Assembly: GCA_963728205.1 (NCBI GenBank)
Contig: CAVSIV010000006.1
Coordinates: 1,696,001 to 1,760,000 of the forward strand
Source: an uncultured Chloroflexia bacterium
GTDB lineage: Bacteria > Chloroflexota > Dehalococcoidia > UBA2979
Direction: 5' to 3'
DNA length: 64,000 bases
Below the pieces are notes generated by a model. It searched no databases and was not told the origin of the DNA. It worked only from the letters and a program-made list of their open reading frames with translations. Numbering within the stretch: the stretch's first letter is position 1; every line of letters starts with the position of its first letter. Below, one piece after another: positions 1 through 64,000 of this stretch. Position numbers and translations under genes: made by a program.

Positions 1-690
1 TCCATCGATGCGACCTGCCGCCGCCTCTGCCTCCTCGCCGAGGCGGCGGTGGTCTCGGTCGACTACCGCCTGGCCCCCGAGCACCCCGCGCCGGCCGCGG
101 CCGAGGACGCCTACGCGGCGCTCCAGTGGGTCGCCGCGCATGCCGCCGAGCTGGGCGGCGATCCCGCGCGCGTCGCGGTCGGCGGCGAGAGCGCCGGCGG
201 CAACCTCGCGGCCGTCGTCTCGCTGCTCGCGCGCGACCGCGGCGGCCCGGCGATCGCGCACCAGGTGCTCGTCTACCCCGTCACCGACTGCGCGATGGAC
301 ACGGCGTCGTACGCGGAGAACCGCGAGTACCTGCTCACCCCCGAGCTGATGACCTGGTTCTGGGACCAGTACGCCCCGCGGGGCATCGACCGCGCCGCAC
401 CGATCATCTCGCCGCTGCGCGCCGCAGACCTGTCCGGACTGCCGTCGGCGCACGTCCTCACCGCGGAGTTCGACCCGCTGCGCGACGAGGGGCGCGCCTA
501 CGCCGACCGCCTCCGCGCCGCCGGCGTCCCGGTTCGCTACGAGAACTACGACGGCCAGATCCACACGTTCTTCACGTCGGCCCACGTGTTCGACGCCGGC
601 GCGCGCGCCGTCGCGGCCGTCGCCGAGCAGCTGCGCACCGTCTTCGCCGCGGGGGAGACGCCCGGCGCGGGCGCCGCGCCGGCCCCTTGA
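1..690 (+). CDS. HSL-family alpha/beta hydrolase (esterase/lipase), 5'-truncated by window
   Basis: Frame open from base 1; [18 protein letters not shown] nucleophile elbow, [12 protein letters not shown] motifs. Confidence 0.9.
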
Positions 691-749
691 GCGGGGCGCG
701 CATCATCGAGAGAGCCGCCCGGCGCCCCCCGGGCTGAGAGGACACGACG

Positions 750-2078
750 ATGAAGCTCGAGATGTTCCACCTCCACCCCTACCGCGACCTCCCGGACGAC
801 TTCCCGGAGCGCTACCGCAGCGTGTGGGTGGACGTGCCGCACGAGCTCTTCGACCCGGTCAAGGCGCACCAGATGTACAACGACACGCTCGACGAGCTCG
901 AGTACGCCGCGTCGATGGGCTTCGACGGCATCTGCGTGAACGAGCACCACCAGAACGCCTACGGCTACATGCCGTCGCCGAACATCATGGCCGCGTCGCT
1001 CGCCCGCCGGACGAAGGACGTCGCCATCATCGTGATGGGCAACTCCATCGCGCTCTACAACCCTCCCACGCGCGTCGCCGAGGAGATGGCGATGCTCGAC
1101 TGCATCAGCGGCGGGCGCATGGTGTCGGGCTTCCCGACCGGCACGTCGATGGACACGAACTACGCCTACGGCACGAACCCCGCGCAGCTGCGCGACAAGT
1201 ACTACGAGGCCGCCGACCTGATCGTGAAGGCGTGGACCGAGGATGACGTCTTCGCCTGGGACGGCCGCTTCTTCCAGCTGCGCTACGTGAACATCTGGCC
1301 GCGCCCGATCCAGCAGCCGCACCCGCCGATCTGGGTCCCCGGCGCCGGCTCGATCGAGACGTGGGACTGGTGCCTGCAGAAGAACTACAACTACGCGTAC
1401 CTCTCCTACTCCGGCTTCAAGCGCGGCAAGCAGGTGATGGACGGCTTCTGGGCGAAGGCCGCCGAGCTGGGCGTCGACCGCAACCCGTACCGCGCCGGCT
1501 TCCTGCAGCTGGTGGTCGTCGGCGACAGCGAGGACGAGCTGCGCGAGAAGTACGCACCGCACGTCGAGTACTTCTACCAGAAGATGCTGCACGTCTATCC
1601 CGGCTTCGGCGACGCGCCCGGCTACCGCACGCTGAACACGCTGCGCGCCGGCCTGCTCGCCCAGACGGGCCGTTTCGGCGAGCGCCCGCCGACGCCGACG
1701 TGGGACAACCTGCGCGAGGGCGGCAACGTGATCGCCGGCACCGCGAAGCAGGTCGCCGAGCAGCTCGAGGCGGTGGCGAAGGACCTCAACGTCGGCCACC
1801 TGATGCTGCTCTGCCAGATCGGCTCGCTGCCCCACGACCTCGCGATGGAGAACATCAAGCGCACCGCGACGAAGGTTGTTCCGAAGCTGCGCGGGGTCTT
1901 CTCGGAGTGGGACGACCAGTGGTGGCCGCACATGCTCGAGAAGAAGCGCCGCGTCGAGCAGCAGCCGATGTTCACGAAGTACACGGGCGCGGCGAAGGCG
2001 AACGGCGCCGCGAAGGCGGGTGCGAACGGCAAGGCGAAGGCGAAGGCGAAGAAGGCAAAGGCGGCGGTCAAGCCCTAG
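750..2078 (+). CDS. LLM-class flavin-dependent oxidoreductase (luciferase-like)
   Basis: GFDGICVNEHH, P-RVAEEMAMLD-ISGGR, WPRPIQQPHPPIW motifs; GAGG RBS. Confidence 0.9.
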   Translation: MKLEMFHLHPYRDLPDDFPERYRSVWVDVPHELFDPVKAHQMYNDTLDELEYAASMGFDGICVNEHHQNAYGYMPSPNIMAASLARRTKDVAIIVMGNSIALYNPPTRVAEEMAMLDCISGGRMVSGFPTGTSMDTNYAYGTNPAQLRDKYYEAADLIVKAWTEDDVFAWDGRFFQLRYVNIWPRPIQQPHPPIWVPGAGSIETWDWCLQKNYNYAYLSYSGFKRGKQVMDGFWAKAAELGVDRNPYRAGFLQLVVVGDSEDELREKYAPHVEYFYQKMLHVYPGFGDAPGYRTLNTLRAGLLAQTGRFGERPPTPTWDNLREGGNVIAGTAKQVAEQLEAVAKDLNVGHLMLLCQIGSLPHDLAMENIKRTATKVVPKLRGVFSEWDDQWWPHMLEKKRRVEQQPMFTKYTGAAKANGAAKAGANGKAKAKAKKAKAAVKP

Positions 2079-2097
2079 CCGCACCACCGACGGCGAA

Positions 2098-2122
2098 CAG
2101 CGGGGCTGGCCCCCGCTGCTTT
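2098..2122 (+). terminator. GC hairpin between LLM gene and hydrolase (terminator or processing stem)
   Basis: cagcgggg...ccccgctg followed by cttt. Confidence 0.4.
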
Positions 2123-2162
2123 CGCCCGCCCACACGATGCAAACGTTCAGGGGGCACAAGTC

Positions 2163-2972
2163 ATGAGCGAACGCCAGGTCGACGTCGCGAACGGGCGCTT
2201 CCAGGTCAGCGTCGTCGAGGAAGGGAGCGGCCCGCCGCTGCTCTTCCTGCACGGCATCAGCGGCCTCAACTGGGACGACTCGCTCGACGCGCTCGCGCGG
2301 AGCCACCGCGTGATCGCGCCGCGCCACCCCGGCTACGGCGACGCCAGCCAGGATGAGCTCGACACCGTGTCCGACCTCGTCTACTCGTACCTCGACCTGC
2401 TCGACGCGCTCGACCTGGACGGCGTCCCGATGGTGGGCCACTCGCTCGGCGGCATGATCGCGGCCGAGCTTGCGGCGACGCAGCCGAAGCGCTTCTCGAA
2501 GCTCGTGCTGCTCGCGCCGATGGGTTTCTTCCACCTCGACCGCCCGACGTTCGACTTCTTCGCGTGCACGCCGCGCGAGATGGCGGCCGCGTTCTTCAGC
2601 GACCCCGACTCCGCGGCGGCGCAGTCCGCCGGCGACCGCGGCCTCGCGCGCATCGCGCAGGTCGGCCACGAGTCGCAGGAGGGCCGCGAGCTGATCGAGG
2701 TCTACGTCGAGCGCACGAAGACGCTCGCCACCGCCGCGAAGTACCTCTGGCCGATCCCGAACCGCGGGCTCGGCAAGCGCATCCACCGCATCTCCGCGCC
2801 GACCCTCGTCGTATGGGGCGAGCAGGATCACGTCGTCCCGCCGTCCTATGCCGACGACTTCACGCGGGGCATCAGGGGCGCGCGCTGCGAGCTGATCCCC
2901 GGTGCCGGCCACGAGCTGATGCTCGAGCAGCCGGGGCGCGTGGTGGAGCTGATCGAGCAGTTCATCGGGTAG
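2163..2972 (+). CDS. alpha/beta fold hydrolase
   Basis: LLFLHG, GHSLGG, VWGEQD, GAGH catalytic motifs. Confidence 0.9.
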   Translation: MSERQVDVANGRFQVSVVEEGSGPPLLFLHGISGLNWDDSLDALARSHRVIAPRHPGYGDASQDELDTVSDLVYSYLDLLDALDLDGVPMVGHSLGGMIAAELAATQPKRFSKLVLLAPMGFFHLDRPTFDFFACTPREMAAAFFSDPDSAAAQSAGDRGLARIAQVGHESQEGRELIEVYVERTKTLATAAKYLWPIPNRGLGKRIHRISAPTLVVWGEQDHVVPPSYADDFTRGIRGARCELIPGAGHELMLEQPGRVVELIEQFIG

Positions 2973-3207
2973 GGCGTCCGGCCGGATCCGCGGCCGGCTG
3001 GTGTCGGCCGCCCGCGGCGAGCAGGGTGCGTCAGCGCGCTGTTTCTGGCGAGCGAGCCCACCGGCGCCGCAGGACGTCGCGTGACCTGCTCTCCCGGCCG
3101 AACACCCCTCCCGCGCCGCAGCGCGAGCGGCGACCCGCCTCCTACTTGTCCCTTGCCCGCTCGCCGAACAGACTGACCCCGTCCCGAACCGCCCGGAGGA
3201 GCGCACG

Positions 3208-3363
3208 ATGCTCGACTGGATTCCGTTCGCCGTCGCCGCCGTCGTCCTGCTGTGGGCGGCCGCCTCGTTCGCCATGGCCGCCACCGGGGGTCAGCGCGCC
3301 GGCCTGCACGAGATCGCGCCGCCGGAGCCGAGCATGCAGGACGAGCCGCCCCCGGCGGAGTAG
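3208..3363 (+). CDS. small membrane protein, 51 aa (not in ORF track)
   Basis: GGAGGAG RBS then MLDWIPFAVAAVVLLWAAASFAMAA...EPPPAE*; one hydrophobic helix, GC3-biased codons. Confidence 0.6.
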   Translation: MLDWIPFAVAAVVLLWAAASFAMAATGGQRAGLHEIAPPEPSMQDEPPPAE

Positions 3364-3430
3364 CCCGTCGCGCCCCGGTGCTACGCTCCCGCCCCGTCCG
3401 AACCACGACGGTGCAGCGGAGGCGCATTCC

Positions 3431-4198
3431 ATGGGCGACACGGTCCTCTACGAGCGCGACGGTCGCGTCGCCACCATCACCTACAACCGCCCCGAAGCCC
3501 TCAACGCGATCAACTCCGAGCTGCGCGCCGACCTCAACGCAGCCTGGTCCCGCTTCCGCGACGACGAGGAGGCGTGGGTCGCCATCGTCACCGGCGCCGG
3601 CCGCGCCTTCAGCGCCGGCGCCGACCTGCGCGACCCGGCCGTCCAGCAGTCGGGCACCTTCTGGGAGGTGCCGTCGCTGACGTCGCTCGAGTCCGGCATG
3701 GAGATCTGGAAGCCGGTGATCGCGGCGGTGAACGGCTATGCGCTCGGCTTCGCGCTCACGCTCGTCGCGTCCTGCGACTTCGTGATCGCGAGCGAGCGCG
3801 CCGAGTTCGGCTTCCCGGAGGTGCGCATCGGCGTCCCGACCATCCAGGGCGCCGTGCGCATGCCGCGCCGCGTCGGCTGGCAGAACGCGATGGAGCTGCT
3901 GCTGATCGGCGAGCGGGTGAGCGCCGAGCGCGCGAAGGAGATGGGCCTCGTCTGGAAGATCGTCCCGCACGAGCAGCTGATGGACGAGGCGCGGGCGCTC
4001 GCGGCGCGGCTGCTGCAGTCGGCGCCCCTCGCCGTGCGCGCGACGAAGGAGGTCGCGTGGCGCGGCCAGGAGCTGCCCTTCGCCGAGGCCATCCGGTTCG
4101 GCGAGACGATGCGCCGCGTCGGCCGCGCGACCGAGGACGCGCAGGAGGGCCCGACCGCGTTCCGCGAGAAGCGCGCCCCGGAGTGGCAGGGGCGCTGA
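3431..4198 (+). CDS. enoyl-CoA hydratase/isomerase
   Basis: NRPEALNA, GAGRAFSAGADL, KPVIAAVNG, FGFPEV, AFREKRAP-W-GR. Confidence 0.92.
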   Translation: MGDTVLYERDGRVATITYNRPEALNAINSELRADLNAAWSRFRDDEEAWVAIVTGAGRAFSAGADLRDPAVQQSGTFWEVPSLTSLESGMEIWKPVIAAVNGYALGFALTLVASCDFVIASERAEFGFPEVRIGVPTIQGAVRMPRRVGWQNAMELLLIGERVSAERAKEMGLVWKIVPHEQLMDEARALAARLLQSAPLAVRATKEVAWRGQELPFAEAIRFGETMRRVGRATEDAQEGPTAFREKRAPEWQGR

Positions 4199-4213
4199 CC
4201 GCGATCGGCCGGT

Positions 4214-4432
4214 TCGAGCGGCACCAGGCAGGGCGCCGATCCCTCCCGAGCCGGGCGGTGTCCTCGGAGCGGGTCGGCCCACCATCGGGCCGCGCCCGCC
4301 TTCGTCCCGAACGCGCGCCGCGCCGCCACCCTCGGCGCGCGCGCCGTTCCGCTGCTCGCCGCCTTGCCCGTCTCACCCCGCGGTCCGCGAGTCGCGCGGG
4401 AGGGATCGGCACCCTCCCTGGTGCCGCTCGAG
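4214..4432. repeat. REP family B, inverted pair (tcgagcggcaccaggcaggg.gccgatccctccc)
   Basis: Forward copy ~4214-4247, reverse copy ~4398-4431; same unit as at 8757-9050. Confidence 0.75.
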
Positions 4433-4565
4433 GCGGAGCGCTGCGAATCCGTTCGCAGCCCTACCTTCACGTTCACTGGAAACTTGCCCCATCACGCGCA
4501 TACAATTCCGCGCGTTGCGGACGGCCGAGAGCCGAGGCCGTCGCACGTATGGATGGAGGACCGCG

Positions 4566-5798
4566 TTGGTTGATTTCGCCGATACCCCGGACCAGGCCGA
4601 GTTCCGCACCCAGGTCGAGACCTTCCTCGAGAAGAACCTGCCGCCCGTCCTGACCGCGAGCCGCGATGAGGCGGCGTTCCGCGGCTTCATGGAGGAGGAC
4701 GGCACCGAGGAACGCGACGACCGCGCCAAGGCGCGCGCCGACGCGCTCAAGATCTGGCGCGCCGCCCTCGTCGACAAGGGCTGGATCGCGCCCGCGTGGC
4801 CGAAGGAGTACGGCGGCGCCAACCTCAGCCCGATGGAGCAGTTCATCATGAACGAGACGTTCACCGAGGCCCGGGCCCCGCGCCTCGGCGTCCCGGACGT
4901 CGGCTCCACGATCATGGTCCACGGCACCGACGAGCAGAAGAAGGAGTTCCTCCCGCCGATGGTGCGCGGGGAGACCCGGTGGTGCCAGGGCTACTCCGAG
5001 CCCGGCTCCGGCTCCGACCTCGCCTCGCTGCAGACCCGCGCCGTGCGCGACGGCGACGACTTCGTGATCAACGGCCAGAAGATCTGGACCTCCGGCGCGC
5101 ACCTCGCGAACATGATCTTCGCGCTCGTCCGCACCGACCCCGAGGCCCCGAAGCACCGCGGCATCACCTACCTGCTCTTCCCGATGAACCAGCCGGGCAT
5201 CTCGGTCCGGCCGCTCGTCCAGATGAGCGACGCCCGAGGCTTCAACGAGGTCTTCTTCGAGGACGTCCGCGTCCCGGTGAAGAACGCCGTCGGCGAGATC
5301 AACCGCGGCTGGTACGTCGGCGCCACGCACCTCGACTTCGAGCGGTCGTCGATTGGCTCCGCTATCGGCCAGCGCCAGATGCTCGACTCGCTGCGCTCGT
5401 ACCTGACGGAGCAGCGCGACGCGAAGAGCGGCATCGCGCGGCTCGAGGGCCCGGACTCGCCGCGGCTCGAGTTCGCCGACCGCTACATCGAGGCGGCCGT
5501 TGCGAAGACGCTGTCACAGCGCGTGATCTCGATGCAGGCCCGCGGCCTCATCCCCAACTACGAGGCCTCGATGACCAAGGTCTTCTCGACCGAGTTCAAC
5601 CAGCGCATCGCCCGCACCGCGACGAAGCTCCTCGGCAAGTACGGCGACGTCCGCAACGGCCCGAAGGACTACGTGCCGATGCGTGGCCGCTGGGCGACGA
5701 TGTATCTCTCGAGCGTGTCGTCGACGATCGCCGGCGGCACTTCGGAGATCCAGCGCAACGTGATCGCGACGCGCGGTCTTGGCCTGCCGCGCGGCTAG
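4566..5798 (+). CDS. acyl-CoA dehydrogenase
   Basis: TTG start after GGAGGA; WCQGYSEPGSGSDLASL, INGQKIWTS, FNEVFFEDV, TIAGGTSEIQRNVIA. Confidence 0.93.
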   Translation: MVDFADTPDQAEFRTQVETFLEKNLPPVLTASRDEAAFRGFMEEDGTEERDDRAKARADALKIWRAALVDKGWIAPAWPKEYGGANLSPMEQFIMNETFTEARAPRLGVPDVGSTIMVHGTDEQKKEFLPPMVRGETRWCQGYSEPGSGSDLASLQTRAVRDGDDFVINGQKIWTSGAHLANMIFALVRTDPEAPKHRGITYLLFPMNQPGISVRPLVQMSDARGFNEVFFEDVRVPVKNAVGEINRGWYVGATHLDFERSSIGSAIGQRQMLDSLRSYLTEQRDAKSGIARLEGPDSPRLEFADRYIEAAVAKTLSQRVISMQARGLIPNYEASMTKVFSTEFNQRIARTATKLLGKYGDVRNGPKDYVPMRGRWATMYLSSVSSTIAGGTSEIQRNVIATRGLGLPRG

Positions 5799-5829
5799 CC
5801 CGCGCGCGCAACGGCTCCCGGCACGAAGA

Positions 5830-5857
5830 AGGGGCCCGTCCGATTGGACGGGCCCCT
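5830..5857. terminator. hairpin between convergent genes
   Basis: aggggcccgtcc-gatt-ggacgggcccct, 12-bp stem. Confidence 0.6.
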
Positions 5858-5908
5858 CCTAATCCGGCGGCGGCTGCTGCGCGGCCGGCCTGTCGGCGGA
5901 AGCCACGC

Positions 5909-5968
5909 CCCACAGCGGCGGCAGATATGCCGCCGACACGTCGGCGGCAGATATGCCGCCGCTGTGGG
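5909..5968. repeat. REPIN family A copy
   Basis: cccacagcggcggcagatatgccgccgac...gtcggcggcagatatgccgccgctgtggg. Confidence 0.85.
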
Positions 5969-6005
5969 TCCGCGCGGGGCCTCGGGCCCGCCGCGCGCCC
6001 GGCGT

Positions 6006-6302
6006 CTACTGGCGCACGCCCTTGAAGTTCCCGCTGCCGAACGCACCGAACTGCACCTGGCCGGCGAGCTCCTCGCCCTCGGCCTTGCCGGCCCAGCTCA
6101 GCTCCAGCGGGCCCATCGGCCCCGCGACCGTGTTCTTCCAGGCGAACGAGTCGCCGTCGACCGCGCCCTGGACCTCGCCGGCACCCTGGCCGCCCTCGGT
6201 CGTCACCTTGAGCGCGTCGCCGTCGACCGCGAGGTTCACGATCGCGGACTGCTCGCCCATCGGCGTGTTGAATGTCAGCTTCCACTTGCCGTCGAGTGCC
6301 AT
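6006..6302 (-). CDS. small beta-rich hypothetical protein (98 aa)
   Basis: GAGG RBS; MALDGKWKLTFNTPMGEQ...VQFGAFGSGNFKGVRQ. Confidence 0.75.
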   Translation of the reverse strand: MALDGKWKLTFNTPMGEQSAIVNLAVDGDALKVTTEGGQGAGEVQGAVDGDSFAWKNTVAGPMGPLELSWAGKAEGEELAGQVQFGAFGSGNFKGVRQ

Positions 6303-6484
6303 GTTCCAACCCTCCTCGGAATGCCGTGGCACACCCGACGGCAGCGCCGCCCCGCCACATACGGATAGTACGCGTGTCGACGCCGGTCGCGAGCGGCGAT
6401 CGCGGTGCGGCGTCGCACGCTCAGGTGCGCGCATGAGGGCCCGCCGCGCAGCAGGGCGAACGCCGACGTCCGCGCCGCCCGGCG

Positions 6485-6898
6485 TCACTCCACGAACTCC
6501 TGCTCCTCCATCCACTCGCGGGCCAGCCGGCGGGCGGCCTGCGGGGTCGGCGCCTCGAGGCCGCGGCGGCGGAGGTCGAGCGCGGCCTCGCCGGCGGGCG
6601 TCTTCGCCCGCGGCCCCATGCGGTCCGCGAAGCGATCGAGGTCCCCGGCGAACGCGTCGCGCCAGCCCTCGGTGCGGTCGAAGACCGGCTGCGTCTCGAG
6701 CACGCCCACCTCGTTGAAGCGGTCCATGAACTGCAGGTCGGCGGCCGACTCGCCCTCCCACACGAACAGCCGCTTGTCGCCGCCGAGGTTGTAGGCGGCA
6801 TGCAGCTTCAGGGTGTCGGGGGCTTTCGCCTGCCAAATCGTCGCCCACAGCTCGGGGTCGCGCTCGCGGTCCGAGCTCAGCATCGAGACGTACAGCAT
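6485..6898 (-). CDS. hypothetical protein, DUF3303/GYD-like
   Basis: AAGGAG RBS; MLYVSMLS...LHAAYNLGGDKRLFVWEGES; family call tentative. Confidence 0.65.
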   Translation of the reverse strand: MLYVSMLSSDRERDPELWATIWQAKAPDTLKLHAAYNLGGDKRLFVWEGESAADLQFMDRFNEVGVLETQPVFDRTEGWRDAFAGDLDRFADRMGPRAKTPAGEAALDLRRRGLEAPTPQAARRLAREWMEEQEFVE

Positions 6899-6929
6899 CG
6901 GGTCTCCTTTCGGGGGACGCGGGAACTCG

Positions 6930-7538
6930 TCAGAGGAGGTACGCGCCGAACCACCGCAGCAGCTCCGCGCGCACGTCCTTGCGACGCTGACGCAGGCTAT
7001 GCGTCGCGCCCTCGAGCAGCACGAGGCGCTTCGGCTCGCCCGCCATGCGGTGCAGCAGGCGCGAGCAGTCGGGCGAGAGGCGCGTGTCGTCGAGGCCGTG
7101 GATCAGCAGCAGCGGCGTCGGCGCCAGCTCGGCGACGCGCTGCGCGCCCGCCGTCTGCGTCGACAGCGTCGCGACGCACGCCACGCGCGGCTCCCCGATC
7201 GCGGCGTCGATCACGACCGCGCCGCCGAACGAGTGACCGGCGAGCGCGATGCGCTCCACGCCGCGGTCGGCGAGGTACGCGATGCCCGCGCGGACGTCGT
7301 GCACGCCCTCGTCGACGTCATTGGGGAAGCGGTGGATGCGGAAGTCGAGCCGCAGCGCGCCGTGCCCGGCCGCGACGAGATCGGCCGCGAGGTCGGGGTA
7401 GAGCGCCTCGGCCGGCCCGTCGAACCCGCCGTCGGCGCCGCCGACGAGGATGACGGCGGAGTCGCCCTCGGGCGGCGGCGGGTCGAAGCGCGCGGCGACG
7501 TCGCCGCGGTCGGTGGGAATCTGAATCGCTTCCCTCAC
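6930..7538 (-). CDS. alpha/beta hydrolase
   Basis: GTG start VREAIQIPT; GHSFGG, LLIHGLDD, GATH. Confidence 0.85.
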   Translation of the reverse strand: MREAIQIPTDRGDVAARFDPPPPEGDSAVILVGGADGGFDGPAEALYPDLAADLVAAGHGALRLDFRIHRFPNDVDEGVHDVRAGIAYLADRGVERIALAGHSFGGAVVIDAAIGEPRVACVATLSTQTAGAQRVAELAPTPLLLIHGLDDTRLSPDCSRLLHRMAGEPKRLVLLEGATHSLRQRRKDVRAELLRWFGAYLL

Positions 7539-7574
7539 GTGCCGGATGGTACGTGGGACGCGCGCGGTGTGTGG

Positions 7575-7685
7575 CAAGCGGCGGCAGCATGCCGCCGATG
7601 CCGTGGAGGGCGCGAGCCCGCCGCGGGGCTCCCGTGGCGTCGCTCGCGCGACGCACGGCATCGGCGGCATGCTGCCGCCGCTTGA
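7575..7685. repeat. REPIN family A copy (gcagcatgc loop variant)
   Basis: caagcggcggcagcatgccgccgatgc...gcatcggcggcatgctgccgccgcttg. Confidence 0.85.
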
Positions 7686-8735
7686 CTACAGCTCCAGCGC
7701 CTCGCGGGCGGCCTTGAACGCCGGGTCGTCCATGCGGAACGCGTCGCCGTCCACGTCGGCGAGCGCGGCGAGGTGGCCGGCCAGCAGCTGCGCCGGCACG
7801 ACCTCCACGAGCGGCGCGAGCCACTCGCCGACGTCGGGGACGCGCAGCCACCGCGCGCCCTCGGGCGCGGCGACCGGCGCCACCCACGCGACGTCGCAGC
7901 CCAGCCGCTGGGCGAAGGCCGCCGCCTGGCGCGTGCGCTCCAGCCCCGGGCCCTCGCCGGCGAACACGAGGAACGCCTCGCTCGCCGCGACCTGCACCTG
8001 CGGGCCGTGGAGGAACTGCTCGACCGCGTACGACCGCACCGCGCGCCGCGCGGCCTCCGCGATCTTGATGTGCGCCTCGTGCGCGCTCGGCTCGTGCGGC
8101 CCCGCACCCAGCGCGACGATCGCCGACGCCCCCTGCCAGTCGCGCGCCAGCGCCGCCACCTCGGGCTCGCGGTCCAGCGCCTCGGCCACCGCGCCCGGCA
8201 CCACATCGAGGTGTCCCAGGCACTCGTGCGTGATCGCGTCGGCGACGCGCGCCGCCACGAGCATCGCTGCCGTGTGCGAGACCGTGAACATCGACGACGG
8301 GTCGCGCGCGACCGTGTGCAGCACGACCGCGCCTTCCGGCAGGTCGGCGCCGGTGAGCGCCGACTCCGTGCTCGTCACGACCACCACGCCGCACCCGCGC
8401 TCGGCGAGCAGCGCCAGCGCGCGCTTCGAGAACTGCTTGCGGCCGCTGTGCGTGAACACGATCGCTGCGTCGTCGGCGGTCAGCCCCGGCGGATAGGCGA
8501 CGAAGTCGTGCGACGACCACGGACGGGCGTCGAGCCCCGCGCGGCCGAGCATCGCTGCCGCGACCGCGGCCGCGTTCGACGACGTCCCGATGCCGACGGC
8601 GAAGACGCGTCGCGCCTCCCACAGCAGGCGCCCGGCCGCCGCCACCGGCTCGTCCGCACCGAGCAGTCGCTCGAGCTCGGCCGGCTGGCGCCGGATCGCC
8701 TCGTACAGCCGGTAATCCCCGATCGATCGCGTCAC
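7686..8735 (-). CDS. SIS-domain sugar-phosphate isomerase (GlmS isomerase-domain/FrlB-like)
   Basis: GGAGG RBS, GTG start; I--QP, GIGTSSNA, FTHSG, EAHIKIAE, EQFLHGP. Confidence 0.85.
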   Translation of the reverse strand: MTRSIGDYRLYEAIRRQPAELERLLGADEPVAAAGRLLWEARRVFAVGIGTSSNAAAVAAAMLGRAGLDARPWSSHDFVAYPPGLTADDAAIVFTHSGRKQFSKRALALLAERGCGVVVVTSTESALTGADLPEGAVVLHTVARDPSSMFTVSHTAAMLVAARVADAITHECLGHLDVVPGAVAEALDREPEVAALARDWQGASAIVALGAGPHEPSAHEAHIKIAEAARRAVRSYAVEQFLHGPQVQVAASEAFLVFAGEGPGLERTRQAAAFAQRLGCDVAWVAPVAAPEGARWLRVPDVGEWLAPLVEVVPAQLLAGHLAALADVDGDAFRMDDPAFKAAREALEL

Positions 8736-8756
8736 GTTCACCTCCAAGCGGCACCT

Positions 8757-9050
8757 CGAGCGGCACCAGGCCGGGGCCGATCCCTCCCACCCCGCGAACC
8801 CGGTTCGAGCGGCACCAGGCAGGGTGCCGATCCGTCCCACCCCGCGGGCCCGGTCGAGCGGCACCAGGCAGGGTGCCGATCCGTCCCACCCCGCGGGCCC
8901 GGTCGAGCGGCACCAGGCAGGGTGCCGATCCGTCCCCGTCCCCGTCACTCCCCACGGCGCCACGGGGCCGCCCCGATGCCGGCCCGGCGCGGGCCATGCG
9001 GCGGGTGCGCCGGCTGGGCGGGATCGGCACCCTGCCGGCTGCCGCTCGAC
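8757..9050. repeat. REP family B: four tandem ~49-bp copies plus one inverted copy
   Basis: tcgagcggcaccaggcagggtgccgatccgtcccaccccgcgggcccgg at 8757, 8805, 8854, 8903; reverse copy ~9016-9050. Confidence 0.9.
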
Positions 9051-9151
9051 CAGTCGCACGCGGCCGGCGCGAGTGCCGCAGTCTACCCGAGCCGTCTTGC
9101 CGCGACCGCTATCATCCGCGCCAGCGACACGCACCCGCAGCGGAGACGCCC

Positions 9152-10405
9152 ATGCCCCCCGACGCCCCGCAGGCCGAACCGCCACTCCCGCTCGCCGGCG
9201 TCCGCGTCTGCGACTTCTCGTGGATCGTCGCGGGGCCGCAGGCGACGCGCATCCTCGCGGACCTCGGCGCCGAGGTGATCAAGGTCGAGAACGAGTCCTA
9301 CCTCGACTCCATGCGCCTCGGGCTGCAGACCGACCCCGAGCACCCCTCGCTTAACGGCAGCGGCTTCTACTCGAACTTCAACCGCAACAAGCTCGGCATT
9401 ACGGCCAACATCCACCACCCGAAGGGCCGCGAGGTCGTCGAGCGGCTGATCGCGAAATCCGACGTCGTCATCGAGAACTTCAGCGCCGGCGCGTTCGAGC
9501 GCATGGGCCTCGGCTGGGAGCGCCTGCGCGTGCTCAACCCGTCGATCATCTACGTCTCGCTGTCGGGCTTCGGCCACCTCGGGCGCGACGACAGCTACGT
9601 GACGTGGGGCCCCACCGCGCAGGCCGTCTCGGGCGTGACCGCGATGTCCGGGATGCCCGACCAGCCGCCCGCGGGGTGGGGGTTCTCGTACCTCGATCAC
9701 ACCGCCGGCTACTACGGCGCGATCGCGATCCTGATGGCGCTGCTGCACCGCCGTCGCACCGGCGAGGGCCAGTACGTCGACATGTCGCAGATCGAGACCG
9801 GCATGGTGCTCGGCGGCGTGCCGATCCTCGACCGCCAGGTGAACGGTCGCGACTACGTGCGGGCCGGCAACCGCTCGCGCACCCCCGCCGTCGCGCCGCA
9901 CGGCGCCTACCGCTGCCGCGACGACGCGCTCTCCGACCGCTGGGTGGCCATCGTCGGCGAGACCGACGCGCAGTGGCGCGCGCTGTGCGACGAGCTCGGC
10001 GTGCCGGCGCTCGCCGGCGACCCGCGCTTCGCGACGAACGACGCACGCGTCGCGAACGAGGACGCGCTCGACGCCGCGCTCACCGAGCGCACGCGCGACC
10101 GCGAGGCGCCCGACCTGATGTACGCGCTGCAGGCGCGCGGCGTGCCGGCCGGCCTCTGCCAGCGCACCGACGACAAGATGGAGCGCGACCCGCAGCTGCG
10201 CGCGCGCGACTTCTACCGGTGGGCGCCCCACGCCGAGATGGGCGAGCACCGCTTCGACGGCCTGCCCATCGCGTTCTCCGACGCGCGCTGGCGGATGTGG
10301 CGCGGCGCGCCGCTGCTCGGCGAGGACACGTTCGAGGTGCTGACGCAGCTCCTCGACTACGCGCCCGAGGAGATCGCCGAGCTGCAGGGCGAGGCGGCGG
10401 TCTGA
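9152..10405 (+). CDS. CaiB/BaiF family III CoA-transferase
   Basis: PLAGVRVCDFSWIVAGP, LADLGAEVIKVE, NRNK, DVVIENF, APLLGE. Confidence 0.93.
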   Translation: MPPDAPQAEPPLPLAGVRVCDFSWIVAGPQATRILADLGAEVIKVENESYLDSMRLGLQTDPEHPSLNGSGFYSNFNRNKLGITANIHHPKGREVVERLIAKSDVVIENFSAGAFERMGLGWERLRVLNPSIIYVSLSGFGHLGRDDSYVTWGPTAQAVSGVTAMSGMPDQPPAGWGFSYLDHTAGYYGAIAILMALLHRRRTGEGQYVDMSQIETGMVLGGVPILDRQVNGRDYVRAGNRSRTPAVAPHGAYRCRDDALSDRWVAIVGETDAQWRALCDELGVPALAGDPRFATNDARVANEDALDAALTERTRDREAPDLMYALQARGVPAGLCQRTDDKMERDPQLRARDFYRWAPHAEMGEHRFDGLPIAFSDARWRMWRGAPLLGEDTFEVLTQLLDYAPEEIAELQGEAAV

Positions 10406-11679
10406 TGGCCGCGCCGGGGGCGGACGCTCCGCCGGGACCGCTCGAGGGTCTGCATGTCGTCGAGATCGGCGACGGCGGCGAGATCGCGGGCAAGCTGCTC
10501 GCCGACGCCGGCGCCGACGTCATCCGCGTCGAGCCGCCCGCCGGCGCGCGCTCGCGCCACGCCGGGCCGTTCGTCGGCGACCGGCCCGACCCGAACGCGT
10601 CGCTCGCGTTCCACGCGCGCAACACAAGCAAGCGCGCGGTCACGCTCGACGTCGCGAGCGAGCGCGGGCGCGACCTGTGGGCGCGGCTGGTCGGCTGGGC
10701 GGAGGTCGTGATCGACAGCAGCGGCCCCGGCGCACTCGACGCGCTCGGCGCGGGCCGCGACGCCTTCGCCGGCCGCGACGACCTCGTGTGGTGCTCGATC
10801 ACGCCCTTCGGCCTCACCGGGCCGTGGCGCGACTGGGCCGCGACCGACCTCGTCCAACTCGCGCTCGGCGGGCCGATGATGAGCACGGGCTACGACGACC
10901 ACGACCTCCCGCCGGTCCGCCCCGACGGCGAGCATGCGATGGCGATGTCGAACGAGTACGCCGTCTCCGCGATCCTCGCCGCGCTGTGGCTGCGCGAGGA
11001 GACCGGCCACGGCCAGCTCCTCGACGTCTCGGTGCACGAGTCGGTGAGCGCCACGACCGAGGGTTCGTTCCCGAACTGGGAGTACCTGCGCAAGGTGGTG
11101 CAGCGCCAGACCGGTCGCCACGCCGCGCCCGACGAGACCGCGCGCTGGCAATACCAGTGCGCGGACGGCGCGTACATCCTGCTGATGGGCGGCGGGATCC
11201 CGCGCGAGAAGCGCATCCTCGACGCCCTCGTCGCGTGGATCGCCGAGACCGCACCGGCGCTCGCCGACCGGCTGCGCGCGCCCGAGGTCGCGGAGGTGCT
11301 GTACGTCGACCCGCGCGCACGCCCCGAGCTGCGGCGCATGGTATCGGAGACCATCGGCGAGTTCGTGGAGACGCGGCCGGCGGAGGAGGTGTACCGCCGC
11401 GGCCAGGCGTTGCACCTGCCGTGGGGACTGGTGCGGCGGCCCGAGGAGAACCTCGACGACCCGCACTGGGACGACCGCGCCTTCTGGTGGGAGGGCGAGG
11501 TGCACAGCCACCCCGCGCCGGTCCGCTACCCCGGCGCCCCGTACCGTTTCACCGCGACGCCGGTGCGGATGCGGCGCCGCCCGCCGCTGCTCGGCGAGCA
11601 CAACCACGAGGTGTACGCCGGCCTGCTCGGCGTGCCGGCCGAGGAACTGCCCGCGCTCGCAAAGTCGGGCGCGATCTAG
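10405..11679 (+). CDS. CaiB/BaiF family III CoA-transferase (second subunit)
   Basis: TGATG overlap; GKLLADAGADVIRVEPPAG, NTSKR, ITPFGLTGP, PPLLGEHN. Confidence 0.92.
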   Translation: MAAPGADAPPGPLEGLHVVEIGDGGEIAGKLLADAGADVIRVEPPAGARSRHAGPFVGDRPDPNASLAFHARNTSKRAVTLDVASERGRDLWARLVGWAEVVIDSSGPGALDALGAGRDAFAGRDDLVWCSITPFGLTGPWRDWAATDLVQLALGGPMMSTGYDDHDLPPVRPDGEHAMAMSNEYAVSAILAALWLREETGHGQLLDVSVHESVSATTEGSFPNWEYLRKVVQRQTGRHAAPDETARWQYQCADGAYILLMGGGIPREKRILDALVAWIAETAPALADRLRAPEVAEVLYVDPRARPELRRMVSETIGEFVETRPAEEVYRRGQALHLPWGLVRRPEENLDDPHWDDRAFWWEGEVHSHPAPVRYPGAPYRFTATPVRMRRRPPLLGEHNHEVYAGLLGVPAEELPALAKSGAI

Positions 11680-11805
11680 CGGGCGGCAGACGGCCTCCGA
11701 CGCAGACGCGAACATGGGCTCGCCGTCGCCGATTGAGCAGCCCGCGTGACGGGAGTGGCGTGCTTCGAGCGGCCGCCGGGAGGCTGCCGATCGAACCGCC
11801 GTGGC

Positions 11806-11985
11806 CTACGCCGGCCGCACCAGCACGGCGAGGAAGAAGATCACGATCCCCGCGACGATCAGTCCGCCGGTGAACCGCAGGCTCAGCATGCGTCCCTGCC
11901 GCCGTCGCACCAGCCACAGCACGTCGCCCGCAAGGAAGAAGGCGATGCCGACGGCGGCGAGCAGGAGCGTGAAGAAGGTGCGCAT
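11806..11985 (-). CDS. small two-helix membrane protein, 59 aa (not in ORF track)
   Basis: MRTFFTLLLAAVGIAFFLAGDVLWLVRRRQGRMLSLRFTGGLIVAGIVIFFLAVLVRPA*. Confidence 0.65.
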   Translation of the reverse strand: MRTFFTLLLAAVGIAFFLAGDVLWLVRRRQGRMLSLRFTGGLIVAGIVIFFLAVLVRPA

Positions 11986-12079
11986 GCGGTGATGCTACCG
12001 GCTGGGCGTCATCCGCGCCGACCGATGCCGTCCACTCCCAGTGCGTGTGAGGCGAACGGCCGCGGCCGGCGCGTGCCGT

Positions 12080-12766
12080 CTACGCGACGATCGGCAGCGA
12101 GCACGCCTCCGCGAACGCGTGGAGGGCCGCGATCACGTCCTCGACCGACGCCCCGGCGCCGAGGTCGCGCACGATGCTGGCCGCGTCGGCGTGGGGGTCC
12201 AGCAGCCGCCGCGCCGTCCACGACGCCTCGCGGGCCAGCGCCGCCGCACGCGGCGCGAGCGCGTCGAGCGCGTGTTCGCCGGCGGCCGCATCGGCATCGG
12301 GGTCGGCCGCCGCGTGGGTCGCGGCGAACGCCAGCATGCGCGGCGCCCACGTCGCGCCGAGCCCGCGCACGCGGCAGAACGCCGTCAGGTCCGCGAGGTA
12401 GCCGGCGATCTCCGGGTCGGGGGGCTGCGCGGCCGCCGCCTCGTACACGCCCCGCGGGTCGTCCCACGAGAAGCGCTGCGCCGCGGCATCGACGTACTCC
12501 AGCGCGTGCTCGTACGGCGGCGGGCCCTCGTAGGTGATGCGCGCGCCGACGTCGAGTCCCGCCAGGTAGGGCATCGCGACCGGCCGCCGCACCGCCTCCG
12601 CGAGCACGTGCGCGCCGCGGGCGCGCAGCCCCGCGAGCTCCGCCGCGCAGTCGCGCCCGGCCGGCGAGCCGTCGCGCTCCAGCGCGCGCAGCAGCGCGAG
12701 CCCGCGGCTGAGCCGCTCGCCGCGCGTGCGGGCGATCGGGGCCGAGGAGCCGGGAGTGGTGGTCAT
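12080..12766 (-). CDS. hypothetical protein
   Basis: 228-aa ORF with GC3-biased codons directly downstream of pyrE; no motif recognised. Confidence 0.65.
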   Translation of the reverse strand: MTTTPGSSAPIARTRGERLSRGLALLRALERDGSPAGRDCAAELAGLRARGAHVLAEAVRRPVAMPYLAGLDVGARITYEGPPPYEHALEYVDAAAQRFSWDDPRGVYEAAAAQPPDPEIAGYLADLTAFCRVRGLGATWAPRMLAFAATHAAADPDADAAAGEHALDALAPRAAALAREASWTARRLLDPHADAASIVRDLGAGASVEDVIAALHAFAEACSLPIVA

Positions 12767-12803
12767 CGTGCGCCTGCTCAGCTCCGGGTGATCGCGGGTG
12801 CGG

Positions 12804-13367
12804 TCAGGTGATCTTGAGCGGCACGCCCTGCGCGCACAACGGGCAGCCCTCGGCGTCCCAGCTCTGCATGTCGACCTCGGTCGCCGCGAAGAACGGCAAG
12901 CCGAAGTCGGTGCGCCCAGCGGAGCGGTCGACCACCACCGCGACGCCGACCGGCTCCGCGCCGGTCGCGCGCACGGCGTCGAGCGTGTCGCGCACGGAGC
13001 CGCCCGACGTCAGCACGTCGTCGACCACGAGCACGCGCTCGCCGGGCGCCAGGTGGAAGTCGCGCTGGAACGAGCGCCCGCCGGCGTCGTCGCGTTCGGC
13101 GAAGATGCCGCGCAGGCCGAGCTGCCGGCCAATCTCGTAGGCAAGGAGGATGCCGCCCGTGGTCGGTCCGGCGACCGTCTGCGGCTGCAGCGAGCGCATC
13201 GCGTCGGCCATCTTCCGGCACACCAGCTCGGTGTAGCGCGGCCACTGCAGCAGGTTGAACTTCTCGAGGTAGCGGTCCGAGTGGCGGCCGGACGCCAGCT
13301 GGAAGTGCCCCTCCAGGAACGCGCCGGCCGACTGCAGGGCTGCGATGACCTCGGGGTCTACGGGGAT
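12804..13367 (-). CDS. pyrE: orotate phosphoribosyltransferase
   Basis: GHFQLASGRHS--Y, VLVVDDVLTSGGSV PRPP motif, CPLCAQG tail; start uncertain (ATC at 13367). Confidence 0.9.
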   Translation of the reverse strand: MPVDPEVIAALQSAGAFLEGHFQLASGRHSDRYLEKFNLLQWPRYTELVCRKMADAMRSLQPQTVAGPTTGGILLAYEIGRQLGLRGIFAERDDAGGRSFQRDFHLAPGERVLVVDDVLTSGGSVRDTLDAVRATGAEPVGVAVVVDRSAGRTDFGLPFFAATEVDMQSWDAEGCPLCAQGVPLKIT

Positions 13368-14170
13368 GCGCGCACCCCCACGCTGAGGCCCGCGACGGGC
13401 GTCGCCGCGACGCCCGCCTGGCCCTGCGACGTCGCGGGGCCGAACGGCCGGTCGTGCGTGATCATGCCGATCTTGTCGAACGGCCAGTAGCGCACGTCGG
13501 CGCGGCCGATCACGAGGTGCTCGTCGACCATCCCCCACGCGTGCGAGTCGTATGAGTTGTTGCGGTTGTCCCCGAGCACGAACAGGTCGCCCGCGGGCAC
13601 CTGCTCCGGCCCGTAGGTGTATGACGGCGAGTCGAGGATGTACGGCTCGCTGAGCATCTTGCCGTTCACGTAGACGTGCCCGCCATGGATGTCGACGGTG
13701 TCGCCCGGCAGCCCGATCACCCGCTTGATGAAGTCGCGCGACTGGTCGAGCGGGAACTTGAAGACGACGACGTCGCCGATTTCCGGCTGGCCGAAGGGGT
13801 GCCAGTCGGTCTTGTCGACGCCGGGCACCCAGGAGACGTCAAAGGTGTGGTAGGCGAGCCGGTTCACGATCAGCAGCTCGCCGTTGTGGAACGAGGGCAG
13901 CATCGACGCGCCGTCGACGACGAAGTTCTGGGCGACCGAGCGCACGGCGACGAACATGATGATCGCGAGCGCGATGACCTCGAGCGTCTCAGAGATCTGG
14001 GCGAGCCCCCAGGGCCACAGCACCTGCCCCCACGAGCGCCGCGCGGGCAGCCACGGGTCGATGTCGGCGAGGCCGGCGTGCGTGGGTGTGGGGAAGGGTT
14101 GGAGCAACGGGACGGGCTCGTCGGCGTCGGGCTGCGGGGTGGATTCGAGCATCCAGTCGAGTATATGCAC
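13358..14170 (-). CDS. lepB: signal peptidase I
   Basis: GASMLPS (catalytic Ser), DFIKRVIGLPGD (Lys), FVLGDNRNNSYDSH; start uncertain. Confidence 0.92.
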   Translation of the reverse strand: MHILDWMLESTPQPDADEPVPLLQPFPTPTHAGLADIDPWLPARRSWGQVLWPWGLAQISETLEVIALAIIMFVAVRSVAQNFVVDGASMLPSFHNGELLIVNRLAYHTFDVSWVPGVDKTDWHPFGQPEIGDVVVFKFPLDQSRDFIKRVIGLPGDTVDIHGGHVYVNGKMLSEPYILDSPSYTYGPEQVPAGDLFVLGDNRNNSYDSHAWGMVDEHLVIGRADVRYWPFDKIGMITHDRPFGPATSQGQAGVAATPVAGLSVGVRASP

Positions 14171-14195
14171 CCGGCCTGTTTACGCGCCGGAGGCC

Positions 14196-14336
14196 GGTTC
14201 GAGCCCGGAGCGGCAGCGACGGGATCGCGGGCGCCCGGGAGTTGGTTCGAGCCCGGAGCGGCAGCGACGGGATCGCGGCACCGGGCACCGGGCGCGAGCG
14301 ATCCCGTCGCTGCCGCTCCGGGCTCGAACCAACTCC
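14196..14336. repeat. REP-like family C: two direct copies plus an inverted copy
   Basis: ggttcgagcccggagcggcagcgacgggatcgc at 14196 and 14244; 14238-14276 is the reverse complement of 14298-14336. Confidence 0.85.
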
Positions 14337-14344
14337 GTGCACCT

Positions 14345-15176
14345 TCACGCTCGGCCCGCGGCGCCGAGCAGATCGATGCGGTCGGCGGCCACCTCGGCGA
14401 CGGCGGCCCGGCCGGCGCGCAGCGCGGGTCGCGGGTCGCGGCCGGTGCCCTCCTGGAGCGCGTGGGCGAACGCGGCGTGGATCTCCGTCGAGATGTTCAC
14501 CTTGCGGATGCCGGCGCGCACCGCGTCGCGCAGCTGCTCGCGGCGCACGCCGGAGCCGCCGTGCAGCACCAGCGGCAGCCCGCGCGTGGCCGCGCGCAAC
14601 TCCATCACGAGGTCCAGCCGCACGTCGCCGGCCAGCCCGTGCGCCGTGCCGACGGACACGGCGAGCGAGTCGACGCGCGTCTCCTCGACGAAGCGCCGCG
14701 CCGCGACGGGGTCGGTGAGCACCGCCTCGGACGTCGCGACGCCCGGCTCGCGCCCGCCCACGTGCCCGAGCTCCGCCTCCAGCGCGACGCCCGCCTCCAG
14801 CGCGACCACGTACGCCGCGCGCGTGTCGCGGAGGTTGCGCTCGAGCGGCGTCGTCGATCCGTCGAACATCAGCGACGTGAACCCCGCGGCCGCCGCGGCG
14901 CGCACCGTCGCGAGGATCCGGTCCGTGATCCAGATGCAGCGCGACCGGCACGCGGGCGCGCGCGGCGAGCAGTCGGCCGAGCGCCGCCGCGACGTCGATG
15001 CCGCCGATGTGCGCGAGGTTCCCTGGGTTGAACTGCAGGAAGATCGGCGCCAGCCGCGCCTCCGCCGCATCGAGCACGCCCAGCGCCAGCTCGACGTTCG
15101 ACACGTTGAAGCCTGGCACCGCGTAGCCGCCGCGCTCCGCGGCGGCGAGCAGCTCGCGCCCGTTGACCAGCGGCAC
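14345..15176 (-). CDS. class II fructose/tagatose-bisphosphate aldolase, one frameshift near 14915
   Basis: YAVPGFN, VALHLDHG in one frame; GFTSLMFDGS, EAELGHVGG, LAVSVGTAHG, LVLHGGSG, KVNISTE in the next. Confidence 0.85.
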
Positions 15177-15190
15177 CGCGGCGGCGCGCG

Positions 15191-16021
15191 CTAGCCGCGC
15201 ACGGCCGGTGCCGGCGCGGTCGCGCCGACGTAGCGCTCGAGGAACAGCGTCATCAGGTCGGCGCACTGGCGCACGAAGCGCAGGTCCGCGTCGAACCCGT
15301 GCGGCTGGTCCGCGAAGAGATGCATGTCGACCGGCACGCCGGCCGCGCGCAGCGCGTCGTACATCGACGTGCTCTGCGCGTCGGGGACGACGGCATCGGC
15401 GGTGCCGTGGATCAGCAGCGCCGGTGGGAACTCCGCGGAGACGTGCGTGAGCGGGCTGCCCTCGCGCGCGGCCGTCGTCGCGTCGGCATGGCCCGCGAAG
15501 AGGAAGTCGAACGTCGCGCTGCCGGGGCCGGCGAAGTCTGTCACGGGGTAGAACGCGACGGCCGCGGCCACGGCGGTGGAGACGCCGGGGTTCCCGCCGT
15601 CGCCCTCGAAGGCCGCGAGCCCCGGCGTGCCGGCCGCGAGCAGCGAGAGGTGGCCGCCCGCGGAGTTCCCGGTGATGGCGATGCGGTCGGGGTCGACGCC
15701 GAGCGCGTCGGCGTTCGCGCGCATCCAGCGGATCGCGGCCTTTACGTCCTGGATCTGCGCGGGCCACGGCGACTCCGGGAGCAGGCGGTACTCGATGGCC
15801 GCGCACACGACGCCGGTGCGCGCCAGGCGAATCCCGTAGCCGCGCAGCTGCGAGCGGTCGCCCTCGCGCCAGCCGCCGCCGTGCACGATCACGACGCCGG
15901 TCGCGCCGCGCGGCACCCCGCCGGGCGGGGTGAAGACGTCGCAGCGCAGGTCGCGCCCACCGCCGCGCCCGTAGACGACGCCCTCCTGGACGTCGACCAG
16001 ACCGGGGATCGCCTCGGCCAT
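15191..16021 (-). CDS. alpha/beta hydrolase (BD-FAE/HSL-like esterase)
   Basis: HGGGW, GNSAGGHL, LIHGTAD, PHGF. Confidence 0.9.
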   Translation of the reverse strand: MAEAIPGLVDVQEGVVYGRGGGRDLRCDVFTPPGGVPRGATGVVIVHGGGWREGDRSQLRGYGIRLARTGVVCAAIEYRLLPESPWPAQIQDVKAAIRWMRANADALGVDPDRIAITGNSAGGHLSLLAAGTPGLAAFEGDGGNPGVSTAVAAAVAFYPVTDFAGPGSATFDFLFAGHADATTAAREGSPLTHVSAEFPPALLIHGTADAVVPDAQSTSMYDALRAAGVPVDMHLFADQPHGFDADLRFVRQCADLMTLFLERYVGATAPAPAVRG

Positions 16022-16140
16022 CGCTCGCCTCCTTCTCGCGCCGTCGCCGGACGACGCCACACGGTAGCAGGCGCGGCGCGGCCGCGCCTGCCGGCGGGCC
16101 CCGCCCGCGGCCGCGCCTGCCGCGGGCATCCGCCCGCGGC

Positions 16141-16327
16141 GCCGCCGTCGCAAGCGGCGGCAGACATGCCGCCGATACGCCCGCGGGCATCCGCCCGCGA
16201 CGCCGCCTCCGTCACCGGGCCGGCGACGCGACGAGGGGCAGGCCCATGGCCTGCCCCTCGGAGTGGCGGGCGGACGCCCGCCTCACATCGGCGGCGTGTC
16301 TGCCGCCGCTTGCGACGGCGGCGCCGC
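16141..16327. repeat. REPIN family A copy
   Basis: gccgtcgcaagcggcggcagacatgccgccgat...atcggcggcgtgtctgccgccgcttgcgacggc. Confidence 0.8.
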
Positions 16328-16338
16328 GGGCGGGGCCG

Positions 16339-17016
16339 CTACTCCACGCGCGTGCCGCGCGAGCGGCCCGTGAACCAGAACCCGAGCACGATCACCGTGA
16401 ACACGCAGATCGCGACGAGGTCGAGCACGAAGAATCCGCTGCTCACCCCCAGCGCGAGCCCGCCGATCAGGAAGAGGTAGACGACCATCAGCAGGCCGAT
16501 CCACCCCCAGTTCGCGCGGCGCTCCGGCGGCAGCACCACCGGGCGCGGCGCGGCCTCCGGCTGCGGCGGGGGCGGCGGGATGTTCGCCGACGTGGCGACC
16601 GGTTGCCCCTCCTCGACGTAGATCACCGGCAGCTTCGTGGTGCGCTCCACGCGCTGCTGGAAGTCCATGTCGATCCAGCGCTCGGACCCCGGCGGGGGCG
16701 TGGACAGCACGACCGCGTCGAAGTCCGGGTGCTCGCGCAGCGCGTCCTCCACGGCCGCGACCGGCGAGCCCGAGCCCACCTGCGCGGCGTCGAGCGGCAG
16801 GTCGGCCTCGCGGTACATGCGCTCGGCCGCGCGCACGGCCTCGTACGCGTCCCTGCGGGCCTCCTCGATGTCGCTCGTGAACGTGTGGGAGGCGGGCGCC
16901 TCGGGCACGACGAGCGTCATCCGCGCGGCGGGGTCTTCCTTCTTGATCGTGCGGAGCTGGTCCATCAGCTCCGGGCTCGTGGCGCTCTCGTAGGCAACGA
17001 CGAGATAACGAGCCAT
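16339..17016 (-). CDS. universal-stress-protein-like domain with two C-terminal TM helices
   Basis: GAGGAG RBS; RYLVVAYES, P--AVEDAL, DAVVLST--P--RW; hydrophobic C-terminus. Confidence 0.7.
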   Translation of the reverse strand: MARYLVVAYESATSPELMDQLRTIKKEDPAARMTLVVPEAPASHTFTSDIEEARRDAYEAVRAAERMYREADLPLDAAQVGSGSPVAAVEDALREHPDFDAVVLSTPPPGSERWIDMDFQQRVERTTKLPVIYVEEGQPVATSANIPPPPPQPEAAPRPVVLPPERRANWGWIGLLMVVYLFLIGGLALGVSSGFFVLDLVAICVFTVIVLGFWFTGRSRGTRVE

Positions 17017-17230
17017 CTCTGACTCCTCTCCTGGTGCCGTCGGCGCGCGGGATCGCGGCGCCGGCCGGCGGGATGTGACACCTCTCGGGGGGCGGCGGCG
17101 CGGCCGGCGTCTCGCGGAGGTGCCTCTGATTCGAGGGTAACAACGGGGGGCGAGCGCCCCGCCGCGCCGCGCGCGGGCGTCCACGGCGTCAACGGGTTCG
17201 GACAAGCGGCATCGTCGGTACCATCAACCG

Positions 17231-17845
17231 ATGCCCGAGACCTACACCGGCGAGCCCGACGTCGACGCGCTCGTGCGCCGCGCCCAGGCCGGCGAGCTGC
17301 CCGCGTTCAACGCGCTCGTCCTGCGCTACCAGGACCCGCTGTTCGGCCTCGCGCTGCGCATGCTCGGCTCCCGCGATGCCGCGGAGGACGCGACGCAGGA
17401 GGCGCTGATCCGCGCCTACCGCCGCATCGACACGTTCCGCGGCGGCAACTTCCGCTCGTGGCTGTTCTCGATCGTCGCGAACCAGGCGCGCGACGAGCTG
17501 CGCCGGCGTGGCCGCCGCCCCGCGCTCTCGCTCGACTACGGCCGCGACGACCCCGATCGCCCCACGCTCGACCCGCCCGACACCGACCCGTCGCCCGAGG
17601 CGCGCGCCGAGCAGTCCGACCTGCGCCGCACCCTCGAGGAGGCGCTGCAGCGCCTGCCGCACGACTGGCGCGAGGTGGTGCTGCTCGTCGACGTGCACGG
17701 CCTCGCGTACGAGGAGGCGGCGGCCAGCGTCGGCCTGCCGGTGGGCACCGTGAAGTCGCGGCTGAGCCGCGCGCGCAGCCGGCTGCGCGACCTCCTGCGA
17801 GAGGCCGGGGAACTCCCCGCCCGCGTCCAGCGTCAGGAGACGTAG
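17231..17845 (+). CDS. ECF sigma-70 factor
   Basis: AEDATQEA, FRSWLFSI, YEEAA---GLPVGTVKSRLSRAR. Confidence 0.93.
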   Translation: MPETYTGEPDVDALVRRAQAGELPAFNALVLRYQDPLFGLALRMLGSRDAAEDATQEALIRAYRRIDTFRGGNFRSWLFSIVANQARDELRRRGRRPALSLDYGRDDPDRPTLDPPDTDPSPEARAEQSDLRRTLEEALQRLPHDWREVVLLVDVHGLAYEEAAASVGLPVGTVKSRLSRARSRLRDLLREAGELPARVQRQET

Positions 17846-17854
17846 GTGGGACCG

Positions 17855-18685
17855 ATGCGAGGATGGCGACGGATCTTCGGAAGAGGTGCGGCAGGGGAGC
17901 CGCCGGCGACGCCCGACGAGGCGCGCGCCGAGCAGCTCTCTGCGTACCTCGACGACGAGCTGTCGCCGTCCGAGCGAGCGGAGGTCGAGGCCGCCCTGGC
18001 GGGCGACGCCGAGCTCCGCGATCGGCTCGAGGACCTGCGCGCGGTGCGCGTGGCGCTGCGGTCGCTCGCCGCGGTGCGAGCCCCGCGGTCGTTTGCGCTC
18101 ACGGCGCCGCCGGTGCAACGGCGCGGCATGCCGCGGCTCGAGCTGGCGACCCGGGTCGCGACGGCGGCGGTGGCCGCGGCGTTCGTCGTCGCGCTCGTGC
18201 TGCCGGGCGGTGGGCGGTCGGAGACCGTGACCAGCGCGCCGGCGGGCGGCTTCGGCGCCGCGTCGAAGGCGGCCGCGCCCGCGACGGCGACGCCGGGCAT
18301 GCGCACGTTCGCCGCGCCGGCGCCGCAGCTCGCGACGCCGCCGGCGGCCGCGCCGACCGGTTCGGCATCGCGAGCGGCGACGCTCGCGGCGTCGACGGCG
18401 TCGACGGCGCCGACGGCGCCCGAGGCGGCCACGGCCACGCCGGCCGGTCCGGAGGCGCGCGCCGGGCTGGCGCCACGGGCGACGCCGGGCACGGCGAACG
18501 ACGCGGCCGGCGCCACGCAGGCGCTGCAGGCGCCGACCGAGGCGCCGCTGCCGGCCAACGTCGCGTCGCCGCAGTCGCCGGACCACGGCGAGCGGCGGCT
18601 GATCACGGTCGGGCTCGGCGCGCTGACGGTGCTGCTCGCGGCGCTGTCGGCCGGCGAGTGGATCGTGCGCCGCGCGCGGTCGTAG
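17855..18685 (+). CDS. anti-sigma factor (no zinc ligands) with TM helix and Ala/Pro/Thr-rich linker
   Basis: EQLSAYLDDELS--ER--VE; immediately after ECF sigma. Confidence 0.8.
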   Translation: MRGWRRIFGRGAAGEPPATPDEARAEQLSAYLDDELSPSERAEVEAALAGDAELRDRLEDLRAVRVALRSLAAVRAPRSFALTAPPVQRRGMPRLELATRVATAAVAAAFVVALVLPGGGRSETVTSAPAGGFGAASKAAAPATATPGMRTFAAPAPQLATPPAAAPTGSASRAATLAASTASTAPTAPEAATATPAGPEARAGLAPRATPGTANDAAGATQALQAPTEAPLPANVASPQSPDHGERRLITVGLGALTVLLAALSAGEWIVRRARS

Positions 18686-18787
18686 CCCGGCCGGGGCGCC
18701 GGGACCCGCGTCGAGCGGTCATCCGCGGCGCGGGACCTGCGCCTCTCGCGCGCCGGTTCGTCCCACCTCAACCTGGGGTCGAGTCCG

Positions 18788-19561
18788 ATGAGGAGTGGGA
18801 CGATGGGGAAGATCAATCGCGGGTGGGGCCGCCGGACATGGTGGCTGACCGCCCTCGTGGCGGTGATCGCCCTGGGCGCCGTGGCCTGCAAGCCGCAGAC
18901 CAGCGTGACGGTGCAGCCGCCGAGCACGAACCAGACGGGCATCGCGGTGAGCGGCACCGGGACCGCCAACGTCACGCCCGACATCGCCGTGATCGATCTC
19001 GGGACGAGCGTCACCGCCAAGACCGTGGCCGACGCGCGCGACCAGGCGGCGCAGTCGATGCAGAAGGTGATCGACGCCGTGAAGGGTCAGGGCGTCGCCG
19101 ACAAGGACATCCAGACGACGTCCTTCTCGATCCAGCCCCAGTACAACTACACGCAGGACAAGGGCCAGGAGATCATCGGGTACCAGGTCACGAACCTCGT
19201 GACGATCAAGGTGCGCAAGCTCGACAGCGTGCCCGCGGTGCTCGACGACGCGGCGCAGGCCGGCGGCAACGACGTGCGCGTGAACAACGTCGCGTTCACG
19301 GTCGACAACCCCGACCAGTACCTGAAGGACGCGCGCGACCAGGCGCTGAAGAACGCGAAGGAGCACGCGCAGACGCTCGCCGACGCGGCCGGCGTGCAGC
19401 TCGGGGCGCCGACGTCGATCTCCGAGTCGTCGTCGATGCCGCAGCCCATCCCGTACGCCGCCGCCGCGCCCGCGCGCGACGCAGCGGGTGCGTCGACCCC
19501 GGTGCAGCCGGGCGAGACGAAGCTCACGGTGACGGTGTCGGTGGTGTACGCCATCCAGTAG
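18788..19561 (+). CDS. SIMPL (DUF541) domain lipoprotein
   Basis: lipobox-like AVAC; VSGTG---VTPDIA, DIQT--FSIQPQY, GYQVTN, PGETKLTVTVSVVY. Confidence 0.88.
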   Translation: MRSGTMGKINRGWGRRTWWLTALVAVIALGAVACKPQTSVTVQPPSTNQTGIAVSGTGTANVTPDIAVIDLGTSVTAKTVADARDQAAQSMQKVIDAVKGQGVADKDIQTTSFSIQPQYNYTQDKGQEIIGYQVTNLVTIKVRKLDSVPAVLDDAAQAGGNDVRVNNVAFTVDNPDQYLKDARDQALKNAKEHAQTLADAAGVQLGAPTSISESSSMPQPIPYAAAAPARDAAGASTPVQPGETKLTVTVSVVYAIQ

Positions 19562-19607
19562 CCGCGCACGCGCAGCCCGCGGGCGACCCCGCCCTCGCCC
19601 GCGCAAT

Positions 19608-19638
19608 CCGCCGTCCCCTTCGCGGGGGACGGCGGTTT
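19608..19638 (+). terminator. intrinsic terminator
   Basis: ccgccgtcccct-tcgc-gggggacggcgg followed by ttt. Confidence 0.65.
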
Positions 19639-19771
19639 GCGTGGCGGCCGGGGGCGCCCGCCCGCCTCTGCGCCCGCCGCCCGTAGCGGCCCGTGGGCCG
19701 CTCCCTTAGGCTGGCCGCGAGGCCGGCCCCGCCTCGCCCACCGCCTCCCCGCGTCGAGCGAAAGCCACCGC

Positions 19772-20980
19772 ATGAGCCCGCGCCGCCCCGCCGCCTCCGC
19801 GAACGGCCGCGACCCGCGCCCGGGCGTCTTCTCGACCGAGATGCTCCTCGCATGCGTGGCGCGCGGCGAGATCGCGATCCCCGTCGACCTCCCCGTCGCC
19901 GATGAGCAGCTCCAGCCGGCGAGCCTCGACCTGCGCCTCGGCAAGCGCGCCTACCGCCTGCGCAGCAGCTTCCTGCCCGGCGCCGGGTCGACCGTCGAGG
20001 AGCGCCTCCGCGACCTCCAGATGGGCGCGCCCGTGAACCTCACGGCGTCCGGCGGCGCCGTGCTCGAGCGCGGCCGGCCCTACCTCATCCCGCTCGTCGA
20101 GTCGCTCGCCCTGCCCGACGACGTTCGCGGCCGCACGAACCCGCGCTCGTCGACCGGCCGCGTCGACCTCTTCACCCGCGTGATCACCGATCACGGCGCG
20201 CAGTTCGACGAGATCCGCCCCGGCTATCACGGCGGCCTGTGGCTCGAGGTCTACTCGAACTCGTTCACGGTCGCGGTGCGCGCCGGCCTGCGCCTCGCGC
20301 AGCTGCGGCTGAGCCGCGGCGAGGCGGCCGTGCGCGCGCCCGAGCTGCGCCGCCTGCACGCGAAGGAGGGCCTGCTCTTCACGCCCGGCCCCGAGCCGCG
20401 CGCCAAGACCGCCGACCCGCTGATCACCGGCGACGGCCTCTTCGTGCGCGTCAGCCTCGACCCCGGCTCGCACGTCGGCTGGCGCGCGCGGCGGGACAGC
20501 GGCCTGCTCGACCTCGGCGTCAGCGGCACGCTCGCCGCGAACGACTTCTGGGAGATGGTGTTCGCCGACGACCACGGCCGGCTCGTCCTCGAGCCCGAGC
20601 AGTTCTACCTGCTGATCTCGCACGACTACGTCCGCGTGCCGCCCGGCCTGGCGTCCGAGATGGTGGCGTACGACCCGACGAACGGCGAGCTGCGCACGCA
20701 CTACGCCGGCTTCTTCGACCCGGGCTTCGGCCACCGCCGCGACGGCTCCGCCGGCACGCGCGCCGTGCTCGAGGTCCGCGCGCACGACGTGCCGTTCATG
20801 CTCGAGGACGAGCAGCCGATCGCGCGGCTCGCGTTCGAGCGCATGGCCGCCGAGCCGGAGCACCTCTACGGCGAGTCGGCCGTCCCGTCGCACTACCAGC
20901 GCCAGGAGGTCGATCGCGCGCTGCCGCGCCAGTTCGCGCCGTACGTCCCGTCGCGCCGCATGGCGCTGCCCACCGGGTAG
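19772..20980 (+). CDS. dcd: dCTP deaminase, two-domain DCD type
   Basis: QLQPASLDLRLG, NPRSSTGRVDLFTRVITD, GELRTHYAGFFDPGFG, VLEVRAHDVPF. Confidence 0.88.
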   Translation: MSPRRPAASANGRDPRPGVFSTEMLLACVARGEIAIPVDLPVADEQLQPASLDLRLGKRAYRLRSSFLPGAGSTVEERLRDLQMGAPVNLTASGGAVLERGRPYLIPLVESLALPDDVRGRTNPRSSTGRVDLFTRVITDHGAQFDEIRPGYHGGLWLEVYSNSFTVAVRAGLRLAQLRLSRGEAAVRAPELRRLHAKEGLLFTPGPEPRAKTADPLITGDGLFVRVSLDPGSHVGWRARRDSGLLDLGVSGTLAANDFWEMVFADDHGRLVLEPEQFYLLISHDYVRVPPGLASEMVAYDPTNGELRTHYAGFFDPGFGHRRDGSAGTRAVLEVRAHDVPFMLEDEQPIARLAFERMAAEPEHLYGESAVPSHYQRQEVDRALPRQFAPYVPSRRMALPTG

Positions 20981-21031
20981 GGGCGGGCGCGGCGCTTCGG
21001 CGCGCGGCGGGCCCCAGGCCTGCCGTGGCCA

Positions 21032-21178
21032 CGCGACGCCGACCGTGAACCGCGCGACGCCGACCGTGAACCGCGCGACGCCGACCGGCGGCCGCGCGAC
21101 GCTGACCGGCGGCCGCGCGACGCTGACCGGCGGCCGCGCGACGCTGACCGGCGGCCGCGCGACGCCGACCGGCGGCCG
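21032..21178. repeat. 21-bp tandem repeat, about 7 copies
   Basis: cgcgacgc(c/t)gacc(gtgaa/ggcgg)ccg units. Confidence 0.9.
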
Positions 21179-21183
21179 TCCGA

Positions 21184-21270
21184 CCCACAGCGGCGGCAGA
21201 CATGCCGCCGACACCGGCGGGCCGGCGGAAGCCGGCCATCTGTCGGCGGCATGTCTGCCGCCGCTGTGGG
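21184..21270. repeat. REPIN family A copy
   Basis: cccacagcggcggcagacatgccgccgaca...tgtcggcggcatgtctgccgccgctgtggg. Confidence 0.85.
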
Positions 21271-21304
21271 CGCCGCGCATGGATCGGATAAGAATGTCCC
21301 CGCC

Positions 21305-22468
21305 ATGACCACCGACCCACCGCCCGCCACGCCCTCCGACTACATGCGCCTCGCGATCGCCGAGGCCGAGGAGGCCGTCGGCTGGACGTCGCCGAATCCG
21401 CCGGTGGGCGCCGTCGTCGTGCGCGACGGGCGCGTCGTCGGTCGCGGGCGCACGCAGCCGCCGGGGGGCGCGCACGCCGAGGTGATGGCGCTGCGCGACG
21501 CCGGGCCGGACGCCGCGCGCGGCGCGACCGTGTACTGCACGCTCGAACCGTGCGCCCACTTCGGGCGCACGCCGCCCTGCGCCGACGCGCTCGTCGACGC
21601 CGGCGTCGCGGCCGTGCACTACGCCATCGACGACCCCGACCCGCGCGTCGACGGCGGCGGCCGCGCCCGGCTCGAGGCCGCGGGCGTCGCGGTGACCGTC
21701 GGCGACGGCGCGGCCGAGGTGCGGCGCCAGCTCGCCGGCTACCTGAAGCACCGCCGCACCGGGCTGCCGCTCGTCGTCGTGAAGTACGCCGCGTCGCTCG
21801 ACGGGCGCATCGCCGCCGCGTCGGGCGACTCGCGCTGGGTGTCGGGCCCGCAGACGCTCGCGTGGGTGCATCGCGAGCGGCGGCGGCTCGACGCGCTCGT
21901 CGTCGGCTCGGGGACCGTCGTCGCCGACAACCCGTCGCTGACCGCGCGCGCGCCCGGCCACGAGGCCGAGCGCTCGACCGCCGTCGCCGTGGGCGTCCAC
22001 CAGCCGCTGCGCGTCGTCGTCGACTCGCGCGGCCGCACGCCGGCGGACGCCGCCGTGCTCGCCGGCCCGGCGCCGACGCTCGTCGCGACGCTCGACACCG
22101 CGCCCGCCGCCTGGCGCGACGCGCTCGTCGCGCGCGGCGCGGAGGTGGTCCCGCTGCCCGCCGCGCCCGGCGCCGACGGCGCGCCGCACGTCGACCTCGC
22201 GGCGCTGCTGCGCGAGCTCGGCCGCCGCGGCACGCTCGTCGCGCTCTTCGAGGGCGGGGGCGTGCTGCTCGGCTCGCTCTTCGACGCGCGCCTCGTCGAC
22301 CGCGTCCACGCGGTGCTCGCGCCGCTCATCATCGGCGCGGCGAATGCCCCCGCCGCGGTCGCCGGCCGCGGCGCCGACCGCATGGCCGACGCGGTGCGCC
22401 TGCGCGACGTCACGGTCGAGCGCCTCGGCGACGACACGCTGATCTCCGGCGAGCCGGTGTGGCCCTGA
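21305..22468 (+). CDS. ribD: riboflavin deaminase/reductase
   Basis: TSPNPPVGAVVV, HAE, TLEPCAHFGRTPPC, SLDGRIA, EGGG. Confidence 0.95.
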   Translation: MTTDPPPATPSDYMRLAIAEAEEAVGWTSPNPPVGAVVVRDGRVVGRGRTQPPGGAHAEVMALRDAGPDAARGATVYCTLEPCAHFGRTPPCADALVDAGVAAVHYAIDDPDPRVDGGGRARLEAAGVAVTVGDGAAEVRRQLAGYLKHRRTGLPLVVVKYAASLDGRIAAASGDSRWVSGPQTLAWVHRERRRLDALVVGSGTVVADNPSLTARAPGHEAERSTAVAVGVHQPLRVVVDSRGRTPADAAVLAGPAPTLVATLDTAPAAWRDALVARGAEVVPLPAAPGADGAPHVDLAALLRELGRRGTLVALFEGGGVLLGSLFDARLVDRVHAVLAPLIIGAANAPAAVAGRGADRMADAVRLRDVTVERLGDDTLISGEPVWP

Positions 22469-22507
22469 ACGGCCGGCGCGCGGTGGGCTTCAGGCCTCGC
22501 CGGCGAG

Positions 22508-22601
22508 TCAAAGCGGCGGCAGATATGCCGCCGACAGGAGCGCGGCGTCAGCCGCGGACGGCGTCCGCGTCCTGTCGGCGGCATATCTGCCGCCGCTTGA
22601 C
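22508..22601. repeat. REPIN family A copy
   Basis: tcaaagcggcggcagatatgccgccgacagg...cctgtcggcggcatatctgccgccgcttga. Confidence 0.88.
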
Positions 22602-22716
22602 GTTCGTCCCTGCACGGCCCGCCGGGGGCCGGCCCGCACGCGGTCGCGGGCAAATTGAGCGATACTGAGCACCGAGGCGCGCGACCCGACCCGGCGCGCA
22701 GCATCATGGAGCGCCT

Positions 22717-23310
22717 GTGTTCACCGGCATCATCGAGGAAGTCGGCAGCGTCCGCCGCCGCGAGGGCGGCGAACTCGTGATCGCCTGCCGCGACATCCTC
22801 GAAGACTCGCGGCTCGGCGATTCCATCGCCGTCAACGGCGTCGACCTCACCGTGCGTGCGATGGGCCCCGACAGCATGACCTTCGACGTCATGCCCGAGA
22901 CCTTCCGCCGCTCGAACCTGCGCAACGTGCAGGCCGGCGACTGGGTGAACCTCGAGCGCTCGGTGACCGGCGCCACGCGGCTGTCCGGCCACATCGTGCG
23001 CGGCGTCGTGGAGACGACCTGCACGCTCGACTCGCTGACGCCCGAGGGCGATGCGCTGATCGCGCGCTTCCGGTGCCCGCCCGAGTACCTGCGCTTCATC
23101 GTGCTGAAGGGGCCCGTCTGCGTGGACGGCGTCTCGCTCACCGTGACCGCGCGCGACGCCGAGTCGTTCTCGGTCTCGCTCGTGCAGTACACGCAGGAGC
23201 ACACCAACCTGACGCGGCGGAGCCCCGGCGACGAGATCAACCTCGAGACCGACATCTTCGCGCGCTACATCGATCAGCTGCTGGAGGCGCGGCAGACGGC
23301 CGGCGACTAG
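22717..23310 (+). CDS. ribE: riboflavin synthase
   Basis: [36 protein letters not shown]. Confidence 0.95.
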
Positions 23311-23339
23311 CCGGCGGCGACGCGCGGGAGGAGGGCCTC

Positions 23340-24659
23340 GTGGCGGGGGAGACGAAGCAGACGGCGAAGGCGAAGCCGCGGGCGACGGCCCGGCGCGCGA
23401 GCGCGTCGCTGCGGGTCGGCATCGAGGAGGCCATCGCGGAGATCCGCGACGGCCAGCCGATCATCCTGGTCGACGACGAGGACCGCGAGAACGAGGGCGA
23501 CTTCACGATCGCCGCGCAGTTCTGCACGCCCGAGACCGTCAACTTCATGATCCGCCACGTGCGCGGGCTGATCTGCGTCCCGATGACCGAGGAGCGCGCC
23601 GACGCCCTCGCCCTGCCGCCGATGACCGACCACAACACCGCGCCGCTGGGCACCGCGTTCACGATCAGCGTCGAGGCCGCGACGGGCGTGACCACCGGCA
23701 TCTCGGCCGCCGACCGCGCGCGCACCGTGCAGGTGCTCGCCGACCCGTCTGCCGGCCCGCGCGACCTCACGCGGCCCGGCCACATCTTCCCGCTGCGCGC
23801 GAAGGACGGCGGTGTGCTCGTGCGCGCCGGCCAGACCGAGGCGTCGGTCGACCTCTGCCGCCTCGCCGGTGTCGAGCCGGTCGCGGTGGTCTGCGAGATC
23901 ATCAAGGACGACGGCACGATGGCGCGCATGCCGGATCTCGAGCGCTTCGCGCGCCGGCACCGCATCAAGATCGCCACCGTCGCCGACCTCATCCGCTACC
24001 GCATGAGCAACGAGCGCCTGATCGAGCGCGTCGGCGAGGCCACGCTGCCGACGCGCTTCGGCGAGTTCCGCGCGATCGGCTTCCGCACGCTGATCGACAC
24101 GAAGGAGCACGTCGCGCTGGTGATGGGCGACATCGAGCCCGACGAGCCGACCCTCGTGCGCGTGCACGACCAGTGCCTGACCGGCGACGTCTTCGGCTCG
24201 CTGCGCTGCGACTGCGGCGAGCAGAAGGACGCGGCGCTGGAGCGCATCGCGGAGGAGGGCAAGGGCGTCCTGGTCTACATGGACCAGGAGGGCCGCGGCA
24301 TCGGCCTGCACAACAAGCTGAAGGCGTACCGACTCCAGGAGGACGAGGGGCTCGACACCTTCGAGGCCAACGAGGCGCTGGGCCTGCCCGCGGAGAGCCG
24401 CGAATACGGCATCGGCGCGCAGATCCTGGTCGACCTCGGCGTGCGCCAGATGCGGCTGATGACGAACAACCCGCAGAAGATCTCGGAACTCGCGGAGATG
24501 GGCGCGCTGCGCGGCGCCGGGCTCGACGGCTACGGCCTGACGGTGGTCGACCGCGTGCCGCTCGAGATCGCGGCGAACCCGCACAACATCCGCTACCTCA
24601 CCGCGAAGCGCGACAAGATGGGGCACATCCTCGAGCAGCCCATGCCCGGGCTGGGGTAG
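23340..24659 (+). CDS. ribBA: bifunctional DHBP synthase / GTP cyclohydrolase II
   Basis: [57 protein letters not shown]. Confidence 0.95.
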
Positions 24660-24666
24660 GCGGCGC

Positions 24667-25176
24667 GTGCCGAACGCGATCGAGGGCGCGCGCGACGCCT
24701 CGGACCTGCGGGTCGCGGTGGTGGCGTCGCGGTTCGACAAGACCGGCGGCGGCATCGTGACGCGGCTCTGCGACGGCGCCGTCGGGGCAGCGCGCGAGCA
24801 GGGCGTGCCCGACGCGCAGATCGACGTCGCGTGGGTGCCCGGGGCGTTCGAGCTGCCGCTCGCGGCGCAGCGCCTGGCGGAGACGGGGCGCTACGATGCC
24901 ATCGCCTGCGTGGGGGCCGTCATCCGCGGCGAGACGTCGCACTTCGACTTCGTGGCGGGCGGCGCGGCGCGCGGCATCCTGGACGTGGCGCTGCAGGTCG
25001 GGATGCCCGTCACCTTCGGCGTGGTGACGACCGACACCGTCGAACAGGCGGAAGCGCGCGCCGGCGGCGACGTGCGGAACTCGGGCCGGGAAGCGATGAT
25101 CGCGGCGATCGAGATGGCGCTGCTGCTGCAGGCGGTGGACGATCTCGTTGAGCCGCCGACGGGGGACGTGTCATGA
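24667..25176 (+). CDS. ribH: 6,7-dimethyl-8-ribityllumazine synthase
   Basis: WVPGAFELP, GAVIRGETSHFDFV, FGVVTT---QA--RAG. Confidence 0.95.
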   Translation: MPNAIEGARDASDLRVAVVASRFDKTGGGIVTRLCDGAVGAAREQGVPDAQIDVAWVPGAFELPLAAQRLAETGRYDAIACVGAVIRGETSHFDFVAGGAARGILDVALQVGMPVTFGVVTTDTVEQAEARAGGDVRNSGREAMIAAIEMALLLQAVDDLVEPPTGDVS

Positions 25177-25574
25177 GCTGGTTGCCCGACGACGTACGGG
25201 AAGCGAGCGGCGGCGAGGTCGTGGACCGGGCCGCCCGCGACGCGGTGCGGCTGGCGCATCGCGCGCTCGACCGGTTCCCGGACCTCGTGCGACGCCACAA
25301 GTTCATCGCCGGCGGCGCGGCGATCTCGTCGTCGCTGGTCGTGCTCGCCGGTGTCGCGGTCGCGCGGCGGATGCGCAAGGGCGAGAGCGCCGAGGACGCG
25401 GTGAACCGCGTCACCGAGCAGGAGCTGCAGGGCTACATCCCGGGCGACGAGGACGAGGGCGGGGATCTCAACCCGCCCGAGGAGCCGCAGACGCCGCGCG
25501 CGAACGGCACGGTGCCGGTGAGCGCGAACGGTCACACCCCGGCCGCCGGCGCGGACGCGACGCCGAGCCACTAA
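25173..25574 (+). CDS. hypothetical membrane-anchored protein
   Basis: ATGA overlap with ribH; one hydrophobic segment FIAGGAAISSSLVVLAGVAV. Confidence 0.7.
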   Translation: MSWLPDDVREASGGEVVDRAARDAVRLAHRALDRFPDLVRRHKFIAGGAAISSSLVVLAGVAVARRMRKGESAEDAVNRVTEQELQGYIPGDEDEGGDLNPPEEPQTPRANGTVPVSANGHTPAAGADATPSH

Positions 25575-25580
25575 GGACGC

Positions 25581-25695
25581 TCCGTCGCAAGCGGCGGCAG
25601 CATGCCGCCGATGCCACGACGGGCGCGAGCCCGCCCCGTTTCCGCCGCTTCCGCGACGGAGAGCATCGGCGGCATGCTGCCGCCGCTTGCGACGG
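25581..25695. repeat. REPIN family A copy
   Basis: ccgtcgcaagcggcggcagcatgccgccgatgc...gcatcggcggcatgctgccgccgcttgcgacgg. Confidence 0.85.
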
Positions 25696-25706
25696 GCCGG
25701 GAACCA

Positions 25707-25735
25707 TTGACGGACGCGAACGGACGTTCTAGCGT
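25707..25735 (+). promoter_or_regulatory. dinB promoter with LexA (SOS) box in the spacer
   Basis: TTGACG-17 nt-TAGCGT; CGAAC-GGAC-GTTCT at 25717-25730 matches GAAC-N4-GTTC. Confidence 0.8.
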
Positions 25736-25753
25736 CCATCGCGGGGGTCAGCC

Positions 25754-26983
25754 GTGAGCACCGGGCCCGCGCTGGCGCGTCGCATCGCGCACTTCGATCT
25801 CGACTCGTTCTTCGTCGCCGTGGAGCGCGTGCGCGACCCGTCGCTGCGCGGCAAGCCCGTGCTCGTCGGGCATCCCGGCGCCCGCGGTGTCGTCGCGACC
25901 GCGTCGTACGAGGCGCGGACGTTCGGCTGCCACTCCGCCCAGCCGATGGTGCAGGCGATGCGCCTCTGCCCGCAGGCCATCATCGTCCCGCCGCACTTCG
26001 ACGCGTACCAGGAAGTTTCCGGGAAGTTCCACGCCATGCTGCGGGACGCGTCGCCAATCGTGGAGTCGGTCGGCATCGACGAGGCCTACGGGGACCTCAC
26101 CGGCCTCGGCGATGGGCCCGTCGCGGTGCCCGCGCATGCACCGAACATCAGCGCCGCCGCCGCGATCGCCGAGGGGATCCGCCGCCGCGTGCGCGAGGAG
26201 CTCGGCGTGGCGGTCTCCGTGTGCATCGCCGGCTCGCGCACGACGGCGAAGGTCGGCTCCGACCGGGCGAAGCCCGACGGGCTGATCGAGGTGCCGATCG
26301 GCGGCGACGCCGCGTTCCTCGCGCCGCTGCCGATCCGCGACCTGCCGCTCGTCGGTCCGAAGCTCGGCGAGGCGCTCGCGGTCGCCGGTGTGCGCACGAT
26401 CGGCCAGGCCGCCACGCTCGACCCGCGGTGGCTCGCGCAGTCGTTCGGCCAGGCCGGCGCGATGCTGCACGACCGCGCCCGCGGCATCGACCCCACGCCC
26501 GTGGAGGGCGGCGGCCGCCCGCACCGCTCGATCTCGCGCGAGGTGACCTTCGGCATCGACGTCACCGATCCCGCCGAGCTGCGCCGGGTGCTCGCGCGCC
26601 ACGCCGAGCGCGTCGGCGCCGACCTGCGGCGGTCGGGCAAGCGCGCCCGCACCGTCACGCTCAAGCTGCGCTGGAACGACTTCACCACACTGACGCGCGC
26701 GCATACGCTCGACCGGCCCGTGCTCGCCACGCCCGCGATCCTCGAGGCCGGCGAGGCGCTGCTCGATGAGCTGCTGCGCACGCAGGGCATGCGCCCGGTG
26801 CGGCTGATCGGCCTCGGCGTCACCAACCTCGCCGAGGACGTGCTCCAGCTCGAGCTCGGCGACGCGGCCGCGCCCGGCGGCCCGCGGCGCGACGAGCGGC
26901 TGGACGAGGCCCTCGACGCGGTGCGCGAGCGCTTCGGCGACGGCTCCGTGCGGCGCGGCATCGCGCGTGGACCGCGCGACTGA
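25754..26983 (+). CDS. dinB: DNA polymerase IV
   Basis: IAHFDLDSFFVAVE, RGVVATASYEAR-FG, GIDEAY, AKVGSD--KPDG, VRLIGLG. Confidence 0.95.
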   Translation: MSTGPALARRIAHFDLDSFFVAVERVRDPSLRGKPVLVGHPGARGVVATASYEARTFGCHSAQPMVQAMRLCPQAIIVPPHFDAYQEVSGKFHAMLRDASPIVESVGIDEAYGDLTGLGDGPVAVPAHAPNISAAAAIAEGIRRRVREELGVAVSVCIAGSRTTAKVGSDRAKPDGLIEVPIGGDAAFLAPLPIRDLPLVGPKLGEALAVAGVRTIGQAATLDPRWLAQSFGQAGAMLHDRARGIDPTPVEGGGRPHRSISREVTFGIDVTDPAELRRVLARHAERVGADLRRSGKRARTVTLKLRWNDFTTLTRAHTLDRPVLATPAILEAGEALLDELLRTQGMRPVRLIGLGVTNLAEDVLQLELGDAAAPGGPRRDERLDEALDAVRERFGDGSVRRGIARGPRD

Positions 26984-27150
26984 AAACCTTGTAGAATCTC
27001 CCACGTCCGGCTGACAGGTTTCTCAGTCGGCCGATTCAAAATCTGGCATAAACCTCCCAAAATCTGTCAAAGGTGAGGATCCTCCGGATCCGGGCCTCTT
27101 GCCCCATGCCCGGGACCTCATCACCCTCGTGCCAGCGGAAGGAGCAGCGG

Positions 27151-28164
27151 GTGCGATATCGGACGGTTGCGGGCACGGACATCGAAGTCTCGGAGACCGG
27201 CTTCGGTGTCTGGACGGTCACCGCGGGCTGGTGGGGCGAGTACTCGGACCAGCAGGCGGTGACGCTGCTGCGGCAGGCATTCGACCGCGGCGTCACGTTC
27301 TTCGACACCGCCGACACCTACGGGAACGGCCGCGGCGAGAACATCCTCGCGCAGGCCTTCCCCGGCGCCGACCGCGACGACATCGTGATCGGCACGAAGT
27401 TCGGCTACGACTGGGAGTCCACCGCCGGCGACCGCCGCGAGGGCCACCAGGAGGCGCCGCACTGCTTCGAGCCGGCGTTCATGGAGCGCGCGCTCGAGAG
27501 CTCGCTGCGCCGCCTCGGCACCGACCGCATCGACATCTACCAGCTGCACAACGTGCGGATGGAGCACCTGCTCAACGACGACGTCTGGACGTTCGTCGAC
27601 CGCGCGAAGGCCGCCGGCAAGATCCGGTCGGTGGGCGTCGCGCTGGGACCGGCGATCGGCTGGCGCGACGAGGGCGTCTACTCGATGGAGCACCTGCCCG
27701 TCGAGATCGTGCACATGATCTACAACGCGCTCGAGCTGGAGCCCGGCCACGAGCTGATCGAGGTCGCGCGCCGCACCGGTCGCTCGCTGCTCGTCCGCGT
27801 GCCGCACTCGTCGGGCATGCTGGAGGGCCACTACACCGCCGACACCGTCTTCGCGGAGAACGACCACCGCCGCCACCGGCCGCGCGCGTGGCTGGTGAAC
27901 GGCGTGAAGAAGATCGAGCAGCTGCAGTTCGTCACCGACGAGAACCGCTGCACGCTCGGGCAGGCCGCGCTGCGCTACGTGCTGCGCGAGCCCGAGGTCG
28001 TGAGCGCGCTGCCGAACATCTACGACCTGGCGCAGATTGACGAGTTCGTCGGCGCGGCCGACGTGCCGGACATCACGGACGCGCAGGCCGCGCGCATCCG
28101 CGAGCTGTACGACGCGAACTACGGCCTCCCGCGCGAGCAGGAGGCGGGCGTGGCCGCGCGTTAG
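27151..28164 (+). CDS. aldo/keto reductase
   Basis: AAGGAG RBS; GVTFFDTADTYG, TKFG, SLRRLGTDRIDIYQLHN, GKIRSVG. Confidence 0.92.
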   Translation: MRYRTVAGTDIEVSETGFGVWTVTAGWWGEYSDQQAVTLLRQAFDRGVTFFDTADTYGNGRGENILAQAFPGADRDDIVIGTKFGYDWESTAGDRREGHQEAPHCFEPAFMERALESSLRRLGTDRIDIYQLHNVRMEHLLNDDVWTFVDRAKAAGKIRSVGVALGPAIGWRDEGVYSMEHLPVEIVHMIYNALELEPGHELIEVARRTGRSLLVRVPHSSGMLEGHYTADTVFAENDHRRHRPRAWLVNGVKKIEQLQFVTDENRCTLGQAALRYVLREPEVVSALPNIYDLAQIDEFVGAADVPDITDAQAARIRELYDANYGLPREQEAGVAAR

Positions 28165-28224
28165 CGCGGCAGCGGCGGGCGCGTGCCCGCCGACTCGGCC
28201 TGGGCCGCCCAGGCCGAGGGCGCG

Positions 28225-28337
28225 CGGCGGGCTTCAGGCCTGCCGTGTGCAGCGCGGCGGCTCCACCGGGAAGAGGTGGCCACCTCGCGCGACGCGAGGT
28301 GACCACTGCGCACGGCAGGCCTGACGCCTGCCGCGCG
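28225..28337. repeat. REP-like family D inverted element
   Basis: gcttcaggcctgccgtgtgcag...ctccaccgggaagaggtggccacctc...ctgcgcacggcaggcctgacgcc; related copy at 39953-40030. Confidence 0.7.
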
Positions 28338-28396
28338 CCCAGAGGCGAACGCCGGCGAGCGCCGGCGCGAACGACGAAGAACGGATCGAGGGCCGG

Positions 28397-29503
28397 ATGA
28401 CGACGACCGAGGCACGCACCGCGACCGCCGGGAGCGAGAGCGGCAAGACGCCCCAGTTCGACGAGACCAGCCGCCGGCTGCTCGACCTCGTGCAGGAGGG
28501 CTTCCCGCTCGACGCGCGGCCGTTCCGCGTGCTCGGCGAGCAGCTCGGCATCGACGAGGCCGAGACGCTCGCGCGCTTCCGCGAGGCGCGCGCCGCCGGC
28601 GTCGTCCGCCAGGTCTGCGCGATCTACGACACGAAGGCGCTCGGGTACTCGTCCGCGCTCGTCGCGATGCACGTCGAGCCCGAGCGGCTGAAGGCCGCGG
28701 CGGCCGTCATCAACGCGCACCCCGGCGTGTCGCACAACTACCGCCGCAACCACGACTTCAACATGTGGTTCACGGTCGCCATGCCGCCGGGCCACGACCT
28801 GGACGCCGTGATCCAGCGACTCCACGAGCTCTCCGGCGCCGAGTCGACGCGCCCGATGCCGACGCTCCGCCTCTTCAAGATCGCCGTGAACCTCGACCTC
28901 TCCGGCACGCGCGCGCTCGACGCGCGCGGCGAGCCCGAGTACACGGAGGAGCGCCGCATCGAGGCGCAGCAGCACACGCTGAGCGACGAGGACGTCGCGT
29001 ACATCTGCGCCACCCAGGGCGACCTCGCCGCCGTCGAGGAGCCGTACGCGCCCGTCGCCGCCGCGCTCGGCTGGGACCTCGAGCGCGTCTTCGCGCACGG
29101 CCGCGAGATGCAGGCAAAGGGCTTCCTCCGCCGCTTCGCCGCCATCCTCAACCACCGCACCGCCGGCTTCCGCGCGAACGGCATGGCCGTGTGGAACGTG
29201 CCGCCCGAGCGCATCGCCGAGTTCGGCCCGTTCGTCGCCGGCTACCGCAACGTCTCGCACTGCTACCAGCGCCCGACGTACCCCGACTGGCCGTACAGCG
29301 TGTTCTCGATGCTGCACCACCCGAAGGTCGCCGGCGTCGAGGAGACCGCCGCGGCGATCTCGGCGGAGACCGGCATCACCGACTACCGCGTCCTCTACTC
29401 GAGCACCGAGTTCAAGAAAATCCGCCTCCCGTACTTCATTCCCGAGTACGAGCAGTGGGAGTCGTTGTGCGAGGCGGCGGCGAAGGAGCACGGACTGCGA
29501 TGA
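28397..29503 (+). CDS. ahbAB: fused siroheme decarboxylase AhbA-AhbB (NirDL-like, Lrp/AsnC fold)
   Basis: FPL--RPF, HPGVSHNY-R---FNMWFT; second half NGMAVW-V, VSHCYQRPTYPDWPY-VFSMLH, LYSSTEFKK. Confidence 0.9.
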   Translation: MTTTEARTATAGSESGKTPQFDETSRRLLDLVQEGFPLDARPFRVLGEQLGIDEAETLARFREARAAGVVRQVCAIYDTKALGYSSALVAMHVEPERLKAAAAVINAHPGVSHNYRRNHDFNMWFTVAMPPGHDLDAVIQRLHELSGAESTRPMPTLRLFKIAVNLDLSGTRALDARGEPEYTEERRIEAQQHTLSDEDVAYICATQGDLAAVEEPYAPVAAALGWDLERVFAHGREMQAKGFLRRFAAILNHRTAGFRANGMAVWNVPPERIAEFGPFVAGYRNVSHCYQRPTYPDWPYSVFSMLHHPKVAGVEETAAAISAETGITDYRVLYSSTEFKKIRLPYFIPEYEQWESLCEAAAKEHGLR

Positions 29504-30537
29504 CGAGCGAGCGCAAGCGTCGCGCATCCGCGGCGAAGCCGAAGCCGGCCGCGACGGCGAGCGGAAGGCCTCCCGGCCTTCCGACTCAACCACGGCCCGC
29601 CCCGGCCGCCGCCAGGCCGAAGCCCGCCGACAAGCACAGGGCCGGGCCGAAGGCGAAGGCCGCGAAGCCGAAAGCCGCGAAGCCGAAGGTCGCGAAGCCC
29701 GCGGCGAAGCAGGCTCCCGCCGCCCCCGCCGCCGCGACGAACGGCGCGCACGCCCCGGCGCACCCGCACGCCGGCGCCGGCGCCCACCACCCGCACCCTG
29801 CCTCCACGGGCGGCGCCCCGCGGCCCGTCATGCGCGGCGTTCAGAACGTGAAGTTCTCCTTCTACCGCGTCGCCGACGCCGTCCGCGCCGCCCCCGCCGA
29901 CGAGCGCGCCGCCCTCGGGCGCGAGCTGCGCGCCGCCCTCGACCGCTCCGCGCAGCGCATGCTCACGCGCGCCTACTCCACCGTCGGCACCCGCGCCGAC
30001 AGCGACTTCCTCGTGTGGCAGGTCCACGACGACCTCGCGGTGATCATGGACTGGCACGCCGAGCTGCTCGCGAGCGACCTCGGCTGGGCGCTCGAGCGCT
30101 CGCACTCGTTCCTCTCCATGACCATGCGCTCGCAGTACACCAACGAGTTGCACGAGGGCATCGGCGGCCGCGACCGCCTGCGCTCCGACGGCGGCCGGGA
30201 CGACTACCTCTTCGTCTACCCGATGGCGAAGACGCGTGCCTGGTACACGCTCCCGCAGGCCGAGCGGCAGCGGATCATGGACGAGCACATCGCGATCGGC
30301 CACCGCTACCACGGCATCAAGATCAACACGACGTACTCGTACGGCCTCGACGACCAGGAGTTCGTCGTCGCCTTCGAGGGCAACGACCCGGGCGAGTTCC
30401 TCGCGCTCGTGCGCGAGCTGCGCGACTCCGAGTCGTCGTCCTACACGCTCTTCGACACCCCAATGTTCACGTGCCGCCGCGTCGACTCCGCCGGCCTGCT
30501 CGCGCAGATCGGGCTCGCCGCGCCGGCACGTTCGTGA
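29500..30537 (+). CDS. chlorite-dismutase family protein, probable coproheme decarboxylase (ChdC/HemQ), with long basic N-terminal extension
   Basis: YSTVGTRADSD, YPMAKTRAWYTL---ERQRIMDEH, TTYSYGLDDQEFVVAFE; heme-cluster context. Confidence 0.82.
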   Translation: MTSERKRRASAAKPKPAATASGRPPGLPTQPRPAPAAARPKPADKHRAGPKAKAAKPKAAKPKVAKPAAKQAPAAPAAATNGAHAPAHPHAGAGAHHPHPASTGGAPRPVMRGVQNVKFSFYRVADAVRAAPADERAALGRELRAALDRSAQRMLTRAYSTVGTRADSDFLVWQVHDDLAVIMDWHAELLASDLGWALERSHSFLSMTMRSQYTNELHEGIGGRDRLRSDGGRDDYLFVYPMAKTRAWYTLPQAERQRIMDEHIAIGHRYHGIKINTTYSYGLDDQEFVVAFEGNDPGEFLALVRELRDSESSSYTLFDTPMFTCRRVDSAGLLAQIGLAAPARS

Positions 30538-30548
30538 GCGCCTCGGGA

Positions 30549-30587
30549 TTGCCGCTCTGGCGCGACATAGGTAGCATTCGAAATGCT
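30549..30587 (+). promoter_or_regulatory. putative promoter with overlapping palindrome
   Basis: TTGCCG-17 nt-TAGCAT; AGCAT-TCGAA-ATGCT at 30573-30587. Confidence 0.55.
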
Positions 30588-30686
30588 CTCACCGGATCGA
30601 GCGGTTTGCACAGATTTGCCGGACACCCACCACCGTCCGGTCGACCGCTCGGGGATCGCGCGTTCCGCTCCCGGGAGGGCTCGTCC

Positions 30687-31334
30687 ATGACCTCGAAGCT
30701 CAACGGCAGCAATGGCAGCAGCGCCAACGGGGCCCACGCGCAGACGCGCTGGGTGAACCTCGCGCGTGCCTGCAACATCCTCGGCGTCAACGAGTCGACG
30801 GTGCGGCGCTGGGCCGACGCGGGTCAGATTCGCTGCTTCCGCACCCCCGGCGGGCACCGCCGCTTCGCGGAGAGCGATCTGCAGGCGATGACCGAGGGCC
30901 GCACCGCGCCCGACCAGGAGCTGAAGAGCGCCGCGGTCTCGCGGATCCACCGCCAGCTGCAGGGCGCCGACAAGGACAACGGCTGGTACCAGCAGCTCGA
31001 GGCCGATCAGCGCGACATGTTGCGCCCGCTCGGCCGGCGGCTGGTGGAGATCGTCGACGACTACATCGCGCGCCGCGGCCGGCGGGCCGACCTCGAAGAG
31101 GAGGTCGGCGGCATCGGCGAGGAGTACGGCCGGCAGCTGCGCGGCCGCGACATGCCGCTCGTGCAGGCGATGCAGGCGTTCACGTTCTTCCGGCGCTCGC
31201 TCGACGAGACCGCGAAGCAGCTCGCCGACCGCAAGCGGATGTCGCCCGAGGACGCGGCGCGGGCGCGCGAGGAGATCGCCGGGCTGGCCGACCGCGTGCT
31301 GCTCGGCGTCAGCAACGCATACGAGAGCCACTAG
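30687..31334 (+). CDS. BldC/excisionase-type (truncated MerR) HTH regulator with helical C-terminal domain
   Basis: LARACNILGVNESTVRRWADAG-I-CFRTPGGHRRF. Confidence 0.85.
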   Translation: MTSKLNGSNGSSANGAHAQTRWVNLARACNILGVNESTVRRWADAGQIRCFRTPGGHRRFAESDLQAMTEGRTAPDQELKSAAVSRIHRQLQGADKDNGWYQQLEADQRDMLRPLGRRLVEIVDDYIARRGRRADLEEEVGGIGEEYGRQLRGRDMPLVQAMQAFTFFRRSLDETAKQLADRKRMSPEDAARAREEIAGLADRVLLGVSNAYESH

Positions 31335-31397
31335 GCGGCCGGGCCGCCAGCATCGAGCCGGGCGGTCCCTCCGCGCCGGACCCACGGAACGGACGCG

Positions 31398-32138
31398 ATG
31401 GCCTACTACCCGATCTTCCTGCAGGTGGAGCGCAAGCCCGTGCTGCTCGTCGGCGGCGGGCACGTCGCGCTCGAGAAGATCGGCAAGCTCGTCGACGCCG
31501 GCGCCGACGTCACCGTGGTCGCGCCCGAGCGCATCCCCGCGGTGCAGGCGTTCGTCGACGACGGCCGGGCGCGGCTGCGCGATCGCGCGTTCCAGGACGG
31601 CGACACCGAGGGCTTCGAGCTGGTGATGGTCGCGACCGACGACGGTGCGGTAAACCGCCGCGTCGCCGACGAGGCGCGCGGGCGCGGCATCCTCGTCAAC
31701 GCCGCCGACGACGTCGCGAACTGCGACTTCATCCTGCCGTCGCTCGTGCGTCGCGGCGAGATCGCGATCGCCGCCTCCACCGGCGGCAGCAGCCCCGCGA
31801 TGGCGCGCTGGCTGCGCGAGCGGCTCGACGCATTCCTCTCCGACGAGGTCGTCGCGCTGGGCGACTTGCTCGCGGAGGTGCGGCGCGAGGTGCGCACGCG
31901 CGACCGCGCCTGCGCCGCCGAGTGCACGCGCACGCGCACGCCGCCGCCGCTGTTGTGCGACGCGTGCCCCAACCGCATCCACCCCGACGCCTGGCAGGCG
32001 GCGATCGACGGCGAGCTGCTGTCGCTGCTCGCGCAGGGGGCGCGGGAGCAGGCGCAGGCGCTGCTGCGCGAGCGCCTGGGGATTGCCGCGCCGCTGCAGC
32101 CCGCGCCGTGGTGGCGCGAGAGCGAGGTGCGTTCGTGA
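31398..32138 (+). CDS. precorrin-2 dehydrogenase / sirohydrochlorin ferrochelatase (Met8/SirC/CysG-N)
   Basis: YYPIFL, VGGGHVA-EK, VNAADD---CDFILP, STGGSSPA. Confidence 0.9.
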   Translation: MAYYPIFLQVERKPVLLVGGGHVALEKIGKLVDAGADVTVVAPERIPAVQAFVDDGRARLRDRAFQDGDTEGFELVMVATDDGAVNRRVADEARGRGILVNAADDVANCDFILPSLVRRGEIAIAASTGGSSPAMARWLRERLDAFLSDEVVALGDLLAEVRREVRTRDRACAAECTRTRTPPPLLCDACPNRIHPDAWQAAIDGELLSLLAQGAREQAQALLRERLGIAAPLQPAPWWRESEVRS

Positions 32139-32234
32139 CCGGAGCCGCCGGCACGCGCCGACCGACCCCGTCGGCGCCCGGAACCCGGCGCACAGCGGGC
32201 GTCACGCCCGCTGCTGGCGCCGTCCCCGTAACTG

Positions 32235-32323
32235 CCCCGGCCCGCGCCAGCCGCGGGCGCATGCCCGCGGTGCGCCGCGCCCCGGCCCGCGCCAGCCGCG
32301 GGCGCATGCCCGCGGTGCGCCGC
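32235..32323. repeat. 45-bp tandem duplication upstream of hemA
   Basis: ccccggcccgcgccagccgcgggcgcatgcccgcggtgcgccgc twice. Confidence 0.75.
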
Positions 32324-32388
32324 GGCGCGTGCCCGAGCGTGGCGCCGGGGGGCGACCCCCGGCCCGCGACCACCCCGGCGGTAGCCTC

Positions 32389-33678
32389 GTGATCACCCAG
32401 GCCGGCATCTCCCACCGCAGCGCACCCCTCGAGGTGCGCGAGCGCCTCACCATCCCCGCCGAGCGCGTCCCGGACGTGCTCGCCCGCGTCCGCCGCCGCT
32501 TCGGCGCCGGGTCGCTGCTCTCCACCTGCAACCGCTTCGAGCTCTACCTCGCCGGCGAGTTCGAGCGCGACGACGTCGTCGGCTTCCTCGCCGACGAGTT
32601 CGGGGCCGACGACGAGGACGTCGACGGCCACTTCCAGATCCGCTACGGGCCGGACGCCGTGCGCCACCTCTACGGCGTCGCCTCCGGCATCGACTCGATG
32701 GTGATCGGCGAGACCGAGATCCTCGGGCAGGTGCGCGCCGCGTTCTCGGCGACCGTCGCCGCCGGTGCCGACGACGCGCTGCTGTCGCGCCTTTTCCACA
32801 CCGCCATCCGCACCGGCCGCCGCGCACGCGCCGAGACCGAGATCGGGCGGCACGCGCTGTCCGTCTCGTCGATCGCCGTGCAGCAGGCGCGCGCGCTCTT
32901 CCCGCGCCTCGAGGCCGCGACCGTGCTCGTGATCGGCGCCGGCGAGGCCGGGCGGCTCTCGGCGCAGTCGCTCGTCGAGCAGGGCGTGCGCGACGTCGTC
33001 GTCGTGAACCGCACCCTCGAGCGCGCGGAGTCGCTCGCCGCCGAGCTCGGCGGCGCGGCGCTGCCGTTCGAGCGGCTGGGCGACGCGCTCGCCTCCGCGC
33101 ACGTCGTGCTCGCGTCCACCGGCGCGCCCGAGACGCTCGTCGACGCCGACGCCCTGCGCGCGGCGCTCGCCCGCCGCGAGGGCGCCGTGCCGCTGCTGAT
33201 CGTCGACATCGGCGTCCCGCGCGACTTCAATCCTGCGGTGCGCGGCCTGCCCGGCGTCACCTACCAGGACCTCGACGACCTGCAGGCGATCGCCGACACC
33301 AACGCCGCGCGCCGCGAGGGCGAGGTCGGCCGCGTGCGCGAGCTGGTCGACGTCGAGACCGGCCACTTCCTCGAGTGGTGGGAGCAGCTGCAGGTGATCC
33401 CGACCATCAGCGCGCTGACCGATCGCGCCGAGGCGCTGCGCCGCGCGGAGGTCGCGAAGACGCTGCGCCGGCTGCGGGTCGAGGACGGCGACCGCGCGCA
33501 CGTCGAGGAGCTGTTCGACGCGCTGAGCAAGGCCGTCGTGAAGCAGATCCTGCACGACCCGATCACGGCGCTGCGCGAGCGCGGCGACCGCGACGTCTAC
33601 GTCGAGGCCACGCGCCGCCTCTTCGGGCTCGATGACGCCGCCACGCGTCGCGACGACCGCGACGACCCCGCGCGGTGA
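32389..33678 (+). CDS. hemA: glutamyl-tRNA reductase
   Basis: GISHRSAPLEVRERL, LSTCNRFELY, GIDSMVIGETEILGQV, IGAGE, DIGVPRD. Confidence 0.95.
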   Translation: MITQAGISHRSAPLEVRERLTIPAERVPDVLARVRRRFGAGSLLSTCNRFELYLAGEFERDDVVGFLADEFGADDEDVDGHFQIRYGPDAVRHLYGVASGIDSMVIGETEILGQVRAAFSATVAAGADDALLSRLFHTAIRTGRRARAETEIGRHALSVSSIAVQQARALFPRLEAATVLVIGAGEAGRLSAQSLVEQGVRDVVVVNRTLERAESLAAELGGAALPFERLGDALASAHVVLASTGAPETLVDADALRAALARREGAVPLLIVDIGVPRDFNPAVRGLPGVTYQDLDDLQAIADTNAARREGEVGRVRELVDVETGHFLEWWEQLQVIPTISALTDRAEALRRAEVAKTLRRLRVEDGDRAHVEELFDALSKAVVKQILHDPITALRERGDRDVYVEATRRLFGLDDAATRRDDRDDPAR

Positions 33679-34617
33679 GCGACACGCAACCCGCGCCGTC
33701 GCGCCTCCGCCTGCGGCTCGCCACGCGCGCCTCGCGACTGGCGCTCGCGCAGACGTCGATGGCCGTCGCGCGCCTGCGCGAGGCGCTGCCCGACCTCGAG
33801 ACCGAGACCGTGGAGGTCACCACCGAGGGCGACCGCGACCGGGCGACGCCGCTCACGGTGCTCGGCGGGCGCGGCGTGTTCGTCGTCGCGGTCGAGGAGG
33901 CGCTGCTCGACGGCCGCGCCGACGTCGCGGTGCACTCGCTGAAGGACGTGCCGTCGGAGCCGGTGCCGGGCCTCGAGCTGGCCGCGCTGATCGAGCGCGG
34001 CGACCCGCGCGACGTCTTCGTCGGCTCCGGCGGCCGGCGGCTCGCGGAGCTGCCGGCCGGCGCGCGCGTCGGCACCAGCTCGCGGCGGCGCGCGGGGCTG
34101 CTGCGCGCGATGCGTCCCGATCTCCGAGATCGTCGACATCCGCGGCAACGTCGACACGCGCCTGCGCAAGGTCGCCGACGGCGAGTACGACGGCACGATC
34201 CTCGCCGCCGCCGGGCTCGTGCGGCTCGGTCGCATGGACGACGCGACGGAGATCTTCGACGCGCTGGAGTTCCTCCCCGCGCCCGGCCAGGGCGTGATCG
34301 CGCTGGAGTGCCGCGCCGACGACGACGCCACGCGCGCCGCGCTCGCCGCCGTCGACCACGCGCCGACGCGCGCCGCCGTCACCGCCGAGCGCGCGTTCCT
34401 TGCCGCGCTCGGCTCGGGGTGCGACCTGCCGGTCGGCGCGTACGGGCGCGTCGAGGGCGACCGCGTCCTGCTGCGCGCGATGCTCGGCGGGGAGGAGCCA
34501 TCGGAAGCGCCGCTCTTCGGCGACGCGTCGGGGCCGCTCCGCGACGCCGCGACGCTCGGCCGCGAGCTGGGCGAGCGGCTGCTCGCCCGGCGCGAGCGCG
34601 GAGGGCCGGCGACGTGA
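33675..34617 (+). CDS. hemC: hydroxymethylbilane synthase, one frameshift near 34124
   Basis: ATRASRLALAQ, AVHSLKDVP, GTSSRRR; then IRGNVDTRLRK, PAPGQG, LGSGCDLPVG in the next frame. Confidence 0.9.
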
Positions 34618-36194
34618 GCGAGGCGCCACTCGGCCACGTGTGGCTCGTCGGCGCCGGCCCCGGCGACCCGGGGCTGATCACCGCGACCGGGCTCGCCGCG
34701 CTGCGGCAGGCCGAGGTCGTGCTGTTCGACCGCCTCGCCCCGCACGCGCTGCTCGACGAGGTGCCGGCCGGCGCGGAGCGGATCGACGTCGGCAAGGCGG
34801 CGGGCGATCACACGATGACGCAGGACGAGATCAACGCCGCGCTCGTGGAGCACGGCCGCGCGGGCAGGCGCGTCGTGCGGCTGAAGGGCGGCGACCCGTA
34901 CGTCTTCGGCCGCGGCGGCGAGGAGGCGATGGCGCTCGCCGACGCGGGCGTGCCGTGCACGGTCGTGCCCGGCGTGACCTCCGCCATCGGCGGGCTCGCG
35001 CTCGGCGGCATCCCCGTCACGCACCGCGGCGTCGCGACGTCGTTCGCCGTCGTCACCGGCCACGAGGACCCGACGAAGCCCGCGGCGCAGGTGCACTGGG
35101 AGCGGCTCGCCACCGCCGCCGACACGCTCGTGATCCTGATGGGCGTCGGCCGGCTCGACGGCATCGCGTCGGCGCTCGTCGCCGGCGGGCGGCCCGCCGA
35201 CACGCCCGCCGCGCTCGTGCAGGAGGCGTCGACGCCGGCGCAGCGCGTGCTGACGTCGACGCTCGCGCGCATCGCCGACGACGCCCGCGCCGCCGGCATC
35301 GGCGCGCCGGCGCTGTTCGTCGTCGGCGACGTCGCGGGACTGCAGGCGCAGCTCGCGCCGGCGCGGCTGGCCCCGCTCGCCGGCAAGCGCGTGCTCGTCA
35401 CGCGCACGCGCGCGCAGGCCTCCGCGCTCGCCGACCTGCTGCGCCTCGAGGGCGCGCACCCCGTGCTGCTCCCCGCGCTCGAGCTCGAGCGCCGCGTCGA
35501 CGCCGACGGGCTCGGCCGCGCGATGTCGCGGCTCGAGCTGCGGCAGTACCGCTGGACGGTCTTCACGTCGGCGAACGCCGTCGACGTCTTCCTCGACGAG
35601 CTGTGGTCGCGCGGCGCCGATGCGCGCTCACTCGCCAGCGCCGAGGTCTGCGCGATCGGCCGCGGCACCGCCGACGCGCTCGCGCGGCGCGGCATCCGCG
35701 CCGACCTCGTGCCGGAGGAGGCCGTCGGCGAGGCGGTGGTCGACGCGATGCGCCGCCACGGCCACGGCGGCCACGCCGGCGACCGCGGCCGCGTCGCCGG
35801 CACGACGCTCGCCGGCGCGAACGTCCTGCTCCCCCGCGCCGAGGGCGGCCGCGACGTGCTGCCCGACGGCCTGCGCGCCGCCGGCGCGAGGGTCGACGAG
35901 CTGACGCTCTACCTCGCCGCGCCGCCCGCCGCCGCGCCGGCGGAGGTGCTGGAGCAGGTGCGGCGCGGCGAGATCGACGTCGTCACGTTCACGTCGTCGT
36001 CGACCGTGAAGAACCTCGCGACGCTGCTCGACGGCGACCTCTCCCCGCTGCGCGGGGCCGTCGTCGCGTGCATCGGGCCGGTGGTGGCGGAGACGGCCGC
36101 GGCGCTGGGGCTGCCGCCGCAGGTGGTCGCGGAGGAGCACAGCATCCCCGGGCTGGTGGCGGCGCTGCGCGGGTACCTACACTCGCGGAGATAA
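34614..36194 (+). CDS. cobA-hemD: uroporphyrinogen-III C-methyltransferase / synthase fusion (CobA-HemD)
   Basis: LVGAGPGDPGLIT, RLKGGDPYVFGRGGEE; VLVTR, FTSANAV, FTSSSTV, CIGP. Confidence 0.93.
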   Translation: MSEAPLGHVWLVGAGPGDPGLITATGLAALRQAEVVLFDRLAPHALLDEVPAGAERIDVGKAAGDHTMTQDEINAALVEHGRAGRRVVRLKGGDPYVFGRGGEEAMALADAGVPCTVVPGVTSAIGGLALGGIPVTHRGVATSFAVVTGHEDPTKPAAQVHWERLATAADTLVILMGVGRLDGIASALVAGGRPADTPAALVQEASTPAQRVLTSTLARIADDARAAGIGAPALFVVGDVAGLQAQLAPARLAPLAGKRVLVTRTRAQASALADLLRLEGAHPVLLPALELERRVDADGLGRAMSRLELRQYRWTVFTSANAVDVFLDELWSRGADARSLASAEVCAIGRGTADALARRGIRADLVPEEAVGEAVVDAMRRHGHGGHAGDRGRVAGTTLAGANVLLPRAEGGRDVLPDGLRAAGARVDELTLYLAAPPAAAPAEVLEQVRRGEIDVVTFTSSSTVKNLATLLDGDLSPLRGAVVACIGPVVAETAAALGLPPQVVAEEHSIPGLVAALRGYLHSRR

Positions 36195-36208
36195 CCGGCC
36201 CGCGGCCG

Positions 36209-36264
36209 CGGCAGGCTTCAAGCCTGCCGCGCCCACAGCGGCGGCAGATATGCCGCCGACAGGT
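36209..36264. repeat. family D arm next to a half REPIN family A
   Basis: gcggcaggcttcaagcctgccgc then cccacagcggcggcagatatgccgccgacagg. Confidence 0.65.
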
Positions 36265-36308
36265 GGCGGCCGGCAGGCCGCCCACGGTCAGCAGCCAGGA
36301 GCACACCC

Positions 36309-37298
36309 ATGGTGATCACCACCCGCCGCACCTCGTTCACCCGCACCCGCCGCACGCGCCGCACCGAGGCGCTGCGCGGGCTCGTCCGCGAGACGCGGCT
36401 CGACCCCGCGCAGTTCATCTACCCGCTCTTCGTCACGCACGGCACGGACGTCCGCGACCCGATCGCGTCGATGCCCGGCCAGTCGCACCTCTCGGTCGAC
36501 CAGCTCGCGCGCGAGGCCGGCGAGCTGCGCGCGCTCGGCGTGCGCGCGGTGCTGCTGTTCGGCCTGCCCGCGGCGAAGGACGCGACCGGCAGCGAGGCCT
36601 ACGCCGCCGACGGCATCGTCCAGCAGGCGGCGCGCGCGCTGAAGGACGCCGACCCCGACCTCGCCGTCGTCGCCGACGTCTGCCTCTGCGAGTACACCGA
36701 CCACGGCCACTGCGGCGTGCTCACCGCGACCGGCGACGTCGACAACGACCCGTCGCTCGAGCTGCTCGCGCGCATGTCGGTCTCGCTCGCCGAGGCCGGC
36801 GCCGACGTCATCGCGCCCAGCGACATGATGGACGGCCGCGTCCGCGCCATCCGCGACGCGCTCGACGACGCCGGCCTCGTGTCGACCCCGATCATGGCCT
36901 ACAGCGCGAAGTACGCCTCCGCCTACTACGGCCCGTTCCGCGAGGCCGCCGACTCCGCGCCGCAGTTCGGCGACCGGCGCGGCTACCAGATGGACCCGCC
37001 CAACGTGCGCGAGGCGCTGCGCGAGGTGCAGGCCGACATCGAGGAGCAGGCCGACATCGTGATGGTGAAGCCCGCGCTCGCCTACCTCGACGTGATCCGC
37101 GCCGTGCGGGAGCGCACCGACATGCCGCTGTGCGCCTACAACGTCTCGGGCGAGTACGCGATGGTGAAGGCTGCGGTCGAGCGCGGCTGGCTCGACGAGC
37201 AGCGCGTCGTGCTGGAGACGCTCACGAGCATCGCGCGCGCCGGCGCCGACATGACCATCACCTACCACGCGAAGGACGCGGCGCAGTGGCTGGCCTGA
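36309..37298 (+). CDS. hemB: porphobilinogen synthase
   Basis: [58 protein letters not shown]. Confidence 0.96.
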
Positions 37299-37301
37299 AA
37301 G

Positions 37302-37394
37302 CCAAAGCGGCGGCAGACATGCCGCCGACAGGACGCGGACGCAGTCCGCGGCTGGCGCCGCGCTTCTGTCGGCGGCATGTCTGCCGCCGCTTTG
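37302..37394. repeat. REPIN family A copy
   Basis: ccaaagcggcggcagacatgccgccgacag...ctgtcggcggcatgtctgccgccgctttgg. Confidence 0.88.
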
Positions 37395-37461
37395 GGATGT
37401 CGGCGCGCCGGGACGGCGCGCGCGAGCGCCGGCGTGAGCCGGCGGGAACACGACCCGCCGC

Positions 37462-38262
37462 GTGACCACTCCGGCCCCCTTCGACCCGTCGCCGATCCGC
37501 GCCGTGGCCTTCGACGGCTACGGCACCGTCATCGACTTCCACAACGTCGAGTTCCGCCTCGCCGTCGACGAGCTGCTCGCGGACCAGGGCATCGAGCTGG
37601 ACAACGACGCCTTCTTCAAGGCGTGGGTCGGCTCGTACGGCAAGGCGAGCCCGTGGGCGGCGACGGCGCGCGAGGGCGACGAGGGCAACCGCGAGCGCAT
37701 GCTCGACGGGCCGCTGCCGGAGTGGGTGTCGACGCACGCCATCTGGAGGCGGCAGTTCGACCTCGCGTACACGCAGTTCGGCGTGCGCGGCGACAGCGAG
37801 ACGTCGGCCGACCGGCTGCGCGACCTGCTCTCGCACGCGAAGCCGTACGCCGACGCGCGCGCCACGCTCGAGGCGATCGACGCGGCCGGCCTGCGGCTCG
37901 GCCTGCTGTCGAACGCCGATGAGGACTTCCTGCAGAGCGCACTGTCGCTCGGGCGGCTGCGGTTCTCGGCGATCCAGTCGTCGGAGTCGCTGCGCGCGTA
38001 CAAGCCGCACCGAGCGGTGTTCGTCGCGATCTGCGCGCGGCTCGGGTGCGAGCCGGACGAGGTGCTGTACGTCGGCGACTCGCCCTACTCCGACGTGAAC
38101 GGCGCGCACCACGCCGGCCTGCGCACCGCGTGGGTGCGACGCGGCGAGACGGACGCGTACCCGGAGCAGGTCGCGCGGCCGGACGTGACGGTGGCGCAGC
38201 TGGCGGAGCTGGTCGACGTGCTGGGCGCGCGGGAGCGGGTTCCCGGCGAGCGGCAGGCGTGA
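37462..38262 (+). CDS. HAD-family hydrolase
   Basis: FDGYGTV, LSNAD, YKP, YVGDSPYSDV-GA. Confidence 0.88.
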   Translation: MTTPAPFDPSPIRAVAFDGYGTVIDFHNVEFRLAVDELLADQGIELDNDAFFKAWVGSYGKASPWAATAREGDEGNRERMLDGPLPEWVSTHAIWRRQFDLAYTQFGVRGDSETSADRLRDLLSHAKPYADARATLEAIDAAGLRLGLLSNADEDFLQSALSLGRLRFSAIQSSESLRAYKPHRAVFVAICARLGCEPDEVLYVGDSPYSDVNGAHHAGLRTAWVRRGETDAYPEQVARPDVTVAQLAELVDVLGARERVPGERQA

Positions 38263-38277
38263 GTCCTCGTCGGAACG

Positions 38278-38371
38278 TCAAAGCGGCGGCAGATATGCCG
38301 CCGACAGGACGCGGACGCAGTCCGCGGCTGGCGCCGCGCTTCTGTCGGCGGCATATCTGCCGCCGCTTTGG
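38278..38371. repeat. REPIN family A copy
   Basis: Nearly identical to the 37302 copy including the spacer. Confidence 0.88.
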
Positions 38372-38473
38372 GTGACGTTCATGCGCGCACGGCGCCCCGC
38401 CGCGGCATGTCGACGGCCGCGCGTCGAGCGCGTGCGGAAGCGCGCGGTTTACTCCAGCTAGAAAGGTCCCCCC

Positions 38474-39763
38474 ATGCCTCTCTCCCACGACCGCTCGCGC
38501 GAGGTGATGGCGCGCTCGGCGCGCGTGCTGCCGGGCGGCGTCGACTCGCCGGTGCGCGCGTACCGCAGCGTCGGCGGGGCGCCGGTGGTGATCGCGAGCG
38601 GGCAGGGGGCGACCGTCACCGACGTCGACGGCAACGAGTACGTCGACTACGTCTGCTCGTACGGGCCGCTGATCCTCGGGCACGCGCACCCGGCCGTGGT
38701 CGAGGCGATTCGCGACGCCGCCGGCCGCGGGACGTCGTTCGGCGCGCCGACCGAGGCTGAGGCCGACCTCGCGGAGCGGGTCGTCGACGCCGTGCCGTCG
38801 ATCGAGATGGTGCGCTTCGTCTCGTCGGGCACCGAGGCGACGATGACCGCGATCCGGCTCGCGCGCGCCGCCACCGGGCGCGACCGCGTGCTGAAGTTCG
38901 AGGGCTGCTACCACGGCCACGCCGACGGCCTGCTCGTCGCCGCCGGCTCCGGCGTCGCCACGCTCGCGCTGCCCGACTCGCCCGGCGTGCCGGCCGCGTA
39001 CGCCGAGCAGACGCTGCTCGCGCCGTACAACGACCTCGCCGCCGTCGAGGCCGTGTTCGCCGCGCGGCCGGGCGAGATCGCGTGCGTCATCGTCGAGCCG
39101 ATCGCCGGCAACATGGGGGTGGTCGCGCCCGCGCCCGGGTTCCTCGAGGGGCTGCGCCGCGTATGCGACGCCGACGGCGCGCTGCTGCTGTTCGACGAGG
39201 TGATCTCGGGCTTCCGCGCCGCGTACGGCGGGGCGCAGGAGCGGCTCGGCGTGCTGCCCGACCTCACCGCGCTCGGCAAGGTGATCGGCGGCGGGCTGCC
39301 CGTCGGCGCGTACGGCGGGTCGCGCGCGCTGATGGAGCGCATGGCGCCGGTCGGCGACGTCTACCAGGCCGGCACGCTCTCCGGGAACCCGCTCGCGATG
39401 GCCGCCGGCCGCGCCACGCTCGACGCGCTGCGCGCGCACGAGGGCGCCTACGCGCGGCTCGAGGAGCTGGGCGCGCGGCTCGAGGCCGGGCTCGTCGAGG
39501 CGGCGAAGGATGCGGGCGTGGAGGTGTCGGTGTCGCGCGCGGGGTCGGTGCTCACGCCGTTCTTCCGCTCGGCGCTGCCGTCGAACTACGACGAGGCGCG
39601 CGAGGCGGACACGAAGCGGTTCGCGCGCTTCCACGCCGCGATGCTCGACGGCGGCGTGCACCTGCCGCCGAGCCAGTACGAGGGGTGGTTCGTCTCGCTC
39701 GCGCACGACGAGGCGGCGGTGGACCGGACGGTGGAGGCGGCGGCGAAGGCGTTTCGCGCGTAG
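38474..39763 (+). CDS. hemL: glutamate-1-semialdehyde 2,1-aminomutase
   Basis: PGGVDSPVRA, FEGCYHGHAD, FDEVISGFR, GKVIGGGLP, YQAGTLSGNP. Confidence 0.96.
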   Translation: MPLSHDRSREVMARSARVLPGGVDSPVRAYRSVGGAPVVIASGQGATVTDVDGNEYVDYVCSYGPLILGHAHPAVVEAIRDAAGRGTSFGAPTEAEADLAERVVDAVPSIEMVRFVSSGTEATMTAIRLARAATGRDRVLKFEGCYHGHADGLLVAAGSGVATLALPDSPGVPAAYAEQTLLAPYNDLAAVEAVFAARPGEIACVIVEPIAGNMGVVAPAPGFLEGLRRVCDADGALLLFDEVISGFRAAYGGAQERLGVLPDLTALGKVIGGGLPVGAYGGSRALMERMAPVGDVYQAGTLSGNPLAMAAGRATLDALRAHEGAYARLEELGARLEAGLVEAAKDAGVEVSVSRAGSVLTPFFRSALPSNYDEAREADTKRFARFHAAMLDGGVHLPPSQYEGWFVSLAHDEAAVDRTVEAAAKAFRA

Positions 39764-39809
39764 GTGGGAGGAGGGCACGGCGGGCGGCAGACTTGGTGGC
39801 TCGTCGGAG

Positions 39810-40030
39810 TCAAAGCGGCGGCAGATATGCCGCCGACAGAAGCGCGGCGTCAGCCGCGGACTGCGTCCGCGTCCTGTCGGCGGCATATCTGCCGCCGCTT
39901 TGGGTGACGTTCATCGGCCCCCCGGGCATGCTGACTGCCGTGGATCGTGAGTCCTCCACCGGGCAGAGGTGGCCACCTCACGGTGCCATAGGTGGCCACT
40001 GCACACGGCAGGCCTGAAGCCTGCCGCGCG
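39810..40030. repeat. REPIN family A copy (39810-39903) followed by family D element (39953-40030)
   Basis: Same arms and spacer as the 22508 copy; ctccaccgggcagaggtggccacctc...cacggcaggcctgaagcctgccgc. Confidence 0.8.
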
Positions 40031-40247
40031 CCGGAGCGGGCGCGAGTCCGCGCTGCGCAGTTACAATCCCCGCGTCCCGCAGACGGAACCGAAGGGGTGT
40101 GCCGTGACGGCAACCACGACCCTCGCTTCCGCCTCCGCCGCTCGCGCGTAGCGGAACCCGTCCCGCGCGCGACGCCGTGAGGCCACACCGGCCCGCCGGT
40201 GGCGTCGGCGTGCGCGCGCGACGCCCGGCCCGTCGCAAGGGACACCC

Positions 40248-41528
40248 GTGTCACACTCGCCCTGGTTCCACCGGCAGCCCACGCTGCTGCCCGGCCGCGC
40301 GCTGCGGCCCGACCTGCTCTATCGCTTCCGCGCCATCGCGAACGGCTACTGCATGTGGACGGCGTTCGCGCTCTACGCGCTTTACGTCGTGCGCGACGCG
40401 CACCTGACGCCCACCGAGGCGATCGTCGTCGGCGCCGTGCTCGAGGGCACCGTCGTCGCGTTCGAGATCCCGACCGGCGTCCTCGCCGACGCGGTGAGCC
40501 GCCGCCTCTCCGTCGTCGCCGGCACCGCCGTCGCCGGCGCTGGGTGGGCGGTGATGGGGCTGTTCCCGTCGTTCGAGGGCGTGCTCGCCGGCCAGTTCAT
40601 CTGGGGCTTCGGCTTCACGTTCACGAGCGGCGCCGTCGACGCCTGGCTCGCCGACGAGATCGGCGAGGAGACGGCAGCCCGCACCTACGCGCCGGCCGCG
40701 CAGTGGCGGCAGGCCGCGGTCGTGGCCGGGGTGCTCACCGGCGCCGCGCTCGGGCTCGTCGACGGGCGCGTGCCGTTCGTCGCCGGCGGCGCGGGGAGCG
40801 TCGCGCTCGCGGTGTTCCTCGCGTGCACGATGACCGAGGCCGGCTGGCGGCCGTCGCACGCCGACTCGGCCGCCTCGCGGTTCGGCGCGCTGCGGCGCGT
40901 CGCCACCGCCGGGCTCGGCGAGGCGCGCCGCCGCCCGATGGTGCGCGCCGCGATGGCGATCGCGCTGCTGTTCGGCGCGTCGTCCGAGGTCTTCGACCGC
41001 CTCTGGGGCTTCCACCTCGTCGACGGCGTCGGCGTGCCGCATGGCGTGAACGAGACGCTGCTGTTCGGCGCGATCGCCGTCGCCAGCCAGCTCGCCGCGT
41101 TCGGCGTGATCGCCGCCGGGCGCCGCGCCGCGGGCGACGGGACGCGCGCCTCCGCCGCGCGCGTGCTCGCGTCGATCTACGTCGCCGCCTGCCTCGCGCC
41201 GCTCGCGTTCGCGTTCTCGCCCGTCGCCGGCGTCGCCGTCGCGCTGATCGCCGTCAGCCAGTCGACGATGGCCGCGCAGTACCCCTTCTTCGCGATGTGG
41301 GTGAACCGCGGGCTCGACCCGCGCACGCGCGCGACGGTGCTATCGAGCGTGAACCAGGCGAACTCGGTGGGGCAGACGGTGATCGGGGTGGTATTTGCGG
41401 GGGTGGTAGGGGTCGTCGGCGTGCCCGCCGCGCTCGCGATCGGGGCGCTGATCGTGCTGCCGGCGGTGGGGCTGGTGCGGACGCGGCCGCGGGCGGATCT
41501 GACGCCGGTGCCGGAGCCGGGCGGCTGA
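40248..41528 (+). CDS. MFS transporter (TetA(P)-like group)
   Basis: FEIPTGVLADAVSRRLSV, GFTFTSGA--AWLADE, RATVLS; many hydrophobic segments. Confidence 0.88.
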   Translation: MSHSPWFHRQPTLLPGRALRPDLLYRFRAIANGYCMWTAFALYALYVVRDAHLTPTEAIVVGAVLEGTVVAFEIPTGVLADAVSRRLSVVAGTAVAGAGWAVMGLFPSFEGVLAGQFIWGFGFTFTSGAVDAWLADEIGEETAARTYAPAAQWRQAAVVAGVLTGAALGLVDGRVPFVAGGAGSVALAVFLACTMTEAGWRPSHADSAASRFGALRRVATAGLGEARRRPMVRAAMAIALLFGASSEVFDRLWGFHLVDGVGVPHGVNETLLFGAIAVASQLAAFGVIAAGRRAAGDGTRASAARVLASIYVAACLAPLAFAFSPVAGVAVALIAVSQSTMAAQYPFFAMWVNRGLDPRTRATVLSSVNQANSVGQTVIGVVFAGVVGVVGVPAALAIGALIVLPAVGLVRTRPRADLTPVPEPGG

Positions 41529-41534
41529 CGGCCC

Positions 41535-42158
41535 CGCCGGCGCACCGCCGGCGCCACCGGCGGCTGGCGCGGGCACCGTGGCCAACGCCCGGGGGGCGCG
41601 CCTGGCGTGGCCGCCACGCCCGCCACCCAGCAGCGGGCGGCACGCCCGCTGTGCGCCGCCGCGGGCCGGGCAGCGCCAACACCGGCCGCTGCGCGCCGCC
41701 GCGGGGCGGGCTGTGCCAACACCGGCCGCTGCGCGCCGCTGGCGGGCCGTGCAGCGCCAACACCGCCCGCTGTGCGCCGCCGGCGGGCCGTGCAGGGCCA
41801 ACACCGCCCGCTGTGCGCGCCGGCGCACCGCCGGTGTGCCACCGGCGGCTGGCGCTGGCCCGGTGGCCACCGCCCGGGGCGGCCCGCCTGGCGTGGCCAC
41901 CACGCCTGCCGACCCAGCAGCGGGCGGCACGCCCGCTGTGCGCCGCCGGTGGCCGGGTCGCGCCAACACCGCCCGCTGTGTGCCGCCGGCGGGCCGTGCA
42001 GCGCCAACACCGCCCGCTGTGCCCGCCGGCGCACCGCCGGTGTGCCACCGGCGGCTGGCGCGGGCGTGGTGGCCACCGCCCGGGGCGGCCCGCCTGGCGC
42101 GGCCACCACGCCTGCCGACCCAGCAGCGGGCGGCACGCCCGCTGTGCGCCGCCGCGGG
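41535..42158. repeat. composite repeat array: three ~125-bp units separated by runs of ~40-bp subunits
   Basis: ccggcgcaccgccgg...cccagcagcgggcggcacgcccgctgtgcgccgcc at ~41537, ~41820, ~42026; gccaacaccg(g/c)ccgctg subunits x4 and x2. Confidence 0.88.
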
Positions 42159-42198
42159 CTAGGCGCACGCACCCGTAGTTCCACGGGCCTTGCGCGCA

Positions 42199-42228
42199 TT
42201 GCCCGGAGCGGCTACCGGAACGTATACT
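42199..42228 (+). promoter_or_regulatory. sigma-70 promoter of dnaN
   Basis: TTGCCC-18 nt-TATACT, followed by an AT-rich leader. Confidence 0.6.
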
Positions 42229-42286
42229 GACGCCGCGTTAATTGCGTAGTTACTTGAGCGGTTGATCAGCGGGAGCCGGCCTCGCC

Positions 42287-43423
42287 ATGCGCCTTACCTG
42301 TGCCCAGGCGGATCTCCACCGCGGCCTCCAGGCCGTGGCGCGTGCCATCCCCGCCCGTTCCACCCTCCCCATCACCCAGCACGTCCTGCTCGAGGCCACC
42401 GGCGAGCACATCACGCTCTCCGCCACCGACGCCGAGACCATCGCCATCACCTATCGCATCCCCGCCTCCATCGAGGAGCCCGGCGCCATCACCATGCCCT
42501 CGCGCCTGCTGTCCGACTTCGTCGCGACCCTGCCGCGCGAGCAGATTGAGATGAAGCTCGCCGAGCGCTCGCGCCAGGTGAACCTCACCTGCGCGCGCAA
42601 CACCGCGTCGGTCGGCGGCATGGACCCCGACGACTTCCCGCCGATCCCGCCGGTCGCCGAGGACCGCACGGTGCGCATGGAGGCCGACCGCCTGCGCACC
42701 GCCATCAACCAGACCGTGTTCTCCGCCGCCACCGACGACTCGCGCCCGGTGCTCACCGGCGTGCACTTCGCGATGAAGGGCAAGGAGCTGCGGCTCGCCG
42801 CCGCCGACGGCTTCCGGCTCTCGGTGCACACGATGGTGCTCGACGACGAGGCCGAGGAGCGCGCGGTGATCGTGCCGGCGCGGGCGCTCGGCGAGCTCGG
42901 GCGGCTGCTGCAGGAGGCGAGCGAGGGCGTCGTCGCGATGACGTTCAACGCGGCCGCGACGCAGGTGCAGTTCGACCTCGGCCACGCGAAGCTCGTCGCG
43001 CAGCTGATCCAGGGCACGTTCCCGAACTACGAGCAGCTGATCCCGGCGTCGACCGCGACGCACACCGAGGTCTCGGTCTCCGAGTTCCTGCGGGAGACGC
43101 GCATCGCCTCGATCTTCGCGCGCGACGGCTCCGGCATCGTGCGCCTGATCGCGACGCCCGGCCGCGGCGGCGACCCCGGCCGGCTGCTGATCATCGCCCG
43201 CGCCGACGAGGTCGGCGACAACGAGGGCGAGATTGACGCGGTGGTGACGGGCGAGGAGGCGAAGATCGCCTTCAACGGCCGCTACCTGACCGAGGTGCTC
43301 AACGTCGTCGGCGTCGACCGCGTCGCCATCGAGACGACGTCCCCGAGCAGCCCCGGCGTGATCCGCCCCATCGGCGACGACCGCTTCGTGCACGTCGTGA
43401 TGCCGATGTTCGTGCAGTGGTAG
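42287..43423 (+). CDS. dnaN: DNA polymerase III beta clamp
   Basis: LSATD, DDFPPIP, DDSRPVLTGV, ADGFRLS, LIQGTFPNYEQLIP, IAFNGRYL, VVMPM. Confidence 0.96.
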   Translation: MRLTCAQADLHRGLQAVARAIPARSTLPITQHVLLEATGEHITLSATDAETIAITYRIPASIEEPGAITMPSRLLSDFVATLPREQIEMKLAERSRQVNLTCARNTASVGGMDPDDFPPIPPVAEDRTVRMEADRLRTAINQTVFSAATDDSRPVLTGVHFAMKGKELRLAAADGFRLSVHTMVLDDEAEERAVIVPARALGELGRLLQEASEGVVAMTFNAAATQVQFDLGHAKLVAQLIQGTFPNYEQLIPASTATHTEVSVSEFLRETRIASIFARDGSGIVRLIATPGRGGDPGRLLIIARADEVGDNEGEIDAVVTGEEAKIAFNGRYLTEVLNVVGVDRVAIETTSPSSPGVIRPIGDDRFVHVVMPMFVQW

Positions 43424-44372
43424 CGAAACACTCATCCGACTGATCAGTGAGCGGGACCGTCCCGCGGATCTCCGCGCGCTCCGCTGACGCCGCGATCCGG
43501 GCGTCCGCGGAGCGCCGCAGCAGCGCGAAGCTGCTCTCGTCAGCGGATTCGATGAAGCCTCGGATACGCTCCAGCGACACCGCCAGATGCTCGCGAATGC
43601 GCTCGAATTCGCTCTCATCGATCGGGGCAGGAGGCGTCAGCTCGCGCCGGCGTGCCTCCAGCACCCACCTGCGGTCGGCAAGCTCGCGCGACTCAGCCTG
43701 AGCACGCGCCTCGTCCATCCACCGCTCGGCTTCGGGGTCCCCGACAAGGGCGAGCAGCCAGCCCAGCAGCGCGATGCCGTCTCCCCGCTCGAGTCCGTAG
43801 CGCTCGGCGTAGGGAGCGAGCGTGTCGGCGAAGGTGCCCGGGGAGTCGTACGCCTCGCGGATCGCATCGGCCACGACGATGGCGACGGCCTCCGGGTCTT
43901 CCCGGTCGGCAAGCAGGTCGGGCGCGATGCAGGATGGTCGGGTTGTGGGCAGACCCCGGAGCGTGATCCAACGGAGCGACTCGAGCGGTCGCCGGTGCAG
44001 GCGCACATCTGGCCGACGTGACTGGCGCCGCACCGGCAGCGTGAATTCGTGACGATCCGCAGGCAGGTGTCCGATTCCATAGAGCGCGGTCGCGGAGCGA
44101 TGCGACACGATGCCCTGCTCCGGGGTGCGTCTCCACGCGGGTGTTTCCGGTGCGAGTTGGAGCCACGCGGCGCGTAGGTCTAGGTGATCGGGGACGGGAG
44201 CGCCGGCCAGGTGATAGATGCCGTGGGCAACCCGTTCGATGACTGTGGCAGACGCGAGCCGCTGGAGCGTCGCCGGGGAGACACCGGACAGCTCGGCCTG
44301 GCGGCGCGTGACGAGCCCCCACTGGTCTTCCGCGAGCGCCGACAGACGTCCGAGCGTTCTGTAGCTAGCCAT
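43299..44372 (-). CDS. type IV TA antitoxin, AbiEi-like transcriptional regulator; 3' end uncertain
   Basis: LAEDQWGLVTRRQA, IERVAHGIY, VSHRSATALYGIG; ORF runs antisense into the dnaN 3' end. Confidence 0.8.
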   Translation of the reverse strand: MASYRTLGRLSALAEDQWGLVTRRQAELSGVSPATLQRLASATVIERVAHGIYHLAGAPVPDHLDLRAAWLQLAPETPAWRRTPEQGIVSHRSATALYGIGHLPADRHEFTLPVRRQSRRPDVRLHRRPLESLRWITLRGLPTTRPSCIAPDLLADREDPEAVAIVVADAIREAYDSPGTFADTLAPYAERYGLERGDGIALLGWLLALVGDPEAERWMDEARAQAESRELADRRWVLEARRRELTPPAPIDESEFERIREHLAVSLERIRGFIESADESSFALLRRSADARIAASAERAEIRGTVPLTDQSDECFATTARTSASRRARSGRRRWGGSRRGCSGTSSRWRRGRRRRR

Positions 44373-44373
44373 G

Positions 44374-44409
44374 ACTGCATTATACGTCAATATTGATATA
44401 TAATGCAGT
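44374..44409. promoter_or_regulatory. 36-bp AT-rich palindrome directly upstream of the AbiEi start, putative operator/promoter
   Basis: ACTGCATTATA-cg-TCAATATTGA-ta-TATAATGCAGT; TATAAT on both strands. Confidence 0.75.
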
Positions 44410-44529
44410 AATAGCCACGGATGTCGCCTGCGATGTCTGCAATACCGCTCAGTTCCGATAGAGAACGCAGCTCTGTGACGGAGTCGTGAGAACGAGTCAC
44501 GTCCGGCGGCACAGAGCAGTGAGGTCCGG

Positions 44530-44808
44530 ATGCAAGCCGAGCGTTCTCAGCGTCGGGACCGTATCGAGCTGCGCACGACGCCGGAAGAGAAGCAGTTGCT
44601 TGCGCGGGCTGCTGCCTACGAACGCCTCGACGTGACTGCCTTCATCATGAGGGCGGCGCTCCCGGCGGCGCGCGGGGTCGTGGAACAGGCGGAGCGGATC
44701 GTTCTGACCGAACGAGACACCGCTCGGGTGCTCGAACTCCTGGAGAACCCGCCGGAGCCTCCCGCGGCGCTCGTGGAGGCTGCGCGGCGCCGCCACTCGC
44801 GCGCCTGA
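44530..44808 (+). CDS. DUF1778 RHH antitoxin (TacA/AtaR-like)
   Basis: RIELRTTPEEKQLLARAA, IVLTERD---VLELLENPPEP--AL. Confidence 0.9.
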   Translation: MQAERSQRRDRIELRTTPEEKQLLARAAAYERLDVTAFIMRAALPAARGVVEQAERIVLTERDTARVLELLENPPEPPAALVEAARRRHSRA

Positions 44809-44814
44809 ACATCC

Positions 44815-45348
44815 TTGGACTGGCGCGAAGAGTCCCTCGGCCGGCATCACCACCGCGCGGCCTTCGACTGTGGCTCGCCGGAGCTCAACGAGTACCTGCA
44901 GCGCTACGCGCGACGGAACCACGAGCGCGGGGGCGCGAAGACCTTCGTGGCCGTGTCGCCGGACGACCCCGACCGCAACCTCGGCTACTACTCGATTGCC
45001 CCGGGGGTCATCGAGTCGGAGCAGGCGCCGGAGGACATCAGACGGCGCCTCGGTCGCTATCCGATTCCCGTGTTTCGACTCGCGCGGCTGGCCGTCGACC
45101 ATTCTGCGCAGCGACAGGGACTCGGCGGAGCGTTGCTGTTCGCCGCGGCCGAGCGAGCGCTGGCGGTAGCCGAGGAGGTCGGGGGCGTCGCGCTCGCAAT
45201 CGACGCGAAGGACGAGGATGCGGCGAAGTGGTACGAGCGGTTTGGCGCCCTGAGACTCCGTGACGAACCGCTCCAGCTGCTGTTACCGCTCGCGACCGTA
45301 CGGATGGCGATCGAGCGAATCGCGCGCGAGCGGGAGGGCGGAGCGTAG
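44815..45348 (+). CDS. GNAT acetyltransferase toxin (TacT/AtaT-like)
   Basis: HHRAAFDCG--ELNEYL, YPIPVFRLARLAVD---QRQGLG, IDAKDE-A--WY--FG. Confidence 0.9.
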   Translation: MDWREESLGRHHHRAAFDCGSPELNEYLQRYARRNHERGGAKTFVAVSPDDPDRNLGYYSIAPGVIESEQAPEDIRRRLGRYPIPVFRLARLAVDHSAQRQGLGGALLFAAAERALAVAEEVGGVALAIDAKDEDAAKWYERFGALRLRDEPLQLLLPLATVRMAIERIAREREGGA

Positions 45349-45493
45349 TCGGCGGCATCCAGGTCTGGCGGACCTGTCCTGGCGCGTCCCTCCGCGGCAG
45401 ACGCCGCGGTCCGCCCGGACTCCTCCACCGAATACGCTGACAGCTGCACAGCCGTGCGGCCCCGTCGCGGGCGCCGGGCTCCGTCGCTGGAGA

Positions 45494-46231
45494 ATGGGTG
45501 AAGAGATGACATCCGGTCTGTCGCAGCCGGTCGCGGAAGAGGGCCATCCCGGCGCGCGGATGGGCTGGCTGCGCGCCGCCGTCCTGGGCGCCGACGACGG
45601 AATCGTGACCGTCTCCGCGATCGCGCTGGGTGTGTCGGCCGCCGCCGCCGGCCAGGGCGGGGTCGTGACCGCCGCGGTCGCCGCGCTGGTCGCCGGCGCG
45701 CTCTCCATGGCCGCGGGCGAGTACGTGTCGGTGAGCTCGCAGCGCGACTCGGAGCGGGCCAGCATGGCGCGCGAGCAGCAGGAGCTCGTCGACGACCCGG
45801 CGGGCGAGCATTCGGAGCTGGCGGCGATCTACGAGGCCCGCGGGTTGCCGCCCGACCTCGCCCGCACCGTCGCCGAGCAGCTGATGCAGCACGACGCGCT
45901 CGGGGCTCACGTCCGCGATGAGCTGGGGTTCTCGGAGGAGCTGGCGGCGCGACCCCTCCAGGCGGCGCTGGTGTCGGCGCTCAGCTTCTTCCTTGGCGCC
46001 CTCATTCCGCTGCTGGCGATCGTCGTGGCACCCGTGCTGGCGCCGAGGCGCGCCACGGATCCGATCGTGGTGGCGGTCAGCCTGGTCAGCCTGGCGGCGC
46101 TCGGTGGTGCCGGGGCGCGAGCCGGTGGCGCGCCGCCGATGCGGGCGGCGCTGCGCGTCATCGTCGGCGGCGGGATCGCCATGGCAGTGACCATCGCCAT
46201 TGGCCGGGTGCTGGGGGCCAGCGGCGTGTAG
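45494..46231 (+). CDS. VIT1/CCC1 iron/manganese transporter
   Basis: GWLRAAVLGADDGIV, AGALSMAAGEYVSVSSQRD, H-RDELG, PLQAA. Confidence 0.92.
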   Translation: MGEEMTSGLSQPVAEEGHPGARMGWLRAAVLGADDGIVTVSAIALGVSAAAAGQGGVVTAAVAALVAGALSMAAGEYVSVSSQRDSERASMAREQQELVDDPAGEHSELAAIYEARGLPPDLARTVAEQLMQHDALGAHVRDELGFSEELAARPLQAALVSALSFFLGALIPLLAIVVAPVLAPRRATDPIVVAVSLVSLAALGGAGARAGGAPPMRAALRVIVGGGIAMAVTIAIGRVLGASGV

Positions 46232-46402
46232 CGATCCGGGGTCCCGCCATCCTGCCGTCGCCACGACGGTGGACGCCGCGAGCGTGATCGCGTTACGTCA
46301 CAGTGACGGGTTCCTCCCGCCCGGGTGAACCCATCCGAGCGCCCCGCCCGGCTCGCGGAGCCGCCGCGTCCAGATCCGATGGCGCATCCGAAGGAACACG
46401 AC

Positions 46403-47379
46403 ATGGGGAACACGCGCACGCGCGCCTACCGCGGCGGGGTCCTCGACGCCGAGGGATTCCCCCTCAGCGACGTCTCCGGCCGGCTCGCCCTCCCCGACAC
46501 CTTCGTCTGGGTGGACTTCGTCGACCCGCCCCTGGCGCAGCTCGACGAGCTCGCCGCCGAGCTCGGGTTGCACGAACTGGCGGTGGAGGACGCGCTCGGC
46601 CCCCACCAGCGCCCCAAGCTCGATCACTACGCCACGCACCGGTTTCTCTCGTCCCAGGCCGTGCGGGTGATCCGAGACGAGGGCGAGCTCGCGGAGACCG
46701 AGGTGGACGCCTTCATCAACGACCGCTGGCTGGTCACCGTGCGGAAGGACGAGGGGTTCTCCATGGACGCCGTCGTGGCCCGCTGGGATCGCTCCCCCAT
46801 CTCAGCGCCCACGGGGTGAGCTTCTTCCTGTACGGCCTGCTCGACGTCATCGTCGACGGCTACTTCGAGGCCGTGCAGGTGTTCGACGAGTACTACGACG
46901 ATGTGAGTGAGGGCATCTTCTCCGAGCATCCGCTCGAGCCCTCGCAGCAACGGCACTGGTTCAAGATGCGGCAGGCGCTCGTCCGCTTCCACCGGATCGT
47001 CGTGCCGATGCGGGAGACGGTCAGTTCGCTCATGCGTCGCGAGCACTCCACCGTGGCCGAGGACCTCTATCCCTACTACCAGGATGTGTACGACCACGTC
47101 CTGCGGGTCAGCGAATCCTCGGAGGCCCTGCGCGACCTCGTGAGCACCATCGTGGAGACGAACCTCAGCCTGCGCGATTACCGGCAGAACCAGATCATGA
47201 AGAAGGTGACGAGCTGGGCGGCGATCATTGCCGTCCCCACGCTGATCACCGGCTACTACGGCATGAACGTGCCGTACCCGGGGTTCGGCGCCATGTCGGG
47301 AGCGATCGTGTCCGGCGTGCTGACCGTCGGGTTGTCCGGGGCGCTGTTCCTGCTCTTCCGCGCCAGGGACTGGCTGTAG
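46403..47379 (+). CDS. CorA-family Mg2+ transporter, one frameshift near 46795
   Basis: LGLHELAVED---HQRPKL; YQDVYDH, NQIMKKVT, TLITGYYGMN signature. Confidence 0.87.
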
Positions 47380-47499
47380 GGGCGAGCTGGTGCCATCCCG
47401 ACCGCGCGTCACGCTGCGCGCTTCGCCTGCGATCGGTGTCGGTCCACACGTCGGCCGCGGTGGGGGACTGCCGTAGAATCGCTGACGAGGAGGCGTGAC

Positions 47500-48200
47500 G
47501 TGGCAGCCATTCCGCAGAGCTCGAGCGACCACGCTACGCGTACGCCGAATCCGATCGGATCGCGGGGGTGAGCCGCGGCACCTCCAGGCGATGGCTCAAG
47601 GGCTATCAGTACGTCGGGGTGGACGGGCGAATCGTGCACCGTCCACCGGTCGCGACGGGTGAGGCACCGGTGGAGCCGGGGGTTTCGTTCCTGGAGCTGA
47701 TCGAGGTGGCCGCAATCGGGCGCCTGAGGGACACCGGCTTCTCGCTCCACCAGATCCGCGTGATCGTCGACCGCTGTGAGGAGATCTTCCACGCTCCGCG
47801 CCCGCTCGTGACGCTGCGCTTCCGGGTGGATGGGAAGGCCGCGTTCGTCGAGGCGGACGACTCGCTGGTCGACCTGGGGCTGACGCGTGGGAGGCGGCAG
47901 CGCGCCTGGGAGGAAGTCCTCAGCCCGTTCCTCGTCACCGTCGAGTACGAAGGCGGCATCGCGCGGCGCTGGTGGCCGCGCGGCCAGGATCACCATGTGC
48001 TTGTCGATCCCGAGATGGGGTTCGGCTTCCCGGTGGTCGAAGGCAGCGGCGTTCGAACCGAGATCATCCTCGAGCAGTTTCACGCCGGACGAGACCCGGA
48101 GGAGATCGCGGCCGACTTCAACCTGACGCAGCGCCAGGTCCTCGACGCCATCCGCTTTGAGACGCAGCTCGACGGAACGGCTGTCCTCCAGACCGCATGA
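47500..48200 (+). CDS. DUF433-domain antitoxin (VapB45-like), frameshift near 47517
   Basis: GAGGAGG RBS; RRWLKGY, SFLELIE, VDP-MGFG-PVV--SGVRTE, EEIAADFNL. Confidence 0.82.
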
Positions 48201-48577
48201 TCTTCGTCGACCGCTCGATTCCGAAGAGCGTGGCGACCGCCCTCAACGCCACGCGAGGTGACGTCGAGTGGCTGGAACCACGCTTCCGACCGGACGCTCC
48301 TGACCCGGAGTGGTTGCGGGCGGCCGGCGAAGGAGGATGGGTCGTGCTGTCGCGCGACAAGAAGCTTCGTACAAGACCCGCCGAACGACGCGCGATCGCC
48401 GCGTATGGCGTGGGCTGCTTCATCCTGACGCAGCGCGCGCCGCTCAGCCCGTGGGGGTACCTCAAGTTGCTCGTCCCCATCCTCGATGACCTCGTCGTCG
48501 GGTTCGAGCAGACCCCGCGACCGTTCATCTACACGGTGAGCCGCGATGGCGTGCTCAGGCGGGCGGACTCTGCCTGA
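48197..48577 (+). CDS. PIN-like toxin (VapC45/PIN_10-like)
   Basis: ATGA overlap; IFVDRS, D-EWL--AG--GWVVLSRDKKLR-RPAE. Confidence 0.82.
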   Translation: MIFVDRSIPKSVATALNATRGDVEWLEPRFRPDAPDPEWLRAAGEGGWVVLSRDKKLRTRPAERRAIAAYGVGCFILTQRAPLSPWGYLKLLVPILDDLVVGFEQTPRPFIYTVSRDGVLRRADSA

Positions 48578-48612
48578 CGTTGGCCGGTGAGCTGTAGACT
48601 CCCGCACGAACC

Positions 48613-49568
48613 ATGAGCAACGCGCTTCCGGCCGTCGTCGCGAACACCGACCATGTGTGGTTTCGGCACTTTCGCCCCGTCGACGAATTGCGCGTCGTTG
48701 ATGAGGTGAACTTCTGGCGCCCGGCGGCGCAGAGCGAGTTTCGAGCGCTCAGCCCCGGCGAACCGTTCTTCTTTCGCCTCAAGAGCCCGGACAACGCCAT
48801 CGCCGGCTTCGGCTTCTTCGCCGTCTCGGCACGCATGTCGGTTCCCGTGGCCTGGGAGATCTTCGGCGAGAAGAACGGGGATCCCACGCGCGCCCGGTTC
48901 GAGGAGCGGATTGCCGGCTATCGGCGACGCTTCAATCGGGCGGCGCAGGATCAGCTGAGCTGCCTCGTGCTGCGTGACGCGGTGTTCCTGCCGCGGAATC
49001 GGTGGCTGCCGTGGAGCGCGAACGAGGAGTGGCAGCGAAACATCGTGAGCTACAAGGGCTACGACCTCGCCAGCCGGCGCCGGTCGCGCGCTCGATGCGA
49101 CTCCTGAGCGGGTCTCACCCCGATCCGGTGCTGGATCTCGTGCCCGAGTTCAGGCTCATGGAGCTCGATGCGCGGCGGTTCCGCGAATCCCGGGTCGTCG
49201 AGCGAGAGGGCCAGGGGACCTTCCGGCTCCGGCTCCTGCGGGCCTACGGCGGCCAGTGCGCCGTGACCGGGGAGCACGCCGTCCCGGTGCTGGAGGCCGC
49301 CCACATCCAGCCGTACATGGGACCCGCGTCCAATCACCTGCAGAACGGACTGGTGCTGCGCTCGGATCTGCATCGCCTCTACGACGCGGGCTATGTGACC
49401 GTAACCCCCGACCTGCGGCTCGAGGTGAGCGGACGCCTGCGCGAGGAGTTCGAGAACGGCAAGGCGTACTACGAGATGGCGGGGCGGCCGGTTCGTCCGC
49501 CCGGCGACCGGCGGGCCGTTCCCAGCAGCGACGCGCTGCTCTGGCACGCGGAGCACGTCTTCCGCTGA
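48613..49568 (+). CDS. HNH endonuclease (putative restriction endonuclease), frameshift near 49075
   Basis: N-term DEVNFWRP, GEPFFFRLK; C-term R-GQGTFR, CAVTG, LEAAHI-P, NGLVLRSDLHRLYD-G. Confidence 0.85.
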
Positions 49569-49803
49569 ACTAAGCCAGCCCCCGTCAATTAGGCTGACGA
49601 GTAGATGGGACGCCTGATTGAGCCGTCAGCATGTCGTGCGAGGTCCAGGCCATCACTGGCTCGCTGCCTGCGGGTCATCCGACAGGTGAGTGTTGGCAAT
49701 GGAGGACGCTGGGGGGTGCTGGTTACCTGCTTCGCTATGCAGGCCCCTGTGCATCTCTGCCGATCACTAGTACGGTTCGCGGGCTGTGGGGCGGGTGGTA
49801 CCA

Positions 49804-52800
49804 GTGAGCGTTGATGACCGGGTCGCGGACGTAATCGCAGGGTGGCAGGAGAAGCTTCTCCAGCTCGACCGGCGGAACAACGTCCTGTACTTCAGGCCAG
49901 GTCGCCGCGCGGTCCCACTGCTCGAAGTCTCCCCCGACGAAATCGTTGAACGGCTCGCCGCATCCCGAGCCGGACTCTCGTTCCCTACGCCGAGCGTGTG
50001 CGATCCGCGGACGAGCCGAGGAGGACGAGTCCCCTCCGGCTCGCAGCGAGCCCGGGTGACCCCGGGCGATCTCTCCGCGGACGTGGACCCGGTCGAGCTC
50101 CAGACACGGCTCGCGCGGTTGCAGCGGTACGACCGCGAATGGGAGGAGGAGCAGGGCCTCAACGTGTTGTTCCTCGCCGTGGGCTTCATGAACTGGATCG
50201 ACGGTGACGGCGTGTCGGCGCGGTCGCCGCTTGTCCTGCTTCCATGCGATCTGCAGCGCGCGTCTCCGCGCGACGCGTTCTACCTCCTTCGGGAGGACGA
50301 TGACGTCGTTGTCAACCGATGCTCGCTCTCAAGCTGAAGGAACTGGGCATCGAGCTTCCGTAAACTGGAGACGAGGCGCTCTCCCACTACCCCGCGTCGG
50401 TTCGCCGCCTGGTTCGCAGCAGAGAAGGTTGGTCGGAACCAGACGACATCCTGCTCAGCCCCTCCGCGTATTCGAAGCTCGCCATGTACGAGGACTCGGA
50501 AGGGGTGCGGAGTGGGGTGGATCAGAGCGATCATCCAGTCCGCCGGCGTCCTCCCTCCGGAGTCCGCGCGGACCGAGGCGCGATTGCGGCGCCCGATCCG
50601 ATCCCCTCCGGATCGCGAGCCGCTCGGTGGGAAGCTCGACCATCCGCTCGATGTCCGGATCAATTCATGGCGCTTGACGCGGACTTCAGCCAGCTCCGCG
50701 CGGTCGAGACGGCCCGACGGGGATTGCACCTCGTCACCACGGGCCCCCTGGAACCGGCAAAAGCCAGACGATCGCGAATCTCATCGCGACGCTGCTCGCT
50801 CACCAAGAAGGTCCTGTTCGTCAGCGAGAAGACGGCAGCGCTCGATGTCGTGAAGCGCCGACTGGAGGACTGCGGCTGGGCGTCTTCTGCTGAGATGGAC
50901 AGCGAGCGCGGGAAGAAGAACTCGGTCGACGACGAGCTGGCCGCCTTGCTGAGCGACCCGCGGCCACTCGATGGCACTGTCTTCCCCGACGAGACGCTGA
51001 CCGAGCGGCGCTCGCACCTCAACCGGGTTGTCAGGTGCTCCACACCATCGGGCAGCCGCGAGGGCAGACGCCGTATCAAGTCCAGGGGCGCGAGGCGAGG
51101 TGCAGCGGGTGCCACGCGTCGACTTCGAGGTCGGCGACGTTGGAGCCCTCGACGAAGCGTGAGTCGTGCGCGTGCATGCGATCACGCGGCGCATCGAGGT
51201 GCGCGCGAGCGAGTTCGAAGCACATGCGACCAGTCGGTGGCGGCCGCTGAAAGTCACCCGGGTCTCCGTGCAGCTCCCGGACCGACTGCGCGACCAGATG
51301 CAAGCCGTCACCGGCGCGGTCGCCGCGCTGCTCGGGCCGGTCACGTCCGAGGCGGAGTGGGCCGGCGTGCGAGTGCCCGAGACCGCCGCTTCATGCACGG
51401 AACTGGCGATGCTGTTCGATCACCTGGCGGCCGGCGAAGGGGTCCCGAGCCGCTGGTTGAACGGCGAAACCGTCGCGAGCCTCCAGCGGATCGCTCGGAC
51501 GCAGGAAGACCAGCAGAGCAGGCGCAGGGCGTTGGAAGCGCAAACGGGGGCGTCCTTCGGCGAGGAACGGCCCCGTGCCGACTACCGCCGAGTCGCGTTG
51601 GCGATCGAGCGCGTGCGTGCGGAGCGACGTTCGTTCGAGGGGCTGATGGGGGGCAGATTGGCGGTCACGCCTGCTGCCCGATCCCGGCCAGGGCCTTGCG
51701 CAGGTGCGAGTAATCCAGGAGGCCGCTAACGCGGTCGCGCGGGCATCGTCTCAACTATCGGAGGCGCTGAGCGGCGGCCGTGAGCCGCAGTCCTCAGCCG
51801 GCGGGGGCAGACGGGAAGCGTGTTGCCGGTGGATTCGTCCTGGGCACAGCGCAGGGGCTGACGAGCGCGCTCGAGATCGCGCGCCAGCTCATGGATTTCT
51901 CTTCCCGGTTCCGGAATCATGGCTGGACCCGGCCGAGGCGGACGCGCTCCGGCGGGACATCGCGCAGACGCGCGACCAACTCGACGCGCTCACGAACGCC
52001 GAAGCACTGCTGGAAACCGACTTCGCCGACAGCCTGGTCGACCTCGTCGACCAGGAGATGCTCATCCGCTATCGGACGGACTACCAGAGCGTGTGGCACC
52101 GGCTCGGCGGCGCGTACCGCCGGGACCAGCGTGCACTCCGCGGCCAGCTCAAGGCACCCCTCGCAAACTGAGCGCCGCCGACGCGCTCAACGGCATCGAG
52201 CGTGGCCTCGACGTGAAGCGACGCCGCGAGGAGTGGCGTGAACGGGCTCCGGCCCTCCACGCCCGGTTCGGTGGCCGCTTCCGGGAGCGGGAGACGGACT
52301 GGGAGCGGCTCGTTGCCGATCTCGAAGGGACGATTGCGCACCGCCGTTCCTGGAAGGGCGGCACGGATTGGTTGCTGCCCTCCTTGCGGAACCTGACGCC
52401 AATCAGGAGCTTCGCTTCGCAGTCTCGGCCGTGGAGGAGTCACACGAGCAACTCACGGGGGCCCTGTTTGCGATTCCACGGGCGCGAGTTGTTCGAGGGC
52501 GCAGCGGAGCTGGATCACCTCTTTGATTCCTCGCGGCTCGTACAGACCCGCCGCTGCAGGAGCTGTTGGATGCGATGCGCGAGCTCGTCGGCCATTTCCG
52601 GGAGCCGCCGGCCGACCTGTCTGCACTGGCGGACCTCGTGGGAGGCGGTGCTTCGCCTCGAGGCGATTCCAATGGGTGAGGATGCCTATTTCGGGGCCGA
52701 AGCTCGCCGCGGACTTCGGTGGCCGGTACCAGGGAGACGCCACCGACTGGCCCACTAATTTCCAGCGCGCTGGACTGGACGGACGAGTTCCTGCGTCTCG

Positions 52801-55563
52801 TCTCGTATCCGCTGACGGACCGGGCGCGCGCTCACGCGACCGCGCCACAGGACTCCGCCGAGTACGCGCGCCACGCGACCGAGGTTCGCGCGGCGGCCGA
52901 GCGGTTCGTACGTGACATCGCCCCGCTTGACGAGGACTTCGACGTCGCCAGGACGACGTGGGGAGCGTGGGACGAGGCCCCATTGGCCGGCCTGCAGGAA
53001 TGGGCTGAAGATTTTTCCGAGCACGCGACGTCCGCTGCGGACTGGGTCGAGCACCGCTCAGCGGTGGCCGACCTCGAGCAGGAGTTCGGGCCGGGTGTGG
53101 TCGATTGCATCCGGACAGCAACCGCGGACTCGGCGCAGGTTCCAGGGATTGTCGAGCGGCGGCTGTTCGCAGCATGGCTCGATCACGCTCGCCACGAGGG
53201 CGAGCCGATCCTCGGCGACTTCACCGCCAGGGATCAGGAGGACGTCCGGCGCGCCTTCCGGGCGCTCGACCAGGTATTCGTTCGAGGCCGCGCGCTGGCG
53301 AGTGCGCGAGCGATGCTTCGTCGCCTACCCGGACCGCTACTCGACGAGCACAGGAGCGGGACAACTCGGGACGCTGCGCTCCGAACTCCCAAGCGGCGCC
53401 GGCGAATGCCGGTCAGGAGGCTGTTCCGGCGGGTACCGGGGCTCATGCAGGCACTCAAGCCATGCTTCCTCATGAGCCCGCTTGCGGTGAGCCAGTACCT
53501 CCCGCACGGCCAGCTGGCGACCGAGACCATGGAGTTCGGCGTCGTCATCTTCGACGAGGCCTCGCAGGTCTTACTCGAGGACGCCGTCCCCGCGCTCGCG
53601 CGAGCGAAGTACGCCATCGTTGCCGGCGACACGAAACAGTTGCCGCCGACGAACTTCTTCCGTCGCACACAGGCCGACGACGACGGTCCGGTCGACGACG
53701 ACGAGGACGAAGACGAGGACGGCTTCACGGGTCGCGAAAGCATCCTCGACGTGATGGTCGGCATGGCCGGTCGGAACGTCGCCGAGCAGTACCTGACCGT
53801 CCACTACCGGAGCAAGCACGAGAGCCTCATCCGGTACTCAAACCACTACTTCTACGAGGATCGCCTGCTCGATGTTCCTGGCGCCCGTGCGCGACGGCAG
53901 CGACAGCCACGTCGGGATCAAGGACGTCGATCCGCCAGATGCGCGGTACGACGCCGGTGCGTCCAAGACGAACAGGGGCGAAGCCGAGGAAGTCGTTGAG
54001 CGCGTATTCGCCCTCATGCGCTCTCGCCCGGAGGGCGAGAGCGTCGGAGTCGTCGCGCTATCCGGGCGCAGGCGGACTACATCGAACGCATGGTCGAGGA
54101 ACGCCGTCTCGAGGAACTGGATCTCGACGAGCGTTTCGCCGAGGACCGGCACGAACGGTTCTTCGTGAAGAACCTCGAGAACGTCCAGGGCGACGAGCGC
54201 GACCACATCATCCTGAGTTGTTGGGGTACGGGCCCTACCGTGGGGTCGGGGGCCGTGCCCAATCCGCTCGGTCCCATCAATTCTGCCGGGCGGACTAGCG
54301 CCGGCTCAACGTCGCTGTGAGCCGCGCCCGCTTGAAGCATGACCGTCGTGCACTCGCCCGCGTCGGAGGACATCGTGGCTCAGAGCGAGGGAGTCAAGGG
54401 TTGCTCCGCCGGTACCTGGAGTACGTGCGCAACCCGGCCCCGGCGCGTCTTCGAGGCGGAGGTCACCGTCGACCGCGCGGCGGAGCCCGAGTCGCCCTTC
54501 GAGGAAGAAGTGCGCCGCGCGCGCTCGAGGGACGCGGCTATCGCGTCGATTCCGCAGGTGGGGGTTTCCGGGTACCGGATTGACCTTGGCATCGCGTCCG
54601 AGGAGCGGGACACGGTACGACCTCGGCATCGAGTGCGACGGCGCGACGTATCACCGCGCACCGGCCGCGCGAGACCGGGACCGCCAGCGGCAGCAGGTGC
54701 TGGAGGGGCTGGGCTGGCGGATCGACCGCGTCTGGTCAACCGCCTGGGCGCGCAATGCAGACGGCGAGATTGCGGCGCTCGAGCGCGCCATCGCCGATGC
54801 GCGAGCCGGTACGCCCAACGAACCGGTCCCCCCGGGGGGCGGTGGCGGGAAGGGGCCGAACCTTCAAGTGGTTCCGATAAGCCCCGATGACCGGGAGGCG
54901 CGCTTTACCGTCGTGCCGCCACCCGACTCGTCTGCGGAGGAGCCGGCTCCATTGTTCGACGAATACGACGAGGCGTCGCTGTCCGACATCCGGGTCGGGC
55001 CGGAGCTCCGCTACGAAGTCGAGCCGACGATGACCGCGCTCATCCGGCGAGTGGTCGAGGTGGAGCAACCGGTGCACGTGGACCTCGTTGTTGAGCGCAT
55101 TTGCGACCGGTATCGGCTACACCGTGCCGGCTCTGCGATACGCGAGCGCGTCGAACGCGGCGTCCGGGAAGCAGTCAAGGCCGGCGTCGTAGCGCGCGAT
55201 GGGGCCGGACCGCAGAGCGCGTTCCTCCGTCTCCCGGCGGCCGACGGGGCGCCACCGCGTCGGCCCTCGAAACGGACCACCCGGACGATTGACCACATCG
55301 CAAACAGTGAGTTGGACACGGCCCTGTTGCTGGTGGCGTCGGAGGTGTTCGGCGCGGAGAAGGGCGAACTCATCGTCGAGACGGCACGTGAGTTGGGGTT
55401 CGACCGGACAGGTGCGCGGATTGAGCATCGGCTGAGGCAGGCGATCGACAGGCTGGTGAAGCAAGGCCGCTTGCGCCAGCAGTTCGACACCCTGGTAGCC
55501 GTTGCAGCTTCTTCGCAGGTGCGACCTGACGGGGAATCGTACGAAGAGGGCGTTGTTGGCTAG
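49804..55563 (+). CDS. DUF4011 - SF1 (DNA2/NAM7) helicase - Vsr-like REase - DUF3320 protein (Hhe-type defence), many frameshifts
   Basis: WQEKLLQLDRRN; GPPGTGKSQTIANLI; KVLFVSEK-AALDVV; PCFLMSPLAVSQYL; IFDEASQ; GDTKQLPPT; HYRS; ENVQGDERD; ESPFEEEV; IECDGATYH; RDRDR-RQ-VLE-LGW. Confidence 0.85.
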
Positions 55564-55806
55564 GGGCCGTCCGCTTCCGGAAGGGCCAGGGTGGCGATCG
55601 TCGATTTGCACGGCGCTTCCGAGAGCTGCAGCAGGGTGTTGCGCGGGAAGGCCATGGGACGTTCCGTCTCCGACTCCTCCGCGCCTACGGCGGGAAGTGT
55701 GCCGCGGCCGGGGCGGACGCGGAGCACGTGCAGGGGCGCGTTCGGTATCGCGCCGGCTGCCCAGGTGGATAGGGGGCGACGGTGCGCGGAGCGGTCGAAC
55801 AGGAGC

Positions 55807-57193
55807 ATGCGTTCGATTTGAATGTCGAAAGGTCCTCGAGCATTGGCCCGTCCCGTTCGCAATACGCGAGGTGATCGCCAACGCGCTGGACGAGCGGCGC
55901 TGACCGGCACCGCCGACCCGAACATCCCGTGCGACAAGATGGCCGGTGGCACATCCGCGACTACGGCCGGGGGCTGCGTTACAAGCACCTGTCGCAGAAG
56001 GAGAACTCGGAGAAGCGCGGCCTCCCGGCGCGGTCGGCCAGTTCGGCATGGGTTTGAAGGACGCTCTGGCCGTGTTCGACCGCCGCGGCGGGGGGTCATC
56101 CGCTCGGCGCACGGCGACATCCTCATCGCGAAGCGCCAGAAGGCGGGGTTTCCCGACGTGCGTACTGCACGCCCTCGTCGGGCCGCCGGCCGATCCCCAC
56201 TCGTTGGCACGGACGTGGCGCTGACCGGAGTAGACGAGAAGCAGGTGGCGGACGCCAAGGGGTTCTTCCTGCGTTTCTCCGACGAGCCGTGAACTGGAGT
56301 CGACGCCCGACGGGCAAGTGCTGAAGCGAGCGAAAGGTGCTGCGACCAGCCGGATCTACGTGAAGGGGCTGCGCATCGCAGAGGAGCCCAACTTCCTGTT
56401 CAGTTACAACATCACCGACATCAACGCGCCGCTGCGGCGTGCATTGAACCGTGAGCGATCAAGTGGGCGCACTGCGTATACGGACCGGTGAAGGAGTGCT
56501 CATCGAGTGCGCCTGCCTGACGGTCGCGAGGCCCGTTGGCCGAACGATCTCGGCGGCCTTCTCTGCAGGCACCCAGCACGACGAGCTCCTATCATGGACC
56601 GAGGTCGCGCTGCATGCCTGTAGAGTTCTTCAGTCACACGAGAAGGTGGTCTTCGTGACTGCGGGCAGCTGGTCAAGCAGGCAGTCCACAACTGACGTAC
56701 GCTCGGGACGACGGCTACCGGCTTGTGACAATCCCCGACGACATCGCGGCTCGGCTCGGAAAGATGACAGATCTTGGGGGCCGGCCGTTGATGGACCTTG
56801 GTGCCTACAGGACATCATGGAATGAGAGCTTCTCCTACACCTTCGTGGAGCCGGACGATTTTTCCCCGCGGGAACGTGCGTCCTACGAACGAACGACGGC
56901 CATTCTTTGCGCTGATCCGACAGCGCATGGGCACTGGCCGTATCAAGCGTGTTCAGATCTCCAGACAATGCGCCTCATGGAGTCGGGCGATCAGGTTCGG
57001 GGACTCTGGGATCCAGACGAGGGACGAATCATCATTCGGCGCGATCAAGCTGGGCAATCTCGCTGCGTACGCGGGGACGCTTCTGCACGAGCTTGGCCAC
57101 GCCACCAGTGGCACGGTGGACCAGTCCATGGAATTTGAAGAGGTTCTCTCAGTCATGCTCGGTCGGGTTGCCGCGACTGCCCTCGCTTCCTGA
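55807..57193 (+). CDS. GHKL-type ATPase with C-terminal HExxH domain (MPN635-like), several frameshifts
   Basis: AGGAG RBS; FDLNV, VLEHW, AIREVIANALDE, IRDYGRGL, GQFGMGLKDALA; C-term TLLHELGH. Confidence 0.75.
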
Positions 57194-57295
57194 GCCGGTG
57201 GCGCAGCGAGGCGCGCGTTCACAGGTCTCGCGAGCAGGTGGCGAGAGTCATGAGTGCTTCACCGGGCGCGGGGCGCCTGTTCAAGAGGGAGTCGA

Positions 57296-59274
57296 ATGGA
57301 CGCGAGCGAACTAGGCTGGATCACCAACTACATCTGGGGCATCGCTGACGATGTCCTTCGCGACCTCTACGTCCGCGGCAAGTATCGCGACGTGATCCTG
57401 CCCATGACCGTGCTCGCCGGCTCGACGCCGTCCTCGAACCGACGAAGGGTGCCGTGCTGAGCATGAAACGGTCGCTGGACGCGCGGCATCACGAACCAGG
57501 ACGGGCCCTGCGTCAGGCAGCTGGCCAGGCGTTCTACAACACCTCTCCGTTCACCCTCCGAGACCTCCGCTCCCGCGCCAGCCAGCAGCAGCTGCGTGCG
57601 GACTTCGAGGCGTACCTCGACGGGTACTCCTCGAACGTGCAGGACATCCTCGAGAACTTCGAGTTCCGCAACCGGATCCCTCGCCTCTCGATGGGGCGGA
57701 CGCGCTCGGGACGCTGATCGAGAAGCTGCTGTCACCTGGCATCAACCTGAGTCCGAATCCGGTCCTGAACGGCGATGGCTCCGCGAAGCACCCTGGCCTC
57801 GACAACCATGCGATGGGGACGATTTTCGAAGAGCTGTTGCGTCGCTTCAACGAGGAGAACAACGAGGAGGCCGGCGAGCACTGGACGCCGCGCGATGCGG
57901 TGAAGTTGATGGCGAACCTGATCTTCCTCCCGGTCGCCGACGCGATCGAGTCCGGCACGTACCTCCTCTACGACGGGGCCTGCGGCACGGGTGGCATGCT
58001 GACCGTTGCCGAGGAGACGCTGCAGGAGCTGGCGGGACAGCACGGCAAGGAGGTCTTCCACCCACCTCTACGGGCAAGAGATCAACGCGGAAACCTACGC
58101 GATCTGCAAAGCGGACCTGCTCCTGAAGGGAGAGGGCGACGCCGCCGACAACATCGTCGGGGGCCAGAGCATTCGACGCTTTCCAACGACGCCTTCCCGT
58201 CACGTGAGTTCGACTTCATGCTCAGCAACCCGCCCTACGGAAAGAGCTGGAAGAGCGACCAGGAGCGCATGGGCGGCAAGTCCGGGATGCGCGACCTGCG
58301 CTTCGTCATCGAGCATGCCGGCGATCCCGAGTACTCGCTCGTCACCCGCTCGAGCGACGGGCAGATGCTGTTCCTCGCCAACATGCTGAGCAAGATGAAG
58401 CACGGCACACCGATGGAGTCGCATCGCCGAGGTCCACAACGGGAGCTCGCTCTTCACCGGCGACGCCGGGCAGGGCGAGAGCAACATCCGCCGCTGGATC
58501 ATCGAGAACGACTGGCTCGAGGCGATCCTCGCGCTGCCGTTGAACATGTTCTACAACACCGGCATCGCCACCTACGTCTGGGTGCTCAGCAACCGCAAGC
58601 CGGCCGACCGCGCCGGCCGCGTGCAGCTCATCGACGCGACCCAGTGGTACACGCCACTGCGAAAGAACCTGGGCAAGAAGAACTGCGAGCTGTCCGAGGC
58701 GGACATCCGGCGCGTCTGCGAGACGTTCCTGGCCTTCGAGGAGACCGAGCAGTCGAAGATCTTCCCCAACGCCGCCTTCGGCTACGAGAAGGTGACAGTG
58801 GAGCGCCCGCTGCGACTGCGCGGCGTCGAGGGCGGGCGTGTCTATTCCGCGAAGGAACTAAAGGTGCTCAAGGAGTCGGCGGGGCGCGACGACGACGCCC
58901 CCCGCTGATCAAGAAGGTGCACAAGCGTGTCGCGGCGCAAGACCCGATCCGAGGGCTGTTCGAGGCGACGGTCGATGGCAAGCCCGCCGTCGTGGAGTAC
59001 GAGCCGGACACTGACCTGCGCGACACCGAACAGGTGCCGCTGCTGGAGGAGGGTGGCATCGAGGCGTTTCTCCGCCGCGAGGTGCTGCCGTACGCCCCCG
59101 ACGCCTGGATGGGACGGCAGCGTGAAGATCGGCTACGAGGTCAGCTTCACGCGGTACTTCTACAAGCCGCCGCCGCTGCGCTCGCTGGAGGCAATCCGCG
59201 CCGACATCGTCGCGCTTGAGAGCGAGACTGAAGGGTTGCTGAAGGAGACTGATCGAAGCGGAGCTGCGCGATGA
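57296..59274 (+). CDS. hsdM: type I restriction-modification methyltransferase subunit, several frameshifts
   Basis: IWGIADDVLRD, MGTIFEELLRRFNE--NEEAGEHWTPRD, YDGACGTGGML, SNPPYG, NMFYNTGIATY, KIGYEVSFTRYFY. Confidence 0.9.
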
Positions 59275-61090
59275 AAGCGATCCACGGGAAGGCGAAGAGC
59301 GTTCGGCAGCTTCTTCAGGGCGTGAAGTACTCCATCGACTACTACCAGCGCGAGTACCGGTGGAGGCCAAGCAGGTTCGCGAGCTCGTCAACGACCTCAG
59401 CGGCACGTTCCTCGAGGAGTACCAGCCCGGACTCAGCCGGACCAAGGTCGCCGATTTCCCCACTACTTTCTCGGCTCGATCATCATTAGCCAGAAGGGCA
59501 GCGAGATTTTCGTCGTGGACGGCCAGCAGCGACTCACGAGCCTGACCTTGATGCTGATCTCCTGCGTAACCTCCAGGGGGATCGTCCCGAGCGGTGAACA
59601 TCGACGAACTCATCTTCTCGGAGCGATACGGGCAGAAGACGTTCAACCTCGCGGTCGATGAACCGCCCTGTGTATGGAAGCCCTGTTCGACAGCGACGCG
59701 TTCGATCCATCCGACCAGACCGAATCGGTGCAGAACCTATACGCGGACCAGGATCTGACTCGAGAAGCTCCCGAGGAACTTCGAGAAGCTGCCCTCCCTT
59801 ACTTCGTGGACTGGGTCATCGACAACGTCCACCTCGTCGAGATCACGGCGTACTCGGACGACGACGCCTACAAGATCTTCGAGACTATGAACGACCGAGG
59901 TCTGTCACTCAGCCCAACCGACATGCTGAAGGGCTACCTGCTCGCCAACATGGAATCGCAGCGACGCGTCCCCGCGAACGAGCTATGGCGCGGGCGCCTG
60001 CTCCAGACTCAATGAGTGGGGCGATGACTCCGATGCCGACTTCTTCAAGGCGTGGCTTCGGAGTCAGTACGCGACGCGATCCGAGAGCGCAAGCGCGGCG
60101 CGGTCCCTGAGGATTTCGACCGTATTGGCACGGAATTCCATCGCTGGCTCCGGGAGGCGAGCCTTCGATCGGCCTCAATCAGCCGGACGACTTCTTCCGC
60201 TTCCTCCAGCGTGACTTCGACTTCTACAGCAAGCAGTACCTGCGCATCGCGGAGGCCGAGATGGAGCCCGTGGAGGGGCTTGAGCACCTGATGTACGTGT
60301 TCGACCACGGCTTCACGCTGCACTACATGCTGCTGCTCGCTCCGCTACGCCCCGAGGACTCCGAGGATGTCGTCACGGTGAAGCTCGGGCTCGTCGGACG
60401 TTTCACCGATACACTTCTGGCATGGCGAATCTGGAACTGGCGATCGATCGCGTACTCGACCATGCAGTACGCGATGTTCCTTGTGATGCGCGAGATTCGA
60501 GGGTTAGAGCCGGTGGCGCTGGCTCAGAAGCTCCACGGCCTCCTGAGCGTGAGCCCGAGACGTTCGCGACCAACAACCGGCTGCGGATGCACCAGCAGAA
60601 TCGCTACGCCCTTCACCGCCTATTGGCGCGAATGACCGACTACGTCGAGACGCAGTCAGGGCAGGCCTCGCGCTACCCGGAATACGTGGCGTCTGGGAAG
60701 GATCGCTACGAGGTGGAGCACATCTGGGCCGACCACTTCGATCAGCACCGCGATGAGTTTTCGCATGAAGCGGACTTTGCGGAGCATCGGAACCGCATCG
60801 GTGGGCTGCTGCTGCTGCCGAAGTCGTTCAACGCGTCATACGGGGACTTGCGATACGAGAAGAAGCTCCCACATTACAATACGCAGAACCTGCTCGCGCG
60901 GTCGCTGCATCCACAGGCATACGATCACAACCCAGGTTTCCTGCAGTTCATCAAGGCCAGTGGTCTCCCCTTCCACCCCTACGAGCACTTCAAGCAGGCG
61001 GACATCGAAGAGCGCGCCGAGCTCTATCGGCGGCTCGCCGAGCGCATCTGGAACCCCGACGACCTGTTGCGGGAGGTCGAGGCGCTCTGA
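59271..61090 (+). CDS. GmrSD-like DUF262-DUF1524 type IV restriction protein, several frameshifts
   Basis: YSIDYYQREYRW, VVDGQQRLTSL, AYKIFETMNDRGLSLS--DMLK, EVEHIW, NRIGGLLLL--SFN. Confidence 0.85.
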
Positions 61091-61161
61091 TGCTTACCCA
61101 CCTCCCTCCCTACGCCGCCTACCGCGACACCGGGCTGAGCTCGGCCGGGGAGGCACTCTGA
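61090..61161 (+). pseudogene. 23-codon stub duplicating the hsdS 5' end
   Basis: MLTHLPPYAAYRDTG vs HsdS MLTHLSPYRAYRDSG; TGATG overlaps at both ends. Confidence 0.75.
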
Positions 61162-62199
61162 TGCCGACTCGTCAGGAACTCCTCGCCTCTATTCCCACTA
61201 CGACTGCCGACTACCGCGCGGGTGAACTCCCCGCGCCGACGCCCGGAGCACGTAGATCGCTGGGTCGGGCAGTTTCCGACTGACGTGCAGGAGGCGATGC
61301 TCGGCGAGATCGATCACGTCCTCAAGAGCACATACTTCAGCCGTGCTCGCGCCCAGCAGTATCTGACGAGCCTCATCTCTACCGAGGGGATCGCTGGTCT
61401 CGATCCTGCGGCGTTCTGGGTCAACGTGACTTGTCTCGATGGTCAGGCTCACGGATCTTCGCAGCGTGAACTCGTCGCGACGTTCACCAAGCTGCTTCGG
61501 GACGCCTTCGGGATCGAGATCACCGATCCTGTCATCAACCCACGGGTGTTCTTGTATCTCGATGACGCAATCTTTAGCGGCGACACCCTTCGCCGCGACC
61601 TGCGGTCGTGGATTGAGAACGATGCACCCGCGATGGCAAGCGTTCACGTTGTGGTGTTCACCCTCCACACCGGATTCTGGTACGCCAGGAAGCGGATCGG
61701 GGATGCGATACAGGCGTCCGGGAAGCAGATCACAGTCACCTACTGGCGCGCACAGGAGGTGAAGAACAAACGGGATGAGCGACGTGACGCAGGCGTTCTG
61801 TGGCCTTGGGAGATACCCGATGAGGAGGTCGTTCAGAACTACGTTGGAGGTCTTCAGCACGCGGTGACACTCAGGCCGCTAGGTGGCGATCTCGGCCCCT
61901 TCTCTTCGGAGGGCGGTCGCCAGCTACTGGAGAGGGAGTTCACGATCGCTGGTGCACGGATCCGCTCGGCCTATCAAGACCCCAGCGACATCCTCCGTCC
62001 GCTCGGATACAGCCGCTTTGGACTTGGCTTCGGCTCGATGACGGTGACCTATCGCAACTGTCCGAACAACGCCCCACTTGCACTCTGGTGGGGCAACGCG
62101 GGTGGAGTCGGACCCGCCCACTTCAACAACTGGTACCCGCTCGTCCCCAGAAAGGTGCATCAGCAGAATCCGGGAGGCCTTTATGCCTTCTCCGTCTGA
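61161..62199 (+). CDS. phosphoribosyltransferase-like protein, one frameshift near 61242
   Basis: FLYLDDAIFSG resembles the type I PRTase PRPP-binding loop; RPLGY, YRNCPNN, WYPLVPR tail; family call by motif only. Confidence 0.65.
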
Positions 62200-64000
62200 C
62201 CAGACCCAGCTCCGCACCTACGACCGTGCCGCCAGCGTTGTCTTCCGCAAGACGAACGAGGAGTTCGGCGGGCTGTCCAACATGGCAGCGGGGTTCCCGC
62301 TGGAGGTAAACGGGCTCGCGATCCGCACGGCCGAGGCGCTGTACCAGGCGTGCCGGTTCCCCCACCGATCTGAGCTCCAACGCCACATCGTCGACCAGCG
62401 CAGCCCGATGACGGCGAAGATGGTCGGGAAGCCGCACCGTCACGACTCCCGCCGCGACTGGGATCGCGTGCGAGTGGCCGTCATGCGCTGGACGCTGCGC
62501 GTGAAGCTCGCACAGAACTGGAGCGCGTTCGGTGAGTTGCTGCTCGCCAGCGGCGAACGACCGATCGTCGAGGACTCCCGGCGCGACGACTTCTGGGGAG
62601 CAAAGCAGGTCGATAGCCAGACCCTTACTGGCATGAACGTGCTTGGGCGACTGCTGATGGAGCTCCGCGAGGACCTCCGCGATCGCGGCACGGCGCTGCT
62701 CACCGTCGAACCACCGGCCATCGGAGATTTCCTGCTCGATGGACAGCCGATCGAGGCCATCCGTGGCGCCGAGGCGCGTCTACGGCCCGGCCTCGAAGAC
62801 CACCGCGTGGACGAAGTGCGCCAGCCCTCGCTGTTTCACGACCAGCCCCTCGCTGAACCAGAGGAGCTCAGCCGGATGCTTACCCACCTCTCTCCCTACC
62901 GCGCCTACCGCGACTCGGGCGTCCCTTGGCTGGACGATGTCCCCGAGCACTGGGAGGTACTGCCGGCGCTGGCGGCGTACCAGCCGAAACTCGTCCGCAA
63001 TGTCGGAATCATGGAGAGTAGGGTGCTCTCGCTGAGTTACGGACGGATCGTCGTGCGCCCGCTGGAGAAGCTCCGAGGGCTCGTGCCAGAGTCGTTCGAG
63101 ACGTATCAGATGGTCGATCCCGGGAACATCATCGTCCGGACAACTGACCTACAGAACGATCAGACGAGCCTGCGGGTCGGGATCGCACGGGACCGAGGAA
63201 TCATCACTTCGGCTTACCTCTGTCTCACCACAACCGGCCGCATGTCGCCTGAGTTCGGCTACCAGTTCCTGAACGCGTATGACCTCCTCAAGATCATCTA
63301 CGGCTACGGGTCTGGACTCAGACAGAACCTCAGCTTCATAGAAATCAAGCGGATGCCAGTTCTCGTTCCACCCCCGGAGGAACAAGCCGCCATCGTGCGC
63401 TTCCTTGACTACGCCGACCGGCGCATCCGGCGGTACGTGCTCGCGAAGCGGCGGCTGATCGCGCTCCTCGAGGAGCAGAAGCAGGCGATCATCCATCGCG
63501 CCGTCACGCGCGGCCTCGACCCGGACGTGCGGCTGAAGCCGTCCGGCGTGGAGTGGCTGGGGGACATCCCGGAGCGCTGGGAGGCTGTCCCGTTCAAGAG
63601 CAGGATCGCGTTCCAAGAGGGTCCGGGGATCATGGCCTCGGAGTTCCGCGACGACGGAGTGCCGCTGCTTCGCATCTCGTGTCTTCGAGGTGACAGTGCG
63701 ACGCTCGACGGCTGCAACTACCTGGATCCTGAGTCCGTGAGTCGGCGTTGGAGTCACTTTGCGGTAAAGCCTGACGACTACCTTCTAACTTCGAGCGGCA
63801 GCCTTGGATCTGTTTCGCAAGCTAACGAGGAAGTCGCCGGTGCGATCCCGTACACAGGGATCATCCGACTGTGGCCGAAGTTGCCTGCAGGCGTTCACAT
63901 GGATTTCGTGCGCTACTTCCTGGTCTCTGAACTCTTCGCTGCGCAGATCCGTTTCATGAAGACAGGTGTCGGGATCGAGCATTTCGGCCCCACTCATCTG
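62183..64000 (+). CDS. hsdS: NADAR (YbiA-like) domain fused in frame to type I R-M specificity subunit; 3'-truncated, absent from ORF track
   Basis: Open frame 62183 to end. NADAR: GGLSNM, EALYQA-RF, W---RV-VM---LRVK, IVE-S--D-FWG, G-NVLGRLLMELRE. HsdS from 62876: YRDSGVPWL--VP-HW, PP-EEQ-AIV-FLD, KQAIIHRAVTRGLDP---KPSGVEWLGDIP-W. Confidence 0.85.
   Translation, partial: MPSPSDQTQLRTYDRAASVVFRKTNEEFGGLSNMAAGFPLEVNGLAIRTAEALYQACRFPHRSELQRHIVDQRSPMTAKMVGKPHRHDSRRDWDRVRVAVMRWTLRVKLAQNWSAFGELLLASGERPIVEDSRRDDFWGAKQVDSQTLTGMNVLGRLLMELREDLRDRGTALLTVEPPAIGDFLLDGQPIEAIRGAEARLRPGLEDHRVDEVRQPSLFHDQPLAEPEELSRMLTHLSPYRAYRDSGVPWLDDVPEHWEVLPALAAYQPKLVRNVGIMESRVLSLSYGRIVVRPLEKLRGLVPESFETYQMVDPGNIIVRTTDLQNDQTSLRVGIARDRGIITSAYLCLTTTGRMSPEFGYQFLNAYDLLKIIYGYGSGLRQNLSFIEIKRMPVLVPPPEEQAAIVRFLDYADRRIRRYVLAKRRLIALLEEQKQAIIHRAVTRGLDPDVRLKPSGVEWLGDIPERWEAVPFKSRIAFQEGPGIMASEFRDDGVPLLRISCLRGDSATLDGCNYLDPESVSRRWSHFAVKPDDYLLTSSGSLGSVSQANEEVAGAIPYTGIIRLWPKLPAGVHMDFVRYFLVSELFAAQIRFMKTGVGIEHFGPTHL

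Follow-up and report, generated by a model that had tools for sequence, protein, structure and literature searches.

The locus at the end of this 64,000-nt stretch of DNA from an uncultured Chloroflexia bacterium (the window) raises the question of whether a PRTase-like gene, followed by a NADAR reading frame that runs on into the type I specificity subunit gene hsdS, represents a new defence system, and what the joining of NADAR to HsdS might signify. By sequence, the PRTase and NADAR pair is DS-32, an already named system; it is not new, because both proteins exceed the curated NCBI cut-offs for DS-32 (NF053875 and NF053876), and the view in the preliminary description that no such system had been described thus fails for the core, which is set out in the accessible part of the DefensePredictor preprint. 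While the DS-32 core is known, the NADAR-HsdS architecture looks undescribed: no paper on a NADAR-HsdS or NADAR-HmaB fusion was found in the literature outside subscription journals and supplements, and the DefensePredictor supplements may show such contexts. We are highly confident of the identity and architecture of the locus, that is, a DS-32 pair in a type I operon with NADAR and HsdS in one polypeptide.

At this locus hsdM, a GmrSD-like gene, hsdS and hsdR make up a type I R-M operon, with the DS-32 pair lying between hsdM/gmrSD and hsdS (Table 1). Pfam, PADLOC and tblastn with the intact L018 proteins place hsdM, hsdS and hsdR together in one operon, the hsdM and hsdR frames being broken in the assembly. 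For hsdM, Pfam reports N6_Mtase (1.5e-16, in the piece at 57813), and the intact L018 HsdM matches 57320-59262 in frames 2, 1, 3, 1, 3 and 1; the GmrSD-like gene carries GmrSD_N (4.4e-10, 59674-60012) and GmrSD_C (1.8e-7, 60422-61087). Its stop overlaps the ATG of a 23-codon small ORF (TGATG), the stop of which overlaps the PRTase ATG in the same way (TGATG), and a comparable small ORF occupies this position in L085, the nearest relative. We regard the small ORF as a vestige of the hsdS 5' end because a 45-nt direct repeat, with copies 89% identical and spaced 1786 nt apart, joins it to the start of hsdS within the fused frame; the same repeat search did not find the 45-nt repeat in six other fused loci.

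Table 1. Features of the DS-32/type I operon, in window coordinates
Feature	Position	Strand	Basis
hsdM, type I methyltransferase subunit, at least six frame pieces in the assembly	57254..59274	+	Pfam, tblastn
GmrSD-like (DUF262/DUF1524) type IV restriction gene, several frame pieces	59271..61090	+	Pfam, ORF list
Direct repeat copy 1, 45 nt	61089..61133	+	Repeat search
23-codon small ORF, vestige of hsdS 5' end	61090..61161	+	Translation, direct repeat
PRTase-CE phosphoribosyltransferase-like protein (DS-32 component 1), 345 aa ignoring the extra base at 61245/61246	61161..62199	+	Pfam, NCBIfam, homologues, AF2
NADAR domain and conserved tail (DS-32 component 2), residues 1-200 of the fused protein	62183..62782	+	Pfam, NCBIfam, PDB profile
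Linker between NADAR and HsdS, predicted disordered	62783..62875	+	AF2, motif statistics
Direct repeat copy 2, hsdS 5' end, now within the fused frame	62875..62919	+	Repeat search
HsdS specificity subunit, residues 232-709 of the fused protein; continues 312 nt past the window	62876..64000	+	PADLOC, ORF, tblastn, AF2
hsdR, one frame break near 66639	64309-67268 (window-equivalent)	+	tblastn with L018 proteins

The PRTase gene, which is single copy in the genome, begins with ATG at 61161 and ends with TGA at 62197-62199, overlapping the NADAR start by 17 nt (62183-62199). The motifs and coordinates of the roughly 345-aa ORF first proposed here are borne out, with the PRPP-loop motif VFLYLDDAIFSGD at 61546-61584 and RNCPNNAP (the PNNxP motif) at 62053-62076, but it is not a single open frame: the frame from 61161 stops at 61283 and the remainder lies in the next frame from about 61243. 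Comparison with the closer of two 345-aa homologues (P0002, 86% identical; the other, 81%) places one extra G at 61245/61246. This break is as likely to be an error as a mutation because indel errors occur in essential genes of this assembly: rpoB lies in pieces in three or more frames, with two TGA codons inside, and rpoC is whole. Decay of the locus was considered on account of the broken hsdM, GmrSD-like, PRTase and hsdR genes, but it is undecidable since rpoB is broken too, and for that reason the frame breaks are not evidence of decay. The membership of the upstream protein in the PRTase family, which had also been proposed, agrees with a Pfam PRTase-CE match (PF24390, 1e-44), with a score of 331.1 bits against a cut-off of 250 for NF053875 (DS32_1_antiphage), and with the presence of both the invariant DD..G PRPP loop and the PNNxP motif. 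Against the PDB, the AF2 model (pLDDT 83) had type I PRTases as its 10 best Foldseek hits out of 10, though weakly and with none at E<=0.001; a profile search of PDB sequences gave nothing significant, the best relevant rows being PyrR at E 0.56-0.9 over the PRPP loop only.

The NADAR domain matches PF08719 (4.4e-26, residues 21-166) and scores 267.3 bits against a cut-off of 240 for NF053876 (DS32_2_antiphage, residues 11-190); it also exceeds the TIGR02464 cut-off (77.9 against 73.7 bits), and its closest solved relative is YbiA (PDB 2b3w, 7.1e-29 in a profile search of the PDB). An alignment of 71 fused and free NADARs has 34 invariant columns, among them the conserved glutamates E51 (62333-62335) and E130 (62570-62572) and also W138, and at least 90% of the sequences share D135. 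Judged by spacing, E51, E130, D135 and W138 appear to correspond to E43, E125, D130 and W133 described for a solved NADAR. The domain is a YbiA-like N-glycosidase with all the conserved catalytic-site residues. The predicted complex of NADAR with the PRTase scored 0.00 in two runs made without folded controls, using a NADAR chain that was cut at residue 206 and so lacked Q-P-S-L-F; the score speaks neither for nor against a complex.

The NADAR frame had been described as entering HsdS without a stop, and it does: from 62183 it is open through the ATG at 62876 (offset 693 nt, in frame) and past the window end, stopping at window-equivalent position 64312 (L001 10312) to give a fused protein of 709 aa. 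The HsdS part matches the PADLOC Specificity_I profile (6e-88, residues 236-670) over profile positions 3-444 of 448, and its AF2 model (pLDDT 85-95 over residues 230-675) shows a pair of beta-rich lobes together with long helices at 398-443 and 616-659, so that by profile and model the two target-recognition domains and the conserved helices are present. Linker residues 201-229 have AF2 pLDDT below 50, and the linker contains Q-P-S-L-F at 62822-62836. This sequence conforms to a motif, Q-x-x-[LM]-F, found in 57 of 116 NADAR tails against a shuffle mean of 2.2, in a count anchored on a motif from which three rows lacking the anchor were dropped; of the 27 free NADARs with the motif, 23 end directly after it. 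It resembles the beta-clamp binding motif (Q-L-[SD]-L-F-like) and is a putative DnaN-binding peptide.

Both an out-of-frame TGA (62854-62856) and a Shine-Dalgarno-like GAGGAG (62861-62866, 9 nt ahead of the old hsdS ATG) lie in the linker, as first noted, and the order TGA, GAGGAG, ATG resembles an ordinary gene junction. Together with the state of rpoB, hsdM, the GmrSD-like gene, the PRTase gene and hsdR, this might suggest that NADAR and HsdS are separate genes and that an indel error has removed the NADAR stop. We consider such an artefact extremely unlikely. The fused L018 protein aligns unbroken along the entire 709-aa frame, the closest relatives have their fusion junction at the same place (L085; P0121, 91% identical, 697 aa; P0122, 84%, 704 aa), and the fusion is present in all 40 other loci with HsdS downstream. 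The NADAR-HsdS fusion is thus independent of this assembly, being found in 34 of 34 genome loci, six of six metagenome loci and L085, which is 82-86% identical and lacks a Met at the junction. The possibility of a conserved internal start giving a free HsdS was also considered and rejected, a Met near the HsdS start being seen by eye in only a minority of the printed junctions; internal initiation may still occur in the window, where GAGGAG, a 9-nt spacing and ATG are in place.

The conserved PRTase-NADAR neighbourhood and the widespread, genuine fusion that the preliminary description had led us to expect were both recovered. In 79 of the 80 genome loci NADAR comes directly after PRTase, the sole miss being cut 96 nt past PRTase, and PRTase precedes NADAR in all 41 of the 46 metagenome loci that are not cut at the contig start; the pairing also occurs in the four positive genomes (4/4) of the host's order and in Klebsiella and Vibrio records. 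Wherever HsdS lies downstream of the pair, NADAR and HsdS form one ORF (40/40), with HsdM upstream in 30 of the 34 fused genome loci (in the remaining four the upstream sequence is shorter than 2.3 kb) and HsdR downstream in 29. Fused loci without R, as in Ronin, were considered, but in L024 hsdR is merely interrupted by transposases. In public protein sets, the NADAR part finds 1013 matching proteins at E<=1e-20, with lengths of 389-1241 aa; of the 120 listed 97 combine NADAR with Methylase_S by our count, as single proteins from independent gene callers. NADAR-HsdS proteins number in the hundreds in these sets, and the fusion recurs across many phyla. Free-standing NADARs account for 64 of 119 tree rows, and fused forms are intermingled with free ones on the tree, from which eight of 126 loci were dropped for a NADAR match under 150 residues or broken. 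This interleaving suggests that fusion is easily gained or lost and may be weakly selected, and since the majority of relatives, including the validated E. coli type, are free-standing, the pair works without an R-M partner.

NADAR is also fused to a second partner. HmaB is the methylase of the Hma system, and NADAR::HmaB proteins are encoded in 10 loci (two genome and eight metagenome), with the gene order HmaA, PRTase, NADAR::HmaB and HmaC in L093 and L097. This fusion fits the idea of tethering to a modification complex, although it falls short of proof for a guard logic.

YbiA hydrolyses the N-glycosidic bond of phosphoribosylamino-pyrimidines, and it is on enzymes of this kind that our preferred reading is modelled, one that we put somewhat short of an even chance: a writer/eraser pair, with the eraser built into the methyltransferase core, would couple restriction to a second, PRPP-dependent defence. 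The PRTase would be the effector, spending PRPP to add a 5-phosphoribosyl group to an acceptor nitrogen of a nucleic-acid base or a nucleotide-pool metabolite, to harmful effect, as for the related retron PRTase effector; NADAR would be the eraser or antidote, hydrolysing that bond. With the eraser an integral part of the M2S1 core (or of HmaB), the amount, location and perhaps activity of this eraser would track the state of the methyltransferase complex, and a phage that disables, sequesters or outruns the complex would let the PRTase prevail and replication stall, so that restriction and an abortive-type backup would share one operon and one complex. When switched on, the PRTase of Retron-Eco11 is reported to cause about 50% loss of PRPP and abortive infection, a DarT1-linked NADAR is described as removing ADP-ribose from guanine in DNA, and R-M-coupled suicide has reported precedents in Ronin and PrrC. 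Against toxicity of the writer, the Retron-Eco11 effector is reported as non-toxic when expressed alone; moreover, an enzymatic eraser is not obviously inactive once HsdS is inhibited, so that the trigger step is a guess. A bolder reading, which we think quite improbable, makes DS-32 a DNA writer/eraser that separates self from non-self by the carrier of the eraser. Here PRTase-CE would phosphoribosylate a DNA base at an exocyclic amine, which would be a modification not known so far, and NADAR would erase it only where delivered, by way of the C-terminal Q-x-x-[LM]-F and the host beta clamp in free systems and, in fused ones, of the complex (HsdS/M2S1 or HmaB) that sits on host DNA; phage DNA, with a foreign replisome or shielded by DNA-mimic anti-restriction, would keep its adducts and could not replicate.

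The sequence of NADAR, nearest to that of a small-molecule enzyme, would fit a metabolite cycle as well as an eraser. The PRTase might join PRPP to a base and NADAR split the product, net PRPP hydrolysis starving nucleotide synthesis, with R-M or Hma as the sensor that switches the tethered NADAR on. Such a futile cycle, in which both proteins are effectors, is unlikely in our estimation, yet it accords with the affinity of NADAR to YbiA and its passing of the TIGR02464 threshold, the strict co-occurrence in both directions, the translational coupling implied by the 17-nt overlap, the PRPP depletion reported for a related, activated PRTase-CE effector, and the coupling in ShosT, as described, of PRTase with a second hydrolytic activity. 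It would, however, require a separate off-switch, and none is visible in a two-gene system; the effect of R-M state on NADAR activity that it assumes is conjectural. It also sits poorly with the gene order, toxin first and antidote second as in DarTG, and with the DS-32 authors' reading, in the text accessible, of the pair as toxin-antitoxin-like.

Functional coupling might instead be absent, DS-32 being a mobile cassette, maybe an addiction module, lodged in R-M and Hma operons as defence-island hot spots, and the fusion a tolerated stop-loss read-through into hsdS. The retained GAGGAG, the termination of most motif-bearing free NADARs right behind Q-x-x-[LM]-F, the hsdS vestige upstream of PRTase as a recombination scar, and the interleaved tree all suit this account, as does the reported activity of EcoKI methyltransferase with GFP on the HsdS C-terminus, which indicates that HsdS tolerates a passenger domain. 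We nevertheless hold it to be quite unlikely: no locus with HsdS downstream has NADAR merely adjacent (0 of 40), the same N-terminal fusion recurs on the unrelated partner HmaB, and the fused clades span many phyla with diverged linkers, their 90%-identity clusters running into the hundreds. That NADAR serves the restriction enzyme independently of the PRTase, stripping phage-put ribosyl-type marks from target DNA or R-M proteins so that restriction proceeds, is very unlikely; fusion to DNA-binding subunits does place NADAR on DNA, and NADARs are reported to take ADP-ribose off guanine there, but the constant PRTase gene before NADAR and the self-sufficient defence reported for the free pair would be left unexplained.

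The recurrence of this arrangement in many unrelated bacteria hints that two defences work as one machine. DS-32 has been validated as a defence, without a mechanism in its accessible text, and the recurrent covalent link of NADAR to the cores of two methylation-based systems is a strong hint as to the pair's site of action. With it, the loose 'TA-like' label gives way to questions that can be tested: whether the eraser travels with the methyltransferase, whether anti-restriction sets off the PRTase, and whether DNA is the substrate. For annotation pipelines, 'S subunits' of roughly 700 aa should be flagged as carrying half of another system.

In comparison with known systems, the window pair shares with DS-32 the equivalog cut-offs passed by both proteins, the order PRTase then NADAR, and the tail motif on NADAR, the E. 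coli protein ending Q-S-L-S-L-F; the link is made through NCBIfam model names and the description in the paper rather than DS-32 sequences. As described in the accessible text of DefensePredictor, DS-32 consists of a PRTase (A) and a NADAR (B) validated against phage in E. coli, with protection reported for that system only, and its authors propose a DarTG-like toxin-antitoxin reading. An E. coli pair passing the NF053875 and NF053876 cut-offs was found with a Klebsiella locus as DNA query, and a DNA search of E. coli genomes with a Marinomonas DS-32 locus gave no match; the PRTase and NADAR of the E. coli pair are 29% and 45% identical to the window proteins over their full length. The validated type is a free two-gene cassette, and the E. 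coli example sits in a lambdoid prophage, whereas in the window a type I operon encodes NADAR and HsdS as a single polypeptide. DarTG1, as reported, has the toxin-antitoxin logic proposed here, with a NADAR hydrolase gene after a transferase making an N-glycosidic ribosyl bond, there on DNA guanine, but the presumed writer in the window has the PRTase fold and its donor would be PRPP, not NAD, and the window NADAR has the YbiA-type glutamate where DarT1-linked NADARs are described with aspartate; DarT (PF14487) had no match in the whole genome, a weak negative since the control matched in no genome either and the genome is 89% complete. Type III-A retrons such as Retron-Eco11 share the PRTase-CE family group, PRPP loop and PNNxP signature described for them, and PRTase_III-A was the only PADLOC listing for the window PRTase (weak, 1.9e-6); this protein, however, is partnered by NADAR, lacks the retron-type winged helix or C-terminal peptide, and has no reverse transcriptase among its neighbours (hsdM, GmrSD-like gene, NADAR::hsdS) by Pfam and PADLOC. 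ShosTA is likewise reported as a phage-defence toxin-antitoxin pair with a PRTase-domain toxin that disturbs purine metabolism, but its antitoxin is DprA-like, and PADLOC gave no ShosT or ShosA model for the PRTase and none among the best 25 of 79 families for NADAR::HsdS, all of which were Specificity_I. E. coli YbiA shares the glutamate-type active site, yet it stands alone as a housekeeping enzyme that clears riboflavin intermediates, and it has neither a PRTase partner nor the tail motif nor a fusion. In PrrC-EcoprrI and Ronin (HsdMS plus RonA), a suicide effector is reported to be genetically embedded among type I R-M components, which hold it in check until phage anti-restriction factors set it free. 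The effectors there, an anticodon nuclease and a 61-aa membrane peptide, are not covalently fused, whereas in the window it is the presumed antidote that is fused, and hsdR is present. To the few restriction systems tied to a second line of response, the locus adds an enzymatic case with a covalent fusion.

The NADAR-HsdS fusion is real and recurrent. NADAR and HsdS form one uninterrupted frame in 34/34 genome loci with HsdS downstream, flanked by HsdM upstream in 30 of the 34 (the remaining four have less than 2.3 kb of upstream sequence) and by HsdR downstream in 29, and the same single frame is present in 6/6 metagenome loci, so that the fusion proposed for the window in the preliminary description is borne out well beyond it. 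In the nearest relative, locus L085 (82-86% identical), the fusion lies at the identical spot and has no methionine at the junction, and a separate HsdS start is therefore impossible there. In a set of 5.8 billion proteins, the NADAR part has 1013 matches at E<=1e-20, with lengths of 389-1241 aa; by our own count both NADAR and Methylase_S are present in 97 of 120 among the matches listed, in proteins of ~690-770 aa that their sources name either 'type I restriction enzyme S subunit' or 'NADAR domain-containing protein', and the closest among the matches listed reach 91% identity (697 aa) and 84% identity (704 aa). At one fused locus, L024, Mutator-family and rve-family transposases interrupt hsdR (10020-13392).

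The assembly contains indel errors, and the case for the fusion therefore relies on comparison with other loci; the open frame in the window's assembly alone proves little. The PRTase frame from 61161 reaches a stop at 61283 and its remainder continues in the next frame, owing to one surplus G at 61245/61246 by comparison with P0002, an 86%-identical homologue of 345 aa; the PRTase gene of the preliminary description is thus present, but not as the single open frame reported there. Elsewhere in the same genome (completeness 89%, contamination 5.6%) the essential gene rpoB (G000:C6:1072371-1075962) is spread across three or more frames and interrupted by two in-frame TGA codons, while rpoC is whole, and because rpoB is also broken the frame breaks at the locus are not readable as gene decay.

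Features of the operon and of related loci (positions above 64000 are window-equivalent, on the same contig beyond the window end; L-numbers are related loci elsewhere)
Feature	Coordinates	Strand	Remarks
hsdM	57254-59274	+	six frame pieces
GmrSD-like DUF262/DUF1524 gene, type IV restriction	59271-61090	+	several frame pieces
23-codon ORF	61090-61161	+	first 15 codons repeat those of hsdS
PRTase-like gene	61161-62199	+	Pfam PRTase-CE PF24390, 1e-44
NADAR-HsdS long frame	ATG 62183, stop at window-equivalent 64312	+	exits window
hsdR	window-equivalent 64309-67268	+	two frame pieces
DS-32 pair inside Hma systems	L067 7981-11685; L093 6997-14923; L097 3460-13933		
Long-tailed DS-32 NADARs	L004 5793-6761; L071 7947-9083; L094 1905-3191		C-terminal extensions 140-230 residues

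In the long frame, Pfam assigns the first 166 residues to NADAR (4.4e-26) and PADLOC assigns residues 236-670 to a type I specificity subunit (6e-88); each feature recorded earlier was found where it had been placed, from the motifs and the in-frame offset of 693 nt to the GAGGAG sequence and the TGA lying out of frame. The host genome is 4.1 Mb with 72-74% G+C, and the drop to 0.60-0.67 from ~56250 through the window end is the pattern expected of acquired DNA. Just upstream of this stretch, an ORF at 54580-55560 with REase_MTES_1575 and DUF3320 domains forms the C-terminal end of one of the large helicase-nucleases often found in defence islands, and immediately 5' of hsdM an ORF at 56798-57193, with an H-E-L-G-H zinc-peptidase-like motif and no Pfam match, is perhaps an accessory gene of the island with a broken frame. 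The GmrSD-like gene sits between hsdM and the PRTase-NADAR pair; its C-terminal part (60422-61087) has no tblastn match among 80 related genome loci, and its slot is often swapped, since L085 and locus L018 hold different genes there.

On sequence grounds the PRTase-NADAR pair is DS-32, an assignment made through the NCBIfam equivalog models and the published description rather than through the DS-32 sequences. The window PRTase scores 331.1 bits on DS32_1_antiphage (cut-off 250 bits) and the NADAR part 267.3 bits on DS32_2_antiphage (cut-off 240 bits). In the DefensePredictor preprint, DS-32 pairs a PRTase (A) with a NADAR protein (B) and is validated in E. coli; B is said there to be structurally like DarG and A to have no likeness to DarT, and a swap of toxin-antitoxin partners is suggested. 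NADAR receives no more than a brief mention in the Science version. The E. coli type of the pair, reached through a Klebsiella homologue, is present in 62/5426 complete E. coli genomes. The one locus inspected belongs to a lambdoid prophage, where the pair is flanked by replication gene P and the nin region. Its two proteins, annotated as 'phosphoribosyltransferase-like protein' and 'NADAR family protein', exceed both cut-offs and share, over their full lengths, 29% (PRTase, 4e-39) and 45% (NADAR, 7e-58) identity with those of the window.

The neighbourhood of PRTase and NADAR, noted earlier in the window, is strictly conserved. A PRTase-homologue profile run on one genome per species gave 80 loci (41-48% identity) in many phyla, with NADAR directly 3' of the PRTase in 79; the single exception is a sequence that ends 96 nt past the PRTase. 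A metagenome scan started from NADAR gave 46 loci, with the PRTase upstream in 41/41 of those not cut at the contig start. Component 1, the PRTase, occurs in 5/99 genomes of the host's order, this one included, and in none of three same-genus genomes examined; the pair is unfused in the four other positive genomes, and this patchy spread fits horizontal gain.

HsdS is not the only partner. In two genome and eight metagenome loci the NADAR is joined to the N-terminus of a ~1000-aa DUF1156 adenine methylase, which is HmaB by PADLOC (2.4e-100), and the order in L093 and L097 (HmaA helicase, PRTase, NADAR::HmaB, HmaC ATPase) mirrors hsdM, PRTase, NADAR::hsdS, hsdR. N-terminal NADAR fusion has thus recurred with subunits of two methylation-based systems. 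An AbiEii gene lies immediately upstream of the Hma/DS-32 locus in L097. Among the long-tailed NADARs, those of L004 and L071 show NADAR alone in a Pfam scan, and PADLOC gives L004 a weak JetD-like match (2.6e-4). On a short, poorly resolved NADAR tree of 119 rows (118 of 126 loci plus the window: 41 HsdS-fused, 9 HmaB-fused, 64 free, 3 long-tailed, 2 undetermined) the HsdS-fused, HmaB-fused and free states interleave, with well-supported branches demanding at least two changes per label and a parsimony count of 11 for HsdS.

The AF2 model of the fused protein (35-row alignment, mean pLDDT 81, pTM 0.60) has a confident NADAR domain at residues ~10-200, a confident HsdS of two lobes and two long helices at ~230-675, and a floppy acidic C-terminal tail; residues 201-229, at pLDDT below 50, make a flexible linker. 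The active site is preserved: 34 columns, including E51, R58, K79, E130 and W138, are invariant over 71 free and fused NADARs, of which at least 90% keep D135, while E51, E130, D135 and W138 match by spacing E43, E125, D130 and W133 of the solved Phytophthora NADAR, whose E125 is described as the YbiA-subfamily glutamate. The best solved relative is YbiA itself (7.1e-29). With these residues conserved, the fused NADAR looks like a working enzyme and not a relic.

The NADAR domain is followed by a conserved stretch, V-x-P-x-x-I-x-x-F-L-L-x-G-x-P-I and then Q-x-x-[LM]-F. The latter occurs in 57/116 tails (mean 2.2 and maximum 7 in 500 shuffles): 27/62 free, 28/41 HsdS-fused and 0/9 HmaB-fused. 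It lies within three residues of the C-terminus in 23/27 free NADARs carrying it, and the E. coli protein ends in Q-S-L-S-L-F. It resembles the bacterial beta-clamp binding pentapeptide, given in a review as Q-L-[SD]-L-F and usually C-terminal, and is a candidate for that function; docking to the PRTase is an equally possible role. In the window Q-P-S-L-F occupies residues 214-218 (62822-62836) of the predicted disordered linker. Free NADARs end shortly past the motif, and here 13 codons follow it, with GAGGAG 9 nt 5' of the old hsdS ATG, a pattern that looks as if a NADAR stop codon was lost and translation now continues through the spacer into hsdS. A 45-nt direct repeat (89% identity) joins 61089-61133 to the hsdS start at 62875-62919, and L085 has a decayed hsdS-derived small ORF (2535-2597) in the same place. 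The repeat is absent from six other fused loci examined, and no copy came from scanning 111 loci with a crude motif, which also missed the decayed L085 copy; it looks like a recombination scar left in this lineage when the cassette entered a gmrSD-hsdS junction that was already there. The 23-codon ORF, with TGATG stop/start overlaps at both ends, may also couple translation.

The earlier PRTase-like call agrees with the Pfam match and, weakly, with structure: an AF2 model of the PRTase (pLDDT 83) has a five-strand core, and its ten best Foldseek matches are all type I PRTases (PyrR, UPRT, HGPRT, OPRT; best E only 1.7e-3), while a sequence search of the PDB gave nothing significant. The D-D-x-x-x-x-G PRPP loop and an N-C-P-N-N-x-P block are invariant in 44 homologues. 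The PRTase would write a phosphoribosyl mark or drain PRPP, and the NADAR would undo it; with the eraser built into the methyltransferase core, the balance would follow the state of the complex. We hold this writer/eraser reading tentatively, at somewhat under an even chance. PRTase and NADAR might instead run a futile cycle that hydrolyses PRPP, which seems unlikely to us. Slightly less probable still is mere hitch-hiking of DS-32 in the operon, a reading that sits less easily with the repeated fusions. That the NADAR serves restriction alone, in a family so strictly paired with the PRTase, appears very improbable, and slightly more so an artefactual fusion in this window, error-prone as its assembly is.

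The preliminary description knew of no such system; the DS-32 core is in fact already known and named, and the fused architectures exist in databases, while we found no description of a NADAR-HsdS or NADAR-HmaB fusion in the literature searched. According to a 2023 study, most NADARs are free-standing single domains. The fused architecture is of interest as a tangible point of entry to a defence that is uncharacterised. The DS-32 PRTase shares a G-x14-P-N-N-x-P signature with retron type III-A effectors; in Retron-Eco11, activation of the effector by phage helicases is reported to have brought ~50% loss of PRPP and abortive infection, and the effector is described as not toxic by itself. Restriction is already known to be coupled to suicide in PrrC-EcoprrI and in Ronin; in the latter, HsdMS keeps hold of a toxic peptide until Ocr or ArdA arrives.
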